Shown here: positions 1 to 64,000 of the stretch, one piece after another
Layout of the letters: every line of letters begins with the position of its first letter
Numbering within the stretch: the stretch's first letter is position 1
Assembly: GCF_013823385.1 (NCBI RefSeq)
Contig: NZ_PNMA01000001.1
Span: 288,135-352,134, forward strand
Length of the DNA stretch: 64,000 bases
Direction: 5' to 3'
From: Hyphomonas sp.
GTDB taxonomy: Bacteria > Pseudomonadota > Alphaproteobacteria > Caulobacterales > Hyphomonadaceae
Translations under genes and position numbers: made by a program
Notes under the pieces: model-generated
The model's database searches: none
Told to the model about the DNA's origin: nothing
Seen by the model: only the letters and a program-made list of their open reading frames with translations

Positions 1-160
1 CGGATATGTGCGTCTGATTGCGGCCTATCGCGATCCCGAGGCGGTCTATGTGTCTGCGCCGCGGGTGCAGTTCGTGAAGTATGACTACGGATATAACCTG
101 CTCGCCCGGCGGGCGGAGTGGAACCGGGATACGCCGGGAGGGGATGGCGGCGATGAGTGA
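1..160 (+). CDS. addB: 3' end of double-strand break repair protein AddB (partial at window edge)
   Basis: Frame 2 reads GYVRLIAAYRDPEAVYVSAPRVQFVKYDYGYNLLARRAEW...DE* (TGA 158-160). It overlaps the addA ATG at 153. addB-addA-trxA is the usual alphaproteobacterial order. Confidence 0.75.
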   Translation, partial: GYVRLIAAYRDPEAVYVSAPRVQFVKYDYGYNLLARRAEWNRDTPGGDGGDE

Positions 161-3100
161 ACGCGCCCAGCATCAGGTAGCATTTGAGGCCGCGACCAAG
201 GCGCAGGCCGATGCGGCCAATCCGAACGTTTCTGCTTATGCCACGGCGAATGCGGGGAGCGGCAAGACCAAGGTTCTGATCGACCGGGTGGCGCGCCTTC
301 TGTTACGGCGGGAGGATGGCCGGCCGGGGGCGGACCCGGATTCCATCCTGTGCATCACCTACACGCGCGCGGCGGCCAACGAGATGCTGACCCGTCTCTT
401 CCGTACACTGGGTGACTGGGCGGTGAAGGAGGATGACAGCCTCCGCGAGGCGCTGGCCAAGCTGGAGGGGCGGGCGGCGGAGAGCTATTCGCGGGACGAT
501 CTGCGCGATGCCCGGCGCCTGTTTGCGCGGGCGCTGGAGACGCCGGGCGGGCTGCGGATCGAGACGATCCATGCGTTTTGCGCGCGCATTCTGCGGCGGT
601 TTCCGCTGGAGGCGGGCGTGGTGCCGGGCTTCATGGAGATGGAGGACCGGGACGCCCGCGCGCTGTGGCAGGCGGCCAAGGAGCGGGCAATTCTGGACGC
701 GGCGGAGGCTGCGCCAGACCATCTGGCGCTGATTACGCGGGAGGCGATGAATGAGGGCGCTTCCAGCGCGCTGGACGCGCTGAAGGGGTCTGGCGCGGCG
801 GTGATGCGGTTTGCCGAGCGGCATGATTTCGTCATTGAGCGGATGATGGAGGCGCTGCGGGCCGATCTGGGCGCGCCGCGTGAGACGCCCGAGGACATCC
901 TGGCGGCGGCGATGGGAGAGGCCCTGCCACGCGGCGCGATCCGGGAGGCGCTGGGGGCGCTGCTTTCGGGGACGGCGACCGATCAGAAGCGGGCCGAAGC
1001 GCTGGAGCGGACGCTTGCGGCGCAGACGCCCGAGGCGATCTGGGCGGCGTATGCGCCCTTCTTCCTGACGGAGAAGGGCGAGTTCCGGGCGCAGAACCCC
1101 TACACCAAGAAGACGGGGGAGCTTTGCCCGCTGCTACCAGAATATTTCCAGATCAAGGATGGCGAGGGCCGGGAGACGGCGCGGGTGCGCGGGCTGGTGG
1201 AGACGTTGCAGCGGGCGCGGGCGTTTGCGCGGACGGCGGCGCTGATCCGGATCGGCCTGCCGGCGCTGGAGGCCTACCGGGACGAGAAGGCAAGGCGCGG
1301 GGCGCTGGATTTTGACGACCTGATCCAGAAGACGCGCGAACTGCTTGAAGCCGAGGGGATGGCGAGCTGGGTGCTCTACAAGCTGGATGGCAGCATCTCG
1401 CATGTGCTGCTGGACGAGGCGCAGGATACAAGCCCCGAGCAGTGGGATCTGATCCGTGCGCTGACGAACGAGTTTGGCGCTGGCGAGGGGCGCGATTATT
1501 CGCAGGACCCGCGCACGATGTTCATCGTGGGGGACGAGAAACAGTCAATCTATTCTTTCCAGGGGGCCGAGCCGGAACGATTGCTTCAGGAAACGCGGCG
1601 TTTGACCGAACGGATGCCGGGAGCAACGGGCGTCGAGATGCTGATGTCGTTCCGCTCGGCGCCCGAAGTGCTGACCTTTGTGGACACGGTCTGGAACCGG
1701 TCGCCGCCGATTGATGTGGGGATTACGAACGCGCCGCCGCAGACCGCAAACGATATTCGGCACACGGCGCGGCGCTGGGATCAGCATGGCGCGGTGGAAA
1801 TCTGGCCGATCGAACCCAAAGTGCCGGACGATGAGACGGATGCGTGGGAACGGCCTGTGGATGTGGTGCGGGCGACCTCGCCCAAGGCGAAGCTTGCCGC
1901 CGGTGTGGCGCGGGCTGTGCGGCAGATGATCGACCGGGGAGAGACGGTCTGGGAAGGACAGGCCGAGCGGGCGATGCGGCCGGAAGACGTGCTGATCCTC
2001 GTCAGCAAGCGGCAGGGGGGGCTGTTTGACGCGCTAATTACGGCGCTGAAGGCGGAAGGGTTGCCGGTGGCCGGGGCAGACCGGCTGATCCTGACGGACT
2101 TCATCGGTGTGCAGGACTGCCTGAACCTGATGCGGTTTGTGACGCTGGACCTGAGGGATCTGACGCTGGCGGAGATTCTGCGCGGACCATTCTGCGGCTT
2201 GGTGGATGACGACCGTTACCTTTTCCCGCTGGCATCGCGCCGGGCCAAGGGGGAAACGCTCTGGTCGCGCGTCAAGGCGAGCGATGACGTGGATGTTCAG
2301 CGGGCGGCGCGCTTCCTTCAGGGACTGTTCGACCGGGCGCATCTGCCGCCTTACGAGTTCCTGAGCCATGTGCTCGACCGCGTGGGGGAAGGCGGGCTGA
2401 CGGGGTGGGAAATGCTGAACGCGCGTCTCGGCACACCGGCGCGTGACCCAATAGAGGCCCTGCTGTCGCGGGCGCTGAGCCATGACAGTGCGGCGCCGTC
2501 ATCGCTGCAGTCTTTCGTGGCGGCGATGGAAGCTGAGGCAGTCGAGATCAAGCGCGACCTGGCCGAAGCCGGGCGCGAAGTGCGGGTAATGACGGTGCAT
2601 GGCGCCAAGGGGCTTCAGGCGCCGGTGGTGATCCTGCCCGATACGACCTCAAAGCCGAAGACCAGCGCGCCGGCCGTGCTGGCGAGCGCGAACGCCGTAG
2701 TCTGGTCGCCGCGCAAGGAGACCGATGCCGAAGCGTCGAAACGCGCGCGCGCGATTGCGGAGGCCAAGGCGCGCGAGGAGCATCGCCGCCTGCTCTATGT
2801 GGCGCTGACGCGGGCGCAGGACCGGCTGATCATTGCCGGGCACTGGCAGGGGCAGGCAGGCGAAGGGAAAACCGGATATGATAAGGATTCCTGGTATGCC
2901 CTCTGCGATATGGCGATGGCCGCGCTGGAGCCGGAAGAGTTTGAGTTGGGGCTGCGCTTCGGGAAGGTATCTCTCGCCGGATCGGGGGCAGCATTGGGAG
3001 CGGCGAGGGAGGGCAATCTTCCGGGCTGGGCGCTGACGCCGCCAAAGGCTGATCCGGTGGCGCGCAAGCTGTCTGCGCCGACAAGTCTCCTTGGGCCTAA

Positions 3101-3659
3101 AACGCGCATCGTCGCGCCGTTCGATGCGGCGCGCGAGGAACGTCTGAAGCGTGGCCGCGCCATCCATGCCCTGCTGCAATACCTGCCGGAACTGCCCGAA
3201 GAGACACGCGAAGCGGCGGCAGATGCCTACCTTTCCCGCGATGGCGAGCTGACGGCGGCGCAGCGGGCGGAGATGAAGGCAGCGGCCCTGGGCGTGATGC
3301 GGGACCCGGCGCTTGGCGCGATCTTTCAGCCGGGCGGCCGGGCCGAGGCGGCGATTATCGGGCGCGCGCCGGAGCTGCCCGAAGGCACGGTGATCAATGG
3401 CCGGGTGGACCGGCTGGTGGTGACACCGGCGCAGGTGCTGGTGATCGATTTCAAGACCGATCAGCCCGCGCCGGAAAAGGCAGAAGACGTGGCAGAGACT
3501 TATGTGGCGCAGATGGCGGCGTATTGGGCTGTCTTGAAGACGGCGTTTCCGCAGCGGGAGGTGGTCGCCGCGCTCTGCTGGACGGATGGGCCGCGGCTGA
3601 TGCGCCTGCCGGAAGCTCAGCTTTTAGAAGTTCTCACAAGTGCGCGCGCCATGGTTTGA
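153..3659 (+). CDS. addA: Double-strand break repair helicase/nuclease AddA
   Basis: Walker A ANAGSGKT, UvrD motifs LLDEAQD, VGDEKQSIY, MTVHGAKGLQ and LLYVALTRA, plus C-terminal nuclease motif GRVDRL...IDFKT. Start placed at ATG 153, which overlaps the addB stop. Confidence 0.95.
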   Translation: MSERAQHQVAFEAATKAQADAANPNVSAYATANAGSGKTKVLIDRVARLLLRREDGRPGADPDSILCITYTRAAANEMLTRLFRTLGDWAVKEDDSLREALAKLEGRAAESYSRDDLRDARRLFARALETPGGLRIETIHAFCARILRRFPLEAGVVPGFMEMEDRDARALWQAAKERAILDAAEAAPDHLALITREAMNEGASSALDALKGSGAAVMRFAERHDFVIERMMEALRADLGAPRETPEDILAAAMGEALPRGAIREALGALLSGTATDQKRAEALERTLAAQTPEAIWAAYAPFFLTEKGEFRAQNPYTKKTGELCPLLPEYFQIKDGEGRETARVRGLVETLQRARAFARTAALIRIGLPALEAYRDEKARRGALDFDDLIQKTRELLEAEGMASWVLYKLDGSISHVLLDEAQDTSPEQWDLIRALTNEFGAGEGRDYSQDPRTMFIVGDEKQSIYSFQGAEPERLLQETRRLTERMPGATGVEMLMSFRSAPEVLTFVDTVWNRSPPIDVGITNAPPQTANDIRHTARRWDQHGAVEIWPIEPKVPDDETDAWERPVDVVRATSPKAKLAAGVARAVRQMIDRGETVWEGQAERAMRPEDVLILVSKRQGGLFDALITALKAEGLPVAGADRLILTDFIGVQDCLNLMRFVTLDLRDLTLAEILRGPFCGLVDDDRYLFPLASRRAKGETLWSRVKASDDVDVQRAARFLQGLFDRAHLPPYEFLSHVLDRVGEGGLTGWEMLNARLGTPARDPIEALLSRALSHDSAAPSSLQSFVAAMEAEAVEIKRDLAEAGREVRVMTVHGAKGLQAPVVILPDTTSKPKTSAPAVLASANAVVWSPRKETDAEASKRARAIAEAKAREEHRRLLYVALTRAQDRLIIAGHWQGQAGEGKTGYDKDSWYALCDMAMAALEPEEFELGLRFGKVSLAGSGAALGAAREGNLPGWALTPPKADPVARKLSAPTSLLGPKTRIVAPFDAAREERLKRGRAIHALLQYLPELPEETREAAADAYLSRDGELTAAQRAEMKAAALGVMRDPALGAIFQPGGRAEAAIIGRAPELPEGTVINGRVDRLVVTPAQVLVIDFKTDQPAPEKAEDVAETYVAQMAAYWAVLKTAFPQREVVAALCWTDGPRLMRLPEAQLLEVLTSARAMV

Positions 3660-3681
3660 CTTGGCCCGAGAGTCCCTATGT
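3655..3681 (+). promoter_or_regulatory. Candidate RpoH (sigma32)-type promoter for trxA
   Basis: TTTGAC-N14-CCTATGT resembles the alphaproteobacterial RpoH consensus CTTGAA-N14-16-CCTATNT. Confidence 0.35.
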
Positions 3682-3724
3682 ATCACACTCCAGAATTAGA
3701 ATGCCGGCAGAAGGAGCCGCAACC

Positions 3725-4045
3725 ATGGCAGCGATCAATGTAAATGAAGACGAATTCGACGGTGTGGTCACCGGGTCGGATACGCCTGTTGTCGTCGATT
3801 TCTGGGCCGAATGGTGTGGCCCCTGCAAGCAGATGTCTCCCCATCTGGAAGCCGTTGCCGAGGAAATGAGCGGCAAGGTGAAGATCGTCAAATTGAACGT
3901 GGACGATTATCCGCTGGTTGGCGCCCGGTATGGCGTGCGCGGCCTGCCGACGCTTCTGATGTTCAAGGGCGGCAAGGTGACGGCGACGCGCAATGGCGCA
4001 ATGAACCGTCAGGCGCTGACCGACTGGATCAAGCAGAGCCTTTAA
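3725..4045 (+). CDS. trxA: Thioredoxin
   Basis: VVVDFWAEWCGPCK active site. RBS AAGGAG precedes ATG 3725; 106 aa. Confidence 0.97.
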   Translation: MAAINVNEDEFDGVVTGSDTPVVVDFWAEWCGPCKQMSPHLEAVAEEMSGKVKIVKLNVDDYPLVGARYGVRGLPTLLMFKGGKVTATRNGAMNRQALTDWIKQSL

Positions 4046-4069
4046 GGCTCTGCTGTTTCCGGCCCGTCT

Positions 4070-5011
4070 TCAGGCGTTTTCGCTCGTCAGCGAAATGAAG
4101 ACGTCTTCAAGGTCGGGCGCTTCGGTTGACAGGTCGGCGATGCCGATGCCGGCCACGCGCACGCGCTCCAGCAAGCGGCCAATTCCTGTTTCACTGGTCC
4201 GGAAGGTGATGGCGAGGCCGCCATCCATCCGGATCTTTGCGTCGAGGCCCGCCAGATCACCCGGAACGGCGCTGAGCGGTTCCTTCGGGTAGATCACCAG
4301 TGTCTTGTAATCGAGACGGGAGAGAAGCTGGTGGGTCGGCTCGCACGCAACGATCTCGCCATGATTGACGATGGCGATGGTGTCGCAAAGCTCCTCGGCT
4401 TCTTCCAGATAATGGGTCGTAAGGATGATCGTCGTGCCCTTGGCGTGCAGTTCGCGCACATAGTCCCAGAGGAGGCGGCGCAGCTCGACATCGACGCCGG
4501 CGGTCGGCTCGTCGAGGATCAGCACCGGCGGGTTGTGGACAAGGGCTTTTGCCACCATGAGGCGGCGTTTCATGCCGCCCGAGAGCTGGCGGACATAGGC
4601 ATCCTTCTTGTCGGCAAGGCCGAGCGCGGTGAGGATTTCCACAGTCCGGCGTTCGGACTTGGGCACGCCATAGAAGCCGGCCATCAGTTCCAGCATCTCG
4701 AACGGCGTGAAGAAGGGGTCTGCGACCACTTCCTGATTCACGACGCCGATGGCAGCGCGGCTCTGGCGCGGGTCCTGGTCGATATCGAGGCCCCAGATTC
4801 GCGCTGTGCCCGATGTTTTTTTGACCAGGCCGGCGAGAATGTTGATGAAGGTGGATTTGCCTGCGCCGTTTGGTCCGAGGAGGCCAAAGATCGAACCGGT
4901 GGGAATGGTGAGATTGATGCCGTTTAGCGCTTGTTTTTCCGGCATTTTTCCGGATGCAGCATAGGTTTTCCGCAGGTCGCGGACCTCAATCGCATAGGTG
5001 GGGTCAGGCAT
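4070..5011 (-). CDS. ABC transporter ATP-binding protein (YadG/ABC-2 type)
   Basis: GPNGAGKST, LSGGMKRR, ILDEPTAG and TTHY motifs. Start set at MPDPTY. Confidence 0.9.
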   Translation of the reverse strand: MPDPTYAIEVRDLRKTYAASGKMPEKQALNGINLTIPTGSIFGLLGPNGAGKSTFINILAGLVKKTSGTARIWGLDIDQDPRQSRAAIGVVNQEVVADPFFTPFEMLELMAGFYGVPKSERRTVEILTALGLADKKDAYVRQLSGGMKRRLMVAKALVHNPPVLILDEPTAGVDVELRRLLWDYVRELHAKGTTIILTTHYLEEAEELCDTIAIVNHGEIVACEPTHQLLSRLDYKTLVIYPKEPLSAVPGDLAGLDAKIRMDGGLAITFRTSETGIGRLLERVRVAGIGIADLSTEAPDLEDVFISLTSENA

Positions 5012-5129
5012 GGTAAGTATTTTCCCGTTGGCAGGGCGCCTTGCGCGGTCCATGCCCAGTCTTTAGTTAGGATGCCGCTGGCTGGGTCGCAAGCAATCGC
5101 GTCACCGCCAATTCAGGAGAACCCAAGGC

Positions 5130-5333
5130 ATGCCCGCCAAACGCGATGTTTTTACGCCGCCAGAGATTTCCATGGTCTCGAGCCACAAGGTTTCCTGCAA
5201 TGGCGGAGGCGGCGCGCTCGGCCATCCCAAGGTTTGGTATGAGATGGGCGACGATGATTTCGTCGAGTGCAAGTATTGCGACCGCCGCTTCGTGCTGATC
5301 GGTGGCAAGCAAGACCCCAACCGCGCACGCTAG
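5130..5333 (+). CDS. Small zinc-finger protein (zf-CHCC, NDUFS6-like)
   Basis: SCNGGGGALGHPKVW...ECKYCDRRF gives a C..H..C..C pattern. RBS AGGAG upstream. Confidence 0.85.
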   Translation: MPAKRDVFTPPEISMVSSHKVSCNGGGGALGHPKVWYEMGDDDFVECKYCDRRFVLIGGKQDPNRAR

Positions 5334-5366
5334 GGAGGCGGCCCAAACAGGACCGGCGGCAAGCCC

Positions 5367-6572
5367 ATGCAGATCCTGATTGCAGGCGGCGGTATCGGCG
5401 GACTGACAGCGGCGCTGGCTTTCCTCAAGGCAGGGCATTCGGTGACGGTGCTGGAAAAGGCACCGGAGATTGCCGAAGTGGGCGCGGGACTGCAGATCAG
5501 CCCCAATGGCATGAAGGTGCTCGATGCGCTGGGCGCATCGGCGCGTGTGGCGCGGGATGCGTTCCGTCCGCGTGCGCAGGAACTGCGTCTTGGGCGCAGC
5601 GGAGCACGGATATTCAGTGTGCCGCTTCGCGAAGCGTCGCAGGCGCGGTGGCGGGGAGAGTATCTCCATATCCACCGGGCGGACCTTGTTGAGGCCCTGA
5701 AAGCCTGCGTGACCGACCGCGCCCCGGATGCCGTGCGCCTGGGCGCGACGGTGACAGGATACGAGAATACCCCTGGCGGCATTGTTGCCCTCCTCAGCAC
5801 GGGCGAGCGCGTGGCGGGCGACCTCCTGGTGGGCGCCGATGGCATTCATTCAGCGGTGCGAACGCAGATGCTGGGGCCGGACAAGCCGCGCTTTACCGGC
5901 AATGTTGCATGGCGGGCTGTGGTGCCGGTTTCCAAGCTGGGAGATTATCCGCCCCCGGAGACTGCCTGTGTGTGGGCCGGAAAACGCCGCCATGCGGTGA
6001 CCTATCGCCTGCGGCGGGGGAGCCTTGCGAATTTTGTCGGCGTGGTCGAGTGCGCTGAGCCCGGAGACGAGTCCTGGACCTCCGTGGGCGCGCGGGAGCA
6101 GGCACTGAAGGACTTCAAGGGCTGGAACCCCGTGATCCAGCGGATCATTGATGAGGCGCCGCTGCTGCTCCGCTGGTCGCTCTATGATCGCCCGGAGATG
6201 CCGAAATGGCAGGATGGCCGGGCCGTGCTGCTGGGGGATGCGTGTCACCCGATGTTGCCGTTCATGGCGCAGGGCGCGGTGATGGCGATCGAGGACGCCT
6301 ATGTGCTGGCGCGGGAAGTGGGCCGGACGCTGGCGAAGGGCGACGGGGCAGGCATTGAAGACGGGCTCAAGGCTTATGAAGCGATCCGCAAGCCGCGGGC
6401 AACGCGCGTGCAGAATGTGGCGCGGGAGAATGCAGCGCTGTTTCACCGGTCCAACCCGCTGTATCAGCTTGGCACCTATGGGCCGATGTGGGTGGCGGGA
6501 AAGTATCTGCCGTCAATCGTGCATGGGCGGCATGACTGGCTTTACGGCCATGATGTGACCGGGCCCGGCTGA
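5367..6572 (+). CDS. FAD-dependent monooxygenase (salicylate hydroxylase-like)
   Basis: GGGIGG Rossmann motif, GADGIHS, and LLGDACHPMLPFMAQGAVMAIEDA. Confidence 0.9.
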   Translation: MQILIAGGGIGGLTAALAFLKAGHSVTVLEKAPEIAEVGAGLQISPNGMKVLDALGASARVARDAFRPRAQELRLGRSGARIFSVPLREASQARWRGEYLHIHRADLVEALKACVTDRAPDAVRLGATVTGYENTPGGIVALLSTGERVAGDLLVGADGIHSAVRTQMLGPDKPRFTGNVAWRAVVPVSKLGDYPPPETACVWAGKRRHAVTYRLRRGSLANFVGVVECAEPGDESWTSVGAREQALKDFKGWNPVIQRIIDEAPLLLRWSLYDRPEMPKWQDGRAVLLGDACHPMLPFMAQGAVMAIEDAYVLAREVGRTLAKGDGAGIEDGLKAYEAIRKPRATRVQNVARENAALFHRSNPLYQLGTYGPMWVAGKYLPSIVHGRHDWLYGHDVTGPG

Positions 6573-6644
6573 GCCGGGGTTGCGGCCAGCGGCCAATTCG
6601 GCCACCAATCGGCAAAACTTACGCAAAGGAAACGGGCGCAGAAC

Positions 6645-8021
6645 ATGCTGTCTGTACTGGATATTTTTCGGGTCGGGATCGGCCCTTCAAGTTCGCACAC
6701 CGTTGGGCCGATCCGCATCGGGAACCGGTTCATGGCGCATCTCGCCCAGAGCGGGAAATTGGCGCGGACGGCGCGGATCGAGGCGGAGCTGCAGGGTTCT
6801 CTTGCGCTGACGGGTGTGGGCCATGCGACGCCCAAGGCGGTGGTGCTCGGACTGCTCAATCTGGAACCGGAGACACTGGACCCGGAAGAGGCGGACCGGC
6901 TGGTTGCGCAGGCCTATGAGCAGAAGGTGCTGGCGCTGGCGGATGGACGGTCAATTAAATTTAATCCGGAGACGGATATTCGGTTTGCGTATGACATCAT
7001 GCCGGACCTTCACCCGAACGGGCTGCGCATCCGGGCGTTTGACGAGGCTGGTGCCATTCTTGCCGATGAAACCTGGTATTCCACAGGCGGCGGTTTCATT
7101 GCCACGCGGAAGCAGCTCGAAAAACCGGTGGAGGACGATATCCTTCCCGTGGGCGACCCGGTGCCGTATGAATTTACTTCAGCAGCGCGGCTGCTGGAAA
7201 TCTGCCGTGCTGGCGGTCTCAGTATTGATGAGGTGATTCTGGCGAACGAGGACGCCAAGCGGCCCCGCGCTGACACCGAAGCGGCGCTGGACCGGATTGC
7301 GGGTGTGATGATGGCGTGTATCGACCGCGGGCTCGTGCGGCGCGGCGAGTTGCCGGGCGGCCTGAAGGTGCGCCGCCGCGCGCCGGAAATCTGGCAGAAG
7401 CTGCAGGAGGGGCCTCCGTCGAACGAGCGGGAACAGTTGTTTGACTGGCTGAACGTCTACGCCATGGCGGTGAACGAGGAGAATGCGGCGGGGGGGCAGG
7501 TGGTGACCGCGCCGACAAATGGCGCGGCGGGGATCATTCCGGCGGTGATCCGGCATTATTGTGCAGAGACGGAAGATGCGACTGTCCGCCTGCGCAGGTT
7601 TCTTCTGACCGCCGGCGGCATCGGCCTGCTCTACAAGCAGAGGGCATCCATTTCCGGCGCGGAGATGGGGTGTCAGGGCGAGGTTGGCGTGGCGTGTTCG
7701 ATGGCGGCAGGCGGTCTTGCCGCCGTGTGGGGTGGCACACCGCAGCAGGTGGCCAATGCGGCCGAGATCGGGATGGAACACAATCTGGGCCTGACCTGCG
7801 ATCCTGTCGGCGGCCTGGTGCAGATCCCGTGCATTGAGCGCAATGCGATCGGCGCGGTGAAGGCGGCAAATGCAGCCCGGCTCGCCCTGCATTCTCTGGA
7901 ACAGACGAAGGTTTCTCTCGATCAGGTGATCGAGACGATGCGGCAGACGGGGCTGGACATGTCATCCAAGTATAAGGAGACGAGCCAGGGCGGTCTGGCG
8001 GTAAATGTCATCGAATGCTAG
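6645..8021 (+). CDS. sdaA: L-serine ammonia-lyase (single-chain, Fe-S)
   Basis: [35 protein letters not shown] and [19 protein letters not shown]. Confidence 0.97.
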
Positions 8022-8108
8022 GAAATTGACACAAAACATTATCAGACCCGACACCGAAATGTAGCGGAACCGCATTAGCGCTGCATCCTGTATGACAGGG
8101 GCTGCGGC

Positions 8109-8459
8109 ATGATGCACGATCCGAAACTCGTCTATTCTCTTGAGGTTCGCGTTATGGACCTGGAGCAGAAAGTGGCTGATCTGGAGCACAGTCTCCGGGA
8201 AATTACGGCCGGCCGGGTGAAGAACGCCGATCCGAATGTGGTGCCGCTTCCGCCGGCGCTGCTCAAGCGGATCAGCGACGGGGAACATCCGGTGCGGGTT
8301 ATCCGCCAGTTCCGCCTGATGACGCAGAAAGAGCTGGGCGAACTTTGCGGCATCCGGCCCAACCACATCTCAGCCATTGAGCGGGGCATGTCTTACGGTC
8401 TGAAGACCGCCAAGCGTCTCGCGGATGCGCTGGCTGTGCCCGTTGACCTGCTGACCTGA
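8109..8459 (+). CDS. XRE-family HTH protein, HigA-antitoxin-like
   Basis: N-terminal coiled-coil-like segment, then GEHPVRVIRQFRLMTQKELGELCGIRPNHISAIERG HTH. Confidence 0.8.
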   Translation: MMHDPKLVYSLEVRVMDLEQKVADLEHSLREITAGRVKNADPNVVPLPPALLKRISDGEHPVRVIRQFRLMTQKELGELCGIRPNHISAIERGMSYGLKTAKRLADALAVPVDLLT

Positions 8460-8478
8460 CGGGCGGGTTCCGGGTCAG
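8451..8478. terminator. Possible hairpin between convergent genes
   Basis: CTGACCTG...CGGGTCAG 8-bp stem with one G-U pair, spanning both stop codons. No U-tract. Confidence 0.3.
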
Positions 8479-8963
8479 CCGGGAATGCAGGCGCGTACGC
8501 CGGTCACCGGAAGAACGGTTTCCCATCCATCGGCGCCGGTCGTGACCAGGCGCCCGGATTCGACGCGCTGACCACCTTCGAGCATCTCGCCAGGCTTCAG
8601 GCTGAGATTGACCGACCATGTACCGTCAGCGGAGAGATACTGGGTTTCGGTGAAGAACTGCCCGAAGACTTCGCCGTCCGTGTCCGTAACGATAAGTCTC
8701 TGCGCGGCGCCGTTATGCAGGACGAGCGCCTCGCCGCTGGAGGCCTCGGTGAAGAAGGTGAAGCGGCGCGGCGCGGCCATACCCCAAAGGAACAGGCCAC
8801 ATTCTCCGGCGGCCAGCTTTTGAGGAGGCAGCCCTTCTGCGGGCACCTCTGCCACTGGCGATTCCATGGCCGCGACCGCTGAGGCAGTCTGCTTGGCGGC
8901 AGGCCCCGACGCGCAACCCGCCAGGCAGCCGGCGATGAGAGAAATGCTCAGAAGACGGATCAT
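8475..8963 (-). CDS. Uncharacterised lipoprotein, last gene of the gsp cluster
   Basis: MIRLLSISLIAGCLAG-C signal with lipobox. ATGA overlap with the gspN stop. Confidence 0.8.
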   Translation of the reverse strand: MIRLLSISLIAGCLAGCASGPAAKQTASAVAAMESPVAEVPAEGLPPQKLAAGECGLFLWGMAAPRRFTFFTEASSGEALVLHNGAAQRLIVTDTDGEVFGQFFTETQYLSADGTWSVNLSLKPGEMLEGGQRVESGRLVTTGADGWETVLPVTGVRACIPG

Positions 8964-9718
8964 TGTGGCGCCTGTGTAAAAGTTGCAGGATAACGATAAA
9001 CATAGGTGCCGCCCTCTGGGGCGAAGCCGGCAAGGGGAAGGCCATACTGGAACTGTTGCGGGATGACCCCCGATACACGCGCCTCGATGCTGCCGCCGCC
9101 CCCCAGGCGGAACCGGCCGGCGGCGTCCAGCTTGGTGCCGAGCGGACTTGCTGACTGGAGAGGGATGAGCAGCGTATCGCCCTCACAGGAGAGGTTGCCG
9201 GCAAGGTCCGGCCAACCCGGCCCAAGGAGAGCGGCATTCTTTCCCAATGCATCGCTCCAGGATTGGCCGGATGCCTTGGCGCAGGCGCCGTTTTTGAAGC
9301 GGATGATATCTCCGGTAAGGCGCGCCTTACCGCCCGACTGGCGGATCCAGGCCGCGACACCATCAAGGGTGGCAAAGTCCAGTTCGATGTTGAAGTCGCG
9401 CAGTTCGGTAGCGCCTGAAGCGAAGGCGGCCGCTTTGCCGGTACCTTTGCCGGAAGGGCCGGTCCAGTCGAAATCGTATTCAACACCAAGGCCGAGGAGG
9501 GAGACGGGATTCAGTTTGAGGCTGGCATCGCCAAGAATATCCTGCCCGGCCTTGAGGCCGGTGATCTTTCCGCCCACGAGCGTGCCTTCCGCCGAAGTCC
9601 AGCTGAGACCGCGCTCTTCGGCGCCGGCAGTCTTCAGAATGAAACTGAGAGGGGCGAAGGCGACGAGACCCACCAGAAAGCCGACGATCAGGACAAGGAG
9701 GAGAATGAAACGCATCAT
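8960..9718 (-). CDS. gspN: Type II secretion system protein N
   Basis: N-terminal TM, FAPLSF, AEGTLVGG, and LAGNLSC. Position after gspM with ATGA overlaps. Confidence 0.8.
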   Translation of the reverse strand: MMRFILLLVLIVGFLVGLVAFAPLSFILKTAGAEERGLSWTSAEGTLVGGKITGLKAGQDILGDASLKLNPVSLLGLGVEYDFDWTGPSGKGTGKAAAFASGATELRDFNIELDFATLDGVAAWIRQSGGKARLTGDIIRFKNGACAKASGQSWSDALGKNAALLGPGWPDLAGNLSCEGDTLLIPLQSASPLGTKLDAAGRFRLGGGGSIEARVSGVIPQQFQYGLPLAGFAPEGGTYVYRYPATFTQAPQ

Positions 9719-10203
9719 GGTCTTTTACCAAGGCTGAATTCCGCGCTGGCGTCCATGCTGCCATCTGCATTCTGTTTGAGAGTGGCGGCGCTGACCGTCA
9801 CGCCGAGGCCTGTTTCAACCTGTTCTACCCATTGAAAGAAGACCGGGCTGGTTGTGCCCGTGAGCTTCACCTGGAATGACGACTGGCTGGCTGGGGGTGT
9901 TTCCACGGAAAGCCCGGCCTGGCGGGCCATCTGGGCTGCTTGTGTCTGCAGCGCGGCCGCGTCCTGGGTCGCCGGAGCTGCAATCGCGGGATGTAGGGTC
10001 TGACCCTGCTGGATCAGCGCTTCTATCCGGTCGAGGCGCGCAAGGGTCTGCGTGCCCTTTTCGTGATTGAGTTTTGCGCGGTCCAGCGTGTGGATTGCGG
10101 GCTGCAACACGAGTTGCCAGATGGCCGCAACAGCAAGCAGCAGGCCGGCAATCCCGAGCAGGGCCTTCTCGCGGGGGCTGCGCGTGTTCCACCAGGCGTT
10201 CAT
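9715..10203 (-). CDS. gspM: Type II secretion system protein M
   Basis: WWNTRSPREKALL followed by a TM segment is typical of GspM. Position after gspL. Confidence 0.85.
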   Translation of the reverse strand: MNAWWNTRSPREKALLGIAGLLLAVAAIWQLVLQPAIHTLDRAKLNHEKGTQTLARLDRIEALIQQGQTLHPAIAAPATQDAAALQTQAAQMARQAGLSVETPPASQSSFQVKLTGTTSPVFFQWVEQVETGLGVTVSAATLKQNADGSMDASAEFSLGKRP

Positions 10204-11306
10204 GGCATCAGCTCCAGAGTAATCCGAATTGAAGCGGCGCCGGAACTTTGTTCCAGAGCATTGGACGAGACCTGGAAGCCACGTCTTTGCAGGAAAGTTG
10301 CCACGCCGTCGACCGTCTCCGGGGATGGCGCCTGAACGTCAACCACAAGGCGGCCGGCGCTACCGTCGAATGTCAGTGCAGAAATGTGTGTATCCGGATT
10401 AAGCGCGATTGCCTCATAGAGGGCAGCAACGGATGTGCGGAAGTCCAGCTTGCCGGGTAGTGCGGCGACGGCCAGCATGTCACGGGTCGCCCTGTCGATA
10501 TCTGCCGGAATGGCGGCGGCTGGGAAGAGGGCCGCATAGCGCTCCGCCGCGCGTCTGCTGAGTTGTTCGGCCGCGTAATTATAGTTCCGGGCTTCGAGGA
10601 TCTGGGTGCCTGTCCAGACCGACACGGCAGCGATGCCGATCCCGGCGGCCTTGCGCCAGGCGCTGACGCCCTGTTTCTTCTCTCTTGGCGGGGCAAACGG
10701 CCCGGTGCGCAGGTTCACGCCTGGATGCGTGGCGCTGCGCTCCGCCAGCCGGATGATCTGGATGCCGTCCTGAAGGCTTGGGACTGTGGCCGCGCCAGCC
10801 AGGGCTTCTCGGGCCTGATCTGGAAGTCCGGCATCAATTCCGATGATACGGTTTCCTTCCCGCTGGAGGATGTGGCCCCCCAGATCTACCGGGTGCATAA
10901 TATCGGTATACAGACTTTGCTCGGGCAGGAGCTTGACCGGGGATAGCCCTGCCTTTGACAGAAGCTCCAGCCAGGACTTCATCAGCGTGCGATCAACAAC
11001 ATAAATGTCGCGCTCCACGGACTCCTTGAGCCTTGGCCCCAGGACAAGATGAACATCTTCCACCGGTTGGGCGAGTTCGTCTTCGATGGCATAGAGCGCG
11101 GCGCGCGCCGCTTCGGCTTCGTTGCGGGCGGGGACAGGGGCGCGGAAATGGCCCACGGCCGTGGCGGGTGCAAAGGCAAGGCAATCGGCGGCGCCGAAGG
11201 GGCCGCGGTGATTGACAATTTCAAGGCGGCCGCCCCGCTCCTGCGCAATCTGCAGGGCGCCATCAGGCTGTGGGGGAAGCGCGATGTAAATAATGGTTTT
11301 CATCAT
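10200..11306 (-). CDS. gspL: Type II secretion system protein L
   Basis: Cytoplasmic domain (ALYAIEDELAQPVEDVH), TM, and periplasmic domain. ATG 11306 overlaps the gspK stop. Confidence 0.85.
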   Translation of the reverse strand: MMKTIIYIALPPQPDGALQIAQERGGRLEIVNHRGPFGAADCLAFAPATAVGHFRAPVPARNEAEAARAALYAIEDELAQPVEDVHLVLGPRLKESVERDIYVVDRTLMKSWLELLSKAGLSPVKLLPEQSLYTDIMHPVDLGGHILQREGNRIIGIDAGLPDQAREALAGAATVPSLQDGIQIIRLAERSATHPGVNLRTGPFAPPREKKQGVSAWRKAAGIGIAAVSVWTGTQILEARNYNYAAEQLSRRAAERYAALFPAAAIPADIDRATRDMLAVAALPGKLDFRTSVAALYEAIALNPDTHISALTFDGSAGRLVVDVQAPSPETVDGVATFLQRRGFQVSSNALEQSSGAASIRITLELMP

Positions 11307-12274
11307 TCTTCTCCCATCCGGCGCCATATGGTTTGGGGCGCGGCGCCACTTTTGGCCGAAATGATGAAGGAGAATGGCCAGCTGCCGCCGTCAAGGGTTG
11401 TTTGCCCTTCGGCGAGATAGGTTGTGCTGAGTGTTGACAGGGCTTCGGTCCGTTTCTGGCCTTCGGGAATGGTGCGGATGTCGGGCAGCGCCTCAAACTC
11501 ATCAACGCTCGACCAGCCTGTATCCGGGCGATTGAGAAGGAGTCTCTCGGCCGCAGCCAGAGTAAGGGCTTCGGAATATGTGGCGCGCAGGAGGGCGGCC
11601 TGATCCGGGCGCAGCGTGTTGATATTGAGGCGGGTCATCTGAGGCTCCGGCCGTGCGCAGATCAGGGGCGCGAGGGCCTTCCGAAGGGGCGGTGTATAGC
11701 CCATCACAGAAGCCAGTTCGCTGGGGCTGTCCATGGGCTGGTTGGCAGCGCGGTAGCCGGGGCTGAGCGTGAGGTAGTAGCCATCTTCCGCGCCACCCTG
11801 CCGGGTGTTGCTGTCCGCGTCCAGCCAGTCTGCCAGCGCATTGGCAAGGTTGCTGGCATCCGTTGCGGGTATGTCGAGGTCGCGCAGAAGGGTGGCCCAT
11901 GACAGGCGGGCATAGGTGGCGGCGCCTTCGTCCGGATTGGCGAGCGCATTGATGTTGAAGCAATTGGACGCATCGCTGACCTGGAGCGAGACAACGCCCC
12001 CCCTTAGGGGCAGAACAACCGGCTGAGAGAGGCCTACGGTCAGCGGTGTCAGCTGGCCGCTGGTAAGGTTGGACATCTCTGCCACGGCGCTGAGCGCCAG
12101 CGCTTCTGCAGAATAGGCGGCCCAGCCCGCATCGGCGCGGCGGGAGGCTGCCTTCGCCATCGTCGTTTGCTGGGTGATGGCCATCGTCGCCATGAGCGCG
12201 GCAACAGCAAGCGCCGCCACGATGAAGAGGATCGACAGCAGGGCTGCGCCGCGTTGGGGATCGGGCCGGATCAT
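11303..12274 (-). CDS. gspK: T2SS minor pseudopilin K
   Basis: QRGAALLSILF leader, DASNCFNIN, ADWLDAD, and RLNINT. Confidence 0.92.
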   Translation of the reverse strand: MIRPDPQRGAALLSILFIVAALAVAALMATMAITQQTTMAKAASRRADAGWAAYSAEALALSAVAEMSNLTSGQLTPLTVGLSQPVVLPLRGGVVSLQVSDASNCFNINALANPDEGAATYARLSWATLLRDLDIPATDASNLANALADWLDADSNTRQGGAEDGYYLTLSPGYRAANQPMDSPSELASVMGYTPPLRKALAPLICARPEPQMTRLNINTLRPDQAALLRATYSEALTLAAAERLLLNRPDTGWSSVDEFEALPDIRTIPEGQKRTEALSTLSTTYLAEGQTTLDGGSWPFSFIISAKSGAAPQTIWRRMGEE

Positions 12275-12891
12275 TCGCGCAGCCCAATGCGGAACTTTGC
12301 CGTCAGTGTGTCGTCTTCGCCGAAGGTGAAAACCATCTCGATCTTGTCCGGGAAGGGGGCGCCTGCCGGACTCGCCGGGACGATCCACTCAGGCTTCCAG
12401 CTCTGCTCGCGGCCATACTGGACGGAGATGTTTTCAAGCCCGGAAAGAAGGAGCTGCTCTGCGACGGCGGTGCTGGGGCCTGCGTCAGGCGAACTCCAGG
12501 ACCTGCGGATAAGGACGCCGTTGTCGAAACGGTATTCCACTCGTTGGAGATCGCCGCGGGGCTGGTCTGCGGGGTTTGACCAGCCATTGCGGACGAAGGT
12601 CACGATGCGTCCGTCAAACCGGATCGGCTGGCCTTCAAAACGGGCAGGCAGATCCGAACTTGCGTCGGCGCGGCTGGGGCGGTCCACGAAGGCCGCAAAA
12701 TCATCCCGCAGAACGGCAAGGGCTGTCTGCAGTTCGCGGGCATGATCGCCGCGATCCTCAATCAGCCGCGTCCCGCGCAGGGATTGGGTCAGCATTACGC
12801 CGCCGGCCGTCGCCAGAAGGGCAACGACGAACAGGGCGATCAACGTTTCCATTAGCGAGATGCCCGATTGGGCGCTGGCGGGGGCCTTCAT
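12271..12891 (-). CDS. gspJ: T2SS minor pseudopilin J
   Basis: SG-ISLMETLIAL prepilin site and GWSNP...RGDLQRVEYR. Confidence 0.9.
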   Translation of the reverse strand: MKAPASAQSGISLMETLIALFVVALLATAGGVMLTQSLRGTRLIEDRGDHARELQTALAVLRDDFAAFVDRPSRADASSDLPARFEGQPIRFDGRIVTFVRNGWSNPADQPRGDLQRVEYRFDNGVLIRRSWSSPDAGPSTAVAEQLLLSGLENISVQYGREQSWKPEWIVPASPAGAPFPDKIEMVFTFGEDDTLTAKFRIGLRE

Positions 12892-13262
12892 GTGTCCCCC
12901 TTGATGCGGTGGAGAAGCGTTACCTCGCTGAGCACGGCCTCTTCGCCGGCGGCGCGGACACGGATGGTGACTTCCACAAGATCGTCGCGGGGGGCGGGGG
13001 TGATGTCCCGCTCCCAGGCAAAGCTGCGGCGGCGCTGTCTCTCTTCACCAATTGATCGGCCGATGACCTGCAATTGCGGATTTGTGACCGTCTCCACGGC
13101 GACATTCTCGGCCACCTGGCGGGCAAGGGCGCGGTCTCCCATCTGGGCGCTGATACGGATGCTGTTGGTGTTGAGCGAGATGAGCCCCATTGCCGCAGTC
13201 GCAAACACCGCGACGGCAACGAGCGCTTCCATCAGCGTGAAGCCCTGCTGGTTGCTCATCAC
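12888..13262 (-). CDS. gspI: T2SS minor pseudopilin I
   Basis: QG-FTLMEALVAVAV prepilin motif. Confidence 0.9.
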   Translation of the reverse strand: MMSNQQGFTLMEALVAVAVFATAAMGLISLNTNSIRISAQMGDRALARQVAENVAVETVTNPQLQVIGRSIGEERQRRRSFAWERDITPAPRDDLVEVTIRVRAAGEEAVLSEVTLLHRIKGDT

Positions 13263-13765
13263 CGCATCTCCGTCTGAACGCTGCCGTCCGGTAGCAGGGT
13301 GAGGCTTGTGAGGACGCCGTTGCGCGAGAGTTCCAGGGCGACCGGCAGGGTATGGCCCAGGGGATCAAAGATGACGGCCGGGGCCGGGTCTTCGCCCTTC
13401 TCAAGCACTGCTGGGGGTTTGCCGTTTATGCGGATGGCGATGTCCTTGGGGAGTGGATGGCTTTCCATCAGGCGCCAGGTGCCGTTCTGCCAGATGGCGG
13501 GGGCGTAGCTGTGGCCTTCGACAACAAGCCCCACGGGCTGGCCGGTGACCATTGCGCGATTGGCAGCCTGCTCAAGCGTTTCGCGGAGCCGGTCGGATTC
13601 CTGCTTGTAGGCATGCCGGGTCGGAATGGTGAGCAGGATCAGCGTGGTGGCGACAGCGATGATGGAGAGGGTGACCATGATCTCCACCAGCGACAATCCC
13701 GCCTGAGGGGCGCCCGCAGGCGTCCTCAGGGGCTGAGTGGCCGAAGGAGAAGCTTCACGGCACAC
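13259..13765 (-). CDS. gspH: T2SS minor pseudopilin H (start uncertain)
   Basis: AG-LSLVEIMVTLSII prepilin motif. Nearest canonical start is GTG 13765; see findings. Confidence 0.8.
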   Translation of the reverse strand: MCREASPSATQPLRTPAGAPQAGLSLVEIMVTLSIIAVATTLILLTIPTRHAYKQESDRLRETLEQAANRAMVTGQPVGLVVEGHSYAPAIWQNGTWRLMESHPLPKDIAIRINGKPPAVLEKGEDPAPAVIFDPLGHTLPVALELSRNGVLTSLTLLPDGSVQTEMR

Positions 13766-13775
13766 GGGCGCAGCG

Positions 13776-14234
13776 TCAGTCCCAGTTGCCGATGTCAGCG
13801 TCGTTGCCTTCTCCACCGGGTTTGCCGTCAGCACCGAAGGAGTAGACATCAAACCGGCCACCGGAACGCACACCAGGGAATGCGTACTGATAGGGATTGC
13901 CCCAGGGATCGTTCTGGACGCGGCGGATATAGCCGCCGGGGCGGTAGAGCGTGGTGTCGATGCCGGGGGGCGGGCTGGAAAGGGCGGCCAGGCCCTGATC
14001 GGTGGAGGGATAGGTGTAGAGGTCGAGGCTGTACTGCTCGAGGGCGTTCTCGAGGTTTGAGATGTCAGCCTTGGCTTTGGTGACGCGCGTGCGGTCTCCG
14101 ACCGGGGCGACGTTGACGATGATCAGCGTTGCCAGAAGGCCCATGATGAAAACCACGACCATGAGTTCGACCAGCGAAAAGCCCGCCTGACGGCGGCGCT
14201 TTTCTGCTGTGTTTGCTTCAGTTTCAGGCGTCAT
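13776..14234 (-). CDS. gspG: T2SS major pseudopilin G
   Basis: AG-FSLVELMVV, YPSTDQGLAAL, DPWGNPYQY, and GADGKPGGEGNDADIGNW. Confidence 0.96.
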   Translation of the reverse strand: MTPETEANTAEKRRRQAGFSLVELMVVVFIMGLLATLIIVNVAPVGDRTRVTKAKADISNLENALEQYSLDLYTYPSTDQGLAALSSPPPGIDTTLYRPGGYIRRVQNDPWGNPYQYAFPGVRSGGRFDVYSFGADGKPGGEGNDADIGNWD

Positions 14235-14246
14235 GAGGGCGCTCCT

Positions 14247-15458
14247 TTATCCGAGGGCGAGAGTGTTGAGCTGCATGATGGGCAGCATGATCGAGAGGAC
14301 GATGGTGCCGACAACGCCGCCCAGGAAGATGATAATCAGCGGTTCGAGCAGGCCGAGGGCAACATTGGTGGCGGTTTCAAATTCGTCTTCCAGAAAATCG
14401 GCAGCGCGGTTCATCATGGCGGGGACGTTGCGGGCTGCTTCGCCGCTGGCGACCATGTGGACCATCATCTGGGGGAAGACCCCGCTGGATTTCATGGCCG
14501 AAGAAAGGGCGCCGCCGCGCTGGACGGTTTCGAGGATCTGATCGGCTGCATCCCGAAACACCATATTTCCCATGGCGTTACGCGCGCCTGACAGGCTTTC
14601 GAGGACGGTGGCGCCGGCGCCGGACATGGTGGCGTGGATGCGGGCAAAGCGGGCCGAGGCGACCTTGCGGTTCATGTCGCCGAAAAAGGGGATGCGCAGG
14701 GCGAAGGCGTCCCAGCGGCGTTTCCAGGCCGGAATCTTCAGGACTCGCAGGGCCAGGAACACGCCAGCAACGGCCACAACCAGGACAACCAGACCCCAAT
14801 CGCGGACAAATCCGGACAAACCGATGACAAATCTGGTCAGCGGCGGCAATTCCGAGGCCCCGAGCATGGCAAACTGCTCAACGAGCTTGGGCACCACCCA
14901 GACCATGAGGGCCGTCACCATGGCGGTCGCCATGATGCCGAGGATGATCGGATAGATCAGCGCCGAGCGAACGAGGGTGCGCAGCCGGTAGCTGCGCTCC
15001 AGATGGTGGGCGAGCTGATCGAGGACGAGGCCAAGGCGGCCGGAGCTTTCGCCGGACGAGACTACCGCCCGGAAGAGCGGCGGGAAAGCGCGCGGGGCGC
15101 CCCGCATGGCTTCGGCCAGGGTGGCGCCTTCCATGACCTGGGAGCGTACACCGAGGAGCAGGCCCCGCTGGGGCGAGGCGTCGCTGTCACCCGCCGCAGC
15201 GGTCAGCGCCTGTTCGACCGTCATGCCGGAGGACACCAGCACGGCGAGCTGCCGGGTGAGGAGGGTGCGTTCCTTGTCGCTGAGGCGGCCGGTGCCGCCG
15301 AAGCCAAGGGCCTTTTCTCCACGCGCTTCGGTGAGGGAGACGGGTGTCAGCTGGCGGTCGCGCAGCTCGCGGCGGGCTGCGCGGGCGGTATCGGCCGAGA
15401 TGACGCCGCTGGTGCGCCGCCCGTCGGCTGTCAGAGCCTTGTATTCAAACGCTGCCAC
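14247..15458 (-). CDS. gspF: T2SS inner membrane platform protein F
   Basis: AFEYKAL, TRQLAVLVSSG, ALIYPIIL, and LLEPLII. Confidence 0.95.
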   Translation of the reverse strand: MAAFEYKALTADGRRTSGVISADTARAARRELRDRQLTPVSLTEARGEKALGFGGTGRLSDKERTLLTRQLAVLVSSGMTVEQALTAAAGDSDASPQRGLLLGVRSQVMEGATLAEAMRGAPRAFPPLFRAVVSSGESSGRLGLVLDQLAHHLERSYRLRTLVRSALIYPIILGIMATAMVTALMVWVVPKLVEQFAMLGASELPPLTRFVIGLSGFVRDWGLVVLVVAVAGVFLALRVLKIPAWKRRWDAFALRIPFFGDMNRKVASARFARIHATMSGAGATVLESLSGARNAMGNMVFRDAADQILETVQRGGALSSAMKSSGVFPQMMVHMVASGEAARNVPAMMNRAADFLEDEFETATNVALGLLEPLIIIFLGGVVGTIVLSIMLPIMQLNTLALG

Positions 15459-16935
15459 CGAACCAGGCCTCCCGGCGGCAGACGTGGAGCAGTTCCTCGG
15501 CGCTCGAGTCGCCGCTCAGCACATGCCGCAAACCGTTCTGGAACAGCATATCAGATTTCGCGAAAGCTGTGCGCTCAATCTCTTCTTCGGTGGCGCCGTC
15601 ATGGATCATGCGGCGGATGGGCCCGTCGATCAGCAGCAGCTCGTAGACGCCCAGCCGGCCTTCATAGCCAGTTTGGCCGCAGGCGGCGCAGCCGGTGGGC
15701 CGGTAGAGGGTGAGATCGGTTCTGCCAGCAAGGCCAAGGCGCTCCAGCAGGGCAGGCGGCGGCGAATAGGCTTCCTTGCAATGGACGCAGAGTTTCCGGA
15801 TCAGACGCTGGGCCAGAACGGCGCGCAGCGTGGAGGCGAGCAGGAAGCTCTCCACACCCATATCCCGAAGGCGGGTGATGGCACCGGCAGAGCTGTTGGT
15901 GTGGATGGTGGAGAGGGCGAGGCGGCCTGTGAGCGCAAATTCCAGTGCGACTTCGGCCGTTTCCACATCCCGGATCTCGCCGACCATGACGATATTCGGA
16001 TCGTTCCGGAGGATCGAGCGCAGGGTGGCGGCAAAGGTGAGGCCAACCTTGTGGTCCATCGGCGTCTGGCTGATGCCGTCGAGACCATATTCCACCGGGT
16101 CTTCCAGCGTCATGATGTTGACGCGGCCGGTGTTGAGCTGGGCGAGGGCAGAATAGAGCGTGGTGGTCTTGCCCGAGCCCGTCGGGCCGGTGACGAGGAT
16201 CACGCCATTGGGCTCGCTGAGGGCGGCGCGGAAGCGGCGCTCTGTGTCTTCGTCCATGCCGAGGGTTTCAAGGCCCATGAGCGCCTGACGCGTATCCAGC
16301 AGGCGCAGGGCCACGCGTTCGCCGTAGCGGGTGGGCAGTGTGGCCACGCGAACATCCAGCGCGCGCCCGCCGAGCGTCAGCGAGATGCGCCCATCCTGGG
16401 GCATGCGCTTTTCGGCAATGTCGAGCCGGCTCATGACCTTGATACGCGAGACGAGGGGGGCTGACACGCGGCGGGACGCCGTGAAGACTTCCTGCAGCTC
16501 GCCATCGATCCGGTAGCGGACCGAGAGCTTGTCCTCGAAAGGATCGATGTGGATGTCGGACGCGCGGCGGCGGATGGCATCCTGCAGCAGCCCGTTGATC
16601 AGGCTGATGATCGGGGCATCAGTGTCACCCGCGAGCAGGTCTTCCGTTTGCGGAAGGCCATCGAACAGGCTTTCAAGATCACCGCCGGTGCCGGCAGCGG
16701 CCTCGGCGGCGCTGCCGTCGAGGCGCGACTGGCCGAAGCTTTCCGAGAGCTGGCGCTCATACTGGCTGGCATTCATCGCTTCCAGATGCACCGGCAGGCC
16801 GGCAACGCGGCGGGCTTCAACCAGGGCGACGGGATCAGCGCCTTCGCGGACCGCGAACGTCAATTCTGCGCGGCCGGGAACGACGACAATCCCCTTGTCG
16901 CGGGCAAATGCATAAGTGACCTGGGCGCGCGTCAT
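15445..16935 (-). CDS. gspE: T2SS ATPase E
   Basis: ASDIHID, DIAEKRMPQDG, GPTGSGKTT, and LRNDPNIVMVGEIRD. Start placed just after the gspD stop. Confidence 0.95.
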   Translation of the reverse strand: MTRAQVTYAFARDKGIVVVPGRAELTFAVREGADPVALVEARRVAGLPVHLEAMNASQYERQLSESFGQSRLDGSAAEAAAGTGGDLESLFDGLPQTEDLLAGDTDAPIISLINGLLQDAIRRRASDIHIDPFEDKLSVRYRIDGELQEVFTASRRVSAPLVSRIKVMSRLDIAEKRMPQDGRISLTLGGRALDVRVATLPTRYGERVALRLLDTRQALMGLETLGMDEDTERRFRAALSEPNGVILVTGPTGSGKTTTLYSALAQLNTGRVNIMTLEDPVEYGLDGISQTPMDHKVGLTFAATLRSILRNDPNIVMVGEIRDVETAEVALEFALTGRLALSTIHTNSSAGAITRLRDMGVESFLLASTLRAVLAQRLIRKLCVHCKEAYSPPPALLERLGLAGRTDLTLYRPTGCAACGQTGYEGRLGVYELLLIDGPIRRMIHDGATEEEIERTAFAKSDMLFQNGLRHVLSGDSSAEELLHVCRREAWFGGSV

Positions 16936-16942
16936 GAGACAA

Positions 16943-18904
16943 TTATCGCGGAGGCTGGACCGCTTGGGAAGCCGGGCCGCCTGTTCCGAGAACCTCGCGG
17001 ACAAACTGGTCGACCGTACCGCCGGGTGTCTTGTCCCGCATCAGTTCCTCTGCCTGAACGTAGAGGTATTTCTGCTGGGTGACCGCCTGGGCGTCGGCCT
17101 TGCTGCGGACGATGGTGGGGCGGATGAAGACCATGAGATTGCGGCGCGTGGCGGCCTTGCCTTCGGACCGGAAGAGACGGCCGACGCCGGGAATGTCTCC
17201 CAGCACGGGGACCTTGGTGTCGCGCAGCGTGTCTGTCTGTTCGACGAGACCGCCCAGGACAATGATCTCGCCGTCATCTGCCAGGACGCTGGCGCGGATT
17301 TCGCGTTTGTCGAGGATCAGGTCGGGCGTCACCGTGCCGACGCTGCCGAACACGCTGGAGACTTCCTGGCGGATGTCGAGGCGGACGGTGTCGTTCTCGC
17401 CGATACGGGGGGTGACTTCGAGCTGGATACCGATGTCCTTGCGCTCGACTGTGCGGAAGGGGTTGGAATTTGCGTCCCCCAGAACCTGGCCTGTGGTGAC
17501 CGGAATTTCCTGGCCAACGATGAGCGCGGAGGTCGCGTTGTTCAGCGTCATGCCGAAGGGGGTCGACAGGATGCGCGAAGATGTATCGTCCTGAACGGCA
17601 TTGAGGATGACGCCGAAGAGATTGTCGCCGGATGTGCCGCCGAAACCGAGGGTGAGGCCTGAGGAACCCGTCAGTGAGCTGATGGCCGCATCCCGGAAGG
17701 GGTTGGTGGCCGCAGGATCGGAGAAGGCGTCCGTGACGAGCGCGCCCGTCAGGGCAAGGAGATTTGGCGCCGCGCGCGAGAAGTTGGTCGAGGCAAAGGG
17801 AACTTCGCCGCCCGTGCCGGAAAGCAGGAATTGCAGGCCAAGCTCGCGCGCCGCATCATCCGACATCTCCACGATGATGGCCTCGACCATCACCTGCGGC
17901 CGACGGACATCTAGCGCCGTGACCACGCGCTCCATGGCGAGGATGGTTTCAGGATTTGCGCTGATGACGATGGAGTTGGTGGGCCCGTGATGGGCGATCG
18001 TCTGGGAGACGGGCGCGGTCTCTGCCGGCGATCGCTGCATGGCCATGCTGTTGGCCACGCGCTCGAGGATCGGAACGACTTCTGCGGCGTCGGCATAGTT
18101 CAGCGTGATGACACGGACATGATCGCGCTGGGGGTTGGTGGCGTCGAGTTCGAGCGCGACGCGTTTGGCGCGGTCAACTGAGGTGGCGTCGCCCCGCAGG
18201 ATAATGGAGTTGCTGGTGAGGGAGGCAACGGCAGAGAGGCGATTGATGGTCTGGCCGCCCTGGCCGCCGGCGTCACCCTGAAGCCGTGTAAGGACGGTTT
18301 CTATTTCTGCGGCCGGAACGTTCGCCAACGGAATTGTTTCCGTCACGGTCTGATCGCGGTCCACGGTTTCAATGATGCGGCGGACGCGCTCGAGATTGGA
18401 CGCATAGTCGACAACGACCAGCGTGTTGGTGGCCGCATTGGCGACAACCTGACCCTGCGAGTCGAGCAGGGGCTTGATCATCTGCGCGGTTTCCATCGCA
18501 TTCGCGCGGTTAAGCTTGATGACTTCGGTGATGAACGCGTTGGCACCGGGGCCCGACATCGGCGCTTCGGTGGACGCGATGGCGCGGGGCACGATGCGGT
18601 AAGTGTCCTTGCCGGCGGGAACGGCAGCGAAGCCCTGAATGCGCAGCGTCGTCAGGAATACCTGGAAGAGTTCCTGGGTCGACATCGGCGTTTGCGAGAC
18701 GACCGATACGCGCGCCTTGCGGACATCCGGGTGCGTGACGAATGTGTATCCCGTCAGCATGGAGATGTCTTCGATCAGCGTGTTCAACTCGACATCTTCA
18801 AGGTTCAGGACGTGCTTGTCCTGAGACGGCGCAGGCGCCTGGGCGGCCGCGAACTGTGTGGCGGTGAGCGCAGCCGCAGCCGCGAGCAATATACGTTTGG
18901 TCAT
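16943..18904 (-). CDS. gspD: T2SS secretin D
   Basis: Signal peptide, N-domains, LDVRRPQVMVEAIIVE, and KVPVLGDIPGVGRLFRS. Confidence 0.95.
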   Translation of the reverse strand: MTKRILLAAAAALTATQFAAAQAPAPSQDKHVLNLEDVELNTLIEDISMLTGYTFVTHPDVRKARVSVVSQTPMSTQELFQVFLTTLRIQGFAAVPAGKDTYRIVPRAIASTEAPMSGPGANAFITEVIKLNRANAMETAQMIKPLLDSQGQVVANAATNTLVVVDYASNLERVRRIIETVDRDQTVTETIPLANVPAAEIETVLTRLQGDAGGQGGQTINRLSAVASLTSNSIILRGDATSVDRAKRVALELDATNPQRDHVRVITLNYADAAEVVPILERVANSMAMQRSPAETAPVSQTIAHHGPTNSIVISANPETILAMERVVTALDVRRPQVMVEAIIVEMSDDAARELGLQFLLSGTGGEVPFASTNFSRAAPNLLALTGALVTDAFSDPAATNPFRDAAISSLTGSSGLTLGFGGTSGDNLFGVILNAVQDDTSSRILSTPFGMTLNNATSALIVGQEIPVTTGQVLGDANSNPFRTVERKDIGIQLEVTPRIGENDTVRLDIRQEVSSVFGSVGTVTPDLILDKREIRASVLADDGEIIVLGGLVEQTDTLRDTKVPVLGDIPGVGRLFRSEGKAATRRNLMVFIRPTIVRSKADAQAVTQQKYLYVQAEELMRDKTPGGTVDQFVREVLGTGGPASQAVQPPR

Positions 18905-19782
18905 TGAGAGAGGCCGGAATCGGGGGAAAGCCGTAGGCGGACGATGGCGCCGTCGCGGACAACATCAAGCGCGATCGATTGAGAACTCATTACTGCAGAC
19001 TGGATCGCCTCGGGGCCCATGCCCTCGATGCTGGCGCCATTGACGCGCAGGACCATATCGCCCGCCTCAAGGCCGGCTGACTGGAAGTGTCCCTGGCCGC
19101 GGGGGGAGAGGCGGTAGCCGGCCACGGCGCCGTTGCGCAGTTCCGGTTGCATATCCACATCTGTCAGCAGCAGCGCAGGGGTGACCGGCGCGGCGCTTGA
19201 GCCAGCGGGAGGCGCAGAGGATGTTGGCGGCGCCGGTTGAGCCGGCTGGATGCTGACAGACGCGGCGCTGGACGATGAAGACGAGCCGGCAAACAGCGGC
19301 TTGTTCGGATCGTTCAGGAGAAGTTCCTGAAGCTGGCCGTTGAAGCGCAGGAACACACGGTCTGCCGCGACGGTTTCCAGGACGGCGCCCGAAACGATCT
19401 GTTCACCGATGGAAAAGCGCTTCTGGGTGTTATCCGGCAGGATCAGGACCGCGCTGCTGGAGCCGGCGGCCCCGTCCGACCAGCGCAGGCCGGCGATCTT
19501 CAGATTGAGAGAGGTGGGAACGGCGATCTGGCTGGGCTCGGCAGCGCTGGCGCGGAAGGGGTCTGTCTGGGTCAGCAGTGCCAGCGAGGTCTGTGCACCG
19601 GCCGCGCCGGTGACAGCGGGGATCTGGTGAAGGGCGCTGGCGCCGTCACCCGGCGCGGCAATGAGCCAGGCGAAACGGGCCAGCAGCAGGCCTGTGGTGA
19701 GGGCGAGGGCAGCTTCGATCGCGGTACGGCCGATCGAACCATACGCCAGCCGAGTGCCGCCTTCCGGTCCGAACAGTTTCAT
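18901..19782 (-). CDS. gspC: T2SS protein C with PDZ-like C-terminus
   Basis: TM, HR domain (PTSLNLKIAG...FSIGEQI), and GLEAGDMVLRVNG PDZ. First gene of the cluster. Confidence 0.85.
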   Translation of the reverse strand: MKLFGPEGGTRLAYGSIGRTAIEAALALTTGLLLARFAWLIAAPGDGASALHQIPAVTGAAGAQTSLALLTQTDPFRASAAEPSQIAVPTSLNLKIAGLRWSDGAAGSSSAVLILPDNTQKRFSIGEQIVSGAVLETVAADRVFLRFNGQLQELLLNDPNKPLFAGSSSSSSAASVSIQPAQPAPPTSSAPPAGSSAAPVTPALLLTDVDMQPELRNGAVAGYRLSPRGQGHFQSAGLEAGDMVLRVNGASIEGMGPEAIQSAVMSSQSIALDVVRDGAIVRLRLSPDSGLSQ

Positions 19783-19817
19783 CAGCCTTAGACTCCTGCG
19801 AGATACAGAGCTTCTTA

Positions 19818-19846
19818 ATCACACTCTTGCGACAGTTCTGAGACGA
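19818..19846 (-). promoter_or_regulatory. Weak Pho-box-like 11-bp periodic array upstream of gspC
   Basis: Minus strand reads TCGTCTC AGAA CTGTCGC AAGA GTGTGAT; several mismatches to CTGTCAT. Confidence 0.25.
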
Positions 19847-19941
19847 ACACTGGCCTGAGTGAACAGGTTATCAGCAGATCGAGCGTAGAAATGTATCCGG
19901 TTTTCCGTAGCTCGAAAGGCTTCAGACTTCACTAAAAATAT

Positions 19942-19976
19942 GAGGCGCAGCAGGTGATTATATCCTGCTGCGCCTC
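19942..19976 (-). terminator. Rho-independent terminator after the TonB-dependent receptor
   Basis: Perfect 13-bp stem GAGGCGCAGCAGG/CCTGCTGCGCCTC, followed on the minus strand by ATATTTTT. Confidence 0.85.
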
Positions 19977-20019
19977 GAATCTCATCCGGCTTCTCTGGTG
20001 GCGGGAAAATTAACCAGAG

Positions 20020-22671
20020 TTAGAATGCCGCGCTGAGGCCAACGGACAGGGTTGTGCCGACTTCGTACTGGTTTACCCGCACATAGCCGTCATTGCCGGT
20101 CTGATATTCCTCGAAATCCTCCTGGAGGAGGTTTTTCGCCTTGATATCGAGCGTGAAGGCTTTGCCGCGAAGGTCGAAGCCCTTCTTGTAGACGAGATCA
20201 AGGTTGATGCCCGGATCCTGCAGGAAGTCAGGCTGGCCGGCCGGCGCGCGGGCGGTGACCCGCTCGCTGGCATAGTTGGCAAGAAGGGTCAGCTGCGAAC
20301 GGGCAGCCTCGTCTTCCCAGCCGATCTGCAGGTTGGCGATATGCTCCGACTGCCCCTGAAGGCGCGTGCCATCGATGATGAAGTCCGTAGCGGGACGGGG
20401 CTGGCCGCCCGCCTGCAGCGGAAACACCACGTCTCCGGAGCCGGCCTTCACCTCAGATGTGGTGTAGGTGTAGTTGGCCTGCACCAGGAATTCCTTCGAG
20501 TCGAAGAAGGCTCCCTTGATCGGGCTGTCGAAAACACGTTTGAAGTCGATCTCGGCGCCGTAGAGGATGGCTTCAGGCGCGTTGAGGTAGGTCTGGAAAA
20601 CCGAGGCGCTCTGCTGAACCACGACAGATTCCACCGGACGGTCGAGCTGCTTGAAGAAAACGCCCGCGGTCACGGCCTGGCCGCGATCAAAGTACATTTC
20701 GTACCGGGCGTCGAGGTTCAGGATTTCCGTATCGGTCAGGTAGGGGTTACCGATGAAGGTCCGGCCGCTGTCCGTGTCGTAATACTGCTGGGGCGCAAGT
20801 TCGCGGAACTGCGGGCGGCCGATGCTCTTGGAAGCCCCCAGACGAAGCTGCTGATCTTCGGCGAAGTTCCAGGTCAGGGTAAGGGCCGGCAGCAGGTACT
20901 GGTTTTCCAGTTCCGGCGGCGCTTCCGGCGCAGTTTCTGAGGAGATCAGTGAGAGGGGCGTTACCGACTGGGTAGCGTCTTCGAAACGCAGGCCGACAGC
21001 GGTGCGCACCAGAGGAATGATTTCCGCATCAACCTTCGCATAGGCGCCGAAGACCTTCAGGTCTGCGTCATAAGCGGCCGCACCGGATGAGCCAGTGGTT
21101 TCGCGCAGGACAAAGAGATCAGGATTGATGTTGTAGTTTGCGAACAGGAAGTCCGGGCGCTGTTGCGACACGAGGAAATCCAGTGGCGGATTGCCCACAA
21201 TGAAGCTGAAGATGCGCGCCTGGGCGCTGCGTTCGTTCTGATAGGCTTCCACCCCCGCCGAGTATTCGATGTCGCGGGCGGAGGAGAGCGCCTGAACATA
21301 TTTCAGATCGGCGCCACCGCTTACAACCTTATCGTCGAGGAAGGAGAACGTCGTGCTGTTCGACGAGCCCGAACCCGAAGGATCGTAGATATAGCTGTTG
21401 GTGAGGTCGCTGAATATGAAGCGCGTGGCCCGCTCATACGGAGCATCGCGCTTGGTCTGGGAAAGCGCGGCTCTCCAGTCGAGAGTCCACGGGCCGCGAT
21501 AGTGGTCGCCGTTGATCTGGGTGCTGTAGAGTTCGCGGGCATACCAACCCGTGCGGTCATCCCGCACATCGCGCGACGCCAGATCGTCGTATCCTTCGCG
21601 GATGCTCGTCTGTTTCGTGGTGCGGCGGACGTAGAGATTGGTCCAGTTGAACTTGTCATCGCCAAAATCAAGACCGACGCCGAAGAGGCCGTCCCAGCCG
21701 ATGTTTTGCTCCGTAGTCAGATAATCATAGGTAGAGGTGGCGCTGAGAATGCCGCCGTTGATCTCGCCGACTTCCTGCCGGCCATCCCGCGTACGCCATT
21801 CATTGCTGTAGCCAAGGACACCGATGATGCCGAGTTCTGCGCCGCCGAGATCAAAGGACGTCCCGCCAGAAGCTTCATAGCTGCCGTTCATCGGGATGCT
21901 GTCATTCGACTGGATCAGGTTGATGGGCGCATTGGTGAATGCCTGGCCCATAGCCTGCAGTTCGGCGTTGGTGAAGTTGTTGTTCTGGATCCGATTGCCG
22001 GTAGCCATAGCCTGGCGCACCAGGCCGGGGATCTTGCGTGTGCCATCGTCAAAGCCGAGTACATCGCTGTCGGCGCCGTAATGCGTGATGCCGTCCTTAC
22101 CGGTCGTTTCGGTATTGTAGCTGCCCGAGACGCTGAGTTCGAGGAAGCGTTCCTTGGGGATGTTCAGCGTGCGAAGATCGATGATGCCACCACCGAATTC
22201 GCCCGGATACTCAACCGAGTAGGTCTTCTGGACAAGGACGTTTTCGAGAATGTTCGTAGGGAAGAGATCGAGCGGAACGACGCGCTGGAGCGGTTCCGGG
22301 CTCGGAAGGGGGGAACCGTTAAGGCGGGCAGCAGAATAGCGCTCACCCAGGCCGCGCACATAGACGAAGCGGCCTTCGGCAATCGTGATGCCGGTTACGC
22401 GTGCCAAAGCGGAGGCGGCGTCGGAGTCGCCCTGACGCGCAAGGTCTTCCGGCGCGAGGAACGCGGCAACCTCAGAGGTGCTGCGCAGCACTTCCGGGAT
22501 ATAACGCCCAAGAACCACAACCTCCTGAAGTTTAAGATCCTGAGCTTCGGGTGCTGCCGCCTCAGGGGAGGTTTCGGTGGAATTTTCGGATTGAGCCGAT
22601 GCGAAAGCCGGCACGAGGATCGCTGTCGAAGCGATCAGCAGGGTCCGGAGGGACAGCGAGCTGAATTTCAT
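20020..22671 (-). CDS. TonB-dependent outer membrane receptor
   Basis: Signal peptide MKFSSLSLRTLL, TonB box EVVVLG, plug motifs (ALARVTGIT, YVRGLGERYS, LDLFPT), and C-terminal Phe. Confidence 0.95.
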   Translation of the reverse strand: MKFSSLSLRTLLIASTAILVPAFASAQSENSTETSPEAAAPEAQDLKLQEVVVLGRYIPEVLRSTSEVAAFLAPEDLARQGDSDAASALARVTGITIAEGRFVYVRGLGERYSAARLNGSPLPSPEPLQRVVPLDLFPTNILENVLVQKTYSVEYPGEFGGGIIDLRTLNIPKERFLELSVSGSYNTETTGKDGITHYGADSDVLGFDDGTRKIPGLVRQAMATGNRIQNNNFTNAELQAMGQAFTNAPINLIQSNDSIPMNGSYEASGGTSFDLGGAELGIIGVLGYSNEWRTRDGRQEVGEINGGILSATSTYDYLTTEQNIGWDGLFGVGLDFGDDKFNWTNLYVRRTTKQTSIREGYDDLASRDVRDDRTGWYARELYSTQINGDHYRGPWTLDWRAALSQTKRDAPYERATRFIFSDLTNSYIYDPSGSGSSNSTTFSFLDDKVVSGGADLKYVQALSSARDIEYSAGVEAYQNERSAQARIFSFIVGNPPLDFLVSQQRPDFLFANYNINPDLFVLRETTGSSGAAAYDADLKVFGAYAKVDAEIIPLVRTAVGLRFEDATQSVTPLSLISSETAPEAPPELENQYLLPALTLTWNFAEDQQLRLGASKSIGRPQFRELAPQQYYDTDSGRTFIGNPYLTDTEILNLDARYEMYFDRGQAVTAGVFFKQLDRPVESVVVQQSASVFQTYLNAPEAILYGAEIDFKRVFDSPIKGAFFDSKEFLVQANYTYTTSEVKAGSGDVVFPLQAGGQPRPATDFIIDGTRLQGQSEHIANLQIGWEDEAARSQLTLLANYASERVTARAPAGQPDFLQDPGINLDLVYKKGFDLRGKAFTLDIKAKNLLQEDFEEYQTGNDGYVRVNQYEVGTTLSVGLSAAF

Positions 22672-22709
22672 GAGATAAGATCCTGAATGGATGCTTGAGA
22701 TGAGAAGAA

Positions 22710-22737
22710 ACGGAGGCCCCGGTTGAGAGGCCTCCGT
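22710..22737 (-). terminator. Hairpin between the lipoprotein and TBDR genes
   Basis: ACGGAGGCC-N10-GGCCTCCGT 9-bp stem, followed on the minus strand by TTCTTCT. Confidence 0.6.
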
Positions 22738-22750
22738 CATGGTCATGGCA

Positions 22751-24322
22751 TTAATGGCAGGTCGGCTGGCCGGGCAGGCTGCAGGTCCAACCCGCATACC
22801 AGGTGTCGTTCGCATTGCGGACGGCGCCGATATAGTCGACCGGCGTGAGGAAGCCCGTGATGAACGTGTTGCTCGTGCCCAGACCGACCCCTGCGTTCAG
22901 CGCGGTGGGGAAGGCAGATGCGGTAACAGCGTTCTCGTTCGCGCCGTTGATGAACCCGCCCGTCAGGGTGGAGGTTCCGTTCAGCACGTTGGTGGGGTGG
23001 GTCAGCAGCGCTTCGACGGTGGCATCCGGGATGTCGGTTGCCGGCGTGGTGCCAGCCGCGCCGCCATCACCATTGCCGCCGGCGCAGGAGAAGAACACCG
23101 AGCGATAGAGCGGACCGTTGCCGTCAACGCCGTTCGGATTGTTCAGCGTCGAGTTGGTGGCGATGTTCACGCACTGATGGTTGCCCGGATGGCGGATAAC
23201 CGTGTTGTAAACGCGCGCCGTGTGGCCGGTATTGTGGACGATGGCGTCCCGCGTGCTGTTTTCACGCATGACGACTGTCCAGTTGGCGTAGGTCGGACGG
23301 GTGAAGAAGTCAGCCGTGTTGGTGCCGCGCGAGCTGGTTTCCCAGCCAAAGTCCCCGCCACCCGAGCGTTGATAAACGATGCCGAACTGAGCCGCGCCGC
23401 GCCAGCCGGAGTCGGTGTCGAAGCCATCATCATCGATACCAGTCAGCACGATGTATTTGAGGTTCACGTTGCCGCCGAAGATCTCGATGCCGTCATCCGA
23501 GCTGTTGTGAACCTGGACGTACTCAAACGTGGTTCCGTTGCCGACGCCGGCCAGGGTGATGCCGTTGAGTTCGTTGTTCGGCGCAATTTCAAAGCCGGAG
23601 TAGGAGAGGCGGAGGTAGCGGATACGGCCGCTGTTGTCGGTCGGTGTGTTGCCGCCGTAGAATGCGTCTGCGCCTTCCACCTGTGCCTCACAGGCGATGT
23701 TCGGAGGGGTTACAGCGCCGCAGCCATCCGTCGTCGGAGCACGGCCCAGGATCACAAGACCGCCCCATTGGCCAATCGAGTTCTCGGTGGTGTTTCCTTC
23801 GATGTCTGTGCGGCTCGTCATAATGATCGGGTCGTTGGCTGCGCCTTCAGCGAAGATCTGCGAACCACGGTTCACGAGAAGGTAGTCGCCACCCGAGTTG
23901 CCGAACAGCGTGACGCCCGGCTCGATCGTCAGGATGCCCGACTGGCGGCCCGCAATTGGGGCGTTCGGGTCACGGCCGAGATCTGTACCCACCTGGGTGC
24001 GGCCAGCGATTGAGTAGAGCGTGCCGGCCCGCTTGGGAACCACGAGGTTGCCAGTGATGGTGCTGGGCAGCTGGCAGATGCGGTTGTCAGCAAGAACGCC
24101 GATATTTGCAAAACCGGCCGGGCAATCAGCAGCCGGACCGCCGGTCGGGGTGGTTGGGGTGGTCGGAGTGGTTGGGGTGGTCGGGGTGGTGGGCGCCGAC
24201 GGCGGCGGTACGAACGCGCCAACGCCAGGCGAGGCGACGCCGTCGGCGCCGCTGCAAGCGCCAAGCAGCGCGACTGCAGCGCAGCCGAGAAGCACCGCGC
24301 GGAAGTTATTCTTGGTCAACAT
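22751..24322 (-). CDS. Surface lipoprotein, probable beta-helix, ElpS-like
   Basis: Lipobox LGA-C, RBS GGAG before ATG 24322, (PTT)5 linker, and GQWGGLVILG / NELNGITLAGVG / SSDDGIEIFGG / DDDGFDTD motifs. ElpS similarity is inferred from synteny, not alignment. Confidence 0.8.
   Translation of the reverse strand: MLTKNNFRAVLLGCAAVALLGACSGADGVASPGVGAFVPPPSAPTTPTTPTTPTTPTTPTGGPAADCPAGFANIGVLADNRICQLPSTITGNLVVPKRAGTLYSIAGRTQVGTDLGRDPNAPIAGRQSGILTIEPGVTLFGNSGGDYLLVNRGSQIFAEGAANDPIIMTSRTDIEGNTTENSIGQWGGLVILGRAPTTDGCGAVTPPNIACEAQVEGADAFYGGNTPTDNSGRIRYLRLSYSGFEIAPNNELNGITLAGVGNGTTFEYVQVHNSSDDGIEIFGGNVNLKYIVLTGIDDDGFDTDSGWRGAAQFGIVYQRSGGGDFGWETSSRGTNTADFFTRPTYANWTVVMRENSTRDAIVHNTGHTARVYNTVIRHPGNHQCVNIATNSTLNNPNGVDGNGPLYRSVFFSCAGGNGDGGAAGTTPATDIPDATVEALLTHPTNVLNGTSTLTGGFINGANENAVTASAFPTALNAGVGLGTSNTFITGFLTPVDYIGAVRNANDTWYAGWTCSLPGQPTCH
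24143..24193 (-). repeat. 9-bp coding tandem repeat encoding (PTT)5-PT
   Basis: GGTGGTYGG-type units, 51 nt = 17 aa. Confidence 0.9.
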
Positions 24323-24430
24323 CAATGTCTCCGTCATGAACCCTGAGCGGGCGCGCTGACGGTTTCCCCCGCCGCGCTCGCCAGACGTTAACTGCCGTCT
24401 GCCCGCAGCGCGGAGCCTTAAGATTTGATT

Positions 24431-24470
24431 GCAACACTTACGGGAAGTTTAGATGACACTTACATGAAGC
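24431..24470 (-). promoter_or_regulatory. Four-unit Pho-box-like array upstream of the lipoprotein
   Basis: Minus strand GCTTCAT GTAA GTGTCAT CTAA ACTTCCC GTAA GTGTTGC has an exact 11-bp period. A -10-like TAAGGC lies 10 nt downstream. Confidence 0.6.
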
Positions 24471-24490
24471 TGTCGCGCAGCGCGACTTGT

Positions 24491-24508
24491 GTGACACCTT
24501 GGCAACAT
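24491..24508 (-). promoter_or_regulatory. Additional Pho-box-like pair
   Basis: Minus strand ATGTTGC CAAG GTGTCAC. Confidence 0.4.
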
Positions 24509-25356
24509 TACAGATTTGTGGAGTATTCGGCGGGAAACATCTCCCCCCAACCCCGTTCCCGGAACCATTTGGTAATGACGTATTTCACGCCCGAGCGTAC
24601 CTTCATCCCGTGATGGATCGTGTACGGATTTACGGTTCCGTCCGGATTCAGATTGTTCCAGATCACGGCTTTGCCCTTTTCGGGCATGATGGTTTTCTCA
24701 AGCCTGCGAAACCGGGTGCCGCCACCTTCTTCCACATCATTGAGATAGATCATGAAGGTCCAGGTGCGCTGGCCGGTGAACTGGCAGTGAACCTGATAAT
24801 CCCTGGTTCCCGGCATGAAATAATCATAGTGCGCCTTGTATTCCTGATCGACATCATAGCGCTGCGTTTGCGTGGCGTCGGAATAGGACCAGTGAACGCC
24901 GAGGGCTTCGGCGATGAGTTCGTCCAGCTGCATCACCAGGTTGTGGCCAAGCGAGCCGATATCGGAGGAGCGTGACGTGCGGATCTTCGGGTCAGCGAAG
25001 ACATCTGTAGTGGTGGAAGCACGCAGGCGCTCATCTGTAAGGGCGATCAGCTGGTCGCAGATCTCAGGAACAAGGAAATTAGGCCAGACATAGAGCTGTG
25101 CCTTGGACACAGGAACCCGCCGCAGCAGGGGATGGTTCAGAGCCCGCCGGGTGAGGGGGGCATTGGCGAGTGCGGCATGGTCCACATCTGAGACCGGCCG
25201 GCGGCCGTCATAGGCAGCGCGCATGAGTGCGCGTACCGCCGCGTCGTCAAACCCGTTCTTGATGAGCAGGCGTTTGACCTCATGCGGCTCCACCCCTGAT
25301 CTCAGGCGCACCCATGTGAAGGTCAGCCACTCATCGCTGATAGTCGTGTTTGTCAT
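24508..25356 (-). CDS. 2OG-Fe(II) oxygenase, prolyl 4-hydroxylase-like
   Basis: RTS, QRYDVDQEYKAHYD (HxD), TFMIYLNDVEEGGGT, HHGMKVRSGVKY, and TKWFR. No signal peptide. Confidence 0.9.
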   Translation of the reverse strand: MTNTTISDEWLTFTWVRLRSGVEPHEVKRLLIKNGFDDAAVRALMRAAYDGRRPVSDVDHAALANAPLTRRALNHPLLRRVPVSKAQLYVWPNFLVPEICDQLIALTDERLRASTTTDVFADPKIRTSRSSDIGSLGHNLVMQLDELIAEALGVHWSYSDATQTQRYDVDQEYKAHYDYFMPGTRDYQVHCQFTGQRTWTFMIYLNDVEEGGGTRFRRLEKTIMPEKGKAVIWNNLNPDGTVNPYTIHHGMKVRSGVKYVITKWFRERGWGEMFPAEYSTNL

Positions 25357-25393
25357 CGCAGCACCATTCCTGTGGCGTGAATAGTGCAGGGAT

Positions 25394-25411
25394 GTGACGA
25401 TCAGATGACAC
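25394..25411 (-). promoter_or_regulatory. Pho-box-like pair upstream of the dioxygenase
   Basis: Minus strand GTGTCAT CTGA TCGTCAC, then 10 nt, then TATTCA (25383-25378). Confidence 0.6.
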
Positions 25412-25474
25412 CAAAAAACAACGTAGGCTGATTAAAAATCGATCTACACGGAATATACCATATTATGTATCTCA

Positions 25475-25503
25475 TTGACGCAAATATGTAAAATATGTAC
25501 TGT
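25475..25503 (+). promoter_or_regulatory. Sigma70-type promoter, probably giving a leaderless CAP transcript
   Basis: TTGACG-N17-TACTGT ends 7 nt before ATG 25511. No RBS is visible. Confidence 0.55.
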
Positions 25504-25530
25504 GACAGTTATGTTACAGTGGAAATACAG
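25502..25530 (-). promoter_or_regulatory. Strong Pho-box-like array overlapping the CAP gene start
   Basis: Minus strand CTGTATT TCCA CTGTAAC ATAA CTGTCAC. The last 18 nt match the E. coli consensus CTGTCATAWAWCTGTCAY at 16/18. Confidence 0.65.
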
Positions 25531-26290
25531 AGCTTTGTCACTCCTCGCTCTGGCGATTGCGGCGCCAGGGGTGGCCCTTTCGGAAGCCGGTTCGCCGGCG
25601 CGTTTCTCACCCGGAGAATCGAACGGCATGATTGCTGCGGCAGACCGTTCGAACGTCAGTAGAGATCTTCTTACTGCAATGGATGGTGTCCGGCAGGATG
25701 CCGGCCTGGCGGAATTGGCGGAGCATCAGAAACTGTCCCTCGTTGCCCAGGAGCATGCAAGGGACATGGCGCGCCGGCACTATGCGGCGGACGTCTCCCC
25801 CGAGGGCCGAACGTTGCTTGATCATGTCCGGCAGGCTGACCGGCAGACGCTTTACAGCGCGTTCGGGACGGCAATTGCCATCGTGGATGCTGGCACCAGC
25901 GCAGAAACCGTGCTGGCGGCACTGATGTCTGATCCGGCCAACAAGGCGAACCTGCTGCGGTCAGGCTTCGATCATGTCGGGATCGGCGCAGTCGAGCAGG
26001 ATGGCCGGCTTTATGTCGTGCAATTGCTGGCGCGTGTTGAGGGGCAGCTGCAACGGCCGCTGCCGGTCAATTCGAGCGGCGCAGAGAGCCTGCGTGTGGA
26101 CCTTGCTGCCCGCGGCATGACCCCGGTGAGCTGGTCGCTCAGCGATGGCGCGGGGGCAACCCTGCTTCGCGGTACCGGTGAGCGTATTCGCGATCCGCGC
26201 GGCACAGGCGCTGAAGGATACCTCAACCTCGACGTTGCCATGGGGCCGGACGTCTACACGCTGCGTGGGCCGTATGTCCGCGTGAACTGA
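25511..26290 (+). CDS. Secreted CAP (SCP/PR-1) domain protein, degenerate
   Basis: Signal peptide, VAQEHARDMA, and NKANLLRSGFDHVGIG CAP motifs, plus a C-terminal extension. Confidence 0.8.
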   Translation: MLQWKYRALSLLALAIAAPGVALSEAGSPARFSPGESNGMIAAADRSNVSRDLLTAMDGVRQDAGLAELAEHQKLSLVAQEHARDMARRHYAADVSPEGRTLLDHVRQADRQTLYSAFGTAIAIVDAGTSAETVLAALMSDPANKANLLRSGFDHVGIGAVEQDGRLYVVQLLARVEGQLQRPLPVNSSGAESLRVDLAARGMTPVSWSLSDGAGATLLRGTGERIRDPRGTGAEGYLNLDVAMGPDVYTLRGPYVRVN

Positions 26291-26321
26291 GCGGGGGATC
26301 TGTCCCTGGCTGGCAGCCAAG

Positions 26322-26354
26322 AAAAAAGCCGGAGCATCACTGCTCCGGCTTTTT
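26322..26354. terminator. Bidirectional Rho-independent terminator
   Basis: AAAAAAGCCGGAGCA-TCAC-TGCTCCGGCTTTTT between convergent genes. Confidence 0.9.
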
Positions 26355-26373
26355 GCTTTCCGAGGGAGCCAAC

Positions 26374-26757
26374 TCAATCGGCGGAGAGCGCGCGAAGAAC
26401 CTTCGCCATCGTCTCAAGTTTGGCAACGGAGCTCGTGCGGTCGATCAGAGCATGACAGCGGGCGCGTGATTCGCTCACCGGGTCTCTTGATTCCTGCGAA
26501 GCGGCGTCGGAGGTCTGAAACAGTTCGGCAATCGGCACGCGGAGGGCGCGGGCGACGCTGGAAAGCATACCTGCGCTGAGCCGGTTCGTGCCGGTCTCGT
26601 ACTTCTGGAGTTGCTGATGGCTAATGCCCAGTTCCTGGCCAAGCTCGGACAGGGTGAAGTTCTGAGCAATGCGGAGTTCCCTGATTTTTTCGCCGACCTG
26701 CTGGTCAACCTTTGTGGGAGAGCGGGAACCAGCGGCCCGGATTTCTTCTTGCATCAT
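26374..26757 (-). CDS. XRE-family transcriptional regulator
   Basis: VDQQVGEKIRELR...LGISHQQLQKYETGTNRLSAG, a common alphaproteobacterial HTH type. Confidence 0.9.
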   Translation of the reverse strand: MMQEEIRAAGSRSPTKVDQQVGEKIRELRIAQNFTLSELGQELGISHQQLQKYETGTNRLSAGMLSSVARALRVPIAELFQTSDAASQESRDPVSESRARCHALIDRTSSVAKLETMAKVLRALSAD

Positions 26758-26936
26758 TTTCCACCTTTAGGTTTTAATCTGTCTCCTAAGTGACAGGCGT
26801 TCTAGCAAGTTTTGTGGTGCATAAATTTCTGAAACGCTTGCCAAATATTTGAAACGCCGAGGGGCGTGGGCTTAACGTTCATGTCGGAGGCGTGGAGGTA
26901 TCTTGCAATCCCAATTCCAGACAATCGCCTTAAATA

Positions 26937-29900
26937 CTAGTAATCTCGCTTCCAGCGGACAGAAATCCTTGATTCACCAGTAGATCGGGCTTCGGACGTA
27001 ACAGAAATCTGAGGGCGGGGTTGCCATTCAACTTCTACAGAATTCCCGGCCGCGCCAGCCGTCGTCACCTCCAGATAGACATCCGGCGCCAGATACTGTC
27101 CCACCCCCAGTTCTGTAGTACCTTCATCACTCAAGCCCAGACGCAGGCGGTCGAGACCGAGGCCTGCCTGGATCTGGCCAAGGGGATCAAGTCCGCCGCC
27201 CTGGCCACTGAGGCGGGCAATCGAATTGGCCAGTTCGGCCGCTTCCAGCGCTGACAGGTCCATGACCGAGCGCCCGAACAGCATTCTGGCCAGAATTTCG
27301 TCGGCCGGGAGGTCCGGCGTGCTGGTGAGTTCGATCCTCGGGCTTGTCGGGGAGCCGGTGACATCGATCCTGGCGGAGAAACCGTCGACCACGCGTGCCG
27401 CGCTGATCGCAACTCTGGCCGAATCGATCGGTCCGTCGAAGGTGACCGTGCCTGCGTCAAAGACGAAGGGGCGGCGCGCAAGCTCCAGTTCCCCACGAAC
27501 CAGGGTGGCGCGGCCATTGAGAAGCGGAGCGGCGGGAGAGCCGGTGACGCTGACATTGACGCCCCATTCGGAGTCCAGACCGCGCCCATCGATGAAAATC
27601 CGGCGATCCGACTGGATGCGGAAATTGAACTTGATGGGTTTTTCCAGAACCGGATCGGCCGGCTCGTCCGACAGGTCTTCCCGCCAACGTACATCCAGCC
27701 GCCTGACGCCCGCGGTGGGCAGATTGTCGAGCGAATAGCGCGCTTCATCTACAGTGAGACTGCCGGAAATGACCCGGTCTGTGGCCGATTCGGTAAGGGC
27801 CGCCGTGCCAGACAGCCGCATGCTGTCCGAATTGCGATCATAGACGAGTAGCCGCCTGAGCTCGATGTCGACCTTGCCTTCGCCGCCCTGATCGAGCCGG
27901 CCTGTGGCTTTAAGGTTGCCGCCGTCCGGCCCCTGTCCGGTGGCATTGACGCTAATTGCGCCGTTCTCCAGGGCGGCATTGAGATCGAATCGCGCGATCC
28001 GGAAACCCATGGCGCCGTATTCATACAGGCCGTCGGCAATATCGACGCGGGCATCGATCTGCGGTGTCTCAAGCGTGCCTGCGAGGCGGAGGGATGAGTT
28101 GAGCTTTCCGCCAATGTCGTGGCCATAGGCCAGAGCAATCTGGCGGATGGCTTCAAGATCGCCGCTAAACTTTGCATTCCCCAGCAGGGGGGCTTGATGA
28201 TTGAGGCGCGCCATCTGCCCTTCCTGGGCAATGACCGGAAGCGCGAAAGCGAAATCCCCGCCCAGGGTAGGGCCATACTTGGCGCTGCCATCAATGGAGA
28301 GGCGGCGCGCATCCAGCTTGCCGCTGATGTCGAGGTCAATGGCGCCGTCCAGACCGGTCACCGGGCTGTTGTTGCGGATGTCAAAGCTTCCGGAGGGGGT
28401 CAGCCCGTAAGGACGGAACGAGCCCGTGCCATCAATCCGCGCGGATGAGACGAGCGCGCCAAACGAAGACAGGACCGGGCTGACATCCACATTATCAAGG
28501 GCAAATTTGAACTCCGGCGCTGTGCCAACCATGTCCAGGGACACTTGGGCGACGCCGCCGAAAATGCCGAGTTCAGCGTCCACTTCGGGCGTGTCCCCCA
28601 GCCGCCAGCGGGCGTCCCGCCGGGTCGAAACCGTCTGTCCAAAGATCATTCCGCGCAGCGACAGCGTGCCTTCGGGAGCGCCCCCCGAAAAAGACGCGGT
28701 TCCCGACACCCGCATGTCCGTCTGGCGGTTGCGGGCCGGATCCTCAAGCTTTGCGGAAAATTGATAGCCACGCTCGGTGGTCGTGATGCCAGCGTTGATG
28801 CGCTCGAAGCGCACGTCGTCTGAAACGATTGTGTTGCGGGCATCCGCGTTCAAGACAATGGAGAGCGGCTCTCCGGAGGATTGGCGGACCGAGGCATCCA
28901 GAGCGATCCGCCCGAACTCGACGCCGCTGAAGACGAAATCATTGCCGGACACGCGTGCGGCCGCATCGAGCGCGCCGCCATCAGAGAATTCGGCATGTCC
29001 GCCAATCTGCAGCTGACCGAGAAAGCCTGCAATGTCGTCAATCCGTGTAGAGCGCTGGCGGCGTTGCAGGATTGCGGAGAGCGCGATGTTTTCATCACCA
29101 TACCGGCCGGCAACCCTCACCGGGCCATCAATGTTTGAGCCGGACTGTTCAAGCGATGTGGTTACCGCAAGGCGATCAATCCTGTGAGCGCCATTCTGCA
29201 CGTAGCCGTCAGCGCTCTCGGCTGTGATGAGGATGGTATCGCCGGGGCGGGAAATCGCCCCGTCAATCGCGCCGAGATTCAAGGTTGTGCCGCTGGTTGA
29301 GAGGTCGGCCGTCTGCTGCGCGGTAAAATCAAGGCGGAGGCCACCCGCGCCAGAGAGCGTTCCCGACATGTCGGCGCTGAGGCCGGGCAGGCGGGCGCGG
29401 ATCATCCGGGCGGTGACATCCCCGCCGGCTATGCGCAAGGACGCCGCCGCGTTGCCGTTTCCGTTCACGAGCGCGCCGGCCGCCTCTGGCCCGGAAAGAT
29501 TCCGGAGGGCAAGATTTGTCGAAACATCGAGGGATGAAAACGGTCCTTCGATGCTGACGATACCATCGGCTGAGCCTGAGAACCCCGCTACGAAAGGCTC
29601 AATTTTCTGATCAAGGCGCCCTGCCAGAGAGAGGCGGTTTTCCCTGGTTTCCACGGTGCCTGCCAGGTTGAAGGATCCCGTCTGGTGGCGGACGTCGCTG
29701 TCCTCGAGCGTCAGCGTTCCCGATGCCCGGTCAAAGCGTCCGGTCAGGGTGACGGTGGGCGTGTCGCCGGCCGCAGCTCTGGCAAGATCGCCGATCGGGA
29801 AGGGCCCCTGCAGTTCCAGATTGCCTGCAAATGGAATAGTTCCATCGGCAAAACCCACCGAGACACGTCCCGTGGCGGCCTCGAAAGGAAGAACGGACTC

Positions 29901-31049
29901 TTCTTCTGCCACGAGGCGGATGTCACCGGTATAGCCGGCAGTGCCGCCAGCATAGGTCAGCTCCCCATTCAGCCACACGCCGGCGCCGTTCTTCCAGAAG
30001 GGCCGCAGCGAGGCGAGATCGGCGCTGAGATGGGCGGGGCCGATCAGTTCGCGCTTGTCGAGATCGGCGAGCCCGGCGAGATGAACTTCGCCTTCCGCGA
30101 TCAGCCCGTCCAGTTCGAAATGAGCTTCATTTCCATCGAGACGGGCGGAGAGGGATGCCTCGGCTGATTTTCCGAGCAGGGAAATGACATCATCCGGCAA
30201 CGGAAGGGCTGTGGAGTCGATCTTGGCCGAAGCGCTGAGCCGGCCATTCTCCATCTTGCCCGAAAGATAGGCCTTGTCTTCCCGGTCGATGGAGAAGCGC
30301 GCTTCCGCCACGCCGTTCTTCAGATCGCCGCCGCCATTGGCTTCAAGGCGCGCGGCTGAGCCCGGTTCCAGTTCGAGCATGTGTGCAAACATGCCGTCTG
30401 CGGGCGCGTCTGCGATCACGGTGATGTCAAACCGTTTCGAAGCGGTCATGACGATCAGCAGGTCCACGCGGTCGCCGCGACCCTCCAGCGGCCGCAGGCG
30501 AAGGGCGGCATCCAGCGCGCCACTGGACTGCTGCACGAAGCGTGCGCTGATCTCCGAGGCTGATTGCGGGCCGGCAACGCCGTCGGCCAGCACCAGCCGG
30601 TCCAGCACGAGCGAATTGAGATTGACGCGCCAACGCCCGCCATCTTCAGACGGCGGACGAGGCTCTCTTTCGGGCCGCGCAAAAATCGATACGGTGTCGA
30701 TATCGAGTTCGGATATGTCTACAGTTCGCGAAAGCAGCGACAGGGGCGACCAGCGAAGACGCAAATTCTGAGCTTCGGCCCAGACCCCACCTTCATTGAT
30801 GACCTGTATCTTGCCGACGCGAAGATCAGAGAGAGGGTCTCCGCGCAATCCTTCAACGTGCAGCCGGCCATATCCGGCGACATCCATACCGTCGATCTGC
30901 GAGACAATGAAATTCCGTCCACTGTCAGTCGTGATCCACACTCTTCCGGCGCCGACCACGGCGACGCTGCCGGCTGCCGCAAGGAGGGCGCCGGCGAGCC
31001 AGGGGTGGCGTTGCCGCCAGTCCTGCAGGGGAAGTGCAGGCATCTTCAT
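26937..31049 (-). CDS. tamB: Translocation and assembly module protein TamB
   Basis: N-terminal TM, long beta-rich body, GRGLDSEW, GQYLAPDVYLEV, and ISVRWKRDY. Start overlaps the tamA stop. Confidence 0.9.
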   Translation of the reverse strand: MKMPALPLQDWRQRHPWLAGALLAAAGSVAVVGAGRVWITTDSGRNFIVSQIDGMDVAGYGRLHVEGLRGDPLSDLRVGKIQVINEGGVWAEAQNLRLRWSPLSLLSRTVDISELDIDTVSIFARPEREPRPPSEDGGRWRVNLNSLVLDRLVLADGVAGPQSASEISARFVQQSSGALDAALRLRPLEGRGDRVDLLIVMTASKRFDITVIADAPADGMFAHMLELEPGSAARLEANGGGDLKNGVAEARFSIDREDKAYLSGKMENGRLSASAKIDSTALPLPDDVISLLGKSAEASLSARLDGNEAHFELDGLIAEGEVHLAGLADLDKRELIGPAHLSADLASLRPFWKNGAGVWLNGELTYAGGTAGYTGDIRLVAEEESVLPFEAATGRVSVGFADGTIPFAGNLELQGPFPIGDLARAAAGDTPTVTLTGRFDRASGTLTLEDSDVRHQTGSFNLAGTVETRENRLSLAGRLDQKIEPFVAGFSGSADGIVSIEGPFSSLDVSTNLALRNLSGPEAAGALVNGNGNAAASLRIAGGDVTARMIRARLPGLSADMSGTLSGAGGLRLDFTAQQTADLSTSGTTLNLGAIDGAISRPGDTILITAESADGYVQNGAHRIDRLAVTTSLEQSGSNIDGPVRVAGRYGDENIALSAILQRRQRSTRIDDIAGFLGQLQIGGHAEFSDGGALDAAARVSGNDFVFSGVEFGRIALDASVRQSSGEPLSIVLNADARNTIVSDDVRFERINAGITTTERGYQFSAKLEDPARNRQTDMRVSGTASFSGGAPEGTLSLRGMIFGQTVSTRRDARWRLGDTPEVDAELGIFGGVAQVSLDMVGTAPEFKFALDNVDVSPVLSSFGALVSSARIDGTGSFRPYGLTPSGSFDIRNNSPVTGLDGAIDLDISGKLDARRLSIDGSAKYGPTLGGDFAFALPVIAQEGQMARLNHQAPLLGNAKFSGDLEAIRQIALAYGHDIGGKLNSSLRLAGTLETPQIDARVDIADGLYEYGAMGFRIARFDLNAALENGAISVNATGQGPDGGNLKATGRLDQGGEGKVDIELRRLLVYDRNSDSMRLSGTAALTESATDRVISGSLTVDEARYSLDNLPTAGVRRLDVRWREDLSDEPADPVLEKPIKFNFRIQSDRRIFIDGRGLDSEWGVNVSVTGSPAAPLLNGRATLVRGELELARRPFVFDAGTVTFDGPIDSARVAISAARVVDGFSARIDVTGSPTSPRIELTSTPDLPADEILARMLFGRSVMDLSALEAAELANSIARLSGQGGGLDPLGQIQAGLGLDRLRLGLSDEGTTELGVGQYLAPDVYLEVTTAGAAGNSVEVEWQPRPQISVTSEARSTGESRISVRWKRDY

Positions 31050-32869
31050 CAGAAGGCTTGTCCGATGGAGACGTATATCTGCAGCGGCGCGTCGCCATCG
31101 CGCTTGCTCAGGGGCGCGGCGATGTCAAACCGGATAGGGCCGAACCCGGGATAGTAGCGGATGCCAAGGCCTACGGATGCCTTGGCGTCGCTGAAAACCG
31201 TGCCCGGATCATCGCTGGCTGCGCCGACATCCACAAAGGCTGCATAGCCAAACCGCTCCGACCGCCGCCAGCGCAGTTCTGCCGATGCCGAAAAGAGGCT
31301 GCGTCCGCCGAAATACTCGCCGAACTCGTCGGTGGGGGAAAGGGACTGGTATTCGTACCCCCGCACCGTGCCGCCGCCTCCGGCGAAGAACAGCCTGTCG
31401 GTTGGCACGGCATTGGAGCCGGCAAAGGCGCCATATTCGGCGCGGACGGCCGCCACGAGATCGCTGGCAATTTTCCGGTAAGTGGCGCCAGAAATCTGCA
31501 TGCGGGTGTAGCCCGGTGTGCTGTTGCCCACGGATATGCCGGACTCGACGGAGGCAAAGCCGCGGATGCCTTCCTGCGGGTCCAGCGGATCACCAACATC
31601 CGTATACGCCGCTGTTACCGGGATGGAGAAGGTAACCTGTTCGCGCTCGCCGAGATAAATCCGGGTACGCTGATCGGTAATGCGCGTGGCGTCTATGGCG
31701 GCGCCGATGGAAAGCGTGAGCTGGCGCGTGAAGGGTTGGGAGAGCGTTGCGGCGATCTTCGCCCCATCCAGATCATAGGCCTGGGTTTCTTCCTGGCGAA
31801 TGCCGGTTTCCGTCGTGAGCGTGCGGCCGAACCGGCCAATGTTTGGCCGCTCATAAGCGGCGGTGAGGCTTCTGGCGAGTGTGGCGGCTTCGGCGCTGAC
31901 GGTGACCTTGTCCGCGCGTCCGGTGATGTTGCGTTTTTCCCAGCGCGCGTCAGCGCCGACGCCTTCGGTTGTGGAGGCGCTGACACCGAAGCTGACCGAG
32001 CGCGGTTTGGCTTCAGTCAGGGTGAGGGCGACGGTGTGATACCCGTCTGCGTCCGGCTCTCTGGAAACGACAACGCCGATGCCCTCATAGAGGCCGCTGG
32101 AGCGCAGGCGGCTGCGCAGCCGGTCGATCGTGCGCGGGTTGTAGGTGGCGCCCTCCCGCCAGGGCTTCAGAACCTGAATGGCTTTCTGGGAGCGCGGATC
32201 GGTTTCATCACTTTGCAGTTCGCCGAGGCGCACAAGGGGGCCGGGATCAACGGTGTACGTGATCTCGACATTGGCATCTTCGCGTGAGGCAAGAGCGTCG
32301 ATGCCGGGGCTTGTGGCAAACGCATAGCCCCGCATCTGCAGGGAGGTGACGAGTTCGGCCTCAACCCGCTCCACTTCCAGAGCCTTTACGACACTGCCGG
32401 ATGGCAGCTTGGCAAGGTGGCCGTCAATGATCCTGCGTGTTTCCGGATCGACCGTCTCGGCGCCATTCAGGCCGACAGAAAGAATGGTGAAGCGCGGGCC
32501 GGAATCGACCGTGAGGGCGGCGCTGGCCTCCATCGTGGTGAAGTCTTCCGGGCGCACTTCGGCGGCGAGGTATCCCTCAGATGCCAGAAGGTCTTCTATG
32601 GACCGCGCCAGCGTCTGCGCGCGGTTTCGCTTTTCCAGAACGCTGCGCGGTGCCGGCTGGTCGGTATTGAGCAGGGCGTTCGCCCGGGCGGCGAGCGCCG
32701 GGGGCACCCCGACCAGATGAAAGTGACCCTGGGCAACAGAGCCGTTGGCCCCGCCATTTCCATTCTGCGTTCCATTGATGGACGCGCAGGCGGCGACGGC
32801 GCCCAGCAGGCAGGCGCCAGCAATCGGCCGGAGCCGATTAAATCCAGAGTTCGGAACGCCGCGTATCAT
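31049..32869 (-). CDS. tamA: Omp85-family TamA
   Basis: POTRA-like domains, RLFFAGGGGTVRGYEYQ lid loop, and GLGIRYYPGFGPIRFDIA...YVSIGQAF. Confidence 0.9.
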   Translation of the reverse strand: MIRGVPNSGFNRLRPIAGACLLGAVAACASINGTQNGNGGANGSVAQGHFHLVGVPPALAARANALLNTDQPAPRSVLEKRNRAQTLARSIEDLLASEGYLAAEVRPEDFTTMEASAALTVDSGPRFTILSVGLNGAETVDPETRRIIDGHLAKLPSGSVVKALEVERVEAELVTSLQMRGYAFATSPGIDALASREDANVEITYTVDPGPLVRLGELQSDETDPRSQKAIQVLKPWREGATYNPRTIDRLRSRLRSSGLYEGIGVVVSREPDADGYHTVALTLTEAKPRSVSFGVSASTTEGVGADARWEKRNITGRADKVTVSAEAATLARSLTAAYERPNIGRFGRTLTTETGIRQEETQAYDLDGAKIAATLSQPFTRQLTLSIGAAIDATRITDQRTRIYLGEREQVTFSIPVTAAYTDVGDPLDPQEGIRGFASVESGISVGNSTPGYTRMQISGATYRKIASDLVAAVRAEYGAFAGSNAVPTDRLFFAGGGGTVRGYEYQSLSPTDEFGEYFGGRSLFSASAELRWRRSERFGYAAFVDVGAASDDPGTVFSDAKASVGLGIRYYPGFGPIRFDIAAPLSKRDGDAPLQIYVSIGQAF

Positions 32870-33042
32870 GGTTACCAATATTCAGCTTTCTGCCGATCTA
32901 TTTCCCTGCAAGAACTGGCCCAATCATCCTGAAGGAAACGTGAAGCTCGGATTGCAGCCCTCCACAGGCGAGTTTTTCCGGCCCATGTAACTCTGATGCA
33001 GGGGACAGTATAAGGTCCGGATTTCAGTGGGATTAATGATAA

Positions 33043-34062
33043 ATGATGTATCTGATGATCTTGGCGGGGCTTGTTCTGCTGTTCGTTGGCGGGGAAGCGC
33101 TCGTGCGCGGCTCGGTCAGCGTGGCCCGCAGGCTCAACATCTCTGAGCTTGTCATCGGTCTGACACTGGTGGGATTCGGCACATCGGTGCCGGAACTTGT
33201 CACCAGCCTGCAGGCGGTGGGCCGGGGCGCTGTGGGCATTTCCGTCGGCAATGTGGTCGGCTCGAACGTCGCCAATGTGTTGCTGGTGCTGGCGATTGCG
33301 GTGATCCTGTCGCCCATCATCGTACACCCAAAGGCAATCATGCGCGACGGGCTGGTGATGGTGGCGGCGACGGCGATTCTGTGTGGTCTGCTGTGGTTTG
33401 ACCAGTTCAACCGCATTTCGGGCTTCATACTGCTGGTGATTCTGATCAGCTATCTCGTGATCTCCCTCGTCCTCGACCAGCGGCGCCAGGACGATACGGC
33501 TGTGATGCACCGGGAAGAGGGCGAAGTGGTGGATGCCCAGTATGGTTTGATGCTGGGGATCATCATTGCGGTGGCGGGCCTTATCGGCGTGGTGGCAGGG
33601 GCCAACCTGCTTGTGGAGGGCTCTGTGACCCTCGCCCGGTCGATCGGCATCAGCGAGACGGTGATCGGCCTGACGATCGTGGCGATCGGCACCAGCCTGC
33701 CGGAGCTGGCGACGTCTGTAGTGGCGGCTTTCCGGAAGAAGGCGGACGTGGCCCTGGGGAACGTGATTGGATCTAACATATTCAATATATTGGGTATTTT
33801 GGGTGTTACCGCGCTGGTTAAACCCTTCAGCGTGCGCGGCGATGCCAATGCCGCGGCCCTCGCGGGCACAGAGCCGGTCAGCATCATGAGTTCCATCGAT
33901 ATCGGCGCGCTGGTCCTGTCTGTCGCGCTCTTGTTCCTGTTTGCGCTGACCGGCCGGAAGCTGGCGCGCTGGGAGGGGGCGGTGTTGCTCCTGGGATATG
34001 TCCTCTATATGGGCCTGACCTTCGATCTCATTCCTGTACCGGCGATCCTTTCCAATGGCTGA
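33043..34062 (+). CDS. Calcium/sodium antiporter (YrbG-like)
   Basis: Two alpha repeats, GTSVPEL..GNVVGSN and [14 protein letters not shown]. Confidence 0.92.
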
Positions 34063-34522
34063 CAACCCGATCTATCAGAAACTTGGCCAGCTCGGCCAGC
34101 AGACGGCGCAACCTCAGAGCCCTGAAGAGGCGCAGCTGGAGCGGGTGGAAAACCCTCATTCTGATACGCTTTATCTGACACGGTTTGTGGCGCCGGAATT
34201 TACGTCGCTGTGTCCGGTGACGGGGCAGCCGGACTTTGCGCATCTGGTGATCGATTATGCGCCGGGGCCGTGGCTGGTCGAATCCAAGAGCCTGAAACTG
34301 TATCTGACCAGCTTCCGGAACCATGGGGCATTCCATGAGGAGTGCACTGTTTCCATTGGGAAAAAAGTCTTCGAGTTCACCGAGGCCAAATGGCTGCGGA
34401 TCTCCGGATACTGGTATCCGAGGGGTGGGATTCCCATCGACGTATTCTGGCAGTCAGGCGACGTTCCGAAGGGTCTCTACGTGCCCGAAACGGGGGTCGC
34501 GTCCTATCGCGGGCGTGGCTGA
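34055..34522 (+). CDS. queF: NADPH-dependent preQ0 reductase (type I)
   Basis: [28 protein letters not shown], and PRGGIPID. Confidence 0.97.
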
Positions 34523-34581
34523 GCCGGTCAGATCGCGGACAAATCCGGACAGTTCTGGACAAATCCGGACACTTCCGGTCA
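34521..34581 (+). repeat. Six-unit 10-11 bp tandem array ending in GG(A/T)CA
   Basis: GAGCCGGTCA GATCGCGGACA AATCCGGACA GTTCTGGACA AATCCGGACA CTTCCGGTCA. Confidence 0.85.
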
Positions 34582-35217
34582 CCCGGCGGACTTGGCCGGC
34601 CAGGCTGTGACCAGTCCCGGCAGGTCCGGACGGATACGCTCCTGAGGCTGGGCGGTGGCCGTGCCGATATAGATGAACCCGGCGAGGCGCTCTGTTTCGC
34701 GCAGGCCGAGCAGGGCGTCGACCTCCGGGCTGAAGGTGATCCATTCCGACAGCCAGACGCCGCCCCAGCCGCAGGCATTGGCCGCCAGCAGCAGGTTGTA
34801 GCAGAGGGCGCCGGCCGAGAGTTCCTGTTCCCAGACGGGGGTTCTGCCATCGTCGGTGGGGGAGGAGACGACCGCCACCACCGTTGGGGCGCGCAGCGGC
34901 AGGCCGGCGGCTTCCAGAATGTCGCGTTGTTCAGCGCCGGGCTTGCGGCCGGCAATGTGGGCGAGTTCCTTGCCGAAATGCGCGCGGGCGTCGCCCTGGA
35001 AGGTGATGAACCGCCAGGGGGCCATCTTGCGGTGATCGGGCACGCGCACGGCAATGGTCAGCAGTTCCTGCAATTCGTCCGGGGTGGGCCCCGGCTCGCT
35101 GAGGAAGAGCTTGTTGGCGGATTTGCGCAGGGCCAGGAAGCTGCGGACGGCATTCGCGGGCCTTGCGGCGAGAAGCGGAATGCCTGCGGGCGGGGGATCT
35201 GGGAAGAGCTTGGTCAC
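34579..35217 (-). CDS. Nitroreductase family protein (YdjA-like)
   Basis: RKS, AVRVPDHRKMAPWRF, and WEQELSAGA...GGVWLS. Confidence 0.9.
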   Translation of the reverse strand: MTKLFPDPPPAGIPLLAARPANAVRSFLALRKSANKLFLSEPGPTPDELQELLTIAVRVPDHRKMAPWRFITFQGDARAHFGKELAHIAGRKPGAEQRDILEAAGLPLRAPTVVAVVSSPTDDGRTPVWEQELSAGALCYNLLLAANACGWGGVWLSEWITFSPEVDALLGLRETERLAGFIYIGTATAQPQERIRPDLPGLVTAWPAKSAG

Positions 35218-35312
35218 ACAGATCGCCTTAGCCCTTTGCGAGGCGTTCGCAAAGCCTGATTCGGGCCAATGATTTGCTTGCCACGGAATTGGAGGCGGCG
35301 TATCACTTCAAT

Positions 35313-35327
35313 GTGAACAGTGTTCAC
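35313..35327. promoter_or_regulatory. Palindromic operator upstream of TetR
   Basis: Perfect GTGAACA-G-TGTTCAC, with an extra TGAACA half-site at 35332. Confidence 0.7.
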
Positions 35328-35355
35328 TAAATGAACAATCATTGAGGCGCCGACT

Positions 35356-36057
35356 TTGGACTCCGATACCCTTCCGGAAGAAAGCCCTGCAGAGCGCCGC
35401 CGCCAGCGGGTACGCACGGCGATTCTCGACGCGGCCGAGCGCGTCTTCTCCAAGGAGGGCGAGGCGGGCCTCTCCATCCGGAGGCTGGCCGAGGAAATCG
35501 ATTACTCGCCCGCAGCGATCTATAAGTATTTCGGCTCCAAGGAGGAGCTGCTCGACGAGTTGAAGGAATCCTTCTTCGAGCGGCTGATGTCGACCGTAGA
35601 CCGGGCGGCCCTTACGACCCTGCCTTTCGAGGCCCGCGTGCGGCAGTGCTTTGCCAAATATGTCGAGACCGCCATTGCGCGTCCTTATCACTATGCCGCC
35701 GCCTTTGCCTCGGCCGCAGACCCGAGTGCCGGCATGAATGGCACGGACTGCTGGGAGGATTTCGAGAAGACCCATAAGGGCCAGGCGTTCATGATCGTTG
35801 TGGGGCTTGTCCGGGAAGGGCAGGAGATTGGCGTCTTCGACACATCTTTTGACCCCTACGTCGCCGCAAAGTCTCTCTGGGCGTCCATGCATGGCGTAGC
35901 GCTTCTGCTGATCCACCTGCCGGACTTTCCCGGCCTTCTGCCGCTTCCGGATCGCAGGATCGATACCGCCAACTTCCTCCAGTTTCACGCCGGGCTGCTG
36001 TTCCGCAGCCTGTGTGCTTCCCCAGTACCGCCAGTTTGTTCCGGGCACGACGAATGA
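35356..36057 (+). CDS. TetR/AcrR family regulator
   Basis: AILDAAERVFSKEG..LSIRRLAEEIDYSPAAIYKYFGSKEEL. TTG start. Confidence 0.93.
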   Translation: MDSDTLPEESPAERRRQRVRTAILDAAERVFSKEGEAGLSIRRLAEEIDYSPAAIYKYFGSKEELLDELKESFFERLMSTVDRAALTTLPFEARVRQCFAKYVETAIARPYHYAAAFASAADPSAGMNGTDCWEDFEKTHKGQAFMIVVGLVREGQEIGVFDTSFDPYVAAKSLWASMHGVALLLIHLPDFPGLLPLPDRRIDTANFLQFHAGLLFRSLCASPVPPVCSGHDE

Positions 36058-37235
36058 CCTCTGAGACCGCTTACGAGCCCGCCCCCAGCCGGCGCCGCCC
36101 GACCCTTCTGAAGGCCGTGATATTCATTGTGCTGATGGCCGCGATCATGGCAGGCCTGCTGGCAGCGGCGAGCCTGCTGCGCAGCAAGGAAGGGCCGAAG
36201 ATAGCCACGGTCGAGCCTCAGCCTCTGGCCGTCAGCGTGTCGCCGGTGGAATATCTTACCGAGCTGGATATCGAGGAGCTGTTCACCGGCATTGCCGAGG
36301 CGCGGCGAACCAGCCGGCTGGGATTTCAGACCGGCGGGCGCATCGAGCGGATTGATGTGCGCGTGGGCGACACGGTAAAGGCAGGGCAGACGATTGCCCG
36401 GCTGGATACGCGCGGCCTCAGCGCGCAGCTGGCTTCGGCCCGCGCAGTGGTGGAAGAGGCCCGCACTTCCCACCAGCTGGCCCTGGATACGGCCGATCGG
36501 CAGCGCCAGTTGCAGGCGCAGGGGCATGTGTCTGCGCAGCGCGTCGAAGAGTTCGTGGCGCAGGCCACCACGGCGATGGCACGTGTGGAAGCGGCCAGGG
36601 CGCAGGCAGATACGCTCCGTGTACAAATAGATCTGGCAAGCATCACCGCGCCTTATGATGGCATGATCGTTGCCCGCTTTGCCGATGAGGGCGCGATTGC
36701 CGGGCCAGGGCAGGCCATTCTGGAACTCGTGGAAGCCGGAGACCTGGAGGCACGCATTGGCGTTGCGGCGCGGATTGTTCCGCAGCTGGTGCCGGGCGAC
36801 ACTTACACGCTGGAAGCGGAAACCGGCCCGGTGGACGCGGTACTGAGAAGTGTGACGGGGGTTGTGGATGCTTCCCAGCGGACGGTGGCGGCGGTGTTTG
36901 AGGTTCCGGCGAGCAGCGGGGTTCCCGCAGGTTCGCTCGTGCGCCTCAAGATGCAACGCAAGCTGGAGGAGAAGGGCTTCTGGGTGCCGCTGAAGGCGCT
37001 GTCGAGCGCCAATCGGGGCATGTGGACGGTCTACGCGGTTGTGGGCGAGGGCGATGACTGGCGCGCGCAGCCAAGGCTGGTCGAGATGGTCTATCCCGCC
37101 GGAGAGCGCGCTTTTGTGCGCGGTCCTGTGGAACCCGGCGAGCGGATCATCGTCGACGGGCTTCAGCGGGTAACGCCGGGGGCGAAGGTATTGCCCCGTG
37201 AGGTGCAACACGCCGAAACGGCGAATGGCGGCTGA
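36054..37235 (+). CDS. RND efflux periplasmic adaptor (MFP)
   Basis: TM anchor, LGFQTGGRIERIDVRVGD, and ITAPYDG lipoyl halves. ATGA overlap with tetR. Confidence 0.92.
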   Translation: MTSETAYEPAPSRRRPTLLKAVIFIVLMAAIMAGLLAAASLLRSKEGPKIATVEPQPLAVSVSPVEYLTELDIEELFTGIAEARRTSRLGFQTGGRIERIDVRVGDTVKAGQTIARLDTRGLSAQLASARAVVEEARTSHQLALDTADRQRQLQAQGHVSAQRVEEFVAQATTAMARVEAARAQADTLRVQIDLASITAPYDGMIVARFADEGAIAGPGQAILELVEAGDLEARIGVAARIVPQLVPGDTYTLEAETGPVDAVLRSVTGVVDASQRTVAAVFEVPASSGVPAGSLVRLKMQRKLEEKGFWVPLKALSSANRGMWTVYAVVGEGDDWRAQPRLVEMVYPAGERAFVRGPVEPGERIIVDGLQRVTPGAKVLPREVQHAETANGG

Positions 37236-37254
37236 CGGCGCGGAGGGGGCTGGG

Positions 37255-40200
37255 GTGAGTACGCTTTTCTTCCGCAATGCGCGGCTGACGATCCTGACAA
37301 TTCTGGTCATCCTGATGGGCGGCCTTGGCGCGCTGTTCTCGCTGGCGCGGCAGGAAGACCCCACCCTGGTGGAGCGCTTCGGATCGATTGTCGTGTTCCT
37401 GCCGGGGGCGGACGCGGAGCGGATGGAAGCCCTGGTGGCCCAGCCGCTGGAAGCGGCGCTGATGGAGCTGCCCGAGGTCAAGCAGGTGGACACCATATCG
37501 CGCAGCGGGGTGGTGCAGCTCAGTCTGGATATTCAGGAAGACCTTACTGAAACGGAGGTCGACAATGCCTGGTCGCTGATCCGGCAGAAGGCGGAGCAGG
37601 CCCGCAGATCGTTCCCACCCGGAGCATCCGAGCCGGAAGTGACGCGGCAATATGTGGGCGCCGCCACCATGATCGTCTCGCTGACATGGAATGGGGAGGG
37701 CGAGGCGCCCCTGCCGATCATGCGGCGGCTGGCGCTGGACCTTCAGGACCGGTTTCAGAGGCTGAACGCGACCGAACTGACCCAGACCTACGGGATGCCG
37801 GTTGAGGAAGTGCGTGTCGTGATGGACGCGCAGGCGCTTTCGGCGGCGGGATTGTCGTTCAGCCAGGCGGCCAGCGCCGTGCTGGCGGCGGACTCAAAGA
37901 ACCCGGCAGGGCGCCTGCGCACCGGGGGCGGCACGATTGGCGTTGAGGTGCAGGGCGAGTTCACGAACATTTCCCGGATCGGTGAGGTGCCCGTGCTGCA
38001 GCGGCAGGATGGCAGTTCCCTTCGGCTGGCCGATGTGGCGCGCATCGAGAAGGGGCTGCAGCAGCCTTCCACGCGGGCAGCCTATGAGAACGGGCGCCGG
38101 TCGGTTCTGGTGGCGGCCTATATCTCGCCGGAACAGCGCGTTGATATCTGGTCTGAGAGCGCGCGCCGGGCCGTTTCGGATTTTTCGGTGAACATGCCGC
38201 CGGGCCTTTCGGCAGAAATCGTGTTCGATCAGAGCGTCTATACGCATGACCGGCTGAGCGGGCTGGCGCAGAACCTGCTGATGTCGGCGCTGATTGTCTT
38301 TGCCGTATTGTTCTTCCTGATGGGGTGGCGATCGGCGATTGTGGTTGGCTTTGCCATGCCGCTCACGGTCGGGCTGGTGCTGATCCTGTTCAATGTGTTC
38401 GGGCATCCGTTGCATCAGATGTCGGTGACCGGCCTCGTCATTTCGCTCGGTCTGCTGATCGATAATGCCATCGTGATGGCGGATGATGTCGATCAGTGGC
38501 GGGCCAAGGGATATGGCCGGATGGAAGCGGTGCAGCGCAGCCTGAAACAGTTATTTGCGCCGCTGGCAGCGTCCACGCTGACGACGGTTCTGGCCTTTGC
38601 CCCGATTGCCATGCTGCCGGGGGCGGCGGGCGAGTTCATCGGCATGGTGGGGCTGTCGGTGATCTATGCGATCACGGCCTCCTTCTTCGTGTCGGTGACG
38701 ATTGTTCCGGCCATGGCGGGCTGGTTTGACCGGACGCGGGGCTGGGAGAAGGGCGAGGCGCGCCGGCCGAGACGCTGGTGGCGCGACGGGGTGACCTTCG
38801 ATTTCCTGTCTGACGGATATCGCGGCACAATCGAGGCCGCGCTCCGCTTTCCGCCGCTGGGGATATTCATCGGAGTGGCGCCAGCGGTGCTGGGGCTGGT
38901 GCTGACCAGCACATTGCCGCAGCAATTCTTTCCGCCTACGGAGCGGGACCAGTTTCAGGTGGTGCTGAACCTGCCGTATGAGGCCGATATTGCCGACGCT
39001 GAAGCAATCACCCGCCGGGCGACGGAATTCATCCTGGCGCGCGAGGGCGTCAAATCCGTGACCTGGGTTCTGGGGGAACCGTCGCCGCGGGTTTACTACA
39101 ATGCCATCAACAACACGCAGGGTGTGGAGGGATTTGCCTCCGGCTGGGTGCAACTCGACAGCGCGGCGCGCACGCATGAGATCATCAACGAGATCCAGCA
39201 GCAGGTGCGGCAGGAGTTTCCATCGGCACGCTTTCTGACGCTGCCGTTCGAGCAGGGGCCACCGGCGGATGCGCCGATCGAGCTGATCCTGCGCGGGCCC
39301 GATATCGAAACGCTGAACCGGCTGGGCAATGAGCTGCGCACCCTTCTGGGCGAGACGCCGGGGGTGACCTATACGGTCGGGTCGCTGCAGCTGGGGGCGC
39401 CGACGCTGCGGCTGAATGCCGATGAAGCGGCGGCCGCGATGGCGGGCTCACGGCTGGTGGATCTGGCAACCAGTCTGAATACGGAGCTTGAGGGTATCCG
39501 GGCCGGGTCCATCCTGGAGGGGACAGAGGAACTGCCCGTCCGCATCATCGGATCGGACAGCCGGCGGCAGTCGCTTTCCGATCTTCAGTCCAAGACCATC
39601 GGCGCGATGCCGGGCATGACGGGGACGCCGATTTCGGCGCTGGGCGCGATGGAGCTGACGCCGAAAACCGGCACGATCTCGCGGCGCGACGGGCTGCGGA
39701 TCAACCAGGTTCTGGCTTATCTTGAGCCGTACACGCTGCCGGCGCCGACGATGGCGGAGTTCCAGAAACGGCTGGCGGCGAGCGGATTTGTCCTGCCGCC
39801 GGAATACGACATGCTGATCGGGGGAGAAGCGGAAAATTCCGGGGAGGCCATTGGCAATCTGGCGAGCGTGGGCATTCCGCTGATGCTGGTGATGGCCGGG
39901 GCGATCACGCTGGTGTTCAACTCGTTCCGGATGATGCTGCTGATCGTGACGGCCGGGATATTGTCGGTCTTCTATGCCTTCTTCGGGGTGTGGCTGTTCA
40001 ATCTGCCGTTCGGATTCAATGCCATTGTCGGCAGCCTTGGACTGTTCGGGATTGCGATCAACAGCTCGATTGTGGTGCTCTCCTTGCTGCAGGCGAATGA
40101 GGACGCGCTGGCCGATGATGTGATCGCGCAGCGGGAGGTGGTGGTGGACGCCACCCGGCATATCATTGCCACCACGCTGACCACGATGGCGGGATTTGTG

Positions 40201-40383
40201 CCGATCCTGATGACGGGCGATACTTTCTGGCTGCCACTGGCAGCCGGGATTGCCGGCGGGGTCGGCGGATCGGCGCTGATCGGGCTTTATTTCACCCCGG
40301 CCGTGTTCCGCATCATGACCATGAAACCTGTCCGGCGGATGCTGGGCTACCGGCCGCCGCCGCGCCAGCAGCCGGCCGAATAG
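37255..40383 (+). CDS. RND efflux permease (AcrB family)
   Basis: RQEDP N-terminus, LGLLIDNAIV TM4, and RHIIATTLTT TM11. GTG start after GGAGGG. Confidence 0.93.
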   Translation: MSTLFFRNARLTILTILVILMGGLGALFSLARQEDPTLVERFGSIVVFLPGADAERMEALVAQPLEAALMELPEVKQVDTISRSGVVQLSLDIQEDLTETEVDNAWSLIRQKAEQARRSFPPGASEPEVTRQYVGAATMIVSLTWNGEGEAPLPIMRRLALDLQDRFQRLNATELTQTYGMPVEEVRVVMDAQALSAAGLSFSQAASAVLAADSKNPAGRLRTGGGTIGVEVQGEFTNISRIGEVPVLQRQDGSSLRLADVARIEKGLQQPSTRAAYENGRRSVLVAAYISPEQRVDIWSESARRAVSDFSVNMPPGLSAEIVFDQSVYTHDRLSGLAQNLLMSALIVFAVLFFLMGWRSAIVVGFAMPLTVGLVLILFNVFGHPLHQMSVTGLVISLGLLIDNAIVMADDVDQWRAKGYGRMEAVQRSLKQLFAPLAASTLTTVLAFAPIAMLPGAAGEFIGMVGLSVIYAITASFFVSVTIVPAMAGWFDRTRGWEKGEARRPRRWWRDGVTFDFLSDGYRGTIEAALRFPPLGIFIGVAPAVLGLVLTSTLPQQFFPPTERDQFQVVLNLPYEADIADAEAITRRATEFILAREGVKSVTWVLGEPSPRVYYNAINNTQGVEGFASGWVQLDSAARTHEIINEIQQQVRQEFPSARFLTLPFEQGPPADAPIELILRGPDIETLNRLGNELRTLLGETPGVTYTVGSLQLGAPTLRLNADEAAAAMAGSRLVDLATSLNTELEGIRAGSILEGTEELPVRIIGSDSRRQSLSDLQSKTIGAMPGMTGTPISALGAMELTPKTGTISRRDGLRINQVLAYLEPYTLPAPTMAEFQKRLAASGFVLPPEYDMLIGGEAENSGEAIGNLASVGIPLMLVMAGAITLVFNSFRMMLLIVTAGILSVFYAFFGVWLFNLPFGFNAIVGSLGLFGIAINSSIVVLSLLQANEDALADDVIAQREVVVDATRHIIATTLTTMAGFVPILMTGDTFWLPLAAGIAGGVGGSALIGLYFTPAVFRIMTMKPVRRMLGYRPPPRQQPAE

Positions 40384-40454
40384 GCAAAAGGAATTGAAAC
40401 ATCGCTTTTGCGATGCCATCTCAACCCCCAACAGATCACAGAGAGGCAGCCAGA

Positions 40455-41255
40455 ATGGAAAATCCGGATATCGGCGCGCCGCCCCCCGCCTGGAAAAGGT
40501 TGAGATTTGAGGCCCAGGCTGCGGCGGCAGAGGAGCCGACGCTGGCGAGCTATCTGAATGCCGCCATCCTGTCACACGACACGCTGGGGCAAGCGCTTTC
40601 TTTCCATCTGGCCGAAAAGCTCTCCGGGCCGGGCATGGGGCCGCAGCAGGTGCGGCATATCCTTTCGGCGGTTTATGACAGCGCGCCATCTCTGATCGAT
40701 TACGCCGAAGCGGACATGCAGGCGGTGATCGAGCGCGACCCTGCAGCGCGCGGGATGCTGCAGCCTTTCCTGTTCTTCAAGGGCTTCCTGGCGCTGCAGA
40801 CCCACCGGATTGCACATGAGCTGTGGCGGCAGGGGCGGGAAACGCTGGCCTTTCATTTCCAGAGCCGCGCTTCGGAGCTGTTCGGTGTGGATATTCACCC
40901 CGCCGCCCGCATCGGCCGCGCTGTCATGCTCGACCATGCCTCAGGCATCACCATTGGCGAGACGGCGATTGTGGGCGAAGGATGCTCGCTGCTGCATGGC
41001 GTCACCCTGGGCGGCACGGGCAAGGAAGTGGGCGACCGGCACCCGAAGATCGGGCGCGGTGTGCTCTTGTCTGTCGGCGCGAAGATCCTGGGCAACATCA
41101 CCATTGGGGACGAGGCGAAGGTTGCCGCCGGCAGTGTCGTGCTGAAGGATGTTCCGGCGCGCTGCACCGTGGCGGGCGTTCCGGCCAAGATCGTTTCCGG
41201 GCCCACCTGCTGCCAGCCGGCGCAGAGCATGGATCAGGCGATCCCCGAGACTTAG
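40455..41255 (+). CDS. cysE: Serine O-acetyltransferase
   Basis: ERDPA, FFKGFLALQTHR, VDIHPAARIG, LDHASG, and TLGGTGK..DRHPKIG. Confidence 0.97.
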   Translation: MENPDIGAPPPAWKRLRFEAQAAAAEEPTLASYLNAAILSHDTLGQALSFHLAEKLSGPGMGPQQVRHILSAVYDSAPSLIDYAEADMQAVIERDPAARGMLQPFLFFKGFLALQTHRIAHELWRQGRETLAFHFQSRASELFGVDIHPAARIGRAVMLDHASGITIGETAIVGEGCSLLHGVTLGGTGKEVGDRHPKIGRGVLLSVGAKILGNITIGDEAKVAAGSVVLKDVPARCTVAGVPAKIVSGPTCCQPAQSMDQAIPET

Positions 41256-41357
41256 GCAGACTAGGCTTCACAGGGCGTTGCAGCCCGTGCATTGCACTGG
41301 AAGCGAAACTGGCTAGGTTCCGCGCCAGCAAGTTCAGATAATACAAGGAGTGCCGCC

Positions 41358-41570
41358 ATGGAGCGCGAAGAAACATTGCGTCTTGAGGCATATCTCAAGG
41401 AAAAGCTTCATCCCGGCCTGCGCCTGCTGGCGCGGGACAAGGCCAATGACTCGGTTGAGGTTTACCTTGGCGCAGAGTTCATTGCGGTCGTCTACAAGGA
41501 CGAAGACGAGGGCGAGACCTCCTACCAGTTCATGATGACGGTCCTCAAAGAGGATATCATGGGCGGTTGA
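41358..41570 (+). CDS. Small conserved protein (DUF3126-like)
   Basis: RBS AAGGAG; LEAYLK...DSVEVYLGAEFIAVVYKDEDEGETSY. Commonly found next to cysE. Confidence 0.8.
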   Translation: MEREETLRLEAYLKEKLHPGLRLLARDKANDSVEVYLGAEFIAVVYKDEDEGETSYQFMMTVLKEDIMGG

Positions 41571-41582
41571 GGCCGCCCGGCA

Positions 41583-42524
41583 TCAGCTATCCCGGTGCGC
41601 GGCGCGCGCCAGCCTGTCATTGATGGCTTCGCCGAGCCCTTCCTGCGGAATGGGCGCCACGGCGATGCGGTCAAACCGGGCGTCCAGCGCGCGCAGCATG
41701 GCAAACAGCTTGGTGGCGGCTTCGGCGAGGTCTCCCTCCGGGGAGAGGTTGAGACCCTCGCGAACGCCCGGCCCGAAACCCAGATAGCCTTCGCCAGACT
41801 CGGGCGCTTCCGCGTTCAGGCGCAGGCGTGCCTTTGGGGCATAATGGGATTTGAGCATGCCGGGCGCGGAAATGCCGCCGCCGCTGGGGCGCGCTAGCGG
41901 CTTGCCGATGAAGGCTTCCAGCCTGTCTGCCGGGACAGCGCCAGACCGCAGCAGGGTGACGGCATCCCCCTCCACGGCAATGATGGTCGACTCGATGCCG
42001 ACATCGCACGGGCCGCCATCGAGGATGAGGTCAATCCGGTCTGCCAGGTCAGCGGCAACGTGATCGGCGCGCGTGGGGCTGACATGGCCCGACCGGTTTG
42101 CCGAGGGCGCGACCACCGGGCGGTCAAATTCCTTGATCAAGGCATTCGCGGCCATGTGGGACGGGCAGCGCAGGCCGACCGTCTGCAGGCCGGAGCGGGC
42201 GAGATCGCAGACCGTTCCACCCGGAATGACGGGCAACACCAGCGTCAGCGGGCCGGGCCAGAATTCCTGGGCGAGGCTTGCCGCAAGGGGCGAGAAAACC
42301 GCCTCCCGCATGGCCATCGGCAGCCCGGATACATGCGCGATCAGGGGGTTGAAACGCGGGCGGCCCTTCGCCTCGTAAAGGCGCACGACGGCTTCGGGGT
42401 TGGAGGCGTCCGCCGCCAGGCCGTAAACGGTCTCGGTCGGCATGGCGACAAGGCCGCCCTCATTCAGGATTTCCACCGCCAAAGCGAGGGTTTCGGGCAG
42501 GACGGGAACGATGGGCGCGGACAT
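41583..42524 (-). CDS. sua5: L-threonylcarbamoyladenylate synthase (Sua5/TsaC with Sua5 C-domain)
   Basis: PTETVYGL, KGRPRFNPLIAH, APSANRSG, GIESTI, and APGMLKSHYAP. Confidence 0.95.
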   Translation of the reverse strand: MSAPIVPVLPETLALAVEILNEGGLVAMPTETVYGLAADASNPEAVVRLYEAKGRPRFNPLIAHVSGLPMAMREAVFSPLAASLAQEFWPGPLTLVLPVIPGGTVCDLARSGLQTVGLRCPSHMAANALIKEFDRPVVAPSANRSGHVSPTRADHVAADLADRIDLILDGGPCDVGIESTIIAVEGDAVTLLRSGAVPADRLEAFIGKPLARPSGGGISAPGMLKSHYAPKARLRLNAEAPESGEGYLGFGPGVREGLNLSPEGDLAEAATKLFAMLRALDARFDRIAVAPIPQEGLGEAINDRLARAAHRDS

Positions 42525-42586
42525 GCCGTCTCGCTTAGCACTGCGCCCGGCGGGGTCAATGAGGCGAGGCGGCTGGCTGGCCCAGC

Positions 42587-43792
42587 CTAGTTGGTGCGGG
42601 TTGCCTGGCCGGTGACCGTGACGGTGATTTCATCAGAGACCCAGCTGCCGCTGGCATCTGACACCTGGCCAAGATCGAGCGCCTTGCGGGAGAAGACGGC
42701 CTTTCCCTCGAGGGTGGCCTGGTCGCCATTGATCCTCAGCTGGAAATCCAGCGGGACGCTGGTTTCCCTGCCTTTGAGTGTCATTGTGGCGGTGGCGCTG
42801 TAGGTGTCTTCGCCTCTGGCCTGAAAGCCGGAAAGGGCAACGGTTGCCTGCGGGAAGGCGCCGGTGTTGAACCATTCAGCTTCACGCAGCGTGGAATCGT
42901 AGAGCTTGGTGCCGGTGGTGACGCTGCCAGTCTCGACCATGACAGTGACGGCTGAAGCCGCAAGTTCCTCAGGATAGAAGCCGACATCGGCGGACCAGTT
43001 CTGGAATTTGCCGCCAAACGGTTTGCCATCATAGACGCCGGAGAAGCCGATTTCCGAGACGGCATAGTCCACGGCCCAGTTGCCTGTTGCTTTCGTGCCC
43101 GAGGCGGTTTGTGCCGGGTTGGTGCCCGAGCCGTTGGCGCCGATGAGCGGCACTGCCGCGATCAGCGCGAAGAGAACGAGGCTGCTGCCGAAGGCGATTA
43201 CCGCGCCGCGGGCTGGCGGGGAGGGCGGCGATGTCTTGCCGAAGAGGCCGGGGACCATCCGCTTGAGGACGCCTTCTTCGCCGCCAAATTCGTGCTTCAC
43301 GGCGCCGGCGATGTGCAGACCCAGCAGCACAATGATGACCCAGGCGCCCTTGGAGTGAACATTCTCCACGATGCCATGAAGCAGCTCGTTGCCCTGGCGC
43401 AGGCCGGAAGTGAAGGGCAGGTGGGGCCAGTCCACCGCCCCGAAGAGAACGGTTGAAATCTGGAAGGGGGAGATGGACACGAGCAGCCAGCCGGCCAGCG
43501 GAATGATGACCATCAGGGCGTAGAAAGCGATGTGCACCGCGCTCGACAGCTTCTGTTCCCATGATTTCAGCGTGCTAGGTTCAGGAGGTGGGGGGTTGAG
43601 CAGCCGCCAGGCGATCCTGGCGACTGTCAGAAAGAGAAGCGTGATCCCCACCGACTTGTGCAGCTGATACCGGACCTCGTTCTCGTCCATGTTCCAGCCC
43701 AGCCAGATCATGAAGAGGATGAGGAGCGCCATGGCCCAGTGAAGGGCAATGGCAACCGACGTATAGCGCGCAGCCGGTGAGGAGGATGTCAT
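42587..43792 (-). CDS. Cytochrome b561 - YceI fusion
   Basis: LHW, HKSVG, H..FY and HIAGAVKH heme helices, then a YceI barrel (SEIGFSG, FPQAT, SRKALDLG). Confidence 0.9.
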   Translation of the reverse strand: MTSSSPAARYTSVAIALHWAMALLILFMIWLGWNMDENEVRYQLHKSVGITLLFLTVARIAWRLLNPPPPEPSTLKSWEQKLSSAVHIAFYALMVIIPLAGWLLVSISPFQISTVLFGAVDWPHLPFTSGLRQGNELLHGIVENVHSKGAWVIIVLLGLHIAGAVKHEFGGEEGVLKRMVPGLFGKTSPPSPPARGAVIAFGSSLVLFALIAAVPLIGANGSGTNPAQTASGTKATGNWAVDYAVSEIGFSGVYDGKPFGGKFQNWSADVGFYPEELAASAVTVMVETGSVTTGTKLYDSTLREAEWFNTGAFPQATVALSGFQARGEDTYSATATMTLKGRETSVPLDFQLRINGDQATLEGKAVFSRKALDLGQVSDASGSWVSDEITVTVTGQATRTN

Positions 43793-43798
43793 CTTGGC

Positions 43799-44521
43799 CT
43801 ACTCTGCAGGGGCCGGTTCAGCCGGCGCAACAACCTGCTGGAACTCGGTTTCAATAATGACTTCAACTTCATCACCGATGTTCGGGGCATACGTAGCATT
43901 ACCGAAATCCGACCGTTTCAGGACCGTTCTGGCGGAGAAACCGATCTTGTCGGCGTCCGGGGCCCAGGGGAAGTTTGCCTTGCCGTTATAGGTCACATCC
44001 AGGGTAACCGGCCGGGTCACGCCGAGGAAGGTGAGATCGCCGGTCACCTTGCCGGTGCTGGCGGTTTCCTGGGTGATCGAGGTGCTGGTGAAGGTGATTT
44101 GCGGGAAAGCGTCACCATTCAGCCAGTTGGAGTTACGGCCAAGATCTTCGTTCCAGGTCGCGTAGGGGCTGTCGGCATGGCTGGCTTTGTAGTCTGCCGG
44201 ATAGTCGGTTTCGACCGAGAGGGGGTCGATGGTGACGGTGATGCTGTTGGCGGCTGGGTCTTCCGGGTTGAACTGCAGCGTGGCATCCACGGTCTTGAAG
44301 CGGCCGGTGTACTGGGAGAGGCCAAAATGATCGACGCGCCAGGTGACGGAGGTGTGCGTCGGGTCGATGGCGTAGGTGCCGGCCGCGCCGTATTCGACGT
44401 TCTCGTCAGCCGCCGGTGCAGCCGCTTCCGGGGCCGGGGCTGCGGGGGCAGAAGCTGCCGGGGTGGTTTCAGAGCAGGCCGCCAGCATAAGCGCGCTGGC
44501 GGAGATGAGCAGAAGTCGCAT
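43799..44521 (-). CDS. YceI-family lipoprotein
   Basis: Lipobox LAA-C, Ala/Pro linker, YAIDPTHTSV, HFGLS, GDLTFLGVTRPV, and KRSDFG. Confidence 0.92.
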   Translation of the reverse strand: MRLLLISASALMLAACSETTPAASAPAAPAPEAAAPAADENVEYGAAGTYAIDPTHTSVTWRVDHFGLSQYTGRFKTVDATLQFNPEDPAANSITVTIDPLSVETDYPADYKASHADSPYATWNEDLGRNSNWLNGDAFPQITFTSTSITQETASTGKVTGDLTFLGVTRPVTLDVTYNGKANFPWAPDADKIGFSARTVLKRSDFGNATYAPNIGDEVEVIIETEFQQVVAPAEPAPAE

Positions 44522-44642
44522 GGAATCAGTCCCTCCAATTGCCGTATGGGAACACACTAACTAATGCACACACCTACAGTGTGAACCTCAACTTTAACAT
44601 CCGCGCGACATATCATTTATTCAGAAACACGAAGGGATCGAC

Positions 44643-46412
44643 ATGGCTTACGACGCTCCGGTCAGCGATATTGAGTTTGCCTTGAACGCTTTTGCGCGGA
44701 TTGAGCGGCTGCAGGGGCTGCCGGGCCATGAGGCGTATGATCCCGATCTGGTGCGCCCGATCCTTGAGGAGGCCGCCAAGCTGGCGCGCGATGTGCTGGC
44801 GCCGCTGAACCCGGTGGGGGATGCGCATGGGGCCCTCCTCACGGGGGAGGGTGTGATTGCGCCGCCAGGATTTGGCGACGCGTACAAGGCCTTCGTGGAA
44901 GGCGGCTGGATGGGGCTGGCAGCGCCCGAAGAATGGGGCGGGCAGGGCCTGCCCAAGGCGCTGGCGCTGGCCGTGATGGAAATGTTCCATGGCGCCAATA
45001 TGGCGTTCGGCCTTTGCCCGATGCTGAGCTTCGGGGCGATTGAGGCGCTGCTGGCGCATGGCACCGATGCGCAGCGCGCGGCCTATCTGCCAAGGCTCGT
45101 CTCGGGCGAGTGGACAGGCACGATGAACCTGACTGAGCCGCAGGCAGGCAGTGATGTCGGCGCCCTCAAGACCAAAGCCGAGCCCAATGAGGATGGCAGC
45201 TATTCGATCACGGGTCAGAAAATCTACATCACCTGGGGCGATCATGACATGGCTGAGAATATCATCCATCTCGTGCTGGCGCGCCTGCCGGATGCGCCGG
45301 CGGGGTCGAAGGGTATTTCGCTGTTCATTGTTCCGAAATTCCTTCTGGATGCGGATGGAAATCCCGGCGCGCGCAACAGTCTGCGCTGCATCGGCCTTGA
45401 GAAGAAAATGGGCATCCATGGCAGCCCGACCTGTGTGATGGAGTATGCGGGAGCCAAGGGCTGGCTGATCGGGGAGGCCAATCGCGGGCTGGCCTGCATG
45501 TTCACGATGATGAACTCGGCACGCCTGAATGTCGGCCTGGAAGGCGTGGCAGTGGGCGAGGCGGCGTTCCAGACGGCCTTTGCCTATGCGCAGGAACGCA
45601 AGCAGGGCGCCGCCGCAGGCGTCACCGGCCCGGCGCCGATCCTGCATCATGCCGATGTACGCCGTACACTGACGACCATGCGGGCGAAAGTCGCTGCGGC
45701 CCGGGCGATCTGTTATGCCTGCGGTGTGGCGGCGGACCTTGCCCACAGCGCCCCCGATCCGGATGTGCGGGCGGCGGCGAAGATGCGGGAAGACCTGCTG
45801 ACCCCCATCGCCAAGGCCTGGAGCACGGATGTGGGCGTGGAGGTGGCGAGCCTCGGCGTGCAGGTGCATGGCGGCATGGGCTTCATGAACGAGACGCTTG
45901 CTGCGCAGCTTTACCGGGATGCCCGGATTGCGCCGATCTATGAGGGCACTAATGGCATTCAGGCGATCGACCTTGTTGGCCGCAAACTCTCGGGCACCAA
46001 GGGCGCGTCGATGCAGGCAATGATCGGGGAGATCGAAGAAACCGTGCGTCAGGCCCGCGCCACGAATGATCCGCAGCTGGTGCAGATTGCCGACCGGTTG
46101 AAAGCCGCGTCCGCTGCGTTGTCCGAGGCGAGCGACTGGATGGTGAAGACGCTGGCCGACGAGCCGGAGAAGGGCCTTGCAGGCGCAACGGAGTATCTGG
46201 CGCTGGCGGGTGATGTGATCGGTGGGCATTTCCTGGCGCTGGGCGCGATTGCGGCGCGCGGCGGGCAGGACATGGACCAGCGGGCGCGGCAGCTGGCGCT
46301 GGCGGGCTTCTTTGCGGAGACGGCATTGGCCTCGGCACCGGGGCGCGTGCCGGCCATCACGGAAGGGGGGGCGCGTTTCCTGGAGGGCAGCAAGGCGCTG
46401 TTTGGGATCTAG
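44643..46412 (+). CDS. Acyl-CoA dehydrogenase (long, about 590 aa type)
   Basis: GTMNLTEPQAGSD, GQKIYIT, EKKMGIHGSPTC, HGGMGF, and IYEGTNGIQA. Confidence 0.93.
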   Translation: MAYDAPVSDIEFALNAFARIERLQGLPGHEAYDPDLVRPILEEAAKLARDVLAPLNPVGDAHGALLTGEGVIAPPGFGDAYKAFVEGGWMGLAAPEEWGGQGLPKALALAVMEMFHGANMAFGLCPMLSFGAIEALLAHGTDAQRAAYLPRLVSGEWTGTMNLTEPQAGSDVGALKTKAEPNEDGSYSITGQKIYITWGDHDMAENIIHLVLARLPDAPAGSKGISLFIVPKFLLDADGNPGARNSLRCIGLEKKMGIHGSPTCVMEYAGAKGWLIGEANRGLACMFTMMNSARLNVGLEGVAVGEAAFQTAFAYAQERKQGAAAGVTGPAPILHHADVRRTLTTMRAKVAAARAICYACGVAADLAHSAPDPDVRAAAKMREDLLTPIAKAWSTDVGVEVASLGVQVHGGMGFMNETLAAQLYRDARIAPIYEGTNGIQAIDLVGRKLSGTKGASMQAMIGEIEETVRQARATNDPQLVQIADRLKAASAALSEASDWMVKTLADEPEKGLAGATEYLALAGDVIGGHFLALGAIAARGGQDMDQRARQLALAGFFAETALASAPGRVPAITEGGARFLEGSKALFGI

Positions 46413-46503
46413 CGCCCAACGCCCTGTGCCTGCGGGGCTGTTGTTGATGGTTTGAGCAGAGCCCCGTAAGAGGGGCGCTGACCCCGAGGGAGCAAACCGG
46501 CGC

Positions 46504-47724
46504 ATGGCCTGGACGAAGACCTATACCGGCGAAGAGCCGGTACGCATCAACAAATGGCTGGCCCAGGAAGGCGTGTGTTCGCGCCGGGAAGCCGATGCGT
46601 TGATCGAAAAAGGCCTTATACAACTGGATGGTAAGCCCGTGACGGTGGCGGGTGAGCGCGTCACCAAGGGGCAGACGTTGAGCCTGACGGACGCCGCTTC
46701 CCGGCGGCTGGACAATCAGCTGTCGGTAATCCTGAACAAGCCGGTGGGGTATGTTTCCGGGACTCCGGAGCCGGGAGAAATTCCGGCGATACGGCTGGTT
46801 ACCGAGGAAAACCTGTCTGGCAGCGCGCATGCTATCCCGCAGCGTTCGAACAAGATGGCGCCGCTGGGACGGCTCGACAAGGATTCGCACGGACTGCTGA
46901 TTCTGTCGGAGGATGGCGTGCTGGCGAAGGCGATCATCGGCCCCCTGAGCGACATGGACAAGGAATACCTTGTGCGGGTGAGAGGCGACATCACGCCTGC
47001 CAAGGTGGCGCTGCTGCGGCATGGGCTGGAACTGGACGGGCGGCAGCTGCGCCCAGCGGAGGTTCAGCAGGAGCGGAACAACACGCTGCGCTTCATCCTG
47101 AAGGAAGGACGCAACCGCCAGATCCGGCGGATGTGCGACCTGGTTGAGCTTAGAGTCCTGGATTTGCAGCGGATTCGGGTGGGCCCGATCCTGCTGGCGG
47201 GGCTGCCGGAGGGCAAATGGCGGCCACTGGGCGCCAAGGAACGGGCCGCCTTGCTGGCAGCCGGCGCCGGGGAAGAGGTGCGCGCGCGCCCACCCCTCCG
47301 CGAGGACCGCCCGCGTGCCAGCGACGGGCCAAAACGCGACAGATCCGGGACAGGCCAGGACAGTTCGCGGACAAATCCGGACAGAAATGGACAATTCGGG
47401 ACAAAGCCCGGACAGGGCCGGACGGATAAGCCCCGCTCCGGACCTGGAGCCGGCCGGGACGGGGCCAGACCCGAACGCAAAGGCCCGAGACCCGACCGGG
47501 ATGGCCCCAGACCAGAGCGTGCCGGCCCCAGACCTGATCGCGCGGGTCCGAAACCAGACCGTGCAGGGGCAAAGCCGCCGCGCCCCGGTGGCAAGCCTGC
47601 CCGGGCGGGCACCAAGCCGGTGGCGGCCGCGCCCAAGGCGGATGGCAACCGGCCCTCCGCGCTGAAAGGTGACAAGTTCAAGCGCACGAAGCTTGCCCCC
47701 AGGGATCGCAAGCCGATCAAGTGA
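46504..47724 (+). CDS. rluF: rRNA pseudouridine synthase, RluF-like, with a long repetitive tail
   Basis: S4 domain (CSRREAD), LNKPVG, GRLDKDS catalytic Asp, and GRNRQIRRM. Confidence 0.8.
   Translation: MAWTKTYTGEEPVRINKWLAQEGVCSRREADALIEKGLIQLDGKPVTVAGERVTKGQTLSLTDAASRRLDNQLSVILNKPVGYVSGTPEPGEIPAIRLVTEENLSGSAHAIPQRSNKMAPLGRLDKDSHGLLILSEDGVLAKAIIGPLSDMDKEYLVRVRGDITPAKVALLRHGLELDGRQLRPAEVQQERNNTLRFILKEGRNRQIRRMCDLVELRVLDLQRIRVGPILLAGLPEGKWRPLGAKERAALLAAGAGEEVRARPPLREDRPRASDGPKRDRSGTGQDSSRTNPDRNGQFGTKPGQGRTDKPRSGPGAGRDGARPERKGPRPDRDGPRPERAGPRPDRAGPKPDRAGAKPPRPGGKPARAGTKPVAAAPKADGNRPSALKGDKFKRTKLAPRDRKPIK
47341..47423 (+). repeat. Eight-unit GGAC array (10-11 bp period) inside the RluF-like tail
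   Basis: AGATCCGGGAC AGGCCAGGAC AGTTCGCGGAC AAATCCGGAC AGAAATGGAC AATTCGGGAC AAAGCCCGGAC AGGGCCGGAC. Confidence 0.8.
47467..47613 (+). repeat. 21-bp/7-aa coding repeat (R/K-P-x-R-x-G-x)7
   Basis: AGACC/AAACC/AAGCC recurs every 21 nt from 47467 to 47614. Confidence 0.85.
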
Positions 47725-47778
47725 TCTTTCCCCCGCGTGACGGCTCGACGGGGGAACCTGCCGCCGTATCGTGGACGC

Positions 47779-48843
47779 ATGGATGGATTTCTCTCAGAAC
47801 CGACCCAGTACAAGGGTCTGACATTTCCGCATGGCACGCGCGCGCCGGAGCCTGGCGAAACGATCGAGGTGGCGCCCGGCGTCGAGTGGACGCGGATGCC
47901 GCTGCCTTTCTCGCTGAAGTTCATCAATGTGTGGATCATTGATGATGGCGATGGCTGGACGATTGTGGACACCGGGATGCCGCTGCCGGACACCAAGGAT
48001 GCCTGGCGGAAGCTCCTGGGCGAGCGGGTGACGGCGGACAAGCCGCTGAAGCGGGTGATCATCACCCACATGCACCCCGACCATATCGGGGCGGCGGGCT
48101 GGCTCTGCTACAAGTATGACGCCGAGCTGTGGATCAGCCGCTTGGAGTATACGACCTGCCGGATGCTGGTGGCCGATACGGGCCGCGACGCGCCGAAGGC
48201 GGGAATCGATTTCTATGTCCGCGCCGGCTGGCCGCAGAAGGCCATCGACAATTACGTCTCCCGATTTGGCGGGTTCGGGCGGGGCGTCAGCCAGATGCCC
48301 GACGCCTTCCGCCGGCTGGAGGAGGGCGACACCGTGCGCCTGGCCGGGCAGGACTGGCGGGTGATCACCGGCAACGGCCATTCGCCCGAGCATGTGTGCC
48401 TGTTCAGCCCCGCGCTAAATGTGGCGATCACGGGCGACCAGCTGTTGCCGCGGATTTCGTCGAACGTTTCGGTGCATCCGACCGAACCGGCGGCCAATCC
48501 GCTGGATGACTGGATCAGGAGCTGCGAGAAGCTGCTGCGGGAGCTGCCCGAGGATTGCTTCATCCTGCCGGCGCACAATGAGCCGTTCACCGGCGCGCAT
48601 ATCCGGCTGCGCAACCTGATTGCGGGCCATGAAACCTCGCTGACGCGCCTGCGGCAGAAGCTGGAGAAGGGGCCTGCAAAGGTGCCGGAGACCTTCGTGA
48701 CGCTGTTTGGCCGGGCGATCAAAGACGATGAAATGGGCAGTGCAACGGGCGAGGCGCTGGCGCACCTCAATTACCTGATCCATCGCGGAGAGGTGAAAAC
48801 CCGGCCCGATACGGATGGCGCGCTGCTTTACAGCCTCGCCTGA
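47779..48843 (+). CDS. MBL-fold metallo-hydrolase
   Basis: THMHPDHIG, GHSPEH, GDQLLP, and PAHN. Confidence 0.92.
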   Translation: MDGFLSEPTQYKGLTFPHGTRAPEPGETIEVAPGVEWTRMPLPFSLKFINVWIIDDGDGWTIVDTGMPLPDTKDAWRKLLGERVTADKPLKRVIITHMHPDHIGAAGWLCYKYDAELWISRLEYTTCRMLVADTGRDAPKAGIDFYVRAGWPQKAIDNYVSRFGGFGRGVSQMPDAFRRLEEGDTVRLAGQDWRVITGNGHSPEHVCLFSPALNVAITGDQLLPRISSNVSVHPTEPAANPLDDWIRSCEKLLRELPEDCFILPAHNEPFTGAHIRLRNLIAGHETSLTRLRQKLEKGPAKVPETFVTLFGRAIKDDEMGSATGEALAHLNYLIHRGEVKTRPDTDGALLYSLA

Positions 48844-48964
48844 AGCGCTGTTTCGTCTCACATTGAATAGCAGTGGCGCGGGGCATTTCGCCTTCGCAAG
48901 GGGGCAGCTTATCGTTTAAGACTTCCCCGCCTGCCTTAAGAGCGGCGCCTGCTATGGGGTTTGA

Positions 48965-49816
48965 ATGACTGAGGATAACAGCGTGGCCGCCGAGGCGCCG
49001 GCAGCAGAGACAGGCCTCTGGGCGAAGATCAAGCAGGAGCTGCGCGAATGGGGCGCGACGCTGGCGATTGTGGCGCCGGCGTTCCTTCTGTTCACCGGCC
49101 TGCTTTACGAACAGCGCGTTATCCCCTCCGAGAGCATGGTGCCGACCCTGGAAGTGGGCGACCGGGTGGCGGTGGCCAAGTTTGCTTTCGGCTATGGGCG
49201 CTATTCGCTGCCCCTGAGCATCGGGCGCTATCTGCCGCTGGGCGAGGGGCGGTTCTTCCCCGGCACGCCGGAGCGCGGCGATGTGGTGGTTTTCGAGCAT
49301 ACCCATTCTGACCGGGTGATGATCAAGCGCGTGGTGGGCCTGCCGGGCGATACGGTGCAGATGATCAATGAGGCGCTGGTGATCAATGGCCAGCCGGTGC
49401 AGGCGGAATTCGTGCGCACGGTGCGCTATATTCCCGACCGGACGAATATTATCGACACAGCGCATGAATGGCGCGAGACGATTGGCGACAAGACCTGGCT
49501 GACCCATCGCGGCCTGCGCGGGCATGCCGTGGATGACACGGTGCTGTTCATCGTGCCCGAAGGGCACATGTTCCTGGTGGGGGACAACCGCAACAATTCC
49601 TATGACAGCCGCGAGCTTTCCGGCCATTGCCCGCCGGTCAACGGTGTGGTGGACCGGGCAGGCTGCCCCCTGCGCGTGGCGGCAGATGATGCCTCCATCG
49701 GCTTTGTGCCGCTGGACCATCTGATCGGGCGCGCCGACACCGTGTTGATGACGTTCCACCGGTGCAAACTGCAGGATGATGAGCCCTGCCGCAAACGCGT
49801 CTGGAAGGGTCTCTGA
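48965..49816 (+). CDS. lepB: Signal peptidase I
   Basis: IPSESMVPTL (Ser), IKRVVGLPGD (Lys), and GDNRNNSYDSR. Confidence 0.93.
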   Translation: MTEDNSVAAEAPAAETGLWAKIKQELREWGATLAIVAPAFLLFTGLLYEQRVIPSESMVPTLEVGDRVAVAKFAFGYGRYSLPLSIGRYLPLGEGRFFPGTPERGDVVVFEHTHSDRVMIKRVVGLPGDTVQMINEALVINGQPVQAEFVRTVRYIPDRTNIIDTAHEWRETIGDKTWLTHRGLRGHAVDDTVLFIVPEGHMFLVGDNRNNSYDSRELSGHCPPVNGVVDRAGCPLRVAADDASIGFVPLDHLIGRADTVLMTFHRCKLQDDEPCRKRVWKGL

Positions 49817-49911
49817 CCCCGGAAATCCGTATCTTGCCCGCTGCGGCTAACCCCGCTAGTCCGGATTTGAACGGGGGCGCGGGGCCCCTGCGGCAGTACG
49901 GATAACTGGCG

Positions 49912-50514
49912 ATGCCCAACACGACATCGACAAAGCAGCGCCGTGGGCCGATCATCATATCGCGCCATGGCCGCCCGGCGCTTGACCGGAATCTGGGGCC
50001 GCGCCTGCACTGGCAGGACTATATCGACTGGTGGGCCAATTATGAAAAAGGCCCCCTGGCGGAAGGGCAGGAAGCGCCCAGGGAATTGAGGGACATGGTG
50101 GCCGATGCGGACATCGTGTTTGCCTCCGCCCGCCTGCGCGCGCAGCAGACGGCCGACAGCGCCGCCCCGCACCTGACGGCGACCTATGATCCGGTGTTCA
50201 ATGAAGCGCCGCTTCCCCCGCCAAAACTGCATGGCTTCCGCGCCCTGCCCAAGACCTGGAATGTGCTGGCCCGGACGGTCTGGTTAACCGGCCATTCACT
50301 GGACGGCGAATCGGTGGGCGAGGCGCGGGTGCGCGCCAAGGCGGCGGCGCTGAAGCTGCACGAGGCGGCGGCCGATGCGAAGGTGTATCTCGCCGCACAC
50401 GGATGGTTCAACCGGATGCTGAGACCGGAGCTGCGCCAGCTTGGCTGGGTGTGCACGCGGGATGGCGGGGACAGCTATTGGAGCTACCGCGTCTACGAAT
50501 ACCGGGGCCGGTGA
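49912..50514 (+). CDS. Histidine phosphatase family protein
   Basis: SRHG motif, SARLRAQQTA, FNEAP, and AHG. Confidence 0.8.
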   Translation: MPNTTSTKQRRGPIIISRHGRPALDRNLGPRLHWQDYIDWWANYEKGPLAEGQEAPRELRDMVADADIVFASARLRAQQTADSAAPHLTATYDPVFNEAPLPPPKLHGFRALPKTWNVLARTVWLTGHSLDGESVGEARVRAKAAALKLHEAAADAKVYLAAHGWFNRMLRPELRQLGWVCTRDGGDSYWSYRVYEYRGR

Positions 50515-50585
50515 CACGATTACGGTTGTCGGGCCCGGCAGCGGGCTCTAGACAGGCTGGAACGAATTTTCAGGACAGGCGCGCC

Positions 50586-50831
50586 ATGTCGGATGTCAAA
50601 TCCAAACCCGTGGACAAGATGAGCTTCGAAGAGGCCCTGGCTGAGCTGGAGGGCATTGTCCGCCAGCTGGAGGCCGGTGAAGTCGAGCTGGAAAAGTCGA
50701 TCGCGATCTATGAGCGCGGCGCCGCCCTGAAAGCGCATTGCGAGGCGCGGCTGAAATCGGCCGAGCTGAAGGTGGAGCAGATTGTACAGGGCGCCGGCGG
50801 TCCGACGACCGAACCGGCCGCCTTTGATTAG
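50586..50831 (+). CDS. xseB: Exodeoxyribonuclease VII small subunit
   Basis: [33 protein letters not shown]; xseB-ispA-dxs order. Confidence 0.95.
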
Positions 50832-50862
50832 GTTCGCCGTCATGGGGCCGGACCGGGGCGAA

Positions 50863-51750
50863 GTGACAGACTTTGAACAGCGCCTGACGGAAGTTGCCGA
50901 CAAGGTGACGGTGGCGCTGGATCAGCTGATCCCGCCGGCCAGCGGCCCGGAAGCCAATCTGATGCGCGCCATGCGCCATGCGGCGCTGGCCAATGGCAAG
51001 CGGATGCGGCCTTTCCTTGTGCTGGAAACGGGCGCCATGTTCGGGGCGTCGGAGAAGAGCCTGCTGCGGACGGCGGCGGCGCTGGAATGCGTGCACTGCT
51101 ATTCGCTGGTGCATGATGATCTGCCCTGCATGGATGATGATGACTTCCGGAGGGGGCAGCCGACCGTTCACAAGGCCTTTGACGAGGCAACGGCCGTGCT
51201 GGCCGGGGACGCGCTGCTGACGCTGGCGTTCAAGATCCTGGCCTCTGCCGAGACCCATGATGACCCGGCGGTGCGCGTTCTGCTGATCGAGCGGCTGGCC
51301 GATGCGGCCGGAGCGCGGGGCATGGTGGGCGGCCAGATGATCGACATGCTGGAAGAGGCGAGCCCGCGCGATCTCAACACCATCACCCGTATGCAGCGGC
51401 TGAAGACCGGGGCGCTGATTTCCTATGCGCTGGAAGCCGGGGCGATCATCGGCCATGCCCGCGAGGCCGAACGCAATGCCCTGGCAGGTTTCGCCAATGA
51501 TCTGGGGCTGGCCTATCAGATTGCCGACGACATCCTTGATGCAGAGGGGGATGAAAGCATCGTGGGCAAGGCAGTTTCCAAGGACAAGGACGCCGGAAAG
51601 GCGAATTTCGTGACCCTTCTGGGGGTGGAGGGGGCCCGGCAGAGGGTGCGGCTGCTCGCCGCGCAGGCCAAGGAACATTTGGCAATTTTCCGTGACAAAG
51701 CCCACATCCTGCTGCATTCCGTTGATTATGTGCTGAACAGACCCCGCTAA
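50863..51750 (+). CDS. ispA: Farnesyl diphosphate synthase (start 50842 or 50863)
   Basis: [31 protein letters not shown], and QIADDILD. Confidence 0.93.
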
Positions 51751-51785
51751 AACCGGGCACGCGACGACAAGAAAAGCACGCAGAT

Positions 51786-53708
51786 ATGACCGAGACACGC
51801 CCGAACCGCCTCCTGGACGCCATAGATTCGCCGTCCGACCTCAAAGGCCGCAGCCGCGCCGATCTGAAACAGATCGCCGTGGAAGTGCGCGATGAGGTGA
51901 TTGATGTCGTCTCGGTCACCGGGGGGCATCTCGGCTCCGGGCTGGGCGTGGTGGAGCTGACCGTGGCGATCCATGCGGTGTTCGATGCACCGGCCGACAA
52001 GCTGATCTGGGACGTGGGCCACCAGTGCTATCCCCACAAGATCCTGACCGAGCGCAAGGACCGGATGCGGACCCTGCGCCAGGGCGGGGGGCTTTCAGGC
52101 TTCACCAAGCGTTCGGAGAGCAAATACGATCCGTTCGGGGCCGCGCATGCCTCGACCTCGATCTCGGCAGGCCTCGGCTTTGCCAAGGCGCGTGACCTGC
52201 AGGGCAAGGACAATCATGTCATCTGCGTGATCGGCGATGGGTCGATGTCGGCCGGCATGGCGTATGAAGCCATGAACAATGCCGGTGCCGACCGTTCCCG
52301 GATGATCGTTATCCTCAACGATAACGACATGTCGATTGCGCCCCCGGTTGGCGCGATGAGCCATTATTTCTCGCGGCTGGTTTCCTCGCGGCCTTACCGG
52401 GGCCTGCGCCGGATTGCCAAGAAGGTGGTTCAGCCGATGGGGCTGGAATCTCCGGCGCGGCGCGCAGAGGAATATCTGCGCGGCTTTGCGATGGGCGGCA
52501 CGCTGTTTGAGGAGATGGGGTTCTATTATATCGGCCCGGTCGACGGGCACGACCTCGACACGCTGCTGGACCTTCTGGAAAACATCAAGGCGATGCAGGA
52601 CGGTCCGATCCTGCTGCATGTGGTGACGCAGAAGGGCAAGGGCTATGCCCCTGCCGAGAACTCTGCCGACAAGTATCACGGGGTTTCGAAATTCTCCGTG
52701 GTCACCGGCGAGCAGGCCAAGGGCGCCGCTGGAGCCCCAGCCTATCAGAAGGTGTTTGGCCAGACGCTGGCGAAACTGGGCGAAACGGACGACAGGATCT
52801 GTGCCATCACGGCGGCCATGCCATCTGGTACGAGTACGGACATTTTCGGGAAGAAGTTCCCCGAGCGGCATTTCGATGTCGGCATTGCCGAGCAGCATGC
52901 GGTGACGTTTGCTGCCGGCCTTGCGGCGGATGGCATGAAGCCGTTCTGCGCGATCTATTCGACCTTCCTTCAGCGCGGCTATGACCAGGTTGTGCATGAT
53001 GTTGCGATCCAGCAGCTGCCGGTTCGCTTTGCTATCGACCGGGCAGGGCTTGTCGGCGCCGATGGGGCGACCCATGCGGGAAGTTTCGATGTCGGCTATC
53101 TTGGCGCGCTGCCGGGATTTGTGTGCATGGCGCCGTCTGATGAAGCGGAGCTGGCGCGCATGGTGCTGACCTCGCTTCAGATCGATGACCGGCCCAGCGC
53201 TTTCCGCTATCCGCGCGGCGAAGGGATCGGTGTTGAAATTCCCGAGCTTCTCAAGCCGCTGGAAATCGGCAAGGGCAGGGTGGTGCGCGAGGGGACGGCG
53301 ATTGCGATCCTTTCCTATGGCACCCGGCTGCAGGAAGCGCTGAAAGCCGCCGAAATGCTGGCCGCGCAGGGCCTGAGCGCCACCGTAGCCGATGCCCGCT
53401 TTGCCAAACCGCTCGACCATGATCTGGTCGAGCGCCTGGCGAAGGAACATGAAGTGCTGGTGACGATTGAAGAGGGCGCTCGTGGCGGCTTTGGAAGTTT
53501 CGTTCTTGAGCATCTTGCCAATTGCGGCGGGCTGGACAGGGGCCTGAAGGTGCGAGTTATGACGCTACCTGATATCTTCCAGGATCAGGACACGCCGGCA
53601 GCCATGTATGATCAGGCCGGGCTCACGGCGCGCCATATTGCATCGCGTGCAATTGAGGCACTGGGTCGGGGCGACCTGTCTGCCATTGAACGGCTGGCAT
53701 CTGCCTGA
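51786..53708 (+). CDS. dxs: 1-deoxy-D-xylulose-5-phosphate synthase
   Basis: [41 protein letters not shown], and [13 protein letters not shown]. Confidence 0.98.
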
Positions 53709-53814
53709 GGCTTTGCCACACTAACATCACACTTCTGCCCTGTGCCGCTTCCTTCCGGCAGGCTATGGAGAAGGCGCGAAACTCATGATTCCGCCTGCAA
53801 GAAGGAAGTTTGAT

Positions 53815-54459
53815 ATGACCCGTTTCAGCCTTGCCGCCATGGCCTCAGCGCTTGTTCTCGCCGCGTGCGCGACGCAGGCGCCCCCGAGCGATGAACCGGC
53901 GGCCGTTGTTGTTGTGGTACCCTCCCAATATGAGCTGGGCATGAGCACGGCAGCCGAATTGCAGGCCGCCGGGAATGTGCCCACTGCCATTCAGCGCCTG
54001 ATGCAGCTGGCCGGCGATACCGGAATCACCCCGGCGCAGAAGGCGGACGTTCTCTATGAACTCGGCGTGCTGAGCATGAGCCCGACGGGATATGACCTTC
54101 CGGGCGCGGTCGGTTATTTCGACGAAGTGATTGCCAATCATCCGAATACGGATGCGGCCCGCCGCGCCAGGACCAAGCTGCCGGAAGCCCGCGCGCAGGT
54201 GGACGCGCTGAACGCTGTGCTGGCCTCGGTCGATGCGACCCATACGGAGCGCTTCAACGCGCTGATGAAGCTGGGCCGGCATCTCGATGCGATCGACCTG
54301 ATGGCGCAGTATGACATCCAGCCTGACAATGAAGTGAAGCTGGCGATGTATCAGATCGGCTATCTGTGCGACGAAAGCGGCCTGACCGGGCAGACCTACA
54401 CGGTGGCCGACCGTGACGGCACGACCCGCAGACTGCGCTTTTGTGACTACGGCAAATAA
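53815..54459 (+). CDS. Uncharacterised lipoprotein with TPR-like helices
   Basis: Lipobox LAA-C; ADVLYELG...AVGYFDEVIANHPNTDAA resembles a TPR. Confidence 0.75.
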   Translation: MTRFSLAAMASALVLAACATQAPPSDEPAAVVVVVPSQYELGMSTAAELQAAGNVPTAIQRLMQLAGDTGITPAQKADVLYELGVLSMSPTGYDLPGAVGYFDEVIANHPNTDAARRARTKLPEARAQVDALNAVLASVDATHTERFNALMKLGRHLDAIDLMAQYDIQPDNEVKLAMYQIGYLCDESGLTGQTYTVADRDGTTRRLRFCDYGK

Positions 54460-54493
54460 GGCATAGACTGTCTCCCGAACCTGGGGGGACAGG

Positions 54494-55075
54494 ATGGAAA
54501 ACACGGAATTCCGCCAGAGAATTTCCGCCTTCGAGAAGGGCGAGATTCTCTGGCGCGCCTTTCCAGGCCGGCTGGAAAAGCACGGGGCGGACGGATCGCT
54601 TCAGCTGACAATTCCCTATGACCGTGTGCGGCGGGTGCGGATTGCCTGGGCGCCGAGCCGGGGGCAGCCGGGGCGCATGCTGCTGGAGCTGACGGGCGAC
54701 CAGTCCCGCGTGACCATCTCCAACATGCATTATGCGGGCTTTGCCGATTTCGAGGACCGGGCGGAGAGCTTCTATCCGATGGTGTGGCTGGTGGCGCTGG
54801 GCGTGCGGCGGGCCAATCCGGCGGCTGAGTTCCGGGCAGGCGAGCGGGCGGAGATTTACTGGCCGCTGCTGTGCTTTGCGTCCGGCGCCCTGGCGATGCT
54901 GGCGGGCGTTCTCTTCGCGCTGCCGATCGGTGCCGGGGATGGGACCACCTCTGCCTTCATCAAGGCCGGCTTCATCCTGATTGCGTTGCCGCTGCTGCTG
55001 GGTTGGGCATGGAAGTCGCGGCCCAGGAAGTTTAACCCCGATACCGATCTGGACGAAATGGTTGCCATCCGCTGA
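54494..55075 (+). CDS. Hypothetical membrane protein (soluble N-domain, two C-terminal TMs)
   Basis: RBS-like GGGGG..AGG, GC-biased codon usage, and two hydrophobic helices. Confidence 0.7.
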   Translation: MENTEFRQRISAFEKGEILWRAFPGRLEKHGADGSLQLTIPYDRVRRVRIAWAPSRGQPGRMLLELTGDQSRVTISNMHYAGFADFEDRAESFYPMVWLVALGVRRANPAAEFRAGERAEIYWPLLCFASGALAMLAGVLFALPIGAGDGTTSAFIKAGFILIALPLLLGWAWKSRPRKFNPDTDLDEMVAIR

Positions 55076-55255
55076 TGGGGCAGAACTCACCTGAAGCTGA
55101 GGGTTCTGGCGCCCGCCAGGAAAAAACATGCTGTCAAAGGCCGGATTTGGGCGCCGGTTCACACAAAAATGACGCCGTGTCGCATGTGAGCCCCTTCATT
55201 ATCCGGCCCGCGCGTGGTTGTCTGGCGCCAGCACAGAAACAACCCGAGGAAACCC

Positions 55256-57007
55256 ATGCCGACAGACCTTCTCCCCCCGAACTGGCCCGCCATGTCGATC
55301 GCCCAGGCCAATGCCGCGCTGGCCGGGCCGGGATCGCCGCTGGAGCTTGAAGAGGCCGAGATTCGCGGCGTCCGCATGAAGGTCTACAAGAACGCGCCGC
55401 CGAACATTCCCGTGATCCTGGAACTGGCGGCACAGCAATTTCCGGAGCGCACCTATCTCGTCTACCAGAATGAGCGGGTGACATTTGGCGCGCTGAACCT
55501 GGCTGTGCGCAAGCTGGCCGCCGAGATGCGCGACGTCTACGGCATTCAGAAAGGCGACCGGGTGGCCATCGTCATGCGGAACTATCCGCAATGGCCGCTG
55601 GCCTTCTATGCTGCGCTGAGCCTGGGGGCGATCGCCACGCCGATGAATTCCTGGTGGACCGCTGAAGAGCTGGAATACGGCCTTTCCTTTGCCGGGGTGA
55701 AGCTGGCGGTGATGGACCTGCAGATTTATGAGCGCATCCGCGATCATCTGCACAAGCTGCCGGACCTGCAGCATATTCTGGTTGCGCGGGATTCGGCCGA
55801 GGAGATTGCCGATCCGCGCGTCTCTTCGCTTGATGCCATCGTGGGCCATCCCAATGACTGGGGGAAGCTGCCCGATGCCGGGCCGACGGGGGTTCAGATT
55901 GCGCCCGATGACGACGCAACGATCATGTATACCTCGGGCACGACCGGAAAACCCAAGGGCGCGCTGGCCACCCACCGCGCGGTGATCACCAACATGTTCA
56001 ACTCCAGCGCCTGCCAGGCGCGGATGTTCCTGCGCAAGGGCGAGCCTGTGCCCGCGCCCGATCCCGAAGCGATGCGCGCGACGCTGATCTCCATTCCGTT
56101 TTTCCATGCGACGGGGTCGTTTGCGATCCTGATCCCTTCGGCGCTGCGCGGGGACAAGGTTGTGTCGATGTACAAATGGGACGCGGGCGAGGCGCTGCCG
56201 ATCATCGAGGGTGAGAAGATCACCGCGGTGGGCGGCGTGCCGGCGATTGCCTGGCAAATCCTGGAACATCCGGACAGGGACAAATATGACCTCTCCTCCA
56301 TCCAGGCGATTTCCTATGGCGGCGCGCCGTCTGCGCCCGAACTGGTTTCGACCATCAAGAAGCGTTTTCCCGAAGCGGCGCCCGGCAATGGCTGGGGCAT
56401 GACCGAAACCTGCGCCACGGCGACGCTGAATATCGGCGAAGACTATGTGAACCGCCCCTCCAGCGCTGGCGCGCCGCCAGCAGCGGTGGAACTGAAGATC
56501 TGCGATCCCGAGGGCAATGAGGTGCCGGCCGGGGAGGTGGGCGAACTCTGGTGCAAGAGCGCGGCGAATTGCCGGCTCTACTGGAACCGGCCCGACGCGA
56601 CGGCCGAAACCTTCCGCAATGGCTGGGTGGTGACCGGTGACCTTGCGCGCATCGACGAGGAGGGGTTCCTCTATCTCGTCGACCGGGCGAAGGACATGCT
56701 GATCCGGGGCGGCGAGAACGTCTACTGTATCGAGGTGGAAAGCGCGCTCTACGATCATCCGGCGGTGATGGATGCCGCCGTGGTGGGGATTGCGCACAAG
56801 GTGCTGGGCGAGGAAGTGGGCGCTGTGGTGCAGCTGAAGCCGGGAAAGACGGCGACGGAAGCGGACCTGCGCGCGCATGTGGCCGGGCAGCTGGCAGCGT
56901 TCAAGGTGCCGGTGGAAATCCAGTTCCAGGATGAGCCCTTGCCGCGCAATGCCAATGGCAAGATCCTGAAGGCGGACCTGCGCCAGCGTTTCAAGCCGAG
57001 GGGGTAG
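55256..57007 (+). CDS. Long-chain acyl-CoA ligase (adenylate-forming)
   Basis: YTSGTTGKPKG, GWGMTE, TGDL, DRAKDMLIRGGENVY, and NGKILK. Confidence 0.93.
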   Translation: MPTDLLPPNWPAMSIAQANAALAGPGSPLELEEAEIRGVRMKVYKNAPPNIPVILELAAQQFPERTYLVYQNERVTFGALNLAVRKLAAEMRDVYGIQKGDRVAIVMRNYPQWPLAFYAALSLGAIATPMNSWWTAEELEYGLSFAGVKLAVMDLQIYERIRDHLHKLPDLQHILVARDSAEEIADPRVSSLDAIVGHPNDWGKLPDAGPTGVQIAPDDDATIMYTSGTTGKPKGALATHRAVITNMFNSSACQARMFLRKGEPVPAPDPEAMRATLISIPFFHATGSFAILIPSALRGDKVVSMYKWDAGEALPIIEGEKITAVGGVPAIAWQILEHPDRDKYDLSSIQAISYGGAPSAPELVSTIKKRFPEAAPGNGWGMTETCATATLNIGEDYVNRPSSAGAPPAAVELKICDPEGNEVPAGEVGELWCKSAANCRLYWNRPDATAETFRNGWVVTGDLARIDEEGFLYLVDRAKDMLIRGGENVYCIEVESALYDHPAVMDAAVVGIAHKVLGEEVGAVVQLKPGKTATEADLRAHVAGQLAAFKVPVEIQFQDEPLPRNANGKILKADLRQRFKPRG

Positions 57008-57011
57008 GCCG

Positions 57012-58034
57012 ATGACCGTGGAGCGGCGGCGCATTGGAGACCGGCAGGTGCATCCTGTGGGCCTTGGCTGCATGAACATCATGCATTCTTATGGTCCGCC
57101 TGCAGATGAAGGCGAGGCGAAAGCCCTGCTCTTGCGGGCGCTGGATATCGGCTGTGATTTTCTCGATACGGCGACGATCTATGGCCTTGGCCGGAGCGAG
57201 GAGCTGATCGGAGAGACGCTGGGCAAGCGGCGGCAGGAATATTTCCTGGCGAGCAAGTGTGTGCTGGGCTTCAAGGAAAAGCAGCGCACGCTGGATGGGC
57301 GGCCCGAAGCGATCAAGGCGGCGTGCGAGGCGAGCCTGAAACGGCTGCGCACCGATGTGATTGATCTCTACTATCTTCACCGGCCTGACCCGAAAGTTCC
57401 GGTTGAGGAGTCCGCTGGCGCGATGGCTGATCTCATCCGTGAGGGGAAGACCCGCTTCTATGGCCTGTCGGAAATGGGGGAAGATCAGCTGCGCCGGGCG
57501 CATAAGGTGCATCCCGTGGCGGCGCTGCAGTCTGAATATTCGCTGTGGGTGCGCAATCCGGAGATTGCCGTGCTGGACGCGTGCCGGGAGCTTGGCGTGG
57601 CCTTTGTGGCTTTCTCGCCGGTCGGGCGCGGGTTCCTCGCCGATCCGCCGGCGGACCCGGCGAGCTTCCACGAAGCCGATATGCGCAACGTGCTGTTCCC
57701 GCGTTTTGCTGACGAGAATTATCCCGCAAACCTGCCCTTGCTTGAAACGGCGCGGGTGGTGGCCGGGGAAGCAGGATGCAGCGTGGCGCAGATGGCGATC
57801 GCCTGGACCATGGCCAAGGGCGGCCATGTTCTGCCCATTCCGGGCACACGGAGCATCCCGCATCTGGAAGAGAACCACAACGCCGCGAAGGTTCGTCTGA
57901 CGGCGGAGCAGGTGGCGCGGCTGGACGCAGCCTTCGCGCCGGAGCGGGCTGTCGGGCCGCGCTACACGCCTGCCGGGCAGGCAAGCGTGACGACCGAGAT
58001 GTTCGACTTCGAGAAAGCCCGGCATGGCGGATAA
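57012..58034 (+). CDS. Aldo/keto reductase
   Basis: GLGCM, DTATIYG, SKC, DLYYLHR, GLSE, and PIPGT. Confidence 0.93.
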   Translation: MTVERRRIGDRQVHPVGLGCMNIMHSYGPPADEGEAKALLLRALDIGCDFLDTATIYGLGRSEELIGETLGKRRQEYFLASKCVLGFKEKQRTLDGRPEAIKAACEASLKRLRTDVIDLYYLHRPDPKVPVEESAGAMADLIREGKTRFYGLSEMGEDQLRRAHKVHPVAALQSEYSLWVRNPEIAVLDACRELGVAFVAFSPVGRGFLADPPADPASFHEADMRNVLFPRFADENYPANLPLLETARVVAGEAGCSVAQMAIAWTMAKGGHVLPIPGTRSIPHLEENHNAAKVRLTAEQVARLDAAFAPERAVGPRYTPAGQASVTTEMFDFEKARHGG

Positions 58035-58680
58035 GCCGCCCGTTGCGCTGGAGGATCGCGGCGAGAGCGGGGATGGGCGGCGCTTTTCCCCCTCCACCGC
58101 GCGCAACCGTGAGCCGATACGCGACGTGCTGAAGGCGCATCTGGCGCTGCCCGCGCACGTTCTGGAGATAGCGTCCGGAACTGGGGAGCATGGCGCATTC
58201 CTGGTTGCGGAACTGCCCGGCCTGTATTGGACCTATTCCGACATCGACCCGCCAAGCCTTGAGAGCCAGCGCGCCTGGCGGGCCGCCGCGCAATTAGACC
58301 GCTTACAAGGGCCGCTGATTATCAACGCCGCTGACAAAGACTGGGGCGCAGCGGAGCAGGCGGGCACGTGGGACGCTGTATTCAGCGCCAACATGGTTCA
58401 CATCGCGCCGTTTGAGGCGGCAGAAGGACTGATAGCGGGGGCGGGGCGGTTGCTGAAGCCCGGCGGCGCCCTGGTGCTTTACGGGCCGTTTGCGCGCAGC
58501 GGCGTGATCGCGCCTTCAAATGCTGCCTTTGATGAGAACCTCAAGAGCAGAGATGCCCGGTGGGGCGTGCGGGATCTTGATTTGGATCTCGCGCCGCTGG
58601 CGCAGGCGGCGGGGTTGCGGCTCGATGCTGTCATCGAGATGCCCGCGAACAATCTGATGGCGGTCTTCCGGAAGGCTTAA
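58024..58680 (+). CDS. SAM-dependent methyltransferase-like (DUF938)
   Basis: SPSTARNREPI, VLEIASGTGEH, NMVHI, LYGPF, WGVRD, and MPANN. Confidence 0.88.
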   Translation: MADKPPVALEDRGESGDGRRFSPSTARNREPIRDVLKAHLALPAHVLEIASGTGEHGAFLVAELPGLYWTYSDIDPPSLESQRAWRAAAQLDRLQGPLIINAADKDWGAAEQAGTWDAVFSANMVHIAPFEAAEGLIAGAGRLLKPGGALVLYGPFARSGVIAPSNAAFDENLKSRDARWGVRDLDLDLAPLAQAAGLRLDAVIEMPANNLMAVFRKA

Positions 58681-58720
58681 ACCATCCGTATGCGGCGGGA
58701 CCAAATGGCCCCGCCACTGT

Positions 58721-60460
58721 TTACTCCTTGCCGCCGCCGAAACGCTCGGTCCATTCGGCGACATGCGTGTCCTCGATCTTCTGGAAGAGGACGTCTGGCG
58801 GGGTGATGGCATGGCCACGCGGAAGCGCATCGAGCAGGGCCGCAAAGTCCTCCGCTTTTGAGCCGCTGGGCATCTTGCGGTTTTCTTCCGGAATGCCGAG
58901 GGCATCGAGGATTTTCTTGGCCGCGTCCGGTATGATCGGCTGAGCGATGATGCCGAAGAGGGCAGCAAGATTGATGCCCGCGCGCACGCCGACAGCGGCG
59001 GCGTCCACATCATTCTTGTACTTCACCCAGGGCTCCGCCTTGGTGAGGTATTCATTACCGGCCGCCCAGATGGCACGCGTTTCGGCAGCCGCCTTGCGGA
59101 ACTCCATGGCTTCGTAGAACTCGACAAGGCGCGGCAGGCGCTCGGCCAGCTCGTTTGCCATCCAGGCTTCGGCCTCACCGGAAACGCCAGCCTCAGGAAC
59201 CTTGCCGTCGAATTTCGAGGCGCAGTATTTGGTGATCCGGTTGATGAAGTTGCCGAGCACGTTGGCAAGATCGGAGTTCACCGCCGCCTGAAAGCCTTCC
59301 CAGGTGAAGGCGGCGTCGGAGCCTTCCGGCGCGTTGGAGATGAGATACCAGCGCCAATAGTCAGACGGCAGAAGGCTGAGGGCCTGATCCATGAACACGC
59401 CGCGCTTCTGGCTGGTGGAGAACTTGCCGCCATACCAGGTGACCCAGTTGAAGGCCTTGAGCTTGTCGACGGTTTTCCAGGGCTCGCCGGAGCCGAGCAG
59501 GGTGACCGGGAAACTGACCGTGTGGAAGGCCACGTTGTCCTTGCCCATGAACTGGACATATTCGGTCTGGTCTGCGCCCTTGTCGGTGAGCCAGAGTTTC
59601 TCCCAGTCATTGCCGGTGGCTTCGGCCCATTCCTGCGTCGCGGAGATGTAACCGATCGGCGCGTCGAACCAGACATAGAAGACCTTGTTCTCGAAGCCTG
59701 GGCGCGGATTGCCGTCCACGTCGGTGACCTTTACGCCCCAGCTGAGATCGCGGGTGATCGAGCGGGCGATCAGGCCTTCATCGAGCCATTTATTGGCGAT
59801 GGAAACTGCCAGAGAGGGCCAGTTCTTCCCCTTCTCGTTGACCCATTCGCGGATGCGGCCCTGCATGCCAGTCTGGAGCAGGTAGAGGTGGTCAGTATCC
59901 CGGATCTCGATATTCCGGCTGCCCGTAACCGCCGAGTAGGGATTGATCAGATCAACGGGATCGAGGAGGCGGCCGCAGCTGTCGCACTGGTCGCCGCGCG
60001 CTTTTTCATAGCCGCAATGCGGGCAGGTGCCTTCCACGTAACGGTCCGGCAGGAAACGGCCGTCATCGACGGCGTAGACCTGTTTGGAGGTACGCACTTC
60101 AATCAGGCCATTCTTCTCCAGCTGCTGGGCGAGATGCTGGGTGATCTTGTGGTTTGCCGGGCGCGAGGTGCGGCCGAACCAGTCGAAGGAGAGGTTGAAG
60201 CCTTCACCGGCCTTGCGCTGGATTTCGTATTGCTCGTCGCAATAGGCCTGCACGGTCTGACCAGCAGCCTGTGCGGCGAGTTCGGCCGGGGTACCGTGTT
60301 CATCGGTGGCGCAGATATAGGTCACCTCATGGCCCATCAGTCGCATCACGCGGGCGTACACGTCTGCCGGAAGCATCGAGCCGGCAAGGTTGCCGAGATG
60401 CTTCACGCCGTTGATGTAGGGCAGGGCCGAGGTGATGAGGATGCGCCGTTGCTGGGTCAT
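58721..60460 (-). CDS. metG: Methionyl-tRNA synthetase
   Basis: TSALPYINGVKHLGN, CATDEHG, CPHC/CDSC knuckle, YVWFDA, and KFSTS. Confidence 0.97.
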   Translation of the reverse strand: MTQQRRILITSALPYINGVKHLGNLAGSMLPADVYARVMRLMGHEVTYICATDEHGTPAELAAQAAGQTVQAYCDEQYEIQRKAGEGFNLSFDWFGRTSRPANHKITQHLAQQLEKNGLIEVRTSKQVYAVDDGRFLPDRYVEGTCPHCGYEKARGDQCDSCGRLLDPVDLINPYSAVTGSRNIEIRDTDHLYLLQTGMQGRIREWVNEKGKNWPSLAVSIANKWLDEGLIARSITRDLSWGVKVTDVDGNPRPGFENKVFYVWFDAPIGYISATQEWAEATGNDWEKLWLTDKGADQTEYVQFMGKDNVAFHTVSFPVTLLGSGEPWKTVDKLKAFNWVTWYGGKFSTSQKRGVFMDQALSLLPSDYWRWYLISNAPEGSDAAFTWEGFQAAVNSDLANVLGNFINRITKYCASKFDGKVPEAGVSGEAEAWMANELAERLPRLVEFYEAMEFRKAAAETRAIWAAGNEYLTKAEPWVKYKNDVDAAAVGVRAGINLAALFGIIAQPIIPDAAKKILDALGIPEENRKMPSGSKAEDFAALLDALPRGHAITPPDVLFQKIEDTHVAEWTERFGGGKE

Positions 60461-60527
60461 GGGGCCTTTTCAGAGCCTTTCTGTTGGAGAACGCGCCTTT
60501 TAACGCTCTCGCCGGTAAAGGAAAGCT

Positions 60528-61763
60528 CTAGGCGCGGCCCCAATAGGTAACCCGCCTCAAGAGGACTTCCAAAGGCCCCCGCGCTGCAAAGCTGCGCCAG
60601 AGCCCTGTAAGGAGCAGGGAGGCAAGCCCTACGCCGAGCGCTGTCAGGATAGCCTCAGCCGCGCTCATGCGCCCGAACTGGCCCAGGCCATAGCCAGCAA
60701 AAATGAAAGAAAGAACGAGGGATTGCACCAGGTATGCCGTCAGGGAGGCAGACCCTGCGCGTGCCAGGAAGCGGCGGATAGGGCCGGGGCGGCCTTGAGA
60801 GGCCAGCGCCATGAGGCCCGCATACCCCAAGGCTGAGAAAGTTGAGAAGGTCATGAGGATCGCCGCAGCCAGCATGTACTGGCTGGAAACGATTGTTCCG
60901 GCGCGGGTCATCAGAATGGCGGCCCAGAGGCTGCCGAGCAGGCCGATGGGCAGGAACACCCAGCGCGAGAGCCTCCAGATGCGCGCCTGTGGCTGGTCAA
61001 TCACGCCGGCTTTGGCGGCGGCAAGCCCGAGGCAGAAGAACCCGAAGACAGCGATGCCCTGCTGGATCAGCACGCTGGGCAGGACGAGCGGAAGCTGCGA
61101 CAGGCGCCAGGCCGCTGCGTCCAGGAAGCTGCCCTCCGTGAAGGCGCGGATCTGCGCGGCATCGGCTGCAGGATCGCGCGCCTTGGCCATTTCTTCAGGC
61201 GCATAGGCGTCACCCGCGCCGATCAGTGCTGCGAGGAGGAAGAGGATCAGCGTGTTGAGGGCAATCAGGCCGAGTCCCAGGCGAACCAGCGAGGCCGCCG
61301 AGGCGTCGCGCAGGGTGAAAAGCAGACCGCCCAGCAGGCCGTAGGTGATCAGGATGTCGCCATGCCAGAAGAAGATGAAATGCAAGGCGCCCAGGAAAAT
61401 GAGCCCCGCCATCCGCCGGAAATAGCGCGCGCCGGCATCTGCGCCTGCGCGGTCCGCCGCCTCCAGCTGCCAGGCGAGACCTGCGCCGAACATCATCGCA
61501 AACAGCGGATAGGACTTCATCAGGAACAGGCCTGACATGGCCGTATAGGCCGCGCGGTCTGCGGGGGTCTCCAGCCCCGCGCCATAGAAGCCGTCCGTGG
61601 CCGGCGCAGCGAAGCCGGATACGTTCACCACCGCAATGCCGATCAGGGCAAAGGCGCGCAGCAGGTCTGGCATCAGGGCGCGAGGTGGGGCGGGCGGCAA
61701 TGCGGCAGGGCTTTCGAGACGTTTGCGGGCAGCAAAACAGCTCCGCCGGCCCATAGCAAGCAT
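60528..61763 (-). CDS. DUF418 (YeiB-like) membrane protein; start uncertain
   Basis: DLLRAFALIGI..VN, KSYPLFAMMFG, GDILITYG, G..SLTAYLVQS, and GPLEVLLR. Confidence 0.88.
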   Translation of the reverse strand: MLAMGRRSCFAARKRLESPAALPPAPPRALMPDLLRAFALIGIAVVNVSGFAAPATDGFYGAGLETPADRAAYTAMSGLFLMKSYPLFAMMFGAGLAWQLEAADRAGADAGARYFRRMAGLIFLGALHFIFFWHGDILITYGLLGGLLFTLRDASAASLVRLGLGLIALNTLILFLLAALIGAGDAYAPEEMAKARDPAADAAQIRAFTEGSFLDAAAWRLSQLPLVLPSVLIQQGIAVFGFFCLGLAAAKAGVIDQPQARIWRLSRWVFLPIGLLGSLWAAILMTRAGTIVSSQYMLAAAILMTFSTFSALGYAGLMALASQGRPGPIRRFLARAGSASLTAYLVQSLVLSFIFAGYGLGQFGRMSAAEAILTALGVGLASLLLTGLWRSFAARGPLEVLLRRVTYWGRA

Positions 61764-61810
61764 CGCCGGAGCAGGGCGGCGCAAGCGGGAACGCCAGTCA
61801 GAAAGCTGAC

Positions 61811-61839
61811 TTGACCGCCCCCTCCAACCCCTGTAGCCA
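61811..61839 (+). promoter_or_regulatory. Sigma70-type tRNA promoter
   Basis: TTGACC-N17-TAGCCA followed by a GC-rich discriminator. Confidence 0.55.
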
Positions 61840-61849
61840 CCGCCTAAGT

Positions 61850-61925
61850 GCCGGCTTAGCTCAGCTGGTAGAGCATCTGATTTGTAATCAGAGGGTCACG
61901 GGTTCGAGTCCTGTAGCCGGCACCA
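61850..61925 (+). tRNA. tRNA-Thr(UGU)
   Basis: 76 nt; acceptor stem GCCGGCT/AGCCGGC, anticodon stem TCTGA/TCAGA with loop TT-TGT-AA, GTTCGAGTC T-loop, and encoded CCA. Confidence 0.96.
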
Positions 61926-61978
61926 TCGACCCGCCTTCACTGCCGGTTTAAAGGGTGTGGACGCTGTAGGGGGTACTC

Positions 61979-62782
61979 TTGCGCAAGATACTGGCCGCAA
62001 CCCGGTTTTCTGAAAACTGCGCCCGCGCCCAGGCGCGCGCCATGCGTATCGCCGCCAACACAAAGGCTGAGCTGTTGCTTGTCCATGCGGGCGACGCTGC
62101 GGCGCGGGACCAGCTGAACGAGGCGGCGCGGGCGGCGGGCGCGGTAGCGCAGCTCCAAGAGGGCGATCCGGCCAAGGTTATCCTCGAGACGGCCCGCGGC
62201 GGCGAGGCGGAGTTGATTGTGGTCGGCGCGCCAGGGCGCCGCGGTTTGCGGGAAGTGCTCACCGGCACGAATGTCGAGCAGGTAATCCGGCAGAGCAACG
62301 TGCCCGTGCTTATGGCGGTCAATGCTGAGGATGTCCCCTATCGCCGCGTATTGCTGGCAACCGATTTCTCGGAGGCGTCTGTGCTGGCGGCCACCAGCTT
62401 TTTCCGGAGCGGAATAGCCGCCGGGGCGCAGGTGTCTCTCTGCAATGTTTTCGATACCCCGGCCATCCGCTTGATGACCAAGGCCGGAACCACCACGGCC
62501 AGCATTCAGCACTATATCGCCGAGCAGAGGAAAGCTTCCGCCGACACTCTGAAAACCATTGCGGATCAGATCGGGCTTGCCCACACCGGGGTCATGCCCC
62601 GCATGCAGCAGGGAACGGCGGCGCAGACATTATGTGCTGCGGCGCAGGAGATTGGCGCAGACCTCATTGTTGTGGGAACGCAGGGCCATAGCGGCATCCG
62701 GCGCTTCTTTCTCGGCAGCGTGGCCGAGGAGGTCTTGCGCCGGTCGCCGGTGGATGTGCTGGCGGTTCCCGCGCTGGCGTAA
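61979..62782 (+). CDS. Tandem-domain universal stress protein
   Basis: KILAATRFS, ELIVVGAPG, VLLATDFS, and DLIVVGTQGHSG..FLGSVAEEV. TTG start. Confidence 0.9.
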   Translation: MRKILAATRFSENCARAQARAMRIAANTKAELLLVHAGDAAARDQLNEAARAAGAVAQLQEGDPAKVILETARGGEAELIVVGAPGRRGLREVLTGTNVEQVIRQSNVPVLMAVNAEDVPYRRVLLATDFSEASVLAATSFFRSGIAAGAQVSLCNVFDTPAIRLMTKAGTTTASIQHYIAEQRKASADTLKTIADQIGLAHTGVMPRMQQGTAAQTLCAAAQEIGADLIVVGTQGHSGIRRFFLGSVAEEVLRRSPVDVLAVPALA

Positions 62783-62983
62783 GCCGCTGGCAATCGCGCT
62801 ACCGGGATAAGCAATATTCTCGCCGGAAGCCGCGCAGGACGCCGCGTCAAGGGCGCCTTACGGCCAGGTGGCTTCCTTGCAAGACACCGGAAAATGCGGC
62901 AAGCCCGCTCCATCATAAACGCCGTGACGGCGCGCAGAGTGTGCTGCGGCTGCCGCATAGGCCCATAGGCAGGAGGAGCGCGC

Positions 62984-64000
62984 GTGCGCGAAGTTCATCA
63001 TTTTGTGAACGGCAGGATGGTTGCCGGAACGTCTGGCCGGTTTGGCGATATTTACGATCCCAATACAGGCGCTATCCAGGCGCGCGTGGCGCTGGCAACG
63101 AAGGCGGAGCTCGGCGCGGCGGTGGACGCGGCAACGGCGGCGTTTCCCGGCTGGGCGAACACGAACCCGCAGCGCCGGGCGCGCGTGATGTTCGAGTTCA
63201 AGCGCCTCGTGGAAGCTAATATGGACGAGCTGGCGCACATGCTGTCTTCCGAGCATGGCAAGGTGATCGCCGATTCCAAAGGCGACATTCAGCGCGGGCT
63301 GGATGTGGTGGAGTTCGCCTGTGGTATTCCCCACCTTCTGAAGGGCGAATATACCGAAGGCGCAGGCCCCGGCATTGACGTCTATTCCATGCGCCAGCCG
63401 CTCGGCGTGTGCGCGGGCATCACGCCGTTCAACTTTCCGGCCATGATCCCGTGCTGGATGGCGGCCGTGGCGATTGCCTGCGGCAATACCTTCATCCTGA
63501 AGCCCTCGGAGAAAGACCCGTCCGTGCCGATGCGCCTGGCCGAACTGATGATGGAGGCCGGCCTGCCGAAGGGCGTGCTCAACGTCATCAATGGCGACAA
63601 GGAAGCGGTTGACGCGATCCTGACCCATCCGGACATCAAGGCGGTGAGCTTTGTCGGATCGTCCGACATCGCACAGTATGTCTATTCGACCGGCACGGCG
63701 AACGGCAAGCGCGTTCAGGCGATGGGCGGGGCCAAGAACCATGGCATCATCCTGCCGGACGCCAACCTTGAGCAGGCGGTGAAGGATATTGTCGGCGCCG
63801 CTTATGGCTCGGCCGGTGAGCGTTGCATGGCGCTGCCGGTGGCCGTTACGGTTGGCAAGAAGACGGGTGACGAGTTTGTCGAGCGGATGCTTGAGGCGGC
63901 CCGCGGCCTGAAGGTTGGCGTCTCGACCGACACGGATGCGCATTATGGACCGGTGGTTTCTGCTGCGCACAAGGCGAAGGTCGAAAGCTATATCCAGATG
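62984..64000 (+). CDS. mmsA: CoA-acylating methylmalonate-semialdehyde dehydrogenase (runs off window; absent from ORF track)
   Basis: GTG start after AGGAGGAG. Translated by hand: ITPFNFPAMIP, CGNTFILKPSEKDP, SFVGS, MGGAKNH, and GSAGERCMA. Confidence 0.93.
   Translation, partial: MREVHHFVNGRMVAGTSGRFGDIYDPNTGAIQARVALATKAELGAAVDAATAAFPGWANTNPQRRARVMFEFKRLVEANMDELAHMLSSEHGKVIADSKGDIQRGLDVVEFACGIPHLLKGEYTEGAGPGIDVYSMRQPLGVCAGITPFNFPAMIPCWMAAVAIACGNTFILKPSEKDPSVPMRLAELMMEAGLPKGVLNVINGDKEAVDAILTHPDIKAVSFVGSSDIAQYVYSTGTANGKRVQAMGGAKNHGIILPDANLEQAVKDIVGAAYGSAGERCMALPVAVTVGKKTGDEFVERMLEAARGLKVGVSTDTDAHYGPVVSAAHKAKVESYIQM

Follow-up and report, generated by a model that had tools for sequence, protein, structure and literature searches.

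A Pho-boxed prolyl 4-hydroxylase gene beside an ElpS-type lipoprotein with a proline-rich tether in Hyphomonas sp.

What does a predicted prolyl hydroxylase act on when its gene stands beside that of a surface lipoprotein with a proline-rich linker? This question is raised by a locus in the window, that is, the whole stretch of 64,000 nucleotides of Hyphomonas sp. DNA that was analysed. To our knowledge, hardly any physiological substrate has been assigned to the collagen-type prolyl 4-hydroxylases (P4Hs) of bacteria, and hydroxyproline is scarcely documented in secreted or surface proteins of bacteria. A preliminary description of the locus had reported an intact HxD...H dioxygenase with a Pho-type promoter, directly upstream of a lipoprotein carrying PPPSA(PTT)5PT, and both genes were confirmed at the positions given here.

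24508-25356, minus strand: Fe(II)/2-oxoglutarate (2OG) oxygenase of the P4H family, 282 aa, intact open reading frame, predicted cytoplasmic
22751-24322, minus strand: ElpS-type lipoprotein (PF28492, Beta_helix_4), 523 aa from the ATG at 24322
24143-24208, minus strand: proline-rich tether core PPPSA(PTT)5PT, mature residues P39-T60

The dioxygenase matched PF13640 above the cut-off (E 1.1e-16) in a Pfam search. A search of PDB sequences returned the P4H of Bacillus anthracis (BaP4H, E 4e-26), human C-P4H alpha-2 (E 2e-19) and an algal P4H (E 2e-15), and no PPHD or PHD chains at E <= 0.01. A helical domain at the N-terminus (about residues 8-75) is followed by the catalytic domain, in which the iron triad H176-x-D178 and H248 and the 2OG-binding lysine K258 align with the BaP4H motifs and are invariant in 38 homologues. 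The AF2 model (pLDDT 93.7) has a double-stranded beta-helix fold that was nearest to P4Hs in Foldseek. Ranks 1-34 were exclusively P4Hs with a TM-score to the target of 0.7-0.8, the best matches being algal P4H-1 with a (Ser-Pro)5 peptide, BaP4H, human C-P4H-II and PBCV-1 vCPH (E 1e-17 to 1e-13). By sequence and fold the protein is a collagen/plant-type P4H, and peptidyl-proline 4-hydroxylation is its predicted activity. Algal and viral P4Hs act on proline-rich repeats such as (Ser-Pro)n and poly-proline. Three other identities were rejected. EF-Tu/HIF-type hydroxylases (PPHD/PHD) were ruled out by fold and sequence ranking, their Foldseek E-values of about 1e-8 placing them below every collagen-type P4H. 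A PiuC/YbiX-type hydroxylase, as found beside siderophore receptors, was ruled out because PF13640 was the only Pfam match and the best relatives were P4Hs. A PhyH/TauD-type oxygenase of phosphonate pathways was ruled out by the lack of such a signal; the Pfam search gave none for PhyH, TauD or PKHD_C. No signal peptide was found, and the enzyme is probably located in the cytoplasm.

Small molecules are the substrates of many 2OG oxygenases that are encoded close to TonB receptors or belong to phosphonate pathways, and the present gene lies near a nutrient-uptake receptor under apparent Pho control. The enzyme might accordingly be pictured in a catabolic role in phosphate scavenging, acting on free proline or on an organophosphorus or other organic nutrient imported via the TonB receptor. 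This is very improbable, since sequence and fold place the protein firmly among the peptidyl-prolyl 4-hydroxylases, the Pfam result points the same way, and the additional helical domain, conserved at the N-terminus, is suggestive of a macromolecular partner.

In the lipoprotein, a signal peptide with the lipobox LLGAC is followed by a disordered tether and then by a right-handed beta-helix. Alignment of orthologues placed the conserved start at the ATG at 24322 and not at 24337. The signal peptide with its lipobox reads MLTKNNFRAVLLGCAAVALLGAC, with a cysteine that is invariant among orthologues, and the sequence after LLGAC continues ...FVPPPSAPTTPTTPTTPTTPTTPTGGPAAD. Disorder is predicted for the tether (AF2 pLDDT < 50 for residues 11-62), and its repeat number and composition differ among orthologues. 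No match was obtained in searches of Pfam (a copy without the PF28492 model), NCBIfam and PDB sequences; PF28492 is present in the precomputed annotations of all relatives, and more than 2000 members of this family were found at E <= 0.001. Foldseek returned only generic beta-helix matches (E > 1e-3) for the lipoprotein model, and therefore no enzymatic function was assigned. The lipoprotein is 51-53% identical to its Caulobacter vibrioides homologue (51.5% over residues 30-527 for the T5M6 homologue) and directly precedes the gene of a TonB-dependent receptor (TBDR), which is followed by a type II secretion system (T2SS) cluster.

20020-22671, minus strand: TonB-dependent receptor (Plug and TonB_dep_Rec_b-barrel; TIGR01782, E 9e-61)
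13776-19782, minus strand: gspC, gspD, gspE, gspF and gspG (T2SSC, Secretin, T2SSE, T2SSF and T2SSG)

The receptor probably starts at M49 of the listed reading frame (MKFSSLSL...), and more gsp genes follow gspG. GspC of the window contains a Ser/Pro-rich stretch. Of 49 related loci that were long enough, 41 have gspD downstream of elpS. On the basis of sequence identity and elpS-TBDR-gspD/E synteny, the lipoprotein is an orthologue of Caulobacter ElpS. Caulobacter ElpS (CC0170) is a phosphate-starvation-induced surface lipoprotein encoded beside the TonB receptor CC0171 and a gspC-N T2SS, and is freed from the surface by a T2SS-dependent protease (Le Blastier et al. 2010, PMC2996285). The elpS gene belongs to the PhoB regulon in Caulobacter (PMC11208175), and the elpS-TBDR-gsp layout was previously noted in Hyphomonas neptunium (PMC2996285). 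Given this identity and the published starvation induction, the link between PhoB, lipoprotein and T2SS is already known. The suggestion that no connection of PhoB, P4H and surface lipoprotein had been described thus survives for the P4H part, for which no literature description within the ElpS module was found, and fails for the PhoB-lipoprotein part (PMC2996285, PMC11208175).

Regulation by phosphate was examined through the upstream regions of both genes, in which the following elements were read from the sequence.

25394-25411, minus strand: proximal Pho box of the P4H gene, GTGTCAT-CTGA-TCGTCAC, conserved
25502-25519, minus strand: distal Pho box of the P4H gene, CTGTAAC-ATAA-CTGTCAC, conserved
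25378-25383, minus strand: candidate -10 hexamer TATTCA of the putative P4H promoter, 10 nt past the proximal Pho box
24431-24470, minus strand: four-unit Pho-box array of elpS with 11-bp phasing
24323-24414, minus strand: elpS 5' leader, highly conserved in the alignment, GC-rich, with predicted stem-loops

The putative promoter GTGTCAT-CTGA-TCGTCAC-N10-TATTCA runs from 25411 to 25394 and from 25383 to 25378, as first described. The distal box, absent from that description, is the better match and overlaps the start codon (25511) of a divergent CAP-family gene. The arrangement follows the Pho-box layout of 7-bp direct repeats with 11-bp phasing, in place of the -35 element and about 10 bp before the -10 element. 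The pstC box of the same genome, TTGTCAC-ATAA-CTGTCGC-N10-TATTTG, has a geometry identical to that of the proximal P4H box, and pstS carries a related array. Both P4H boxes are conserved across orthologues of 70-96% identity. In 15 of 16 orthologous Hyphomonas promoters the proximal half-sites, at about -50 to -55, are invariant while the spacers vary, and the distal box is kept at -151 to -175 (15/16). The half-sites were more conserved than their intergenic surroundings (8 and 16 orthologous promoters). At the position of TATTCA the orthologues have CGTAAC-like hexamers.

Scanning the genome for CTGTCAT-N4-CTGTCAT, a consensus in the style of E. coli, with 12 or more of the 14 positions matching was uninformative, and patterns taken from the pstC and pstS boxes of the genome itself were used instead. 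The strict pattern TGTCAY-N5-YGTCAY gave four matches in the 4.18 Mb genome, one of them the proximal P4H box, compared to about two expected from base composition. A relaxed scan gave 12 sites, among them pstS, both P4H sites and three other receptor-like genes, the latter identified by N-terminal sequence only. The units of the elpS array are GCTTCAT GTAA GTGTCAT CTAA ACTTCCC GTAA GTGTTGC, followed after 10 nt by TAAGGC (24420 to 24415), and the array is nearly invariant in orthologues as TTGTCAC-GCAA-CCGTCAT-CTAA-ACTT.... For the elpS leader RNAalifold gave -44 kcal/mol, with only two pairs showing compensatory change, and neither the leader nor the P4H upstream region had an Rfam match. 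Pho control of the dioxygenase gene, an element of the preliminary description, is well supported as a prediction by the conservation of the boxes and their agreement with the pst boxes of the same genome, and PhoB would be the activator of both P4H and elpS. Since elpS has its own Pho-box promoter, the two genes would be co-regulated and not necessarily co-transcribed.

Conservation of the gene pair was followed in related genomes. A P4H orthologue was present in 14 Hyphomonas genomes, and in each of them its gene precedes that of a single-domain ElpS by about 180 nt. The counterparts in H. polymorpha PS728 share 94% (P4H) and 88% (ElpS) identity with those of the window. In alphaproteobacteria the adjacency is confined to one Hyphomonas subclade, three members of which (L052, L065, L067) lack it. 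In other genera, Hyphomonadaceae included, P4H orthologues of 42-63% identity show no linkage to elpS; the genomes of four of these have an ElpS whose tether is Gly-rich or mixed. Stand-alone copies without a Pho box were found in P0183 (60% identical), Ponticaulis P0198 (48%) and a Thiothrix homologue (three contexts); those of P0183 and Ponticaulis adjoin an aconitase-family gene.

A second instance of the pair was found in the Lysobacteraceae (Luteimonas, Pseudoxanthomonas, Novilysobacter), where the P4H gene is divergent from elpS at a distance of 260-590 nt. This P4H has the same architecture as that of the window, with an N-terminal helical domain and a P4H core. Its identity to the window protein is only 28%, and it is nearer to BaP4H (E 5e-45). 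The neighbouring ElpS is likewise a single-domain protein with a poly-proline tether, followed by receptor and T2SS genes; in the window, P4H and elpS are co-directional, whereas in Lysobacteraceae P4H is transcribed divergently. Pho-box arrays face the Lysobacteraceae P4H gene, one of them being a perfect CTGTCATCGTGCTGTCAT. P4H was present in 13 of 13 ElpS-bearing Lysobacteraceae genomes as against 21 of 121 overall, an association with a naive hypergeometric p of 2e-12 that ignores phylogeny. The P4H gene adjoins elpS in 11 of the 13, and eight of the 21 P4H-bearing genomes have no ElpS. In the ElpS tree the two P4H-linked groups form separate well-supported clades with P4H-less Caulobacteraceae between them. 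The tree and the distance between the enzymes indicate that the linkage arose independently in Lysobacteraceae and Hyphomonas, with different P4H branches. Conservation of the adjacency in relatives thus extends to two P4H branches and two orientations.

The adjacency could be incidental, the P4H gene having entered a Pho-regulated island, or remained close to one, with no specific tie to ElpS, receptor or T2SS. The confinement to one alphaproteobacterial subclade, with its three exceptions, the P0183 and Ponticaulis orthologues beside the aconitase-family gene, and the fact that proline-rich tethers are common low-complexity linkers would all fit such a history. It nevertheless appears quite unlikely, as it has to face an independent linkage in Lysobacteraceae with another P4H branch, another orientation and its own Pho boxes, as well as the retention of both Hyphomonas P4H boxes. 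The conserved adjacency in two distant lineages supports a functional link of P4H with the lipoprotein locus, and coupling of the predicted Pho-regulated P4H to the ElpS module is considered likely. As partner of the enzyme, ElpS, the co-located receptor and the T2SS fit the linkage evidence alike.

The recurrence of a different P4H branch beside the same lipoprotein in Lysobacteraceae makes the proline-rich tether a candidate substrate. Gly-rich tethers were found in none of 23 parsed P4H-adjacent ElpS proteins as against 21 of 49 non-adjacent ones, counts that are uncorrected for phylogeny and represent in effect two independent lineages. Poly-proline tethers also occur in five Hyphomonas genomes without any P4H-like gene, and in four single-domain ElpS assemblies without one. 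The proposed co-occurrence of the dioxygenase with proline-rich linkers is therefore borne out in one direction, no Gly-rich tether standing beside a P4H, and not in the other. P4H-less genomes with poly-proline tethers and the unlinked closer P4H orthologues argue against an obligatory link between enzyme and tether.

The enzyme might instead be a genuine Pho-regulon partner that modifies another protein, either EF-Tu or another translation factor in the cytoplasm, or a further proline-rich envelope protein of the module such as TonB, GspC or the receptor. Hydroxylation of EF-Tu or another translation factor is reportedly carried out by Pseudomonas PPHD and B. anthracis P4H. A PDB entry of BaP4H, the nearest solved bacterial relative, is titled as modifying EF-Tu (5v7y). 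As the signal peptide is missing, a target in the cytoplasm would be the simplest in topological terms. P4H orthologues are also retained in genomes where elpS is not adjacent or where the ElpS tether is Gly-rich, eight P4H-bearing Lysobacteraceae genomes have no ElpS, and a Ser/Pro-rich stretch is at hand in GspC of the window. A general translation target, however, leaves unexplained why two P4H branches adjoin elpS in two bacterial classes and why Gly-rich tethers are absent from the adjacent ElpS proteins, and EF-Tu/HIF-type hydroxylases were far poorer structural matches (E about 1e-8 compared to 1e-17). Action on another protein is thus regarded as rather unlikely.

The reading preferred here is that Hyphomonas has at this locus its own version of the known PhoB-controlled ElpS-TonB receptor-T2SS phosphate-scavenging module, one that gained P4H as a Pho-regulated accessory gene, with the ElpS tether as substrate. 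A probability of roughly 0.4 is given to this explanation as a whole. Under phosphate limitation, PhoB~P would bind at 25519-25502 and 25411-25394 (P4H) and at 24470-24431 (elpS) and switch both genes on. The cytoplasmic P4H, with Fe(II), 2-oxoglutarate and O2, would then hydroxylate prolines of the disordered proline-rich tether, which lies just behind the signal peptide of pre-ElpS. As the enzyme is presumably cytoplasmic and ElpS is exported, prolines could be modified only ahead of Sec translocation; this would take place on unfolded pre-ElpS and before lipidation. That the tether is hydroxylated prior to export is plausible, if unproven. Hydroxyproline would be expected to make the polyproline-II tether stiffer, and could alter its cutting by the T2SS-dependent protease that releases ElpS in Caulobacter. 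The further idea of a glycosylation handle found no support because no glycosyltransferase genes are present in the neighbourhood of P4H and elpS.

A wider picture is offered tentatively, as something we would not yet wager on: a bacterial surface protein bearing hydroxyproline in the manner of the plant hydroxyproline-rich glycoproteins, with PhoB-driven P4H tuning the rigidity of the tether and the proteolytic release of ElpS, evolved twice. If true, genomic context would for the first time have assigned a physiological substrate to a collagen-type P4H of bacteria. The locus offers a concrete and repeatedly evolved pair of enzyme and candidate substrate under a defined signal, phosphate limitation, and the pair is present in culturable organisms (Hyphomonas polymorpha, Luteimonas and possibly Xanthomonas-type genomes).

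Compared to known enzymes, the window P4H resembles Pseudomonas PPHD and the HIF-type PHDs in being an Fe(II)/2OG prolyl hydroxylase, a group with bacterial cytoplasmic members, but lies outside that branch as a far weaker structural match. With BaP4H, Chlamydomonas P4H-1, PBCV-1 vCPH and human C-P4H it has the catalytic fold, the HxD...H triad and the 2OG-binding lysine in common. It differs from these in its divergent catalytic core (about 30% identity), in having a further helical domain of about 75 residues, conserved at the N-terminus, and in its predicted PhoB control and tie to a lipoprotein-receptor-T2SS locus. The closest known system is the Caulobacter module, which has the same order of elpS, TBDR and gspC/D/E and, as in the window, an elpS promoter with Pho boxes. 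Both ElpS proteins have the lipobox, the conserved D-x-VASPG-x-G-x-F motif and the beta-helix. Caulobacteraceae tethers are mostly poly-Gly or NPT/TPT, whereas that of the window is Pro/Thr-rich. No P4H gene adjoins elpS in the Caulobacteraceae loci examined; of four whole genomes, three of Caulobacter/Phenylobacterium were without a P4H-like gene and Brevundimonas lutea had an unlinked one. In the window a Pho-boxed P4H precedes elpS, and this P4H appears to be a new, previously unrecognised component, the only undescribed one, of an otherwise known ElpS-TonB receptor-T2SS module.

The predicted prolyl 4-hydroxylase (P4H) gene precedes, on the minus strand, the genes for ElpS (a phosphate-starvation surface lipoprotein in Caulobacter), a TonB-dependent receptor and the type II secretion system (T2SS):

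Features of the locus (window positions)
25519 to 25502, minus strand: second P4H site, CTGTAAC-ATAA-CTGTCAC, nearer consensus than the proximal site
25511-26290, upstream of and divergent from P4H: CAP/YkwD-family secreted protein
25411 to 25378, minus strand: proximal site upstream of P4H, GTGTCAT-CTGA-TCGTCAC-N10-TATTCA
25356 to 24508, minus strand: P4H ORF, 282 aa, first in gene order
170-185 nt, minus strand: gap between the P4H and lipoprotein genes
24470 to 24431, minus strand: four-unit Pho-box array of elpS, 11-bp phasing, near-invariant in orthologues
24322 to 22751, minus strand: lipoprotein gene (elpS)
about 22671 to 20020, minus strand: TonB-dependent receptor
after the receptor gene, minus strand: gspC, D, E, F, G, then more type II secretion genes

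Identity to the nearest named relative, H. polymorpha PS728, was 94% for P4H, 88% for the lipoprotein and 97% for the receptor.

The oxygenase matched PF13640 (E 1.1e-16) and, among solved structures, B. anthracis P4H (BaP4H, E 4e-26), human C-P4H alpha-2, Chlamydomonas P4H-1 and PBCV-1 P4H. The intact HxD...H centre described earlier was confirmed, as H176-x-D178, H248 and also K258 are invariant in 38 homologues. No signal peptide was found in the enzyme, and a helical domain of about 75 residues is conserved at its N-terminus. An AF2 model from the 38-homologue alignment (pLDDT 93.7) gave as top Foldseek matches the algal P4H with (Ser-Pro)5, BaP4H, C-P4H-II and the viral enzyme (E 1e-17 to 1e-13). 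Taken together, the domain and structure matches, invariant residues, fold ranking and lack of a signal peptide point to an intact, cytoplasmic peptidyl-prolyl 4-hydroxylase of the collagen/plant type; a small-molecule substrate is very improbable. EF-Tu had been offered as an alternative substrate. An EF-Tu/HIF-type enzyme was ruled out, as Pseudomonas PPHD and HIF PHD2 matched the model at only about 1e-8.

The proposed Pho-boxed promoter of the P4H gene held up. In the same genome, TTGTCAC-ATAA-CTGTCGC-N10-TATTTG precedes the pstCAB-phoU-phoB operon and GTTACAC-AAGC-TTGTCAC-AAAA-GAGTAAC precedes pstS, and the putative proximal P4H site has the geometry of these boxes. Half-sites and position of both P4H boxes are kept while spacers and surroundings vary (8 aligned orthologous promoters; 15/16 named Hyphomonas loci), and in orthologues the elpS array reads TTGTCAC-GCAA-CCGTCAT-CTAA-ACTT with almost no variation. 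The shared geometry, the conserved half-sites and the conserved array make predicted PhoB control of both P4H and elpS well supported. The strict pattern TGTCAY-N5-YGTCAY occurred 4 times in 4.18 Mb, with about 2 expected from composition. A relaxed pattern gave 12 genome sites, including pstS, three other genes called receptor-like on N-terminal sequence alone, and two sites in front of the window P4H. By regular expression, neither pattern matched upstream of P4H at L077, a Hyphomonas locus with an 85% identical enzyme.

The distal box (25502-25519) overlaps the start codon (ATG, 25511) of the divergent CAP gene, so PhoB bound there could activate leftward transcription and at the same time repress this gene. 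Synteny of the CAP gene is kept in 16/17 P4H-bearing Hyphomonas loci; the gene was not found in locus L064. The elpS 5' leader (24323-24414, minus strand), between Pho-box promoter and start codon, is conserved above neighbouring coding sequence in 7 Hyphomonas genomes. GC-rich stem-loops are predicted in it (-44 kcal/mol), with compensatory change in only 2 pairs, and Rfam gave no hit; the leader may act as a regulatory RNA in cis or bind a protein.

A Pho-regulated P4H functionally coupled to the ElpS module is considered probable (about 0.8). In 14/14 Hyphomonas genomes having a P4H orthologue (at least 70% identity), it precedes the gene for a single-domain ElpS (about 520 aa) by about 180 nt. 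The remaining sampled Hyphomonas genomes have a two-domain ElpS (about 920 aa) or, in three incomplete assemblies, no ElpS match, and no P4H orthologue was found in either group. The adjacency noted in the preliminary description is conserved in these carriers, and a different P4H branch adjoins elpS in Lysobacteraceae, but orthologues of 42-63% identity in six other genera outside the subclade are unlinked to elpS. P0183 (Pseudomonadota assembly, 60% identical) and P0198 of Ponticaulis (48%) stand alone beside an aconitase-family gene, and a Pho box was absent in both, the two contexts examined.

The tandem two-domain form (about 920 aa) occurs in most other Hyphomonas species (genomes G005, G006, G009 and others; proteins P0083, P0096), and the ElpS tree pairs the single-domain Hyphomonas clade with Brevundimonas as sister groups, which hints at replacement by horizontal transfer. 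Hyphomonas assemblies G440-G442 (loci L052, L065, L067) are nested inside the P4H-bearing ElpS clade and retain poly-Pro tethers, and neither the locus nor the rest of the assembly contains a P4H. At L052 the CAP gene directly abuts elpS, and the absence there is consistent with clean secondary loss. Public MAG contigs L053, L059, L060, L084 and L093 bear the labels Acidobacteria/Sulfopaludibacter, Rhizobium or Afipia, yet their loci plainly resemble those of Hyphomonas, Arenimonas or Brevundimonas; they are probably binning contamination or mislabelled records.

A second linkage, which was unexpected, surfaced when the ElpS alignment was used to scan named genomes: elpS has a divergent P4H gene 260-590 nt away in Luteimonas, Pseudoxanthomonas, Novilysobacter and related assemblies. 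Pho-box arrays face this gene, with a perfect CTGTCATCGTGCTGTCAT in L. kalidii and three phased TGTCAT units in a gammaproteobacterial MAG. Among 121 Lysobacteraceae-family genomes, ElpS was present in 13, and P4H in 13/13 of these compared with 21/121 overall (naive hypergeometric p 2e-12); the two genes are neighbours in 11 and lie about 14 kb apart in 2. These enzymes share the N-terminal domain and catalytic residues with the window P4H, but are only 28% identical to it and closer to BaP4H (E 5e-45). In the ElpS tree the Hyphomonas and Lysobacteraceae groups fall into two distinct clades, each with strong support, and the P4H-less Brevundimonas, Caulobacter and Phenylobacterium are placed between the two. 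Divergence rates of P4H and ElpS are similar within each lineage, whereas between lineages identity is 28% for P4H and about 50% for ElpS; the simplest reading is that P4H would have been recruited to elpS twice independently. With unlinked orthologues on one side and both linked lineages on the other, an incidental P4H-ElpS linkage is improbable. Two small Lysobacteraceae-family genomes (G346, G407) have a tandem pair of P4H-like genes but lack ElpS, which shows that this P4H branch has ElpS-independent uses.

In the AF2 model of ElpS, the N-terminal tether is disordered (residues 11-62, pLDDT < 50) and leads into a right-handed beta-helix, for which structure comparison found no close solved relative. 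The best single hypothesis, still a tentative one, is that P4H would hydroxylate this tether in the cytoplasm, followed by export. The tether follows the signal peptide directly, which is compatible with this, as is the action of collagen/plant-type P4Hs on unfolded Pro-rich repeats. Co-occurrence of the dioxygenase with Pro-rich linkers was borne out in part. Tethers of P4H-adjacent ElpS are all Pro-rich or Pro/Thr-rich (Gly-rich in 0/23 parsed loci), compared with 21/49 poly-Gly, 17/49 mixed and 11/49 Pro-rich at the non-adjacent loci whose flanks were long enough (Fisher p 2e-4, not corrected for phylogeny). However, five Hyphomonas genomes with SPPPPPPPPPP tethers wholly lack a P4H-like gene, and 12 Pro-rich single-domain loci without adjacent P4H have one elsewhere in the assembly in 8 cases and none in 4. 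Because Pro-rich tethers exist in P4H-less genomes, the link is not obligatory. Action of P4H on another protein substrate is possible, although less likely than tether hydroxylation. Tether composition drifts freely among close relatives (PTT repeats, poly-Pro, PA/PV), as is typical of low-complexity linkers. The 9-bp PTT-coding repeat (24143-24208) has 5 units in the window and 3-4 in the very close strains H. polymorpha PS728 and Hyphomonas sp. NPDC076881 (loci L049, L051), which suggests slippage-driven variation of tether length.

Judged by sequence and gene order, the window lipoprotein is ElpS: the C. vibrioides homologue is 51-53% identical, and the order elpS-receptor-gspD-gspE is common to both loci. 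Phosphate starvation is the specific inducer of the Caulobacter lipoprotein ElpS (CC0170; Le Blastier et al., PMC2996285). The protein is anchored at the outer-membrane surface and released by T2SS-dependent and protease-dependent cleavage at residue 38, just past the lipid cysteine (PMC2996285). Its gene is followed by CC0171, which encodes a TonB receptor, and gspC-N, a layout already noted in Hyphomonas neptunium (PMC2996285), and the T2SS and TonB receptors belong to the Caulobacter PhoB regulon (PMC11208175). No report tying a prolyl hydroxylase to PhoB, ElpS, TonB receptors or T2SS was found in the literature searched. The preliminary description had regarded the whole PhoB-P4H-surface lipoprotein link as undescribed; given the ElpS orthology and this published work, the connection between PhoB, the surface lipoprotein and T2SS is already known, and P4H is the new element.

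Follow-up and report, generated by a model that had tools for sequence, protein, structure and literature searches.

Origin iterons of plasmids, phages and satellites, such as the lambda ori in gene O and the SaPI ori beside rep, are helically phased short direct repeats with a conserved core, which are read as a row by an oligomerising protein and whose sequence co-evolves with the binder. The "architecture-imparting sequences" KOPS/SRS, Chi and Ter are single words of 5-23 bp, which are dispersed and gene-independent, are oriented from origin to terminus and have an orientation correlated with strand composition. REP/BIME elements and REPINs with their RAYT are lineage-specific short repeats, dispersed mostly between genes and often at gene ends, and the REPs themselves are imperfect palindromes moved by a Y1 transposase. 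The DUS/USS are single 9-12-mers, about 1000-2000 per genome, which have species variants at homologous positions in related genomes and which coding DNA tolerates; to our knowledge, no polar skew domain is known for them. Besides, the operators of winged-helix regulators of the OmpR/PhoB type (Pho boxes and tor boxes) are built of 10-11-bp direct repeats.

Here we describe a row of GGACA words between two convergent genes of Hyphomonas sp., which shares some feature with each of these systems. The analysed stretch of DNA, called the window below, is 64 kb long (C1:288135-352134) and belongs to a genome of 4.18 Mb in 172 contigs with 63% GC (G000 below). The best-supported reading of our comparisons is that the row is a putative protein-binding member of a chromosome-wide, positionally conserved and polar family, which appears to be maintained by selection.

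The array at the queF-nitroreductase junction

A first-pass annotation of the window had described six 10-11-bp units running from stop codon to stop codon, and direct reading of the sequence confirmed it. Over 56 bases, one GGTCA, four GGACA and a last GGTCA follow each other at distances of 11, 10, 10, 10 and 10 bp, and the array occupies the whole gap between the convergent stop codons (Table 1). The recurrence of a 19-mer, TCGCGGACAAATCCGGACA, was also found as described, with exact copies at 14800, 34533 and 47365; shuffled sequence gives a mean of 0.02 matches, and 0 of 100 shuffles reach 4.

Table 1. Coordinates of the array, its neighbours and the other features of the window mentioned in the text
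Feature	Position in the window	Strand	Remarks
queF-like gene (PF14489)	34055..34522	+	stop codon TGA at 34520-34522, 3 bp 5' of the array
Six-unit array at the junction	34526-34581	+
Unit GGTCA (first)	34526-34530	+	sequence read
Units GGACA	34537-34541, 34547-34551, 34557-34561, 34567-34571	+	sequence read
Unit GGTCA (last)	34577-34581	+	sequence read
Nitroreductase-family gene (PF00881)	34579..35217	-	stop codon is the TCA (34579-34581) of the last GGTCA unit
Array-like stretch in gspF	14783..14839	+	antisense to the gene; encodes LTRFVIGLSGFVRDW; carries the 19-mer TCGCGGACAAATCCGGACA
ORF of RluB-like pseudouridine synthase	46504-47724		array in its disordered C-terminal tail
Ten-unit array, 7 exact GGACA	47327..47424	+	carries the 19-mer TCGCGGACAAATCCGGACA; chained as array
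tRNA gene	61850-61922		sole Rfam match of the window

Two further details of that annotation stood in part. The pair of CCGGTCA 7-mers at the two ends of the array is present, but it is no target-site duplication, because the left copy reads CCGCTCA in G083 and G044, and the right copy is just the last unit plus the stop codon. The TCCGGA palindromes, from which stacked mini-hairpins had been proposed, exist in this species but are missing from the orthologous arrays of G041, where the spacers end in ..TCT, ..CTT and ..CCC. No promoter or terminator pattern was found at the locus and no AT-rich tract at the array, and the Rfam covariance models run on the 64-kb window gave one tRNA match and none at the array.

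A chromosome-wide family of phased arrays

In the whole genome, the 15-mer GGACAAATCCGGACA has 79 copies. From one GGACA to the next, distances of 10 bp (281 cases) and 11 bp (60 cases) stand out sharply, while neighbouring distances count about 3-14 cases each. By chaining such words we obtained about 107 arrays of 3-11 units each, on both strands equally, against an expectation of about 4 per 2 Mb in order-4 Markov sequence, i.e. about 8 for the genome. The proposal that the array belongs to a dispersed repeat family was thus borne out, and the genome-wide count against a Markov background, which had been suggested as its check, came out far above chance. The repeat also appears to have been called "unnamed" rightly, since literature searches for the array sequence and for Hyphomonas repeats returned no match.

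The consensus of the unit is GGACA-[A/G]-[A/T]-T-C-C, in which AATCC is the most frequent spacer and a GC-rich half and an A/T-tract half alternate each 10 bp. When 61 loci were aligned on the commonest 15-mer, only the phased G.CA core was conserved, with conservation decaying from the centre both ways, and no conserved ends, inverted repeats or hairpins were found in this alignment. The single GGACA word is not over-represented in the genome (7195 vs. about 8900 expected from base composition). The arrays are spaced more evenly along the chromosome than random ones (coefficient of variation 0.70 vs. 0.77-1.27 simulated). Intergenic arrays lie in convergent, divergent and tandem gaps, and the strand of the neighbouring genes has no bias relative to array direction.

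To some extent the arrays also reach into coding sequence. The count of 60 genic arrays from a crude ORF caller was too high because of shadow ORFs in GC-rich DNA, as ispD made clear; by a codon-position composition test on both flanks, 13 of the 107 arrays are clearly within coding sequence. The ispD copy (C1:146129) adds no residues, and the gspF orthologues all have 403 aa, with TGTCCGGATTTGTCC kept in six species of the clade. Since the protein length is unchanged, these two copies were written into codons and not inserted, while the copy in the RluB tail (Table 1) and a prophage copy in an ImmA gene (see below) may be insertions.

A second repeat family of about 870 bp was observed in the same genome. 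Its copies share 80-90% identity, contain internal modules of about 150 bp and a 130-aa ORF, end in ...CTCCAACGGCGCTCCAG and have no match in Rfam. They include C11:58986-59880, C9:90900-91839, C4:139187-140062 and at least 10 more, many at contig ends, and in four copies a GGACA array abuts the CTCCAACGGCGCTCCAG end.

Conserved positions, conserved core and drifting spacers

Of 80 Hyphomonas species, 12 have three exact GGACA words in a row at 10-bp spacing; nine of these (G000, G041, G044, G051, G077, G079, G080, G083 and G092) have about 20 or more matches, and the pattern was absent from the sampled genomes of the order's other families. The junction between queF and the nitroreductase gene has no array in eight species (G003, G006, G007, G010, G011, G014, G020 and G024), and there the stop codons abut. 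In the orthologous 64-kb region, all three array sites of the window are occupied in G083, G044 and G041 too, with unchanged orientation, including that of the ten-unit array in the RluB tail; G045 has the gspF array only, and none was detected in its region at the RluB site. All four GGACA cores at the junction are identical in G000, G083, G044 and G041, and the 20 spacer positions show 4, 5 and 11 differences.

Two of these relatives, H. polymorpha PS728 (G044) and Hyphomonas sp. NPDC076881 (G083), have about 88% DNA identity to G000. We tested 38 of their arrays and located both flanks in G000 for 35 of them. It turned out that the orthologous site holds an array in all 35 cases, which, together with the empty junction of the eight array-less species, answers the comparison of orthologous loci in close relatives that the first-pass annotation had asked for. 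In the 35 array pairs, substitutions hit 6 of 711 core positions, 88 of 556 spacer positions and 202 of 1369 positions of the adjacent edge sequence; the GGACA core and its phasing are about 20 times better conserved across species than the spacers. This indicates that the GGACA word and the phasing are under purifying selection: with 35 of 35 sites fixed and the core changing so much less than the spacers, the pattern is not that of a decaying or homogenised selfish repeat.

The spacers differ between species in the manner of dialects: they end in ..TCC in G000, and G041 and G051 have ..TC[A/G] or ..G at their ends. GGACA rows are nearly lacking from G045, the sister of the array clade, which has a private word, CCGTGTNNTTTTGAGG, with 18 copies on C2 (for example at 2484060, 2561037, 2613584 and 2696284) and 0 in the 79 other Hyphomonas genomes. 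In the compared 467 kb, four of four copies of this word sit exactly at positions orthologous to G000 arrays and in matching orientation, and short phased G[A/T]CA units adjoin the copies. The sites of the arrays therefore predate the present word, and the recognition word appears to co-evolve with a putative reader protein.

Arrays and the local GC skew

Within 5 kb on either side, 87 arrays of G000 have G>C on the GGACA strand and 10 the opposite (p=2e-16), a link that weakens as the measured interval grows. In the frame of the array, the skew starts from about 0 beyond -5 kb, has risen to 0.09 at -1 kb, ranges over 0.06-0.09 as far as +5 kb, amounts to 0.05 from there to +10 kb and drops to 0.03 at 10-20 kb. 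The skew domain is thus polar, with its onset 1-2 kb upstream of the array and a fading 10-20 kb downstream, and the downstream minus upstream difference is +0.048 (paired Wilcoxon p=1e-7). G041 replicates the profile (-0.003 upstream vs. +0.073 downstream, p=2e-9), and the arrays of other Hyphomonas species, sampled over 3 kb on each side, have positive array-strand skew both sides. The link of arrays and skew is a correlation, and it holds in the two species with a measured polar profile, G000 and G041.

The third codon position shifts by about +0.12 in skew whichever strand the gene is on, so that the effect is of the mutational type. The coding strand has no net skew, and 47% of the genes are co-oriented with the local skew. 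Along the chromosome of G000 the skew is patchy, in blocks of 20-100 kb that are unrelated to gene strand, and the arrays are often at the upstream edge of a block; the standard deviation is 0.066 per 5 kb, compared with 0.02 in array-less G014, which has a smooth skew over 400 kb. This patchiness agrees with the published failure of GC skew to reveal the origin of H. neptunium (PMC6650430).

Contig C1 is colinear with G045 over 375 kb at a DNA identity of about 76-85%, and both the skew pattern and the polar profile are common to the two genomes at orthologous sites. By our estimate, the third positions have probably been largely turned over between them. The orthologous segments of G014 often carry the opposite sign of skew. 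Fossil inversions as the source of the patchy skew were ruled out by the colinearity of G000 and G045 with their common skew and by the sign reversals in G014. As the pattern is kept in G045 at such identity and is often reversed in G014, it seems to be actively maintained. The arrays as such need not be the cause of the skew, because array-poor G045 has the same skew at orthologous sites; the dependence could also run the other way, or a third factor could underlie both.

A nine-unit array at C1:360814-360900, 8.7 kb beyond the end of the window, ends directly at a perfect DnaA-box word, TTATCCACA, and the strongest skew of the contig (+0.2) is found in the 10 kb after it.

Arrays and the direction of replication

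G041, a single contig of 3,705,021 bp with ftsK near 3.68 Mb, is presumably H. neptunium ATCC 15444. In a study of H. neptunium ATCC 15444, the origin could not be read from GC skew ("no clear result") but was mapped by marker frequency, as a single origin at about 0 degrees (PMC6650430). Measured against this mapped origin, and given the presumed identity of the genome, the G041 arrays stand mostly against the forks over 0-1 Mb and 2.0-3.0 Mb and with the forks over 1.85-2.0 Mb and 3.0-3.7 Mb. Since the array blocks mismatch fork direction, no origin-to-terminus rule applies; on that identity, the arrays and the local skew are coupled to each other and not to fork direction.

Phased arrays outside Hyphomonas

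Matches to GGACAAATCCGGACA-N5-GGACA were also found in Bryobacterales, Blastocatellia, Polyangium, Tepidisphaerales and Gemmatimonadaceae, further in Chloroflexota, Bacteroidota, Victivallales, Rubrivivax and a Ruminococcaceae genome, and in 20 IMG/VR contigs. No neighbouring gene recurring across the phyla was found, and there was no link between arrays and skew in these other phyla. Since the same rows occur in Acidobacteriota, Myxococcota, Planctomycetota, Bacteroidota and phages, a DNA-binding module behind them may be widespread and unusually constant in its specificity.

In Bryobacterales, where a genome has at least 10 matches, the array is within a longer repeat with a promoter-like TTGACG-N16-TATAGC. 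For example, the MAGs OZ252030.1 and CBDBHI01 (L174-L246) contain dozens of repeat copies of at least about 150 bp which are conserved on both sides of the array, in the order sigma-70-like promoter, three or four GGACA units and a conserved 3' part with a hairpin. Genes for group II intron reverse transcriptase lie beside some of the copies (L205, L224 and L225). At an orthologous locus of three Polyangium species (L177, L200 and L212), four or five GGACA units come first, an inverted unit across TCGCGA next and 21-bp tandem repeats (AGGTCGCGTGCACGCGTCTCA) last.

Among the viral contigs, 19 related gut prophages (L262-L281 except L272) carry four phased GGACA units inside an ImmA/IrrE metallopeptidase gene. 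This array encodes ...PDKSGHFRTASDR..., and an Xre-type repressor and an integrase adjoin it. The remaining one, the 42-kb viral contig L272, has inverted arrays at 6140-6255, namely TGTCC five times, a short palindromic centre and GGACA four times, inside the 3' end of a gene for a PriCT_2+AAA_25 primase-helicase. They are likely an origin within its own initiator gene.

Search for a reader protein

The linked RAYT which the first-pass annotation had suggested looking for did not turn up: Y1/RAYT (PF01797) was not found in the six array-rich genomes G000, G041, G044, G051, G079 and G083. An extra FtsK/TraB-like translocase was rejected as reader because every genome has exactly one ftsK. The GTA terminase was rejected as well, since PF03237 is undetected in array-rich G041 and gives a weak match in G044, while many array-less species have it. 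An excisionase-type reader with HTH_17, an idea prompted by Arcticibacter and Blastocatellia loci, has no clade-specific member; the candidate is SoxR, and the match in G000 is a serine recombinase. No homologue of the L272 primase-helicase was found in the 80 Hyphomonas genomes.

As for the GTA genes themselves, an RcGTA-like head-tail cluster of G000 (C25:4314-15227) begins at the portal gene and is without terminase genes. The only Terminase_6N gene of this genome lies on another contig (C21:6260-6862), and none was detected in G041.

Interpretation and alternative explanations

We consider that the array may act as a functional cis-element, in which GGACA words stand one helical turn apart. 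Such geometry would suit the head-to-tail cooperative binding of a sequence-specific protein on one face of the duplex, as in iterons. Selection holds the core word and the phasing of about 100 rows at fixed, evenly spread positions in a sub-clade of Hyphomonas. The spacer drifts as a species-specific "dialect", and so does the entire motif in one sister species. Of the readings offered by the first-pass annotation, the one-face protein-binding array gained support from the roughly 20-fold better conservation of core and phasing, which no structure or gene relationship explains. The comparisons establish a real family whose positions and orientation are conserved, whose core is under purifying selection, which is independent of genes and which is coupled to a polar skew domain. 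That the selected row is a putative one-face binding array linked to a polar, apparently replication-independent DNA process seems to us about evenly balanced.

A bound array could launch or orient a one-directional DNA transaction, for which helicase or translocase loading, strand-displacement synthesis and strand-biased DNA exchange (export or import) are candidates. The process would run 10-20 kb downstream, apart from chromosome replication, and would thereby imprint the strand asymmetry. We infer this orienting role. An iteron-like precedent exists in the inverted GGACA arrays within the primase-helicase gene of L272. Against it, all searches for a candidate reader (RAYT, extra FtsK, HTH_17 and phage primase-helicase) were negative, the skew pattern is the same in array-poor G045 at orthologous sites, the skew domain starts 1-2 kb upstream and not at the array, and the arrays of other phyla have no skew link. 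It is possible but doubtful that the arrays are start or orientation signals of a replication-independent one-directional DNA transaction. If they were, 10-20-kb domains of asymmetry would lie on about 1/3 of the chromosome (about 100 arrays, 4.2 Mb), the failure of GC skew to show the H. neptunium origin would be explained, and the word would co-evolve with its protein.

The polar skew could also be read the other way round. Architectural or regulatory putative binding sites, for a nucleoid protein, as curved DNA or as an insulator, would merely follow a pre-existing asymmetry with their orientation. The skew pattern of array-poor G045 at orthologous sites, the alternation of GC-rich and A/T-tract halves each 10 bp, which favours bending, and the missing skew link in other phyla are in favour of such sites; a passive follower, however, is not expected near the upstream edge of the domain (the paired p values given above, 1e-7 and 2e-9), and G045 is not truly site-less because its own motif CCGTGTNNTTTTGAGG is at the same sites, so we hold this explanation to be unlikely. 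A replication-linked polar site oriented from origin to terminus, namely a Ter-like fork barrier in permissive orientation, a KOPS/SRS-like guide or a Chi-like hotspot, is distinctly unlikely. The orientation of the arrays does track GC skew, the usual proxy of fork direction, and a Chi-type model predicts a short upstream and a long downstream zone. But all three readings are weakened because array direction is uncoupled from the forks over 0-1 and 2.0-3.0 Mb of G041 (with the identity presumed as above), and, besides, genes are not co-oriented with the local skew, isolated GGACA is not over-represented, there is one ftsK only per genome, and from the helical phasing it follows that the words, in contrast to Chi, are recognised in double-stranded DNA. 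Very unlikely, in our judgement, is a signal for packaging or uptake, either a pac-like site for the small terminase ring of a GTA or phage-like particle or a DNA-uptake signal, where the polar skew would arise because the strand imported downstream of the site is always the same. The domain length fits headful packaging, which proceeds in one direction over tens of kb, a GTA head-tail cluster exists at C25, four to ten phased repeats match the wrapping of pac DNA by a terminase ring, and species dialects at conserved positions resemble those of uptake sequences; the distribution of PF03237, described above, and the onset of the skew upstream of the array speak against it.

The remaining explanations need no polar process. 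A selfish mobile repeat without host function, like a MITE, REP or BIME or a minisatellite born by slippage, which spread intergenically, would account for the many dispersed copies, for the abutting stop codons of the empty locus in most of the genus and for the occurrence of the unit in many phyla and prophages, suggesting horizontal spread; moreover, none of the six reading frames is closed by the array, and coding sequence contains some of the copies. The first-pass annotation had also named a MITE/REP-like element, which did not hold up: the flanks are unconserved beyond the phased core, there are no terminal inverted repeats, conserved ends or target-site duplication, the duplicated 7-mer being itself not conserved, there is no Y1/RAYT gene, and 35 of 35 positions are kept between species that share about 88% identity. 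The core changes about 20 times more slowly than the spacers, and such sparing of the core alone is not expected from neutral decay or gene conversion; we regard a selfish repeat as highly improbable. The third suggestion of that annotation, an RNA 3'-end structure, belongs to the extremely improbable class of RNA-level elements, i.e. a 3'-end stabiliser, stacked mini-hairpins or a protein sponge in transcripts. UCCGGA-CANN-UCCGGA can form 6-bp hairpins in this species, and Bryobacterales arrays come after a promoter-like sequence, but the folding of the array is not superior to that of shuffled sequence (z -0.65 and -1.86), the palindrome and with it the pairing potential are lost in G041 while the core is kept, no Rfam family matches, no terminator or promoter pattern is present, and array direction is unrelated to gene direction.

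If the reading of the arrays as selected, putative binding rows holds, a sub-clade of a model budding bacterium would have about 100 undescribed, conserved and polar protein-docking sites, which coincide with a landscape of strand composition that overrides the replication signal. The arrays would then offer a testable handle on the published puzzle of GC skew in H. neptunium (PMC6650430). They would also point to a polar DNA process in a host bacterium in which chromosome transfer through the stalk is still mechanistically unexplained.

Comparison with known systems

The arrays resemble OmpR/PhoB-type operators in their repeat length, and the core, which reads TGTCC on the other strand, resembles the TGTCA of the Pho box. 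They differ in having up to 11 units, in lying many times between convergent genes and in having no fixed relation to a promoter; beside the queF array there is no promoter-like site. Compared with REP elements, they are direct repeats without hairpin or RAYT, and unlike REP/BIME they were immobile over the divergence examined. Terminal inverted repeats and target-site duplication, as in MITEs, are lacking, and there is no presence/absence polymorphism at 35 of 35 sites at about 88% identity. The single words of DUS/USS do not form phased rows as in Hyphomonas.

Tandem phased rows also distinguish the arrays from the single words of KOPS/SRS, Chi and Ter, and array orientation follows the local skew and not the skew of the replication arms. 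Iterons are like the arrays in being helically phased direct repeats with a conserved core, but Hyphomonas has about 100 single-orientation arrays across the chromosome, at positions conserved between species, and they stand without an adjacent initiator gene, an AT-rich unwinding element or a DnaA-box cluster. For the oligomerising protein that reads iterons as a row and co-evolves with their sequence, we propose a counterpart in Hyphomonas.
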